A stretch of DNA of 18,730 nt. Source: an uncultured Eubacteriales bacterium (lineage in GTDB: Bacteria > Bacillota > Clostridia > Oscillospirales > CAG-272). This document shows positions 1-18,730 of this stretch, one piece after another; position 1 is the stretch's first letter; every line of letters begins with the position of its first letter. The stretch covers positions 1-18,730 of the forward strand of contig CAKSDP010000030.1 of NCBI GenBank assembly GCA_934446065.1, in the 5' to 3' direction. Made by a program: the position numbers and the translations under genes. The notes beneath the pieces were generated by a model that saw nothing but the letters and a program-made list of their open reading frames with translations, did not search any database and was not told where the DNA came from.

Positions 1-33
1 AAATAGATATAGTGAGTGCAGGGTTTTATTTTA

Positions 34-513
34 GGCTCCCTTGTGTAAAGGGAGCTGTCAGCCGCACGGCTGACTGAGGGATTGTTGCACAAGTGAATCA
101 ATATACCGGCAAACCCCTCTGAAATTACTGTTTACTTCGCTATTCAGGCTCCGGATCACCTTGATCCCATACTTCTCTAAAAATTCTGTTCGCTCAGCAT
201 CTTTCAGTATGTTCTCATCGTCAAAATGTTGTGATCCGTCAAGTTCAATAACAATTTGCGCTTTTGCACTGTAAAAATCTGCGATATAATTGCCGAGAAT
301 TTTCTGTCTGGAAAATCGTACGGGATAATCCCTTAAGAAGTCATACCACAAATGACATTCTTCTTTTGTCATTTCTTTACGTAATTTTCTTGCAAACGGA
401 ACAAGCATATGATTGTGTTTTGAACGCATATCAAGGTCTCCGTTTTTTCTTCTTAATTTTATCAATCCCTCCGTCAGCCTTGCGGCTGCCACCTCCCTTT
501 ACACAAGGGAGGC
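34..513 (-). mobile_element. 480-bp cassette: one DUF559 endonuclease gene between ~47-bp imperfect terminal inverted repeats, nested in repeat copy E
   Basis: 34..80 and the reverse complement of 467..513 match at 42 of 47 positions by hand alignment, plus 4 more matching bases inward. Each arm contains a full P hairpin (ctccctt-loop-aagggag) and a second hairpin (gtcagcc-gcac-ggctgac at 57..74; gtcagcc-ttgc-ggctgcc at 473..490). The other four family copies have a single P hairpin and no ORF at this position. Confidence 0.6.
58..429 (-). CDS. DUF559 domain endonuclease (Vsr-like PD-(D/E)XK fold)
   Basis: The translation ARKLRKEMTKEECHLWYDFLR..RFSRQKILGNYIADFY..QIVIELDGSQH..RTEFLEKYGIKVIRSLNSEV fits the DUF559 family pattern. 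I prefer ATG at 429..427, which has GGAG 8 nt upstream (acGGAGaccttgatATG). The frame also opens with GTG at 492, but that lies inside the right inverted repeat. The stop TGA (60..58) lies inside the left inverted repeat. Confidence 0.85.
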   Translation of the reverse strand: MRSKHNHMLVPFARKLRKEMTKEECHLWYDFLRDYPVRFSRQKILGNYIADFYSAKAQIVIELDGSQHFDDENILKDAERTEFLEKYGIKVIRSLNSEVNSNFRGVCRYIDSLVQQSLSQPCG

Positions 514-627
514 TTGGGTTTGCACAAACCAATTATATATGCCCAGTATAAAGCTTTTGCGGAGCTTTTCTCGAAAAGCGACCGTTCCCCTTTCTCGAAA
601 AGCGGCTCGTTCCTTTCCAACTGTCCC

Positions 628-1668
628 CTACCGCCGAGCGGCAGTCGCCGGGATCGTGCAGATCAGGCGCTCAAGCGCTATGTAGCGCAGCTCGCTCGAC
701 TTAAGAAGCCGGTCCGCGTCCGCACACCGCTCTACCGCCGCGCGTAGCCGCCCCGGCTCCATCCCCGCGAGCGCCTTCATGTATAACCCGCATTTGTATT
801 CGTGCAGCTTGAGAGCAGATGCAATGTCGGCACGCGACGCCCCCTCGCTCTGCATCGCGCATACGTTCAGCATATCGCACAGAACGCGACCGAGCGCGGC
901 GCATACCGCCACAGGCTCCTCCCTCCGCTCCTTGTATGAGTCAAGCGCGGCAAGAGCAGCTCCCCTGTCACCCGCAAGCACTGCGTTCGCAAGCGCAAAA
1001 GCGTCGTCACCGCCGCCCTCGCAGCAAACGTAGTTCACGACCTTTGTATCAACCGCAACCCCGCTCGCAAGAGCAAACGCCGACAACTTCTCGCACTCGC
1101 CGTGCAGCGTATTCATATCGTTTCCGCAAAGCTCAAGCATCCGATCGAGCGCGTCCGGCATAACCTCAACACCCGATGCAAAAAGCTGCTTCGCGATCCA
1201 TTTTTTCAAAACAGCAGGCGTCTTCACAGCAAACTCAACCGGACAGAGCACTGACGCAAGCTTCTTGTACCTTGCGCTCGGCCTGCGAGGCAGATTTCCC
1301 GCATCAAAAGCTGTCGCCGGCACCTCGACGGCAAGAACCGTCTGCGGGTTGTCGGCTACGTGCGAAAAAACCTCTATATACGACGAAAACTCTCTCTCGG
1401 GGAGAGAGTCCGCCGCAAAACCGCTGAGCAGAACTGCTTTTTTCTCAGCCATCATGGGAAATGAGGTGATCGCCTCCTCAAGCGCTCCGGGCGAACACTC
1501 ATCCCCATCGAGACAGATCCGATTCATGTCGGACGGATCCCCCTCGCAGACGGCGGCGCACATATCGAGCGCGTAACGGTGTTTCAAAAAATCTTCGCTT
1601 CCAAAGAGTAGATATCCCCCACCCAAACTCTTCTTTTTCACCGCTTCACGGAACTCGGTATCGTTCAC
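628..1668 (-). CDS. holA: DNA polymerase III subunit delta
   Basis: About 346-358 aa with an N-terminal GGGYLLFGSEDFLKHRY motif and overall length and composition typical of HolA. The ORF track starts at TTG 1704, which has no Shine-Dalgarno and overlaps the upstream gene by 20 nt. GTG at 1668..1666 is preceded by tGGAGGcgacggcGTG (7-nt spacer), so I call 1668 as the start. Confidence 0.82.
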   Translation of the reverse strand: MNDTEFREAVKKKSLGGGYLLFGSEDFLKHRYALDMCAAVCEGDPSDMNRICLDGDECSPGALEEAITSFPMMAEKKAVLLSGFAADSLPEREFSSYIEVFSHVADNPQTVLAVEVPATAFDAGNLPRRPSARYKKLASVLCPVEFAVKTPAVLKKWIAKQLFASGVEVMPDALDRMLELCGNDMNTLHGECEKLSAFALASGVAVDTKVVNYVCCEGGGDDAFALANAVLAGDRGAALAALDSYKERREEPVAVCAALGRVLCDMLNVCAMQSEGASRADIASALKLHEYKCGLYMKALAGMEPGRLRAAVERCADADRLLKSSELRYIALERLICTIPATAARR

Positions 1669-1684
1669 GCCGTCGCCTCCATCA

Positions 1685-2332
1685 TCAGATTTCCTCCGGC
1701 TCAAATTTCATGGTCATTACGGTGCGATGAGCCGCCGCACCGCGGATCTCCAGCGCATAGTCAAGATGTATCTCTCCCCCAAACCCGGGAGTAAATGTGT
1801 TCTCAACACGCGCGGCAAAAAGCCGCATATCGAAATCCATATAAGGCGTGTGGTAGACCGCGCGGTGTCGCCTGCCCCGCTCAAAGGTCATCACCGTCTC
1901 CGCCTCGCCGGACTTTATTATCGTTATAAGCCCGGTGTCGTCCGTCGAAAAATGGATCTCGGTAAGATTTATGCCTCCGTCATCGTTTGTCTCCGCGTAG
2001 ACCGCGGTCGCACGTCCGTCCCCGATCGCCACCCCGGCATCAAGGCTCAGCTTGTACTCTTCGCTTACGGGATTTTTTTTCGTCGCCGACATCAGCCGCC
2101 AGAGTATCTCTTCTCCGAGAGCGTCCTCCGGCACGCCCGGAATAACGGGTTCCGGTGCGTTTCCGTCCTCTGACTCGACGAACATTGAAAAATCGAACAG
2201 CTCGTATTCCTTTGACTTCAGCGTCATCCTGTAAAAATGCGCCTCTGCCCCGAGAATATCCGACAGAGCCTCTCTCAAAGAAGAGCCGCCGTCTTCGGGA
2301 TATTCGCGAAGCACTCCGTCAGCGTCTGTCAT
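1685..2332 (-). CDS. DUF1934 (YwiB-like beta-barrel) domain protein with an acidic N-terminal extension of about 75 aa
   Basis: The C-terminal half (IIKSGEAETVMTFERGRRHRAVYHTPYMDFDMRLFAARVENT...GEIHLDYALEIRG...TMKFE) resembles the DUF1934 pattern. ATG at 2332..2330 shares one base with the upstream TGA stop (TGATG), which suggests translational coupling. The ORF-track start at 2335 is a TTG one codon upstream. Confidence 0.68.
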   Translation of the reverse strand: MTDADGVLREYPEDGGSSLREALSDILGAEAHFYRMTLKSKEYELFDFSMFVESEDGNAPEPVIPGVPEDALGEEILWRLMSATKKNPVSEEYKLSLDAGVAIGDGRATAVYAETNDDGGINLTEIHFSTDDTGLITIIKSGEAETVMTFERGRRHRAVYHTPYMDFDMRLFAARVENTFTPGFGGEIHLDYALEIRGAAAHRTVMTMKFEPEEI

Positions 2333-3066
2333 CAATACGCGGTATTACCACCGGCACAAGGACAGCCGTCGCCGTAACGGTATCCGAAATCATTCGGTGC
2401 AGCCCAATGTACGGCATTCGTCAGAATACGCTGAACGATCGGGTTGTAGAAGGATTTGCAGGACTCGTGACCGGGCTGGAAGTAGAAGATTTTTCCGGCG
2501 CCGCGCTTGAAGCAGCAGCCTGCACGGAAAACATAGCCCTTCTCATACCAAGCCTCAAAAACGAGCTCGTCCGGAGCGGGAATGTGGAAAGGCTCCGCAT
2601 AAAGCTCCTCGGACTCGAGAGTGAAGTGCTCGGGCACACCTGCGGCGATCGGGTGCGACGGATTTATATTCCACATGACTTCCAGCTGCTCATCGCCCCA
2701 TACGAGGTTGCCGGTGGTTCCGACGATCGCGCGGAAGGGCTTTGAATGGTGAGCTGAGTGCATGGCGATGAAGCCCATGCCGTCAATGTAGACTCTGTGA
2801 CGGATACGCTCGACGAGTGCATCGTCAACCGCTCCGTGTGCGATATGTCCCCACCACATGAGGACATCCGTAGAATTAAGGATCTCATCGGGAAGGCCCT
2901 GCCCGGGCTCATCGAGAGATGCAATCCGGACGTTTATCTCTTCATCGCGTCCGAGAAACTCGGCTACAGCTGCATGAAGACCGTTCGGATAGATTTTTTT
3001 GACGTTTTCGTCATTTTTTTCGTGAATGAATTCACTCCATACGGTTACGTTAATTTTTTTTGCCAT
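2332..3066 (-). CDS. ThuA-domain (trehalose-utilisation-like) protein
   Basis: The translation MAKKINVTVWSEF...NGLH...VLMWWGH..H..V...FIAMHSAHHSKPF...FYFQPGHE is typical of the ThuA family. ATG at 3066 has an AAAGG Shine-Dalgarno 7 nt upstream and lies downstream of a near-consensus promoter (3116..3144). The GTG at 3111 that opens the frame would lie upstream of the predicted transcription start. Confidence 0.85.
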   Translation of the reverse strand: MAKKINVTVWSEFIHEKNDENVKKIYPNGLHAAVAEFLGRDEEINVRIASLDEPGQGLPDEILNSTDVLMWWGHIAHGAVDDALVERIRHRVYIDGMGFIAMHSAHHSKPFRAIVGTTGNLVWGDEQLEVMWNINPSHPIAAGVPEHFTLESEELYAEPFHIPAPDELVFEAWYEKGYVFRAGCCFKRGAGKIFYFQPGHESCKSFYNPIVQRILTNAVHWAAPNDFGYRYGDGCPCAGGNTAY

Positions 3067-3115
3067 ATCTCTGCCTTTCTCGGATGACGGATGTTGTTCT
3101 CCCGCATCCACTTAA

Positions 3116-3144
3116 ATTATAACTCAGGTTATCGGAATAGTCAA
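3116..3144 (-). promoter_or_regulatory. Sigma-70/SigA-type promoter for the ThuA-DUF1934-holA unit
   Basis: The minus strand reads gcgcTTGACTattccgataacctgagtTATAATttaa. The -35 TTGACT is at 3144..3139, the spacer is exactly 17 nt, and the consensus -10 TATAAT is at 3121..3116, about 50 nt upstream of ATG 3066. Confidence 0.7.
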
Positions 3145-3197
3145 GCGCAAAACGGAAAAGTTTTCCTATAATTGACACTTTTTTATCCGGTTTCCAC

Positions 3198-5267
3198 TCA
3201 GATATCTGCGAGATCGAGGTATCTCGAGCCGTTTTCTGCAATAAATTCTTTTCTCGCGGCAATATCGTCGCCGAGCAGCGTCTCGAATATTCTCGCCGTC
3301 GCCTCGGCATCCGATCTTGTTATGCGGATGAGTCGACGCGTTTCGGGGTTCATGGTGGTCTTCCACATCATCTCGGGCTCGTTCTCACCGAGTCCCTTTG
3401 AACGCTGGAGCGTATATTTCTTGTCGCCGATCGACGCGAGTATCTGCGCCTTTTCCGGCTCGTTGTAAGCGAAATACGTGTCGCTTCCGCACGTGATCTC
3501 GTACAGCGGCGACTCGGCGATATAGACTCTGCCCTCGAGGAGCAGGGTCGGGAGCAGGCGGTAGAACATGGTCAGAAGCAGCGTGCGGATCTGGAATCCG
3601 TCCTCGTCGGCATCGGTGCAAATGATTATCTTCGCCCACTTGAGGTCGTCCATGCTGAACGGGACCATGCCGCCCTTTGTCTTGGTCTTGACCTCGACTC
3701 CGCAGCCGATGACCTTCAGAAGATTTGTGATGATCTCGCTCTTGAAGATCTTGTCGTAGCTGCTCTTGAGGCAGTTGAGCGTCTTACCCCTGACGGGGAT
3801 GATTGCCTGGAACTCGGCGTCGCGGCCGAGCTTTACCGACGTGAGAGCGGAGTCGCCCTCAACTATGAACAGCTCGCGGCGGGTCGCGTCCTTTGAGCGG
3901 CAGCTCACGAACTTATCGACGCGGTTCGCGATGTCCATTTTTGAAGTGATCTTGCTCTTTATGTCGATACGGGTCTTTTCGGCTGTCTCGCGCGAGCGCT
4001 TGTTCACAAGGACCTGACCGCAGAACCGCTCCGCCTCGAGCGGATTCTCGACGAAATAGATCTCAAGCTTTTCCTTGAGGAAAGCGTTCATCGCGTCGGC
4101 GATAAACTGATTCGTGATCGCCTTTTTCGTCTGGTTCGCGTAGGAGGTCTGCGTTGAGAACGAATTCGTAACGAGCACGAGGCAGTCGGCGATATCCTGG
4201 AACGTGACCTTCGCCTCGTTTTTGTTGTACTTGCCCTGCGCCTTGAGGTATCGGTCGACCGCCGTTGTGAACGCGAGTCTGACCGCCTTTTCGGGCGAGC
4301 CGCCGTGCTCGAGGTAGCTCGAGTTGTGGTAATACTCGAGCGCCTGAACCTTGTTCGACGAACAGAACGCGACCTCGCAGAGCAGCTTGTACTCCGGCAT
4401 ATCCTCGCGGTCGCGGCCGCGCGTTTCGAGCTGCCATTTTACGGGGGCGGTGAGCGCGTCGTCTCCGACAAGAGCGCGGACGTAGTCAACGATTCCGTCG
4501 GCGAAGTAGAATTCTTCGTCGGTGAAAGAGCCGTCCTCGTTCTCAAAGGCGAGGCGGAAGCGGATCCCCGCATTGACCATCGCCTGACGGTTCAGCACGT
4601 CGGTGAAATACTCGTGCGGAATATTAATATCGGTAAAGACCTCGAGGTCGGGCTTCCAGCGGGTGAGCGTTCCCGTTCGGCGCTCGCTTCGCGAAAGATC
4701 GCGGACGCGCAGCTCGCCGTCGGGATTTCCCTTTGTGAAGTGCATATACGACTCGTGCTCGCCGTCGTAGGAGAACACCTCCATAAACTCCGAGCTGCAC
4801 TGCGTTGCGCACGCGCCGAGTCCGTTCAGTCCGAGCGAATACGTATACGCGGCGTCGCCCGAGTTATTCTCGTACTTGCCGCCGGCGTACATTTCGCAGT
4901 AGATGAGGAACCAGTTGTACTGCTTTTCTTTTTCGTTATAGCCGAGCGGGACGCCGCGGCCGTGGTCGTCAATCTCGATCACGTGGTCGCGATAGATCCT
5001 GACCGATATTTCCGAGCCGTATCCCTCGCGCGCCTCATCGACGGAGTTTGAGAGGATCTCGAAGAACGAATGCTCGCATCCGTCAAGCCCGTCCGAGCCG
5101 AACATTACGGCGGGGCGTTTTCTTATTCTGTCGGCGCCCTTGAGCGCGGTTATCGCCTGGCTGTCATACTCTTTTTTAGATGCTGACTTTTTAGTCTTAC
5201 TGACCTTTTCATTCTCGGATGCTGATTTTTTAGCCTTACCGTCGTTTTCTTCTTTTTTTGTCGCCAT
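3198..5267 (-). CDS. Type IIA DNA topoisomerase subunit B paralog (ParE/GyrB-like) with a Lys-rich N-terminal tail
   Basis: 689 aa with a GHKL ATPase region (EILSNSVDEA, DHGRGVP, MYAGGKY, GLNGLGA), a Toprim region (ELFIVEGDSA...GRD..FQAIIPVRGKTLNC, IIICTDADEDGFQIRTLLLTMFYR) and a C-terminal LGENEPEMMWKTTMNP motif. ATG at 5267 is preceded by aAAGGAGaatcct. It clearly diverges from the gyrB at 12499..14457. Confidence 0.9.
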   Translation of the reverse strand: MATKKEENDGKAKKSASENEKVSKTKKSASKKEYDSQAITALKGADRIRKRPAVMFGSDGLDGCEHSFFEILSNSVDEAREGYGSEISVRIYRDHVIEIDDHGRGVPLGYNEKEKQYNWFLIYCEMYAGGKYENNSGDAAYTYSLGLNGLGACATQCSSEFMEVFSYDGEHESYMHFTKGNPDGELRVRDLSRSERRTGTLTRWKPDLEVFTDINIPHEYFTDVLNRQAMVNAGIRFRLAFENEDGSFTDEEFYFADGIVDYVRALVGDDALTAPVKWQLETRGRDREDMPEYKLLCEVAFCSSNKVQALEYYHNSSYLEHGGSPEKAVRLAFTTAVDRYLKAQGKYNKNEAKVTFQDIADCLVLVTNSFSTQTSYANQTKKAITNQFIADAMNAFLKEKLEIYFVENPLEAERFCGQVLVNKRSRETAEKTRIDIKSKITSKMDIANRVDKFVSCRSKDATRRELFIVEGDSALTSVKLGRDAEFQAIIPVRGKTLNCLKSSYDKIFKSEIITNLLKVIGCGVEVKTKTKGGMVPFSMDDLKWAKIIICTDADEDGFQIRTLLLTMFYRLLPTLLLEGRVYIAESPLYEITCGSDTYFAYNEPEKAQILASIGDKKYTLQRSKGLGENEPEMMWKTTMNPETRRLIRITRSDAEATARIFETLLGDDIAARKEFIAENGSRYLDLADI

Positions 5268-5288
5268 AGGATTCTCCTTTCCGTAAGA

Positions 5289-6188
5289 TTATAAGAGGAG
5301 CTGTTTTACGGGGCGCACGGCGTTCCCGTCCGGGAACTCATCGACGCGCCCGATCGCGAAAAACTCGCCGTTGTGGCACAGCTTCACCATCGTTCCGACG
5401 GGAATATCCCGTCTTATTTTTTTGAGGTATATTTCGGTTCCGCTGTGCGCGAGCTTTGAATAAAAATCGGGAAGATTTACCGTGGGAAAATCGGGGAAGA
5501 GCGTATCTGCGGGGAGTACGAGCGCAAGTCTTTCTTCATACGTCATACCCTCGAGCGCTTCGATCGTATACGCACGTGCGATATCGAACGCGCCCGCCTT
5601 TGTACGTCTGAGCGATGCCATAGCGCCGCCGCAGCCGAGGGAGGAACCGATATCAGCGCAAAGCGTGCGGATATACGTACCCTTTGAGCACGCCACGCGC
5701 AGAAAATAGTCGGTGCGGGATATTTTCTCGCACTCGATCCTATGGATCCGGACGCGTCTCGCCTCACGCTCGACCGAGCCGCCCTCGCGAGCGATATCGA
5801 CGAGCTTGCGTCCGCCGACCTTCAGCGCGCTGTACATCGGCGGGACCTGGTCGTAGTCGCCGACGAACGAATGCACTGCGGCGATGACCGCCGACTCATC
5901 GGGAATATCGTCGGACGATGACAGGATCTCGCCTGTCGTATCCTCGGTATCGGTGGTGATACCGAGGCGCAGCGTCGCCTCATACTCCTTATCCTCGGAG
6001 AGGAGAAAATCTGCGGCTTTGACCGCGCGTCCCAGAAGCACCGGCAGGACTCCCGTTGCCATGGGATCGAGCGTTCCGGTATGCCCGACTTTTTTGGTAT
6101 TAAACATTTTCCGGAGGATCTGTATGATCCGGTACGAGGTGACACCCTCGTGCTTATCTATAAGGATCACGCCGAACGGCTCTGCCAC
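5289..6188 (-). CDS. truB: tRNA pseudouridine(55) synthase
   Basis: GVILIDKHEGVTSYRII...KVGHTGTLDPMATGVLPVLLG matches the TruB catalytic motif region. Two in-frame GTG starts exist. GTG 6188 sits 7 nt after GGAGG (aaaGGAGGAgtgcgcGTG). GTG 6194 (ORF track) is only 1 nt after it, so 6188 is preferred. Confidence 0.92.
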   Translation of the reverse strand: MAEPFGVILIDKHEGVTSYRIIQILRKMFNTKKVGHTGTLDPMATGVLPVLLGRAVKAADFLLSEDKEYEATLRLGITTDTEDTTGEILSSSDDIPDESAVIAAVHSFVGDYDQVPPMYSALKVGGRKLVDIAREGGSVEREARRVRIHRIECEKISRTDYFLRVACSKGTYIRTLCADIGSSLGCGGAMASLRRTKAGAFDIARAYTIEALEGMTYEERLALVLPADTLFPDFPTVNLPDFYSKLAHSGTEIYLKKIRRDIPVGTMVKLCHNGEFFAIGRVDEFPDGNAVRPVKQLLL

Positions 6189-6217
6189 GCGCACTCCTCC
6201 TTTCCGATGAGGTCATA

Positions 6218-7270
6218 TTATTTCTGAGAGGTACTGTTATATTCCGCGAGTGCGGCGTCGGCGACGCGGGCAAATTCCTCGACCGCCTCGTCCGTGCTGC
6301 GCGCGGTGATCGTGAAGCCTGCGGCACGCTTATGTCCGCCGCCGCCGAACTTCTCAGCAATAGCCGCGACGTCAAAATCGACGTTTGAGCGCGCGGAGCC
6401 GCGGAACGTACCCGGCTTTTCGGGGTCGGCTTTGATAACGACGCCGCAGACGGTGCCCTCGATACCGCGGACCTGATCGACCATTCCGCCGAGGTCGCGC
6501 AGCTCAAGCTCGTGCTCGGTCATCTCGCCGGTATTTACGGTAGTCACGGCGATCTTGCCGCCGCAGATATAGCGGAGGTTTTTATTCGCGATACGGCGCG
6601 CGACCGTTTCCTTTTTTGTTATGCCGTCGAACAGCGCAGATGAGATATCGGACACGGACATACGGTCGACGGGAAAGTCGCCGCCGTCGTCGTTCTCCGC
6701 GAGGTAGCCGCAGATTCCGGCTGCCGTAGAGAACGCGGACTCGTTGGTATTTGCAAATTTGAAGCTGCCGGTATCGGACGCGATAGCGGCGAATACCCGT
6801 CTGAGGACGGGGGAGAGGTTGCCGGTGACGTATCCTCTGAGCGCGGACTCGATCGCGAGGTCATACACGATGACTCCTGCGGCGGCTGCGTCGGGGTACC
6901 AGAGGTTATCGGCAAACATGGTACAGTTTTCGTGGTGGTCGATAGAGAGCGCGACCTCGCGGGCGAGGTGGGAAAGCTCTCCGAGCTGCGATGCCGATGC
7001 GGTATCGACTGCGACGATTATATCGAAATCGTTCTCCATGCCGCTCTCGTACGCGGTACTGTGGCCGTCGCACAGGAAGCGAAGCCGCTCCGGAATCTCC
7101 GACGGGCAGATGACGCGGCCGGACCCGCCGGTCAGCTCTACAAGGCGCAGCAGTCCGTATGCCGATCCGATCGCATCGCCGTCCGGGTTGACATGACAGA
7201 CGATCATTACTCTCTTCTGCGCGATCACGTGGATCGCTTCTCCAAGTGTTAATCTTTTGTACTCTTCCAT
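6218..7270 (-). CDS. nrnA: DHH/DHHA1 family phosphoesterase, NrnA-like oligoribonuclease/pAp phosphatase
   Basis: It has DHH motifs (CHVNPDGDAIGS, AVDTAS, IDHH) and the DHHA1 GGGGHKRAAGF motif. It sits in the rbfA-nrnA-truB order typical of Firmicutes. ATG at 7270 is preceded by GAGGAGcgtt. Confidence 0.85.
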   Translation of the reverse strand: MEEYKRLTLGEAIHVIAQKRVMIVCHVNPDGDAIGSAYGLLRLVELTGGSGRVICPSEIPERLRFLCDGHSTAYESGMENDFDIIVAVDTASASQLGELSHLAREVALSIDHHENCTMFADNLWYPDAAAAGVIVYDLAIESALRGYVTGNLSPVLRRVFAAIASDTGSFKFANTNESAFSTAAGICGYLAENDDGGDFPVDRMSVSDISSALFDGITKKETVARRIANKNLRYICGGKIAVTTVNTGEMTEHELELRDLGGMVDQVRGIEGTVCGVVIKADPEKPGTFRGSARSNVDFDVAAIAEKFGGGGHKRAAGFTITARSTDEAVEEFARVADAALAEYNSTSQK

Positions 7271-7304
7271 AACGCTCCTCGGTTATTGTGTATTTATTTA
7301 AGTA

Positions 7305-7700
7305 TTTCAGCAGGGGGACCTTTTGAAAAAAGCTCCCCCTGCACCCCTCCAAAAAGATGCGAATAAATGGATTTGTTGCGAGAGGAGATTTTTGAAAAAA
7401 TCCCCTCTCGCGCTCTCCCTAAAAACTTTTAACTAAATAAAAGGATTAAGTAAGTGCAGAATCTTAGCCAAGGCTCCCTTGTGTAAAGGGAGGCTTTGGT
7501 CTGCCTAAACTCCACGTCTGTGGCGGGAGCCGCGAGAGCGGATACCGCTCACTTGCAGTTTTCTGATAGTTCGGACAAACCATATCGTGGGATATCTCTC
7601 GACTTCAACTGAAGTCTACGTCTTGCACAAACCAAATAAAATGTACCCAGTATAAAGTTCTTTGCGCCACTTTCTTTCAAGAAAGTGGCTCGTATCCCCT
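7305..7700. repeat. Copy A of the modular intergenic repeat (order H1, H2, L, P, S, T, Q)
   Basis: Modules are H1 hairpin 7310..7342, H2 hairpin 7378..7411, P hairpin 7472..7494, S core 7498..7633 and Q hairpin 7666..7689. In the S core the left closing arm is degenerate (ggtCtgCCTaa). The copy fills the rbfA stop (7702) to nrnA start (7270) gap and aligns along its length with copies B, C and D. Confidence 0.9.
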
Positions 7701-7701
7701 T

Positions 7702-8049
7702 TTACTTTTGTTCCTCAATGTCGCGTAAAAGCTCGGCAATGTGAGCACCGCGCGCAACCGATTCGTCAAGAACGAAGGATATCTCGGGAGTCTGCCTGAG
7801 ATTAAGCTCCTCGGCAAGACGCGAGCGAACAAACGCAGCCGCGTGCTTGAGCCCCGCGCGCAGCTCGCGCTCGTCATGCTCACCCATGACCGAGTAAAAT
7901 ATCTTCGCGTATTTGAGATCTGCCGTAACATCAGCACCCGTCACCGTAATGAATACGTCCGATACGCGCGGATCCTTGATCTCGCGTACGATCACCGCGC
8001 ACTCTGCCGCAACAGCATCGTTGATCCTTGAGCGCCTGTATTTCGCCAT
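7702..8049 (-). CDS. rbfA: 30S ribosome-binding factor RbfA
   Basis: 115 aa. The translation RINDAVAAECAVIVREIKDPRV..VTVTGADVTADLKYAKIFYSV is typical of RbfA. The start is ATG at 8049. Confidence 0.92.
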   Translation of the reverse strand: MAKYRRSRINDAVAAECAVIVREIKDPRVSDVFITVTGADVTADLKYAKIFYSVMGEHDERELRAGLKHAAAFVRSRLAEELNLRQTPEISFVLDESVARGAHIAELLRDIEEQK

Positions 8050-8073
8050 GTAATCCTCCGTTTTCCGCCGGCG

Positions 8074-8757
8074 TCAGCCGACAAGCTTCCGTATAATATC
8101 AAACTGTAACTGCGACTCCGCGCTGCTGTCGCTCTTGCCCATGACAAGCTGCGCGTGAGTCACCTTTTTCATGCAAATAATGCTGTCGTCGGGCAGGCAC
8201 GAGAAGCACGAGTGCTCCCGAAGAAGCCGCGACCCGCTCAGCTTTATCCCGTAGCCGTCGTCGGTCACCCCGTCCGGCACCTCGCCGAACAGCGCAGCCA
8301 CATCGTACAGCGCACCATTGTCGCGCGCCACATCGTACAGAACCGGATCAAGTATCATCATCACCGCGTCGCCCGAAACGAGCATCTGCGTAAATGACGC
8401 GTATGCGTTGTTGTTCTCAACAATGTTGAACTGGAATACCTCCCCCTCAGCCTCAGCCTCGGCGCGCATCTTTTCAAGCTTTTCCTCGGATTTGTACACG
8501 ATCATCTGAAAATTCACGTCCGTGTCGCGCCCCGCAGCCTCGTCTGACGCCGCGTCAAGCACGCTCACGATTCTGTCGTGCACCGCGCCGTCAATGTACG
8601 TCCCGCCGCAGTACAGCACCTGAAAATCATAGTTCTTCTTCTCAAACACTATCTGCGACAGACCGATCGCAAATATCAGCACAAACGATACAATGATTAT
8701 TGTCTGCCACTTGTAGTGGTACCAGAAATTTTCAAGATTCTCTTTTTTTGTGCTCAA
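8074..8757 (-). CDS. Membrane-anchored protein of unknown function (single N-terminal TM helix)
   Basis: The hydrophobic segment WQTIIIVSFVLIFAIGLSQIVF follows a short charged N-terminus. The only plausible start is TTG at 8757, with cGGAGGAgttcggaatt upstream. It is tightly packed between the lipoprotein gene and rbfA. Confidence 0.6.
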   Translation of the reverse strand: MSTKKENLENFWYHYKWQTIIIVSFVLIFAIGLSQIVFEKKNYDFQVLYCGGTYIDGAVHDRIVSVLDAASDEAAGRDTDVNFQMIVYKSEEKLEKMRAEAEAEGEVFQFNIVENNNAYASFTQMLVSGDAVMMILDPVLYDVARDNGALYDVAALFGEVPDGVTDDGYGIKLSGSRLLREHSCFSCLPDDSIICMKKVTHAQLVMGKSDSSAESQLQFDIIRKLVG

Positions 8758-8778
8758 AATTCCGAACTCCTCCGAATA

Positions 8779-9387
8779 TCAGTACGTCGGCGTGTCAAGG
8801 CGCCATCCGTCTGCCTCAAGCTTCAGCGTAACGGTAAACTCACTGCGCTCGCCGCCGCACTCGGCGTAAACGGCGATCACCGCAGTGTCCGCACCTACGG
8901 CATCCTTCACATCAGCGATCCGCACCGTGTCGGTGTCGGGGATCCGTTCGGGCAGGGAGTTTTTCGCCTGGCTCACGTTTATCTTCATGACGCCGCCCTC
9001 GCTCACGTATCTCGCGAGCAGAGCCGAATCATCGGACACGTTCACTCCTTCGAACGCCACCTTCTCGATGTCGTCGGAGTAGCTTTCGGTGTAAACGCTG
9101 CGCACCTTTTCCATAAGCTCCGACTGCGAAATATATTTCGCGTCGCCGGAAAGCTCGGCGTATGCGGCGTCTCCCAAGTCCTGCGAGGACATTGTTGCCT
9201 CGTCGTACTCAAGTCCGCCCCAGAAGAATATGCGGTTGACCTCAACGGCGGACCCGAGCAGCTCCTTTGCGGCGGCGATGACCTCGCCCTCGTCAGCCGG
9301 AGTCTGCTTTTTCCCGCACGATGCGAGCGACACCGCAATAACCGCAGCAAGTGCAAGAATTATTGCACCGAGCCTTAATTTCTTCAT
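8779..9387 (-). CDS. Putative lipoprotein of unknown function
   Basis: The N-terminus MKKLRLGAIILALAAVIAVSLASCGKK is a signal peptide with an L-A-S-C lipobox. The ATG at 9387 is preceded by aaaggaaaagcag. Confidence 0.75.
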   Translation of the reverse strand: MKKLRLGAIILALAAVIAVSLASCGKKQTPADEGEVIAAAKELLGSAVEVNRIFFWGGLEYDEATMSSQDLGDAAYAELSGDAKYISQSELMEKVRSVYTESYSDDIEKVAFEGVNVSDDSALLARYVSEGGVMKINVSQAKNSLPERIPDTDTVRIADVKDAVGADTAVIAVYAECGGERSEFTVTLKLEADGWRLDTPTY

Positions 9388-9403
9388 CTGCTTTTCCTTT
9401 TTT

Positions 9404-9495
9404 TCTTTTCAATCGCTAAACTTTTAGTTTTACCTAACCGATAGTTTCTAACCGCTAAATCCTTAATTTTACCTAACCGATGGTTTCAACCGATG
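9404..9495. repeat. 39-bp tandem direct repeat, 2 full units plus a partial third, between gyrA and the lipoprotein gene
   Basis: Units 9404..9442 and 9443..9481 match at 30 of 39 positions by hand alignment. The 21-mer ttttacctaaccgat.gtttc recurs at 9428..9448 and 9467..9487 (20/21). A partial third unit (ggtttcaaccgatg) follows. The core (t/c)aaccg recurs four times. Confidence 0.8.
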
Positions 9496-9510
9496 AATCT
9501 TATCTTCACC

Positions 9511-12060
9511 TTACTCGGCGGTATCTTCCGCCGGGTTCTCGACCTCGCCTGACGGAGCAGACTCATCCGCCGGAGCGTCAGTCTCGTCCGAAGCCTCCTC
9601 AGCCGCAGGCGACACCGCGAAATTGACGATGGACGCGCCGTCGGCGACACGCATGATTATAACTCCGGCGGCTCCTCGTCCGTACTCCGGAATTCCGTCG
9701 GCAGGCGTGCGGATCATTATTCCCTCGTCGGTCATCATCATAAGGTCGTCGCCCTCACCGACGATGGATATTCCGCAAAGGCGGCCGGTCTTTTCGGTGA
9801 CGTTCTGGCAGATGACGCCCTTGATGCCGCGGCCCTTGGCGTCGAAAAGGTCGAACGCCATGCGCTTGCCGTAGCCGCGCTCTGTCACGGTGACGAGCGA
9901 GCGCCCGCGCTGCCAATCCATATCGGCACGGATGACTGCGGCTCCGCATACCTCGTCGCCCTCGCCGAGGCGGATACCGCGCACACCGCGCGAGAGTCTG
10001 CCCGTACAGGTGACGTGGCGCGACGCAAAGCGCGCGGCGATTCCGTTTTTCGTTGCGATCATTACGTCGTCGTCATCGCCGATGATGTCTACAAATATCA
10101 GCTCGTCGCCCTCGTCGAGGGTTATCGCGATCTTACCCGCGCGGCGCTGATACTCGAACTCGGACAGGCGGCATCTCTTGATCGTACCGCGGCGCGTGAC
10201 CATCATGAGATACAGATCCTCGCGGAACGTGGTCACGGGGATAACTGCGGTGACGTTCTCGTCGGGAGCCGTCTCAAGTATATTTACGATATTCGTACCC
10301 TTTGCGGTACGGCTCGCCTCGGGAATCTGGTACGCCTTTTTGCTGTACACGCGTCCGAAATCGGTGAAGAACATGAGCAGCGCATGGCTGTTTGAGATGA
10401 TAACGCTGCGGATGAAGTCCTCGTTTTTCGTACCCATGCCGATGATTCCCTTGCCGCCGCGCTTCTGTGCGGTATAGTCATCTGCGGGCTGACGCTTGAT
10501 ATATCCGGCGTCGGTCATGGTGATGACGCAGTTATGGCGCTCGATGAGGTCCTCGTCAAGAATCTCGTTGTGCGCCTCGACAAGCTCGGTACGGCGTGCG
10601 TCGCCGTATTTATCGCGGATCGCGGTCATCTCCTCGCGGATGATGGCGCGGATCTTTGACTCGTCGGCGAGAATTCCGCGCAGCTCCGATATTTTCGCGT
10701 AAAGCTCGCGCAGTCTCTCCTCGATCTTCTCACGCTCGAGACCTGAAAGTCTGCCGAGCGGCATGGTGACGATCGCCTGAGACTGCGGGTCGGACAGGGC
10801 GAATCTCTCCATGAGGGCTGCCTTTGCGGACGGGATATCCGCCGACGCGCGGATGAGCTTTATGACCTCATCGATATTGTCGATGGCGATTTTATATCCC
10901 TCGAAGATGTGCGCCTCCGCCTCGGCTTTTTCGAGGTCGTATTTTGTACGGCGCGTAACTACGTCCTCTTGGAAGAGGATATAGTTCTTGAGGATCTCCT
11001 TGAGTCCGAGCTGCTTCGGCTCGCCGTTGACGAGCGCTACCATATTCATGGCGCAGGTATCCTGGAGGAGAGTATATTTATAGAGCTGGTTGAGGATGAC
11101 CTGACCGTTTGCGTCGCGGCGGTACTCGATCACGACGCGGATGCCGTTCTTCATATCGGACTCGTCGCGGATCTCGGTTATTCCCTCGATGACCTTATTC
11201 TTGACCTTATCCGCGATGCCCTCGAGCATGGTGCTCTTATTGACCTGGTAGGGTATCTCGGACACGATGATGCGGTGGTGCTCCTCGTCTACCTCGGCGC
11301 GGGAGCGCATAATTACTCTGCCGCGGCCCGTGGCGTAAGCCTCGTATATTCCGGACGCGCCGTAGATTATGCCGGCGGTAGGAAAGTCGGGACCTTTGAT
11401 ATACTTCATGAGGTCGGTAAGGGTGGCGTCGGGGTTATCCATATAGTAGAGCGTGCCGTCGATGACCTCGCAGAGGTTATGCGGCGGGATATTGGACGCC
11501 ATTCCGACGGCGATACCGATGGTGCCGTTGACAAGGAGGTTCGGGAACCTCGACGGGAGGACTGTCGGCTCCTTGCGGCTGTTATCAAAGTTCGGTACAA
11601 AATCGACGGTATCCTTGCCGATATCGCGCATAAGCTCGTCGGCTATACGGCTCATTCTCGCCTCGGTATAACGGTAAGCGGCGGCGCTGTCTCCGTCCAC
11701 GCTTCCGAAGTTGCCGTGGCCCTCGACGAGGGGATATCTCAGCGAGAACGGCTGCGCCATACGCACCATTGTGCCGTACACGGCAGAGTCGCCGTGCGGG
11801 TGATATCTACCGAGCACGTTACCGACCGTCGTTGCCGATTTACGGAACGGGTTATTGTGCGTCAGCCCGTCCTCGTACATAGCGTACATGATTCGACGCT
11901 GTCCCGGCTTCATTCCGTCGCGGACGTCCGGCAGCGCGCGGTCCACAAGCACCGACATCGAATACTCGATGAACGCTTGTCTGAACCGCGAGTTCAGCTC
12001 GATATCAACTATCTTCTGATCCTCAAAATGAAGATCCTCGTTCTTATGTTTCTCTGCCAA
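9511..12060 (-). CDS. gyrA: DNA gyrase subunit A
   Basis: 849 aa. It has [18 protein letters not shown], the [28 protein letters not shown], the catalytic [11 protein letters not shown] Tyr and a GyrA-box QKRGGKG in the C-terminal domain. It lies directly downstream of gyrB. The start is TTG at 12060 with gtAAGGAGGggagatt upstream, and there is no nearby in-frame ATG. Confidence 0.97.
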
Positions 12061-12101
12061 AATCTCCCCTCCTTACGGGATGGATTTTTTATGAAATTGG
12101 G

Positions 12102-12498
12102 GTTTCGGCAGGGGGGACCTTTTTGAAAAAAGGTTCCCCCTGCACCCCTCCAAAAAATACGGATAAATGGGTTTGTTGCGAGAGGAGATTTTTGAAAAAA
12201 TCCCCTCTCGCGCTCTCCCCAAAAACTTTTAACTAAATAAAATGGATTTAGTAAGTGCAGGATTTTAGTTTAGGCTCCCTTGTGTAAAGGGAGGCTTGGG
12301 TTCGTGCAAACTCCACGTCCATGGCGGGAGCCGCGAGAGCGGAAACCGCTCACGTAAAGTCTCCTGATAGTTTGGATACCCATAGCGTGTGATATCTCTC
12401 GCCTTCAGCTTCGGAATTCGTCTTGCACAAACCTATTAAATATACCCAGTATAAAGTTCTTTGCGCCACTTTCTTGAAAGAAAGTGGCTCGTATCCCC
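12102..12498. repeat. Copy B of the modular intergenic repeat (order H1, H2, L, P, S, T, Q)
   Basis: Modules are H1 12108..12143, H2 12178..12211, P 12273..12295, S core 12299..12433 and Q 12465..12488. The S closing arms are ggttcgtgcaa and ttgcacaaacc, with one mismatch. The copy fills the gyrB stop (12499) to gyrA start (12060) gap. Confidence 0.92.
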
Positions 12499-14469
<1,971 letters not shown>

Positions 14470-14487
14470 TTAAATGGTGGATTTATA

Positions 14488-14914
14488 AACGGATAAATGG
14501 GTTTGTTGCGAGAGGAGATTTTTGAAAAAATCCCCTCTCGCGCTCTCCCAAAAAAGCACGGTGGGATTTCAGCAGGGGGACCTTTTTGAAAAAAGCTCCC
14601 CCTGCACCCCTCCAAAAACTTTTAACTAAATAAATAGATTTAGTGAGTGCAGGATTTTAGTTTAGGCTCCCTTGTGTAAAGGGAGGCTTGGGTTTGTGCA
14701 AACTCCACGTTCATGGCGGGAGCCGCGAGAGCGGATACCGCTTACTCGAAGCCTCCTGATAGTTCGGATAAACTAAAACGTGGGATACCGCTCGACTTCA
14801 ACTGAAGCCTATGTCTTGCACAAACCAATTATATATGCCCAGTATAAAGTTCTTTTGGCGGCTTCCCACCGGGAAGGCGAGCTTTTCCTTTCAAGAAAAG
14901 AACACGTATCCCCT
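14488..14914. repeat. Copy C of the modular intergenic repeat (order H2, H1, L, P, S, T, Q, Q; H modules swapped relative to A and B)
   Basis: Modules are H2 14508..14541, H1 14572..14605, P 14665..14687 and S core 14691..14826 with a perfect 11-bp closing inverted repeat. The Q hairpins are 14862..14876 (cttccc-acc-gggaag) and 14882..14900. The copy fills the remB stop (14915) to gyrB start (14457) gap. Confidence 0.92.
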
Positions 14915-15163
14915 CTACTTCTCCGCGCGATCGCGAAGAGTCTTTGACGAAATGTGCGAAAGGATCACGCGCTCACCTTCCTTGTCCTCGCATAGAACAA
15001 ACGAGCGCGGAATGTCGGTCCCCGCCGAGTCAACAATGCCTGCCTCCTCAGCGCGCCTCAGAAAATCCGCAGTAACCTTCGGCGTCACGTCACCGTCAAG
15101 ATCAAAGAATCCTATCACAGACGAGCGCTTCACCGTCCGGTGCGAGCCTAAGTGAATGTACAT
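14915..15163 (-). CDS. remB: DUF370 family protein (RemB/YaaB-like)
   Basis: 82 aa. MYIHLGSHRTVKRSSVIGFFDLD...DFL..AEE.G.V......PRSFVL......RVILSHISSKTL matches the DUF370 pattern, and the gene sits just upstream of gyrB as yaaB/remB does in Bacillus. Its ATG (15163..15161) shares one base with the dnaN TGA stop. Confidence 0.8.
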   Translation of the reverse strand: MYIHLGSHRTVKRSSVIGFFDLDGDVTPKVTADFLRRAEEAGIVDSAGTDIPRSFVLCEDKEGERVILSHISSKTLRDRAEK

Positions 15164-16377
15164 CAGTTCGTCATTCTGCGCGGCATGATGTAGTAAAGGA
15201 ACCTCTGCCGCTCGTCACCGTCACTGTCGGGTCGATCAAACCCGTCCGGAACCGCGCCCGTGCCGCTGTACTCCGCAATGCCGGAGCCGCGCGCCTCCTC
15301 TATTCTCACTCCAGTCATAGACGAGCCGAAACGCATCCTCAGCGTGTACGCCTCCGGACAGGAGCGAAGCGCGTCAAGCAGATAGCGGCACGTGAACGCG
15401 ATCGTTATGTCGTCGCCCGTCTTCGCCGCCGGAATCTCCTCGTATATGCTGCCACCCGTCGATACAGACGATATCTTTATAACGTTGTCCTCTATGTCAA
15501 AGCGAACGTACGTCTTCGAGTTTCCGCCGAGCTTGTCCTCGGTGATGATCGACGCGCGCTCGAGCGCCGCGCGGATCTCCGCCGCGTTCGCAAAAACCTC
15601 GCACGTGTGCTCCGTCGGCAGACTGCGCATATAGTCCATGTACTCCGTGTCAATGAGCCTCGTGAAGTACAGTATCCCGTCTACCGTGAATATCACGTGC
15701 TTGCGCGCGATGGATACCGTCACACAGTCAGCCTCGTCCTCGCTGTCGCGCACCACCTTCAGTATCTCCGAAAGCATCCTCGCCGGCACTATCATCTTCG
15801 CGTCGGGCGCGCCCTCCGGCAGCTCCTTCTCGCATACCGCCATCCTGCTGCCGTCGCAGCCGACGACGGTCATTATGCCGCCCTCGATCTTAAAGAACAC
15901 GCCGTTCAGCGCGGGGCGCGTGTCGTTCTGAGCCGCGCAGATTATCGCCTTTGAGAGAGTCTGACGCAGGCTCTTGCCGGTGAAGGTGTAGTTGCGGTCG
16001 CCCGAGAGGAGCGGCAGCCCCGGGAAGTCCTCGCCCGGCACGGCTGATATTTCAAAGCTCGACTGACCGGATGAGATGTGCGCAGTCATATTCTGGTCGA
16101 TGGTTATTTCTATGTCCCCGTCGGGGAGAGAGCGTACTATCTGCTGTATCTTCTGAGTGTTCAGAATGAATTTTCCCTCGTCCATGATGGTAGCCGGAAT
16201 AGTTGTGCGGACGCCCTTCTCCATATCGTAGGCGGAGACGCGGCACGTTCCCGGCTCCTCACCTGGGCACTCGAACAATATTCCGTCTATGGCGGCGGCG
16301 GAATTGTGTCCCGGCACGACGCTTGCGGCGGGGGAGATTGCTCCCATAAGGACTCCTTTATCGAACACGACTGTCAT
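15163..16377 (-). CDS. dnaN: DNA polymerase III subunit beta (sliding clamp)
   Basis: 404 aa located directly downstream of dnaA and oriC. The three-domain clamp-like sequence ends in LYYIMPRRM. ATG at 16377 is preceded by GGAAGGAcgatcgcaagt. Confidence 0.95.
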   Translation of the reverse strand: MTVVFDKGVLMGAISPAASVVPGHNSAAAIDGILFECPGEEPGTCRVSAYDMEKGVRTTIPATIMDEGKFILNTQKIQQIVRSLPDGDIEITIDQNMTAHISSGQSSFEISAVPGEDFPGLPLLSGDRNYTFTGKSLRQTLSKAIICAAQNDTRPALNGVFFKIEGGIMTVVGCDGSRMAVCEKELPEGAPDAKMIVPARMLSEILKVVRDSEDEADCVTVSIARKHVIFTVDGILYFTRLIDTEYMDYMRSLPTEHTCEVFANAAEIRAALERASIITEDKLGGNSKTYVRFDIEDNVIKISSVSTGGSIYEEIPAAKTGDDITIAFTCRYLLDALRSCPEAYTLRMRFGSSMTGVRIEEARGSGIAEYSGTGAVPDGFDRPDSDGDERQRFLYYIMPRRMTN

Positions 16378-16410
16378 ACTTGCGATCGTCCTTCCCGAGC
16401 GTTATTCGCT

Positions 16411-16455
16411 CTTTTGAAATAAAGTAAGATAAATAATAACTAAGTAAAATAAAAA
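16411..16455. other. Candidate DNA unwinding element (A+T-rich tract)
   Basis: cttttgaaataaagtaagataaataataactaagtaaaataaaaa is roughly 80 percent A+T by eye in a window that is otherwise well over 50 percent G+C. It lies next to the dnaN start. Confidence 0.6.
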
Positions 16456-16471
16456 TAGTAGTAGTAGGGGG
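16456..16471 (+). promoter_or_regulatory. DnaA-trio-like element: 4 tandem 5'-TAG-3' triplets followed by a G cluster
   Basis: TAGTAGTAGTAG (16456..16467) is followed directly by GGGG (16468..16471). Read from dnaA towards dnaN this is CCCC-CTA-CTA-CTA-CTA and then the A+T tract. That is the same order (boxes, GC cluster, trios, unwinding element) described for Bacillus subtilis oriC. Confidence 0.5.
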
Positions 16472-16542
16472 TGTTTGCTGTTTACTTCTTCTGCGGTGCG
16501 CTGCCGTGCGGGCGTTTGCGCCGCGAGCGGTATCGTTTTTGC

Positions 16543-16826
16543 TGTTGAAAAGTTTACGCGCCCTGTCGAAATATTCCTGCGCATTTGCCCGATCACTGAC
16601 GTGGTGCCGCAAGGCTCGTCTGCGCTTTTCAACGGTCGCTTGTTGTCGAATAAGTTTGTGTTGAAAACCGTTGGTGGCACGGTTTTCCCTTTGCTGTTTC
16701 ACACTTTCCGAAATACGTATCGAAAAAGTTACGAACAGCGCTGTGTCGTGCGTATTCGCACCAACGCTCCATCTTTCAACACTTATTTCAAAGGTTTTCA
16801 ACACACTTTTCAACACCTGTCGAAAA
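16543..16826. promoter_or_regulatory. Cluster of repeated 9-mer boxes: TTTTCAACA type (candidate DnaA boxes) and TGTCGAA type (Spo0A 0A-box consensus)
   Basis: TGTTGAAAA is at 16543..16551 and 16659..16667. TTTTCAACA is at 16795..16803 and 16807..16815, CTTTCAACA at 16773..16781 and TTTTCAACG at 16626..16634. TGTCGAA-containing sites are at 16564..16572, 16644..16652 and 16818..16826. The box differs from canonical TTATCCACA at 2 positions, so the DnaA assignment is an inference. Confidence 0.5.
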
Positions 16827-16860
16827 GTCCGGGGAATTTACGACGAGTGATGACGAATAG

Positions 16861-17239
16861 GTTTTTCAGCAGGGGGACCTTTTTGAAAAAAGGCTCCCCC
16901 TGCACCCCTCCAAAAACTTTTGAACTAAACAAAATGGGTTTGTTGATCAAGTGAGTGCAGGATTTTAGTTTAGGCTCCCTTGTGTAAAAGGAGGCTTGGG
17001 TTTGTGCAAACTCCACGTCTGCGGCGGGAGCCGCGAGAGCGGAAACCGCTCACGTGCAATTTCCTGATAGTTTGGATAAACTAAAACGTGGGATACCGCT
17101 CGGTTTCACCTGAAGCTTATATCTTGCACAAACCAATTAAAATGTACCCAGTATAAAGTTCTTTTGGTTCTTTTCTTTCAAGAAAAGAACTCGTTTCCTT
17201 TTCACGAAAAAGTGGCTCGTTCCCTTTACCCCGTCCCCA
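16861..17239. repeat. Copy D of the modular intergenic repeat (order H1, L, P, S, T, Q, Q; no H2), lying between the dnaA stop and the oriC box cluster
   Basis: Modules are H1 16869..16903, P 16973..16995 (one stem mutation, aaaaggagg) and S core 16999..17134 with a perfect 11-bp closing inverted repeat. Q is at 17167..17190 (gttcttttc-tttcaa-gaaaagaac), with a weaker second hairpin near 17197..17212. The copy abuts the dnaA stop at 17240. Confidence 0.92.
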
Positions 17240-18730
17240 TCAAATTACATCTTCAATAGCCTTGATGTCAGATTCAAAGAAACGGTCAGTCTCAAGACGC
17301 GCCTCAGCCGCAACACAGTTGCTGTGAACAGTCGAGTGATTGCGCCCGCCGAAAATCTTGCCGATCTCGCTCAGGGAAAGCGGCGTGTGATTGCGAATCA
17401 GGAACATCGCAGTGTTGCGCGCTTCCTTGATGCTCTTCTCGCGGCTCGCCCCCTTGATGTCATCTTCGGATATACCGAAGTGCTTCGATACCGCCGTGAT
17501 TATCCTGTCAGCAGTCTCCTCGGGCGACCCGTCTTCTTTCAGAAATTCCGGTACGTGATTCTTTATCGTAGCAATCGTCGGCAGCTCGCCGTTCAGATAG
17601 TATACCGCCGAAAGCTTCTTTATGACTCCCTCAATCTGACGAATGTTCGCGCTCACACTCTCCGCCAGAAATTTCTCAACATCCGGACTAAGATAAAGCC
17701 CCATCGTCTCAGCCTTCTTGCGCATTATAGCAAGCCTGAGATCGTAGTCCGGCGCCTGTATGTCAGCAAGCAGCCCCGATTCAAAACGGCTCCGTATGCG
17801 CGCCTCAAGCGTCGGCATGTCCTTCGGCGGCCTGTCCGACGATACAACTATCTGCTTGTGATCCTCAAACAAAGCGTTGAACGTGTGGAAGAATTCCTCC
17901 TGAATCGCGTTTCTGCCCGATATGAAATGTACGTCGTCAATGAGCAGCATGTCCACCGTCCGGTATTTCTCGCGGAACGCAACACCGCCGTATTTCTTCG
18001 ACATACTCTCGATCAGCTGGTTTGCAAACGTCTCACCCTTCACATACGTGATCTTCATGTCCGGGTTCCGCTCAAGCGCCGCGTTCGTTATCGCGTACAT
18101 AAGGTGAGTCTTTCCGACTCCGCTCGGCCCGTAAATGAAAAAAGGATTGTATTTGTCTGCCGGATTCGCCGCAACCGCGCGAGCTGCCGCGTGAGCAAGC
18201 GTGTTCGACGCGCCGACAACGAAATTGTCAAACGTGTAGTCGGGATTGTACGTCAAACGCTCCTTGCCTGACGCAGACGTCGTCATGAAATCGGGATCGT
18301 CGCCGTCTGCCTCGGAATCAATCGTCTCCTCGTCCTTTTCAGCGCTCTCCTCGTCGTCACCGGCCGTCTCAAGAGCCTTTTTCGCTGCAATATTGCGCTT
18401 GGCAAGCTCCACCGGGGATTCCGTGACGTTCTCACCCTCAAGCTCCACCGGTACGTACCCGGACTCGTCAAAAACGATCTCCACCTCGGGAGAGTAACCG
18501 ATGACGCGCTCGAGATGGCGCTCGAGCAGATCGGAGTAGCGGTTCTTTATGGTGTCGTATTTGAATTTGGTTGCAACAGTAAATAAAGCTTTTTCGGAGG
18601 TAAGCTCTGCGAGCTTTATGTCCGAAAACCATAGGTTGAGCGCTGTGTCGGACAGCTCGTGCGAGTCCTCGATCGACTGGCGCACAAGATCCCAGACAAC
18701 ATCAAAATCAGCTTTTGCACGTTCAGCCAT
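17240..18730 (-). CDS. dnaA: Chromosomal replication initiator protein DnaA
   Basis: 496 aa. It has the Walker A FIYGPSGVGKTHL, the LLIDDVHF box, sensor motifs, and a C-terminal HTH region (SREKSIKEARNTAMFLIRNHT..SLSEIGKIFGGRNHSTV). The ATG is the last three bases of the window (18730..18728). Confidence 0.97.
   Translation of the reverse strand: MAERAKADFDVVWDLVRQSIEDSHELSDTALNLWFSDIKLAELTSEKALFTVATKFKYDTIKNRYSDLLERHLERVIGYSPEVEIVFDESGYVPVELEGENVTESPVELAKRNIAAKKALETAGDDEESAEKDEETIDSEADGDDPDFMTTSASGKERLTYNPDYTFDNFVVGASNTLAHAAARAVAANPADKYNPFFIYGPSGVGKTHLMYAITNAALERNPDMKITYVKGETFANQLIESMSKKYGGVAFREKYRTVDMLLIDDVHFISGRNAIQEEFFHTFNALFEDHKQIVVSSDRPPKDMPTLEARIRSRFESGLLADIQAPDYDLRLAIMRKKAETMGLYLSPDVEKFLAESVSANIRQIEGVIKKLSAVYYLNGELPTIATIKNHVPEFLKEDGSPEETADRIITAVSKHFGISEDDIKGASREKSIKEARNTAMFLIRNHTPLSLSEIGKIFGGRNHSTVHSNCVAAEARLETDRFFESDIKAIEDVI

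Follow-up and report, generated by a model that had tools for sequence, protein, structure and literature searches.

A DUF559 nuclease gene between inverted hairpin repeats in a Clostridial genome: a candidate REPIN/RAYT-like partnership with an enzyme of a different superfamily

The small nuclease gene near the left end of the window (the whole 18,730-nucleotide stretch analysed, contig CAKSDP010000030.1 of an uncultured Eubacteriales bacterium) raises the question of what relation it bears to the inverted hairpin repeats that enclose it. An initial annotation had offered two answers: the cassette either homes into a hairpin (P) of a local repeat, or is the autonomous relative whose collapsed ends gave rise to the P hairpins of the non-coding repeat copies. 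A repeat search identifies the longest inverted repeat of the window as two 52-nt arms (33-84 and 463-514; 47/52, 90% complementary) separated by 378 nt, and the inverted repeat that had been aligned by hand (34..80 and 467..513, 42 of 47) forms its core. Both arms contain two hairpins, P (pyrimidine/purine) and H2, together with a purine tail, and they enclose a single 123-aa DUF559/Vsr-fold gene on the minus strand (58-429; Table 1). As had been claimed, this is the only gene between the arms, its stop codon lies inside the left arm, and the cassette is a compact single-gene element with neither transposase nor integrase. The P loop is GTGTA in the left arm and TACAC in the right arm; thus, the duplication is inverted, not direct, again in agreement with the initial annotation.

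As single-stranded DNA, either strand of each arm folds into two neighbouring hairpins, with energies of -13.5 to -15.7 kcal/mol and z-scores of -4.1 to -6.2; none of 200 shuffles gave an equally good fold. The downstream (D) arm (z = -5.3 and -6.2) matches the covariance model R1 at 60.5 bits (E = 1.9e-13) and the upstream (U) arm (z = -4.1 and -4.8) at 62.5 bits (E = 5.5e-14). In the left arm the P stem is formed by 35-42/48-55 and the H2 stem by 57-63/68-74; the 7-bp H2 stem that had been described for both arms is present there, but in the right arm (473-490) it contains one mismatch. The TGA stop of the gene (58-60) falls within the left-arm H2, the D arm encoding the C-terminus of the protein (..SLSQPCG), and the spacer ahead of the start codon holds a GGAG ribosome-binding site. 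Across the 87 loci compared, most relatives have no such spacer and the GGAGGG tail of the arm stands 4-8 nt ahead of the ATG. Judged from these features, the arms appear to double as expression signals, with the upstream tail serving as ribosome-binding site and, in the subfamily of the window, the downstream H2 providing the stop codon. A sigma-70 promoter scan inside the cassette yielded nothing above chance, and the gene is probably transcribed by read-through. One weak sigma-70 site was noted upstream of the cassette, in the host repeat. Rfam 15 (E <= 1) gave no match in positions 1-600 and three weak chance matches elsewhere in the window, and a tRNA scan of the window gave nothing relevant.

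The longest minus-strand frame spans 58..492, and the start codon is likely the ATG at 427-429. The predicted protein matches Pfam PF04480 (DUF559) over residues 12-111 (93.5 bits against a cut-off of 20.6, E = 9.3e-27) and PDB entry 3hrl (E = 1e-9), with the catalytic residues aligned. Both the DUF559 identity and the catalytic residues are therefore borne out by the Pfam match and by conservation: D51, E62, D64, H68, D77, R80, R93 and N96 are invariant across 35 homologues. The D..ExD..H residues are kept, and the active site is predicted to be intact. An AlphaFold model of low confidence (pLDDT 64), used for fold-level neighbours only, predicts a Vsr-type fold; Foldseek matches it to 3r3p (E = 4.6e-4, target-normalised TMt 0.79), 3hrl (TMt 0.76) and 1vsr (TMq 0.64), and the nearest solved structure is thus the catalytic domain of the homing endonuclease I-Bth0305I (3r3p), at 20% sequence identity. 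The DUF559 subfamily of this protein has more than 8000 close homologues, while PADLOC and PHROGs return weak domain-level matches only. The GC content of the gene is below that of its flanks in 80 of 84 DUF559 loci, and the upstream neighbour is co-oriented with the gene in 47 of 63.

Table 1. Features of the DUF559 cassette, its host repeat and the solo P hairpins in the window.
Positions	Strand	Feature	Basis and details
1..32	.	Left flank, part of host repeat copy	Direct-repeat family D5, 78-94% identical to four other copies
33..84	-	Downstream (D) arm	Gene orientation: CAATCCCTCAG, then H2 (57-74), then P (35-55)
58..429	-	DUF559 (Vsr-like PD-(D/E)XK) gene, 123 aa, predicted nuclease	ORF, translation, Pfam
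430..462	-	Spacer, A-rich, 33 nt, between U arm and start codon	Sequence
463..514	-	Upstream (U) arm	Gene orientation: P (492-512), H2 (473-490), purine tail GGAGGGATTG (463-472)
515..600	.	Right flank, same host repeat copy continued	Families D7, D8; alignment A1; custom hairpin scan
7474..7492	.	Solo P hairpin, 'empty' unit	Repeats, alignment, hairpin scan
12275..12293	.	Solo P hairpin, 'empty' unit	Repeats, alignment, hairpin scan; DNA fold z = -5.3
14667..14685	.	Solo P hairpin, 'empty' unit	Repeats, alignment, hairpin scan
16975..16993	.	Solo P hairpin, 'empty' unit, one stem mismatch	Repeats (D5, D8), alignment

The cassette is nested in one unit of a composite intergenic repeat of ~250 nt; in the right flank of the cassette, where this unit continues, the internal 115-nt module is absent and the palindrome GGTTTGCACAAACC (517-530) stands in its place. 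Four other units of this repeat each have one P hairpin at the matching point and no ORF, as the initial annotation had noticed, although one of the four stems is imperfect (Table 1). Its description of a filled versus empty polymorphism holds in so far as four empty units exist, but the difference is between paralogous units of one genome and not between alleles. R1 finds just the two gene-flanking arms in the window and no gene-less full arm, the solo P hairpins being the only gene-less forms there. These solo hairpins are chimeric, with a left half of upstream type and a right half of downstream type, and the one at 7474..7492 has a single G.G mismatch at the base of its stem. Such chimeras match the expectation for the collapse of a cassette, and the solo hairpins are best read as collapsed remnants of cassettes or pairs.

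The distribution of the gene is that of a stable resident. The exact protein is found at one locus, between holA and rnmV, in ~21 contigs of the species, all of them filled and most of them ending at the cassette, and the analysis revealed no further copy of the gene. A single metagenome scan for empty alleles with a unique 28-mer of the holA flank retrieved one further contig, also filled. Three variants of the protein (P0019, P0066 and P0067, 97-98% identical) are all found at one other locus, which makes one locus per lineage in two species. Some genomes hold two or three divergent DUF559 paralogues. A strain length difference of ~46 bp located 3' of the gene in the P0067 species was considered as gain or loss of an arm and rejected as an unrelated indel. 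The window genome has one copy of the cassette, and it is fixed. The holA relatives at 88%, 71% and 60% identity have no cassette at this locus; empty orthologous loci therefore exist, and by this comparison the insertion is lineage-specific. No target duplication was found outside the arms in 43 cassettes, where the flanks only prolong the inverted repeat (CCAAG..CTTGG); no transposase was found in or beside the cassettes examined, and none of the species examined showed a gene-bearing cassette that had moved recently. A tblastn search of plasmids and phages returned nothing closely related: the matches were two putative 'phage' contigs (47-50% identity) and, on large replicons, distant homologues, so that nothing points to a plasmid or phage vehicle.

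These observations bear directly on the first of the two answers, namely an active free-standing homing endonuclease gene, in which the nuclease would cut naive P hairpins and double-strand-break repair would copy the cassette in. The position of the cassette exactly where four other units have one P hairpin, its absence from the orthologous locus of close relatives, the homing endonuclease domain as nearest solved structure and the lack of a target duplication are all in keeping with homing, and the flanking homology would come from the surrounding repeat unit. However, the gene is single-locus and filled in every contig of its species with no second copy, four P sites within 17 kb are unfilled, and the close protein variants of the other species are strictly single-locus as well. 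The solo P hairpins, as U/D chimeras with a stem-base mismatch, are better explained as the outcome of a collapse than as naive targets; moreover, the arms contain H2 and the tail, both of which the supposed target is without, and homing would leave unexplained the many gene-less arms, described below, that have both H2 and a tail. Active homing into P hairpins is accordingly considered unlikely. The chimeric solo hairpins, together with gene-less arms in related genomes, favour the second answer, that the gene-bearing copy is the autonomous relative of the non-coding ones.

The wider relation of gene and arms is seen in a set of 77 homologous genes (51-79% identity) from Clostridia and Megasphaera. 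By strict criteria a P hairpin lies within 130 bp of the gene in 66 of the 77 and on both sides in 39, and of the 11 genes that were negative in the strict scan, at least six have an arm next to them by R1 (L021, L024, L029, L030, L035 and L044). The inverted repeats belong to the gene in that most homologues carry them. Within each cassette the P loop of one arm is the reverse complement of that of the other, and the two change jointly between lineages. Throughout the class, P is a polypyrimidine/polypurine hairpin, and H2, which most arms possess, is free in sequence. A total of 172 strict arms (P with adjacent H2 and purine tail) was counted in 1.10 Mb of related loci as against none in composition-matched shuffles, which excludes chance; nearly half of these (84 of 172) are more than 120 bp from a gene. 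R1 returned 333 matches at E <= 0.01 in 1.12 Mb. Arms without a gene occur in both orientations as solo copies, as U+D pairs of 110-150 bp and as arrays, and near-identical gene-less pairs recur, for example three within 20 kb of locus L039. When adjacent convergent arms are 261-700 bp apart, 24 of 25 such pairs enclose DUF559 and the remaining one only nested arms; DUF559 is the sole cargo of mid-size convergent arm pairs.

The existence of a dispersed arm family across phyla is a point that the initial annotation did not see. Small DUF559 genes were sampled in Deinococcus, Sphingomonadales, Azospirillum, Sinorhizobium and Picosynechococcus, and nine of ten have arms (Picosynechococcus weakly). 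The flanking inverted repeats, 17-105 nt long and with hairpins of the CCTCCC..GGGAGG type, are found at 4/4 genes in Deinococcus and 3/3 in Sphingomonas, and repeats of this type also flank the genes of Novosphingobium, Azospirillum and Sinorhizobium, with Picosynechococcus as the weak case. Such arms are absent at the examined DUF559 genes of E. coli, Neisseria and Synechocystis, the latter being one of two cyanobacteria. Sphingomonas parapaucimobilis YK209 possesses two differently armed DUF559 genes, each with its own repeat family, at ~87 and ~116 places. In Sinorhizobium meliloti the arms of the DUF559 gene are multi-copy palindromic intergenic repeats that occupy 29 places in one chromosome, and arms of this type are found at 453 places in Rhizobiaceae plasmids.

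Alternatively, the arms could be an independent REP/MITE-like family that owes its movement to replication slippage or to an unseen enzyme other than DUF559, with DUF559 as a passenger or as a host gene that tolerates the arms or exploits them as expression signals. The arms far outnumber the genes, they provide a ribosome-binding site and a stop codon, and transposition by such a nuclease is without catalytic precedent. The type of most distant arms also differs from that of the local gene (55 of 74 gene-distant Clostridial arms differ in P type from the neighbouring gene), although the 19 of 74 that match the P hairpin of the local gene compare with 3.5 +/- 2.1 when loci are permuted. Against independence, co-varying arms enclose the DUF559 family in at least four phyla, none of the mid-size convergent pairs encloses another gene, a genome with two arm families has a separate DUF559 gene for each, and no transposase is found in or beside the cassettes examined. 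We regard a wholly independent repeat family as improbable, to much the same degree as active homing.

Considerably less probable is a role of the arms at the RNA level only, as 5' and 3' stem-loops for mRNA stability or translation gating, in which the pyrimidine half of P would be an anti-Shine-Dalgarno sequence to the GGAGGG tail and the arms would have no part in a DNA element. Such a role would agree with the upstream tail being the Shine-Dalgarno sequence, with the mostly co-oriented upstream neighbour, and with the complementarity and covariation of the 5' half of P and the tail, which repeats the 3' half of the P stem (tail-P stem covariation of 5.46 against 4.85 +/- 0.05 in permutations). 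It does not agree with the pairing in H2. The inner pairs of this hairpin include all four Watson-Crick types, with 0-5 of 127 sequences unpaired and just 1-2 G:U, and their covariation score of 0.417 compares with 0.159 in shuffles, none of 500 of which scored as high. Compensatory changes with almost no G:U indicate selection on DNA, and the alignment points to H2 as a hairpin selected at that level. This argument uses H2 only; in the low-complexity P stem the MAFFT arm alignment is out of register, so that 'G:U' counts for the P helix are unreliable. Gene-less arms in both orientations and in arrays, and the same architecture kept in downstream and gene-less arms, also speak against a purely RNA-level role.

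A programmed inversion switch, with the inverted repeats as recombination sites that flip the gene, is the least credible alternative: the repeats overlap the end of the coding sequence and 'DUF559 domain-containing protein' is enriched among predicted inversion targets (odds ratio 14.3; Milman et al. 2023, PMC9881135), but the arms themselves account for this enrichment, the cassette has one orientation relative to its flanks in every contig of three lineages (assemblies showing the majority state only), no recombinase gene is adjacent, and inversion would leave the product unchanged. An attC/integron cassette was considered and rejected, as were a DDE-type MITE (no target-site duplication, no transposase) and an IS200/IS605 element (the ends of which are not mutual inverted repeats, and no HUH gene is present here).

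The best explanation, to which we give a probability of about 60%, is that window positions 33-514 are one case of a very large and hitherto overlooked class of single-gene cassettes, which form a REPIN/RAYT-like partnership around an enzyme of another superfamily. The link between DUF559 and the arms is suggested by their association. According to this reading, one or a few stable, vertically inherited DUF559 genes, each with its own inverted hairpin repeats, would share their genome with a population of gene-less repeats. The nuclease would recognise the arms as DNA structures, either as extruded cruciforms or as single-strand hairpins at replication forks, and would nick or cut them; host replication or repair would then copy, collapse or delete arms without target-site duplication. 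Both the action of the nuclease on the arms and nuclease-driven mobility are what we infer from this pattern, and we know of no route by which a 123-aa PD-(D/E)XK nuclease achieves strand transfer.

Comparison with known systems is most revealing for the REPIN-RAYT system (Nunvar 2010; Bertels and Rainey 2011; PMC2817692, PMC3116915), which likewise has a single-copy, vertically inherited nuclease gene with its own inverted hairpin repeats, the same repeats in intergenic positions as singlets, inverted doublets and arrays (here in related genomes), the possibility of several gene/repeat pairs per genome, and no target-site duplication. The enzyme here, however, is a ~120-aa PD-(D/E)XK protein of predicted Vsr fold rather than an HUH/Y1 transposase, and the cassette is thus an analogue of REPIN-RAYT and not a member. 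In addition, the arms here are composite (P, H2 and tail), are without the GTAG/CGTC tag defined for REPs and give the gene its ribosome-binding site and stop codon, and the hosts include Clostridia and Deinococcus. I-Bth0305I and the EDxHD homing endonucleases (PDB 3r3p; PMC3239194) share the closest solved catalytic fold and are selfish-element nucleases of the Vsr lineage, but I-Bth0305I is encoded in an intron, carries an additional DNA-binding region, is directed at a long unique site in recA, and is without hairpin inverted repeats and dispersed non-coding copies. E. coli Vsr, YcjD and N. gonorrhoeae NGO0050 (PDB 3hrl) belong to the same Pfam family or clan and keep the D..ExD..H residues; Vsr differs as a T:G mismatch nickase coupled to Dcm methylation, and the E. 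coli and Neisseria DUF559 genes differ in the absence of arms at the loci examined. MITEs and their parent DDE transposons resemble the cassette in their terminal inverted repeats and in short two-end gene-less derivatives that outnumber the gene-bearing copy, but the cassette has neither target-site duplication nor transposase, and its ends are self-folding hairpins in which structure rather than sequence is conserved. IS200/IS605 elements are similarly small, lack target duplication and have sub-terminal DNA hairpins recognised as structure; they differ in the arrangement of their ends and in TnpA, an HUH enzyme.

Sinorhizobium offers a further possible parallel. The S. meliloti DUF559 arms, as multi-copy palindromic intergenic repeats, may be comparable to the Rhizobium-specific intergenic mosaic elements (RIME) and Sm-repeats of this genus, reportedly described by Osteras in 1995. 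To our knowledge no enzyme has been assigned to RIMEs. A more far-reaching proposal, which we hold tentatively and at somewhat less than even odds, is that a new class of hairpin repeats, spread over several phyla, has its dedicated enzymes in the small DUF559 proteins. A nickase of Vsr fold would recognise the composite arms by their DNA structure and bring about their copying or collapse, and such enzymes may be the source of large palindromic repeat populations in Clostridia, Alphaproteobacteria (possibly including those of RIME type) and Deinococcus.

The same gene-plus-repeat design, accompanied by many gene-less copies in several phyla, points to an undescribed partnership between DUF559 and scattered palindromic repeats. 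Practical consequences follow from the arms themselves, which break metagenome assemblies and yield spurious peptide tails and spurious 'programmed inversion' calls. DUF559 is among the commonest uncharacterised nuclease families, and palindromic intergenic repeats without a known enzyme are common in many bacteria; a link of gene and repeat across phyla, with gene-specific repeat families, provides a directly testable hypothesis for both. At ~0.5 kb, the DUF559/arm cassette is also a very small candidate pair of structure-specific nuclease and substrate for biochemistry. The link also suggests that hairpin repeats can populate genomes by a second route, one that has no relation to HUH transposases. 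If the more far-reaching proposal is true, the REPIN/RAYT lifestyle would have been invented twice, independently, and DUF559 would gain a function.

The DUF559 cassette of the window is bounded by two mirror-image arms, each consisting of a pyrimidine/purine hairpin (P), a second hairpin (H2) and a purine tail, and this pair is the longest inverted repeat found by a repeat search of the window (see table). The initial annotation had described inverted repeats around a single gene, and this description holds: the minus-strand DUF559 ORF is the sole gene between the arms, and the P loops read GTGTA in one arm and TACAC in the other, so the copies are inverted rather than direct. Because the stop codon lies inside H2 of the left arm, this arm encodes the C-terminal ..SLSQPCG. 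Folded as single-stranded DNA, each arm forms two adjacent hairpins on either strand, with energies of -13.5 to -15.7 kcal/mol and z-scores of -4.1 to -6.2; 0 of 200 shuffles fold as well.

Positions and settings of the window features and of related DUF559 loci (L-numbers are loci fetched from other genomes)
Feature	Position	Arm or repeat	Setting or remark
Left arm	33-84	inverted repeat with 463-514, 52 nt, 90% complementary	repeat search of window
Right arm	463-514	inverted repeat with 33-84, 378 nt between arms	repeat search of window
DUF559 ORF	likely ATG 427-429; TGA stop 58-60		minus strand; GGAG before ATG
Composite repeat copies	7280-7720; 12080-12520; 14480-14930; 16840-17220		
Cassette-bearing composite repeat copy	1-54 + 493-600		
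Palindrome GGTTTGCACAAACC	517-530		cassette-bearing copy; replaces missing 115-nt module
P0019/P0066/P0067 locus			between GDSL lipase gene and MFS transporter gene
D. psychrotolerans L111		flanking repeat 56 nt, 98%	between paaD and paaZ
D. proteolyticus L115		flanking repeat 56 nt, 95%	in hpa operon
Deinococcus sp. NW-56 L113		35 nt + 23 nt repeats	in hpa operon
D. aetherius L114		repeat 35 nt, 86%	in hpa operon
S. parapaucimobilis L116	1128-1590	Clostridia-like P-H2-tail	between pntAA and pntAB
S. parapaucimobilis L118	1136-1585	repeat 33 nt, 88%	between sufB and sufC
S. parapaucimobilis L134		both sides armed	adjoins dnaG
Novosphingobium L117		flanking repeat 66 nt, 89%	
Azospirillum L128		flanking repeat 24 nt, 100%	adjoins nirK
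S. meliloti L132	228-352 and 816-920	105 nt, 96%	adjoins IS4-family transposase gene

The 123-aa protein matches Pfam DUF559 (E = 9.3e-27), as had been proposed, and the N. gonorrhoeae DUF559 structure 3hrl (E = 1e-9). Eight residues are invariant in 35 homologues: the catalytic D51, E62, D64 and H68, together with D77, R80, R93 and N96. A modestly confident AlphaFold model (pLDDT 64) is nearest to 3r3p, the catalytic domain of the homing endonuclease I-Bth0305I (TM 0.79 normalised to the target), followed by 3hrl and then Vsr, and the protein is predicted to be an intact Vsr-fold nuclease. More than 8000 proteins (122-125 aa, ~70% identity or more) belong to its subfamily; nearly all end in QSLSQ.., and the arm downstream of the gene (D arm) is thus conserved together with the gene.

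The arms are companions of the gene across the homologues at 51-79% identity (Oscillospiraceae, Faecousia, Acutalibacteraceae, Ruminococcus, Christensenellaceae and Megasphaera), for which 80 loci were fetched from 185,579 species genomes and further loci from metagenome assemblies. The upstream (U) arm has the common design AGCC, P hairpin, GGT-GGCA, H2, TGAC, GGAGGGA, ATG, and the D arm CTCCCTCAG-TCAGC, H2, GCTGACAG, P hairpin, GCCTTGG. By strict criteria (perfect stems), a P hairpin lies within 130 bp of the gene in 66 of 77 cases and on both sides in 39, and a covariance model seeded with 54 arms adds an arm next to six or more of the 11 genes missed (L021, L024, L029, L030, L035 and L044). 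The two P loops are reverse-complementary in every cassette and change jointly between lineages (for example TTGTGTAAA/TTTACACAA, CTGATGA/TCATCAG and CCCTTGAGGG/CCCTCAAGGG), and H2 is not alike in the two arms of one cassette. In every lineage U and D arms are told apart by four positions, and two of these positions produce the GGAGGG ribosome-binding site and, in the window subfamily, the TGA stop. After H2, the purine tail copies the 3' side of the P stem, and the two covary across all arms (5.46 versus 4.85 +/- 0.05 in permutations), so that a ~7-nt motif occurs three times per arm, one copy inverted. The Shine-Dalgarno sequence of the gene is the complement of the pyrimidine half of P.

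Cassettes are stably inherited at one locus per lineage. The exact window protein always follows holA (20 contigs and one from a metagenome scan), and its close variants P0019, P0066 and P0067 (97-98% identical) occupy a single other locus in hundreds of contigs. No cassette lies between holA and rnmV in relatives of the window species whose holA is 88%, 71% and 60% identical. Co-resident paralogues share 58-78% identity, and 7 of 8, in 3 of 4 genomes checked, are closer to a gene of another genome than to their co-resident copy. The gene is ~10 points lower in GC than its flanks in 80 of 84 loci (39.5% versus 55% in the window). No target-site duplication was found at cassettes, where the flanks merely extend the inverted repeat, and a search for a plasmid or phage vehicle found none. 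The upstream neighbour is co-stranded with the gene in 47 of 63 loci, and many cassettes lie inside operons.

The window cassette sits in one of five copies of a composite intergenic repeat (~250-300 nt, in 18.7 kb) that has no match in Rfam and may be a MITE, an sRNA or a regulatory leader. This repeat holds two kinds of bidirectional terminator-like palindromes, a hairpin GCCACTTTCTT/AAGAAAGTGGC, a conserved 115-nt module enclosed by the inverted repeat GGTTTGTGCAA/TTGCACAAACC and, as the initial annotation had observed in the other four copies, one P hairpin without an ORF. These solo P hairpins read AGGC-TCCCTT..AAGGGA-GGCT: the outer halves of two P types, first D and then U, are joined, and the base of the stem carries a G.G (or C.C) mismatch. 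Such a chimera would be expected if a cassette, or a pair without a gene, collapsed between the direct-repeat halves of its two palindromic P stems, and equally fits a site whose break would be repaired from a cassette donor. The species is uniformly filled, nearby P sites are unfilled and only one further chimeric solo P of this kind was seen elsewhere (L083); together these facts make collapse or descent the more economical reading in this genome, and active homing is unlikely. The host repeat shows collapse at a second palindrome too, GGTTTGTGCAA/TTGCACAAACC flanking the 115-nt module in four copies and being reduced to GGTTTGCACAAACC in the cassette-bearing one. In the sister species with 88% identical holA, the holA-rnmV spacer (L100 1740-2110) lacks a P hairpin and has two of the 115-nt modules, arranged head-to-head. 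The repeat search also found a 39-nt unit twice in tandem (79% identity) at window 9406-9483, upstream of a gyrA-like gene.

Arms also occur in many copies without a gene. In 1.10 Mb of related loci the strict scan counted 172 full arms (0 in shuffles), 84 of which lie over 120 bp away from the nearest DUF559 gene, and the covariance model gave 333 matches at E <= 0.01 in 1.12 Mb. Gene-less arms stand solo, in arrays or as convergent pairs (110-150 bp, 9-40 bp between arms), typed pairs always being one U and one D; L039 has three near-identical pairs within 20 kb, in both orientations. At L052 (9839-9994 and 10346-10500) a single gene is surrounded by tandem arms, three of the U and three of the D type. 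Tandem or nested arrays, nested gene-less pairs among them, were observed at L052, L022 (16700-17300) and L073 (1-350), and arm arrays recall the BIME arrays built by REPs. A repeat family independent of DUF559, which would then be a passenger, is an improbable reading of the arms; of 25 adjacent convergent pairs spaced 261-700 bp, 24 have DUF559 between them, the remaining one has nested arms only, and no other cargo gene was found. Arm families are gene-specific: in Clostridia, 19 of 74 gene-distant arms carry the P hairpin of the same-locus gene (3.5 +/- 2.1 in permuted loci), and in S. parapaucimobilis YK209, which has three DUF559 genes, the arm of one is found at ~87 places and a different arm of a second at ~116.

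The architecture recurs on large replicons at DUF559 genes that are only distantly related (33-55% identity), where CCTCCC..GGGAGG-type hairpins build flanking inverted repeats at L111, L113-L118, L128, L132 and L134. Three Deinococcus species (L113, L114 and L115) have the cassette at three different hpa-operon positions, and the Deinococcus arm is inverted in module order relative to the gene (H2, pyrimidine tail, P, gene). At L116 the pntAB start is directly preceded by the 3' half of the P hairpin downstream of the DUF559 gene (GGGGAGGA), which may act as the ribosome-binding site of pntAB; the arms of L118 are P and tail only, without H2. Each S. meliloti L132 arm holds two CCCTCTCCCC-N6-GGGGAGAGGG hairpins and is found at 29 places in its own chromosome and 453 in 124 Rhizobiaceae plasmid records; these arms may be classical RIME/Sm-repeat elements. 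Picosynechococcus is a weak case (17-nt flanking repeat), and flanking arms are absent at the DUF559 genes examined in E. coli, N. gonorrhoeae and Synechocystis. In E. coli (L110 1436-1480) a perfect 19-bp palindrome precedes the tblastn match of the ycjD-like gene by ~20 bp.

The hairpins are under structural selection. In 127 distinct arms, paired cells make up 86% versus 69% in shuffles and the covariation score is 0.417 versus 0.159 (reached by 0 of 500 shuffles), in an alignment fitted to the model and with seed arms chosen by a hairpin criterion. Inner H2 pairs use CG, GC, AU and UA freely, with 0-5 sequences unpaired, and G:U in only 1-2 of ~400 cells. Tolerance of any Watson-Crick pair but of no wobble argues that pairing has to work on both strands, as it would in DNA hairpins or cruciforms and not in a transcript; an RNA-only role of the arms is very unlikely.

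In the openly accessible full-text literature, no link between the DUF559 family and hairpin repeats was found, and the only trace of the arms is a published table in which DUF559 is enriched among predicted inversion targets (PMC9881135). DUF559 is listed there because the arms are there; that the cassette is an inversion switch is extremely doubtful. We infer that the DUF559 nuclease would act on the arms, and likewise the manner in which it would do so. The closest working analogy is probably REPIN/RAYT, in which REP hairpin repeats accompany a single-copy HUH/Y1 transposase gene (probability about 0.6), and among the defining features compared the DUF559/arm system differs from it in enzyme class only. 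Most same-species contigs (L001-L010) end within ~100 bp of the cassette or repeat. Such repeats fragment metagenome assemblies.

Follow-up and report, generated by a model that had tools for sequence, protein, structure and literature searches.

Several described families of extragenic repeats are built from short palindromic modules. [quoted passage not shown] The BOX elements of Streptococcus pneumoniae (boxA-boxB(n)-boxC) and the NIME and Correia elements of Neisseria are modular, hairpin-rich and lineage-restricted intergenic repeats that gain and lose modules; the RS units of NIME are bounded by short inverted repeats, and these elements are co-transcribed with their neighbours. We know of no nuclease cassette hosted by the BOX, NIME or Correia families. 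Free-standing homing endonuclease genes, which include the Vsr-like EDxHD family and I-Bth0305I, are small nuclease genes present or absent at conserved sites, whereas MITEs are recognized by terminal inverted repeats, the lack of an ORF, a larger ORF-bearing relative and insertion polymorphism. To our knowledge, DUF559 (PF04480) is a very large family with no established function. REPtrons and REPIN-RAYT systems consist of a small nuclease gene between two inverted hairpin elements (PMC8266576, PMC3337134), the cognate nuclease gene being flanked by REP sequences in the same manner as the cassette presented below (PMC3733652, PMC8266576); REP palindromes show a conserved GTAG or CGTC tetranucleotide at one end (PMC3733652). 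DUF559 proteins have been reported as 14-fold enriched among the predicted targets of programmed inversion, i.e., genes overlapped by inverted repeats (PMC9881135), and our literature search found no paper placing DUF559 in a mobile or palindromic element.

The stretch of DNA analysed here, 18,730 nt of contig CAKSDP010000030.1 (assembly GCA_934446065.1), will be referred to as "the window"; its host is an uncultured human-gut Clostridia bacterium. A hairpin-rich modular repeat of ~400 bp occupies the gaps after holA, rbfA, gyrB, remB and dnaA, and its five copies make up ~12% of the window. The family is confirmed as real, well beyond chance: a repeat search of the window returned families of 254, 167, 130, 86 and 57 nt with copies in these five gaps, and the T-module pattern TTGCACAAACC-N10-13-CCCAGTATAAAG matched all five on the plus strand and was never matched in 200 shuffles. 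This bears out the five co-oriented copies proposed in a first-pass annotation of the same DNA; the elements are co-oriented with the genes because all genes of the window are on the minus strand. Read on the gene strand, a full unit follows the upstream stop codon in the order Q, T, S, P, L and one to three H units, and occupies entire intergenic gaps (Table 1). Broadly, Q is a GGGGAnACG box with one or two hairpins, S a core of ~135 nt with a 13-bp inverted repeat closing it, P a hairpin of 7-8 bp, and each H unit a G-rich box plus a hairpin (in the exemplar copy, the box TTTTTGGAGGGGT, a GC-rich stem and the palindromic loop TTTTTTCAAAAA). The modules H1, H2, L, P, S, T and Q were each recovered as they had originally been written down. 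Beyond H1, the exemplar ends in ~45 nt of unique leader that include the ribosome-binding site of gyrA. Paralogous copies proved less alike than the 80-95% first estimated, with an ungapped identity of 72-86% in the long families; the S core reaches a mean column identity of 84% over 23 distinct copies. The assignment of remB was upheld by an NCBIfam match of 43.2 bits (cut-off 40), Pfam giving none. Downstream of dnaA a copy is indeed present, but it fills only part of the 862-nt dnaA-dnaN gap, the rest of which looks like oriC.

Table 1. Repeat copies, modules and nuclease cassette in the window (positions count from the first nucleotide of the window).
Feature	Position	Strand	Description
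Copy c1, downstream of holA	1..627	-	Cut by window edge; Q 559-613, T 520-558; palindrome GGTTTGCACAAACC 517-530 in place of S; DUF559 cassette 34-513; L fragment 1-33
DUF559 cassette	34..513	-	Two ~50-bp terminal inverted repeats enclosing the nuclease gene; inverted P hairpins 34-55 and 492-513
DUF559 gene	58..429	-	123 aa from ATG; Pfam PF04480, E = 1.4e-26
Copy c2, rbfA-nrnA gap	7304..7700	-	H1 7304-7360, H2 7373-7429, P 7472-7494, S 7496-7633, T 7623-7663, Q 7664-7700
Copy c3 (exemplar), entire gyrB-gyrA gap	12061..12498	-	Gene-strand order Q-T-S-P-L-H2-H1
H1 and H2 of c3	12105..12229	-	H1 12105-12161, H2 12173-12229
L linker of c3	12226..12272	-	A+T-rich; short inverted repeat AACTAAA/TTTAGTT
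Solo P hairpin of c3	12273..12295	-	Gene strand GCCTCCCTT-TACAC-AAGGGAGCC
S core of c3	12296..12433	-	~135 nt; closing inverted repeat GGTTTGTGCAAGAC / GTTTGCACGAACC
T of c3	12423..12462	-	AAAGAACTTTATACTGGGTATATTTAATAGG on gene strand; best-conserved stretch of the family
Q of c3	12463..12498	-	GGGGATACG box and hairpin AGCCACTTTCTT/AAGAAAGTGGC; directly follows the gyrB stop codon
Copy c4, remB-gyrB gap	14488..14914	-	H2 14503-14559, H1 14567-14623 (swapped order), P 14665-14687, S 14688-14826, T 14816-14855, two Q hairpins 14856-14914
Copy c5, downstream of dnaA	16861..17239	-	Single H1 16865-16921, P 16973-16995, S 16996-17134, T 17124-17164, two Q hairpins 17165-17239

The initial suggestion of a mosaic intergenic repeat of the BIME, BOX or Correia kind is supported. 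The repeat has all the BIME traits listed above, and imperfect GC-rich palindromes of 20-40 bp recur outside genes at high copy (H, P and Q; 18 sites in ~57 kb). It differs from BIMEs in its unrelated sequence, its ~400-bp unit and its 135-nt core; furthermore, the H units within the composite are direct repeats, and not the alternating inverted REPs of a BIME. Neither GTAG nor CGTC is found at the feet of the stems, those of H beginning with GCAG or GCGA and those of P with GCCT or GGCT, while Q follows GGGGAnACG; and no RAYT (Y1 HUH) gene was seen among the called genes of loci L001-L006 and L107-L111 or the ORFs of L008 and L010 (~57 kb). The general features of BOX, NIME and Correia elements are likewise shared, in another taxon and with no sequence relationship recognized. 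Scanned against Rfam by E-value, the whole window yielded just three chance matches (E > 0.3), and a gathering-threshold scan of six related loci only two tRNAs and one THF riboswitch, none of them relevant; the family, which the first-pass annotation had been unable to name, thus matches no Rfam entry.

Between dispersal and a local segmental duplication, the alternatives considered at the outset, the evidence is for dispersal. An nhmmer profile of the element located 18 distinct sites, all intergenic, in ~57 kb of conspecific contigs; among them are copies in the aro operon, which lies upstream of dnaA, and others that follow uvrA, a folC-like gene (before mnmG) and an AI-2E transporter gene. 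Density is about one site per 3 kb in all readable DNA of the species, any genome-wide copy number being an extrapolation from loci partly chosen for containing the element; the concentration around dnaA, gyrB and gyrA, which had appeared striking, is not special, since the same density holds in every stretch read. An origin-specific role was also considered and discarded, canonical DnaA boxes not being enriched and the elements being equally dense far from the origin. As to orientation, 15 of the 18 sites are in sense to the gene at whose stop codon they lie, two are antisense and one is unassigned; a complete inverted (antisense) unit lies between aroB and aroA. Most sense copies have their Q starting 0-3 nt past the stop codon, and in convergent gene pairs each gene has its own sense copy, with a canonical bidirectional terminator in between. 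Co-orientation reflects the direction of the abutting upstream gene, and given this usual sense placement at a stop codon the unit would be transcribed as 3' UTR or intercistronic spacer; the position of Q exactly at stop codons may reflect a function at the RNA level.

In many public assemblies the contig with gyrB is 2.0-2.5 kb long, which would be expected of assemblies broken at the flanking repeats, and contigs with the DUF559 gene often terminate right past it. The T pattern was found in no contig among 185,579 representative genomes, a collection whose best GyrB relative is only 75% identical, so that the species, and probably the genus, is absent from it; JGI metagenomes yielded only four contigs with the pattern. 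The repeat also marks at least one synteny breakpoint.

Conspecific strains, whose genes are 97.4-100% identical, have orthologous elements that are 84-99% identical over aligned columns and differ in addition by module indels. The S core, H hairpins and inserts at P are gained or lost between strains; two sites, that of holA and the one upstream of dnaA, have or lack S according to strain, and a 66-nt H2 unit is almost the sole difference of the window from L005 and L006, copy c5 lacking the 66-nt L'+H2 unit that these otherwise identical strains possess. The repeat changes much more rapidly than the genes on either side, with entire modules being added or dropped. These modules also differ greatly in age and range. 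The S core was found only in this species, and in none of the loci of 80 related species or the viral contigs; nor was the composite found at the same junctions in related species. P is common to many other taxa and viral contigs, L-like linkers lie between P and H in other taxa, and a few related genera also have H-like hairpins and Q-T, the H-like units there being solitary and in both orientations; the orthologous remB-gyrB gap of two other genera holds Q-T and L-H frames. Viral contigs gave about two credible H-like matches only and no real match to Q-T.

The copy after holA had been taken for the same composite as the others, and all copies for transposase-free. The second statement is literally true, but c1 has no S core, and between two inverted P hairpins it contains an overlooked gene for a DUF559 nuclease, enclosed by ~50-bp inverted repeats that include P, which makes this gene the obvious candidate for a mobility factor. 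The same ORF is called as a 123-aa gene in public assemblies. Its product has an additional weak Pfam match to MTES_1575, its nearest structure is PDB 3HRL, an "endonuclease-like protein" (E = 1e-9), and it is predicted to be a protein of the PD-(D/E)XK, Vsr-like endonuclease fold. Each end of the cassette combines P with a second hairpin and with a further sequence, which is GGAGGGATTG at one end and CAATCCCTC at the other (as a motif: P, a variable second hairpin, GAGGGATTG), and the left end also supplies the Shine-Dalgarno sequence of the gene. Strains vary in having DUF559 at the holA site: the window, L002 and L004-L006 have it, L001 and L003 do not. The exact protein was found in this species at that one site only, downstream of holA, and its action on other repeat copies is conjecture.

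Like a REPtron, the cassette is a small nuclease gene between two inverted hairpin elements, the latter being also scattered genome-wide, alone or as inverted doublets; this arrangement was found in four genomic contexts from different species, the three others enclosing DUF559 genes of 72-79% identity, while DUF559 genes at 45-52% identity have a degenerate left leader only and no right repeat. It differs from REPtrons in its DUF559 PD-(D/E)XK (Vsr-like) fold, where these have an HUH Y1 transposase, and in its ends, which are two-hairpin units of ~50 bp with a Shine-Dalgarno sequence in the left copy. Homing endonuclease genes offer another parallel, as the cassette has a small Vsr-related nuclease gene, present or absent at a conserved site (here the holA site), with flanking homology available for copying; unlike them, it lies in non-coding repeats instead of a gene or intron, its cleavage activity is a prediction, and it has long inverted ends and ORF-less derivatives, normally absent in those genes. 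The derivatives in question are homologous minis of ~157 bp, which sit at P in five different repeat copies, these sites being filled or empty according to strain. They resemble MITEs in their ~50-bp terminal inverted repeats, lack of an ORF, larger ORF-bearing relative and insertion polymorphism between strains, and depart from them in showing no target-site duplication, their flanks merely extending the palindrome, and in having as partner the nuclease-fold protein DUF559, not a recognized transposase; the 400-bp composite itself, without terminal inverted repeats, is not MITE-like. Filled and empty P sites could also arise by deletion between the direct 7-nt arms of two P hairpins, and not by insertion.

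Solitary and paired ends of this motif occur in the species, in its relatives and in 90 viral contigs. No DUF559 gene was present in 80 viral-contig loci with 143 motif ends, so that the motif persists without an adjacent nuclease gene. Covariation in the two-hairpin motif is strong: over 69 distinct instances, 97% of cells are paired vs. 85.7% in shuffles, a value that none of 500 shuffles reaches, and six pairs have changed on both sides; the second hairpin alone has 81 distinct sequences, nearly all perfect stems. The motif is absent from Rfam. Ten viral loci checked by hand had suggested that solitary motifs trail stop codons in one orientation, an idea dropped after an automated tally of 15 vs. 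14, with 93 cases unassigned.

The explanation that we favour, with moderate confidence, is that of a lineage-specific mosaic extragenic repeat of ~400 bp, turning over by recombination and hosting a palindrome-associated nuclease cassette whose mobility we infer. The repeat would be non-coding, largely selfish DNA built of palindromic modules, and the composite would spread and be reshuffled by recombination and gene conversion among its many homologous copies, together with slippage at hairpins. The DUF559 protein would cut at or near the P palindrome, after which the cassette and the minis would be copied into empty P sites by break-induced, homing-like gene conversion, the flanking repeat modules serving as homology arms. 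Any host benefit would be secondary: hairpins at 3' ends might stabilize or insulate transcripts, or might modulate translation termination at the stop codon. The 400-bp composite lacks both terminal inverted repeats and a target duplication, its ends Q and H being in direct orientation; the inverted aroB/aroA copy shows no duplication at its boundaries, and no transposase genes were seen in the ~57 kb read.

We think it unlikely that the composite is instead a non-autonomous element of the IS200/IS605 or REP type, mobilized as ssDNA by an HUH (Y1) transposase acting in trans, with the DUF559 cassette as an unrelated passenger. Such an origin would agree with the common design and orientation of Q and H (a G-rich box, then a hairpin with a palindromic A/T loop), with a composite devoid of terminal inverted repeats and target duplication, with the strong strand bias (15/17), with H-like units that are solitary and in both orientations in related genera, like REPs, and with near-identical strains that differ by the clean presence or absence of one 66-nt H unit. 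However, the ~57 kb read contain no gene for a Y1/HUH or other transposase, orientation tracks the adjacent gene better than a single direction of replication (convergent genes have opposite copies), and the hairpins lack the GTAG or CGTC tag typical of most REPs (PMC3733652).

Two further proposals give the elements a cellular role. According to one, which we consider quite improbable, T and S form a multicopy small-RNA gene, T providing a -10-like box and S a structured RNA of ~135 nt, either an sRNA or a 3'-UTR-derived RNA with a cellular function. The fold of S has several helices and a closing stem of 13 bp, and folding of the element as a whole gives a z of about -6.9; changes at most of the variable stem positions are of a kind that retains G-U pairing on the gene strand, on which 17/23 copies fold better, GAGCGGTATCCGCTCTCGCGGCTCCCGCC is almost invariant in S, and TATAAT stands just upstream of S in several copies. 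RNAalifold gives a plausible fold on the gene strand, yet the covariation score of S is no better than in shuffles (0.167 vs. 0.176, with 451/500 shuffles at least as high), and S as a structured RNA is unproven. Besides, the opposite strand folds equally well overall, the energy difference between strands being small; there is neither a -35 box nor a terminator past S or P; S is missing in some copies and strains, in the loci of 80 related species and in viral contigs; and Rfam has no match. A reading of the modules as promoters or terminators was also rejected, as a consensus scan gave no excess, the hairpins have no U tract, and the -10-like box of T has no -35 partner.

Similarly improbable is that the elements are immobile cis-acting host sequences, 3'-UTR or intercistronic, for mRNA stability, termination or insulation, or ribosome release, homogenized by gene conversion. 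In its favour, Q lies 0-3 nt past the natural stop codon in most sense copies, and E. coli REPs near stop codons reportedly affect both translation and mRNA decay (Liang, Rudd and Deutscher, 2015); a canonical terminator beyond the element at convergent genes would likewise place the element in the 3' UTR, and Q-T and L-H frames recur in the orthologous remB-gyrB gap of two other genera. Against this, antisense copies exist, strains differ by whole modules with no visible consequence, the composite is missing at the same junctions in related species, and not one hairpin has a U tract behind it. Finally, although the repeats separate co-oriented ORFs and begin at stop codons as integron attC sites do, the negligible prospect that they are integron-like attC sites, or riboswitches or leaders of downstream genes, is effectively refuted by gene content and convergent arrangements: their flanks are core housekeeping genes in conserved order (dnaA, dnaN, gyrB, gyrA, rbfA, holA), no integrase was found among the called genes and no R''/R' core sites in the sequence, the facing copies of convergent genes have no downstream gene, and there is no Rfam match.

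The preferred reading, a mosaic repeat hosting a nuclease cassette, can be extended, tentatively and with some doubt, to the DUF559 clade of 122-125 aa as a whole, whose members might be the nucleases of an unrecognized class of palindrome-associated selfish elements that recognize P, are copied into P sites and use the repeats as habitat. The nuclease would recognize the invariant 19-nt P hairpin or palindrome of the ~50-bp two-hairpin end, and its own cassette and the ORF-less minis would be copied into P sites by homing-like gene conversion or by inversion, with the 400-bp mosaic repeats supplying both targets and homology arms. In function, the class would parallel REPtrons, with a Vsr-like PD-(D/E)XK fold as its basis.

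At ~12% of the window, and with a site about every 3 kb wherever the species has been read, the repeat is an unusually heavy non-coding load for a bacterium. It fragments the metagenome assemblies of a human-gut lineage, which matters for binning, strain typing and genome evolution, and its module-by-module turnover in near-identical strains offers a natural system for the gain and loss of palindromic DNA. The mosaic repeat itself is best read as lineage-specific and of the same kind as BIME, BOX and NIME, whereas the two-hairpin-ended DUF559 cassette proves, as far as sequence comparison can tell, widespread and undescribed. Its two-hairpin motif covaries strongly, brackets DUF559 genes in several species and is solitary in many viral contigs, and the physical tie of DUF559 to a specific palindrome provides a testable biochemical hypothesis for the family. 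If true, the extended reading of the DUF559 clade would for the first time assign a function to this very large domain family, and would account for a conserved DNA/RNA motif that is widespread among gut Clostridia and their phages.

Five gaps of the window, after holA, rbfA, gyrB, remB and dnaA, share a repeat that is clearly real. Repeat finding recovered families of direct repeats, 57-254 nt long, with members confined to these gaps, and a 23-base pattern for the T module matched all five on a single strand, as against 0 of 200 shuffled sequences. The five copies sum to ~2.2 kb, or ~12% of the window. Every module that the first-pass annotation had spelled out was found; its estimate by eye of 80-95% identity among copies was too high, the paralogous copies being 72-86% identical without gaps. 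Because the genes lie on the minus strand, which carries all long ORFs of the window, the element is read as the reverse complement (gene strand). A full unit begins 0-3 nt past the upstream gene's stop codon and runs from Q to H; only 20-60 unique bases, which include the next gene's ribosome-binding site, lie beyond it, so that the element fills the gap. No U tract follows any hairpin of the element, and a promoter and terminator scan of it gave no excess of sites. The 438-nt exemplar from the gyrB-gyrA gap forms a far more stable fold than its shuffles, with z near -6.9 on each strand; this is a property of palindromic DNA and does not identify the strand.

Modules of the repeat on the gene strand and features of the window and of compared loci
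Feature	Location	Sequence or content
Q	first module	GGGGAnACG box and 1 or 2 hairpins, loops TTTCTTGAAAGAAA
T	after Q	AAAGAACTTTATACTGGGTATATTTAATTGG
S	after T	~135 nt, closing repeat GGTTTGTGCAAGAC / GTTTGCACAAACC
P	after S	GCCTCCCTT-TACAC-AAGGGAGCC
L	after P	A+T-rich linker
H	last, 1 or 2 units	TTTTTGGAGGGGT, then GC-rich stem, palindromic loop TTTTTTCAAAAA
Exemplar	window 12061-12498 (-)	gyrB-gyrA gap
Copy 1	window 1-627	downstream of holA
DUF559 cassette	window 34-513 (-)	gene at 58-429; P hairpins 34-55 and 492-513, loop orientations opposite
Two-hairpin motif, consensus	viral contigs L112-L191; window 30-86, 461-517	AAAG[G/C], CTCCCTTGTGTAAAGGGAG, [C/G]TG, variable stem-loop, [T/G]GAGGGATTG
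Gene order	window	dnaA, dnaN, remB, gyrB, gyrA, 2 unknown ORFs, rbfA, nrnA, truB, second GyrB-like topoisomerase subunit, 3 further genes, holA
227-aa and 202-aa ORFs	window 8074-9387	neighbours between gyrA and rbfA
Tandem repeat	window 9406-9483	39-nt unit TTTTCAATCGCTAAACTTTTAGTTTTACCTAACCGATAG twice, 79% identical; short gap downstream of gyrA, ahead of 202-aa ORF
oriC-like region	window 16420-16830	dnaA-dnaN gap outside the repeat; 7 TGTTGAAAA/TTTTCAACA boxes (4 exact), then A+T-rich stretch beside dnaN
Upstream of dnaA, strain L111	1-8046	uvrB, uvrA, tRNA-editing gene, FTHFS, AI-2E transporter gene upstream of HTH gene and dnaA
Upstream of dnaA, strains L107-L110	1-7866	aro operon in place of the uvrB-to-AI-2E genes
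tRNA/riboswitch region	conspecific L010, 2857-3282	2 tRNA genes, THF riboswitch
remB-gyrB gap, two other genera	L012, L016; 9336-9900 each	Q-T start, ~560-nt core, L-H end
Mini after DUF559 cassette	L102 3450-3640 (also L227, L231)	ORF-less, inverted; diverged P stems GGCTCCACTGTGTAAGGGGAGC ... GTCTCTTTATACAAGAGAGAC

The T pattern was absent from 185,579 representative genomes, matched only four contigs in JGI metagenomes, and the nearest GyrB among representative genomes (uncultured Clostridia/Oscillospiraceae from animal guts) is 75% identical; the host is therefore an Oscillospirales-like lineage unrepresented in those genomes. Eleven conspecific loci were obtained as contigs that encode the window's RbfA and DnaA, from metagenomes of the human gut (cohorts including Hadza and Nepal) and from one NCBI MAG. 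Profile searches placed further copies in three aro-operon gaps upstream of dnaA, in the GtrA/MFS and folC-like/mnmG gaps, and after uvrA, the tRNA-editing gene, the AI-2E transporter gene and an ABC ATPase gene, together with a fragment immediately upstream of dnaA. The proposal of a dispersed family, not a single locus, is thus borne out; the special density proposed around origin genes is not, as the 18 sites in ~57 kb of conspecific DNA (~1 per 3 kb, in a sample with some bias, the element itself having led to part of the contigs) show no enrichment there. Many assemblies hold gyrB alone on contigs of 2.0-2.5 kb, and contigs with the DUF559 gene described below often end immediately past it, both of which hint at a high copy number.

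At 15 of 18 sites the element has the sense orientation of the gene whose stop codon it abuts, and at two it is antisense. At convergent gene pairs both genes have their own sense copy and a canonical bidirectional terminator follows beyond the elements, which places the elements in 3' UTRs. One antisense site, in the aroB/aroA gap, is a complete unit, and the composite thus behaves as a discrete, invertible block. The synteny break between strain L111 and strains L107-L110 falls at a pair of repeat copies.

Strains are 97.4-100% identical in their genes and 84-99% (aligned columns) in orthologous elements, which also differ by whole modules. Presence of S is polymorphic at two sites, the holA site and the one upstream of dnaA, and copies vary in how many H and Q hairpins they have; the window and two conspecific contigs (L005, L006) are separated by a clean 66-nt difference comprising part of L plus H2, with 100% identity in the rest of the segments compared. 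In some strains only, five different copies carry at P a homologous ORF-less insert (mini) of ~157 bp including both P hairpins, with ~50-bp inverted ends as in the DUF559 cassette. The holA site occurs in three states: S with an empty P, S with DUF559, and DUF559 without S.

The last of these is the state of copy 1 in the window. Five copies of one composite had been described; copy 1 differs from the rest, as it lacks S and holds a cassette that had been overlooked. The ORF between its P hairpins matches Pfam DUF559 over the full length (E = 1.4e-26) and is annotated as a 123-aa gene in public assemblies, and the nearest solved structure to its protein is that of an "endonuclease-like protein", 3HRL. 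Inverted repeats of ~50 bp flank the ORF, each made of the P hairpin, a second hairpin and GGAGGGATTG (left) or its complement CAATCCCTC (right), and the one on the right overlaps the 3'-terminal codons of the gene. DUF559 proteins are 14-fold enriched among predicted programmed-inversion targets in a published survey (PMC9881135), in keeping with genes that overlap inverted repeats; a literature search found no description of the cassette. Homologues 72-79% identical number in the thousands, many on very short contigs, and the same left and right ends frame such homologues in three other genomic contexts in other species, with the left-end GGAGGG at Shine-Dalgarno distance before the ATG. A mini also directly follows the cassette in another species (L102).

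The two-hairpin end of the cassette is a real, conserved structure. Exact P stems were found in 6 of 80 related-species loci, including one complete mini, and the exact P 19-mer in 90 IMG/VR contigs, where the second hairpin and GAGGGATTG are present at 91 of 95 occurrences. The second hairpin takes 81 distinct sequences, with perfect stems in almost all. Covariation is strong: across 69 distinct instances of the whole end, 97% of cells are paired (85.7% in shuffles) and both sides have changed at six pairs, a result matched by 0 of 500 shuffles. The closing pair of P alternates, being G-C in 36 cases and C-G in 31. The motif exists as two linked "haplotypes", a G-type and a C-type, that correspond to the left and right cassette ends. 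The Rfam scan of the window, spanning two full copies, gave no match for the motif; tRNA and THF riboswitch matches on a conspecific contig with two repeat copies (L010) confirm only that the scan works for this organism. In viral loci 107 of 143 motif ends are solitary and 18 pairs form minis, and none of the loci carrying these ends has a DUF559 gene. A preferred orientation of the motif after stop codons in viral loci, suggested by hand checking, was unconfirmed by an automated tally and is therefore not claimed.

Other modules are distributed differently. H-like units, with a G-rich box, a covarying GC stem, a conserved A/T loop and a C-rich tail, are sparse; a few related genera have them, in either orientation, and viral contigs essentially lack them. 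A P-L-H block is present in three viral contigs, and S was found in this species only. The orthologous remB-gyrB gap of two other genera encloses a different, hairpin-rich core that contains long inverted repeats (for example CTTGGCTGCCGCCGT / ACGGCGGCAGCCAAG) and has no Rfam match, and self-comparison of six related loci revealed no comparable multicopy composite. The GyrB match of five related loci (L011, L012, L014, L016, L030) spans ~2090 nt, ~150 nt more than the 1900-1950 nt elsewhere, which suggests an insertion in the gene.

For 23 distinct copies of S, RNAalifold predicted a fold of several helices on the gene strand. There, G-U pairs survive many of the A/G or C/U changes, while on the opposite strand the closing helices are lost. 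However, covariation measures for this fold were no better than shuffles, and the prediction had itself been made on the gene strand; an RNA function of S is unproven.

Elsewhere in the window, the two ORFs between gyrA and rbfA matched no Pfam or NCBIfam family, except for a sub-threshold lipoprotein signal-peptide match in the 202-aa ORF, and the nearby 39-nt tandem unit (family D11 of the repeat search) is unrelated to the main repeat. The window holds 21 matches to TGTTGAAAA/TTTTCAACA (at most one mismatch; 3.3 expected), many of them H-hairpin loops, and canonical TTATCCACA boxes were not enriched in the window scan. On the strand opposite the oriC-like region gene callers place an ORF of 150-174 aa, without a Pfam match and probably spurious.

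The general classification as a mosaic intergenic repeat of known kind was right, and the composite fits best among mosaic extragenic repeats of the BIME/BOX/NIME kind, as a new, lineage-specific one. It differs from REP/BIME in having no GTAG or CGTC tag and in its direct, not inverted, palindromes, and from a classical MITE in having neither terminal inverted repeats nor a target duplication. Its P module links it to a nuclease-bearing palindromic cassette, REPtron-like in layout, whose enzyme, unlike that of a REPtron, has a Vsr-like PD-(D/E)XK fold. We favor a mechanism in which the many homologous copies would recombine and convert one another, P would be the cut site of the DUF559 nuclease, and cassette and minis would be copied into empty P sites by way of homology in the surrounding repeat. 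Against this mechanism, the polymorphism of filled and empty P sites can also be produced by deletion between the direct arms of the two P hairpins, the nuclease gene was seen at one site only in this species, and the strict placement at stop codons may reflect a role at the RNA level. Most interest lies in the link between DUF559 and the palindromes, and in the very high repeat load.
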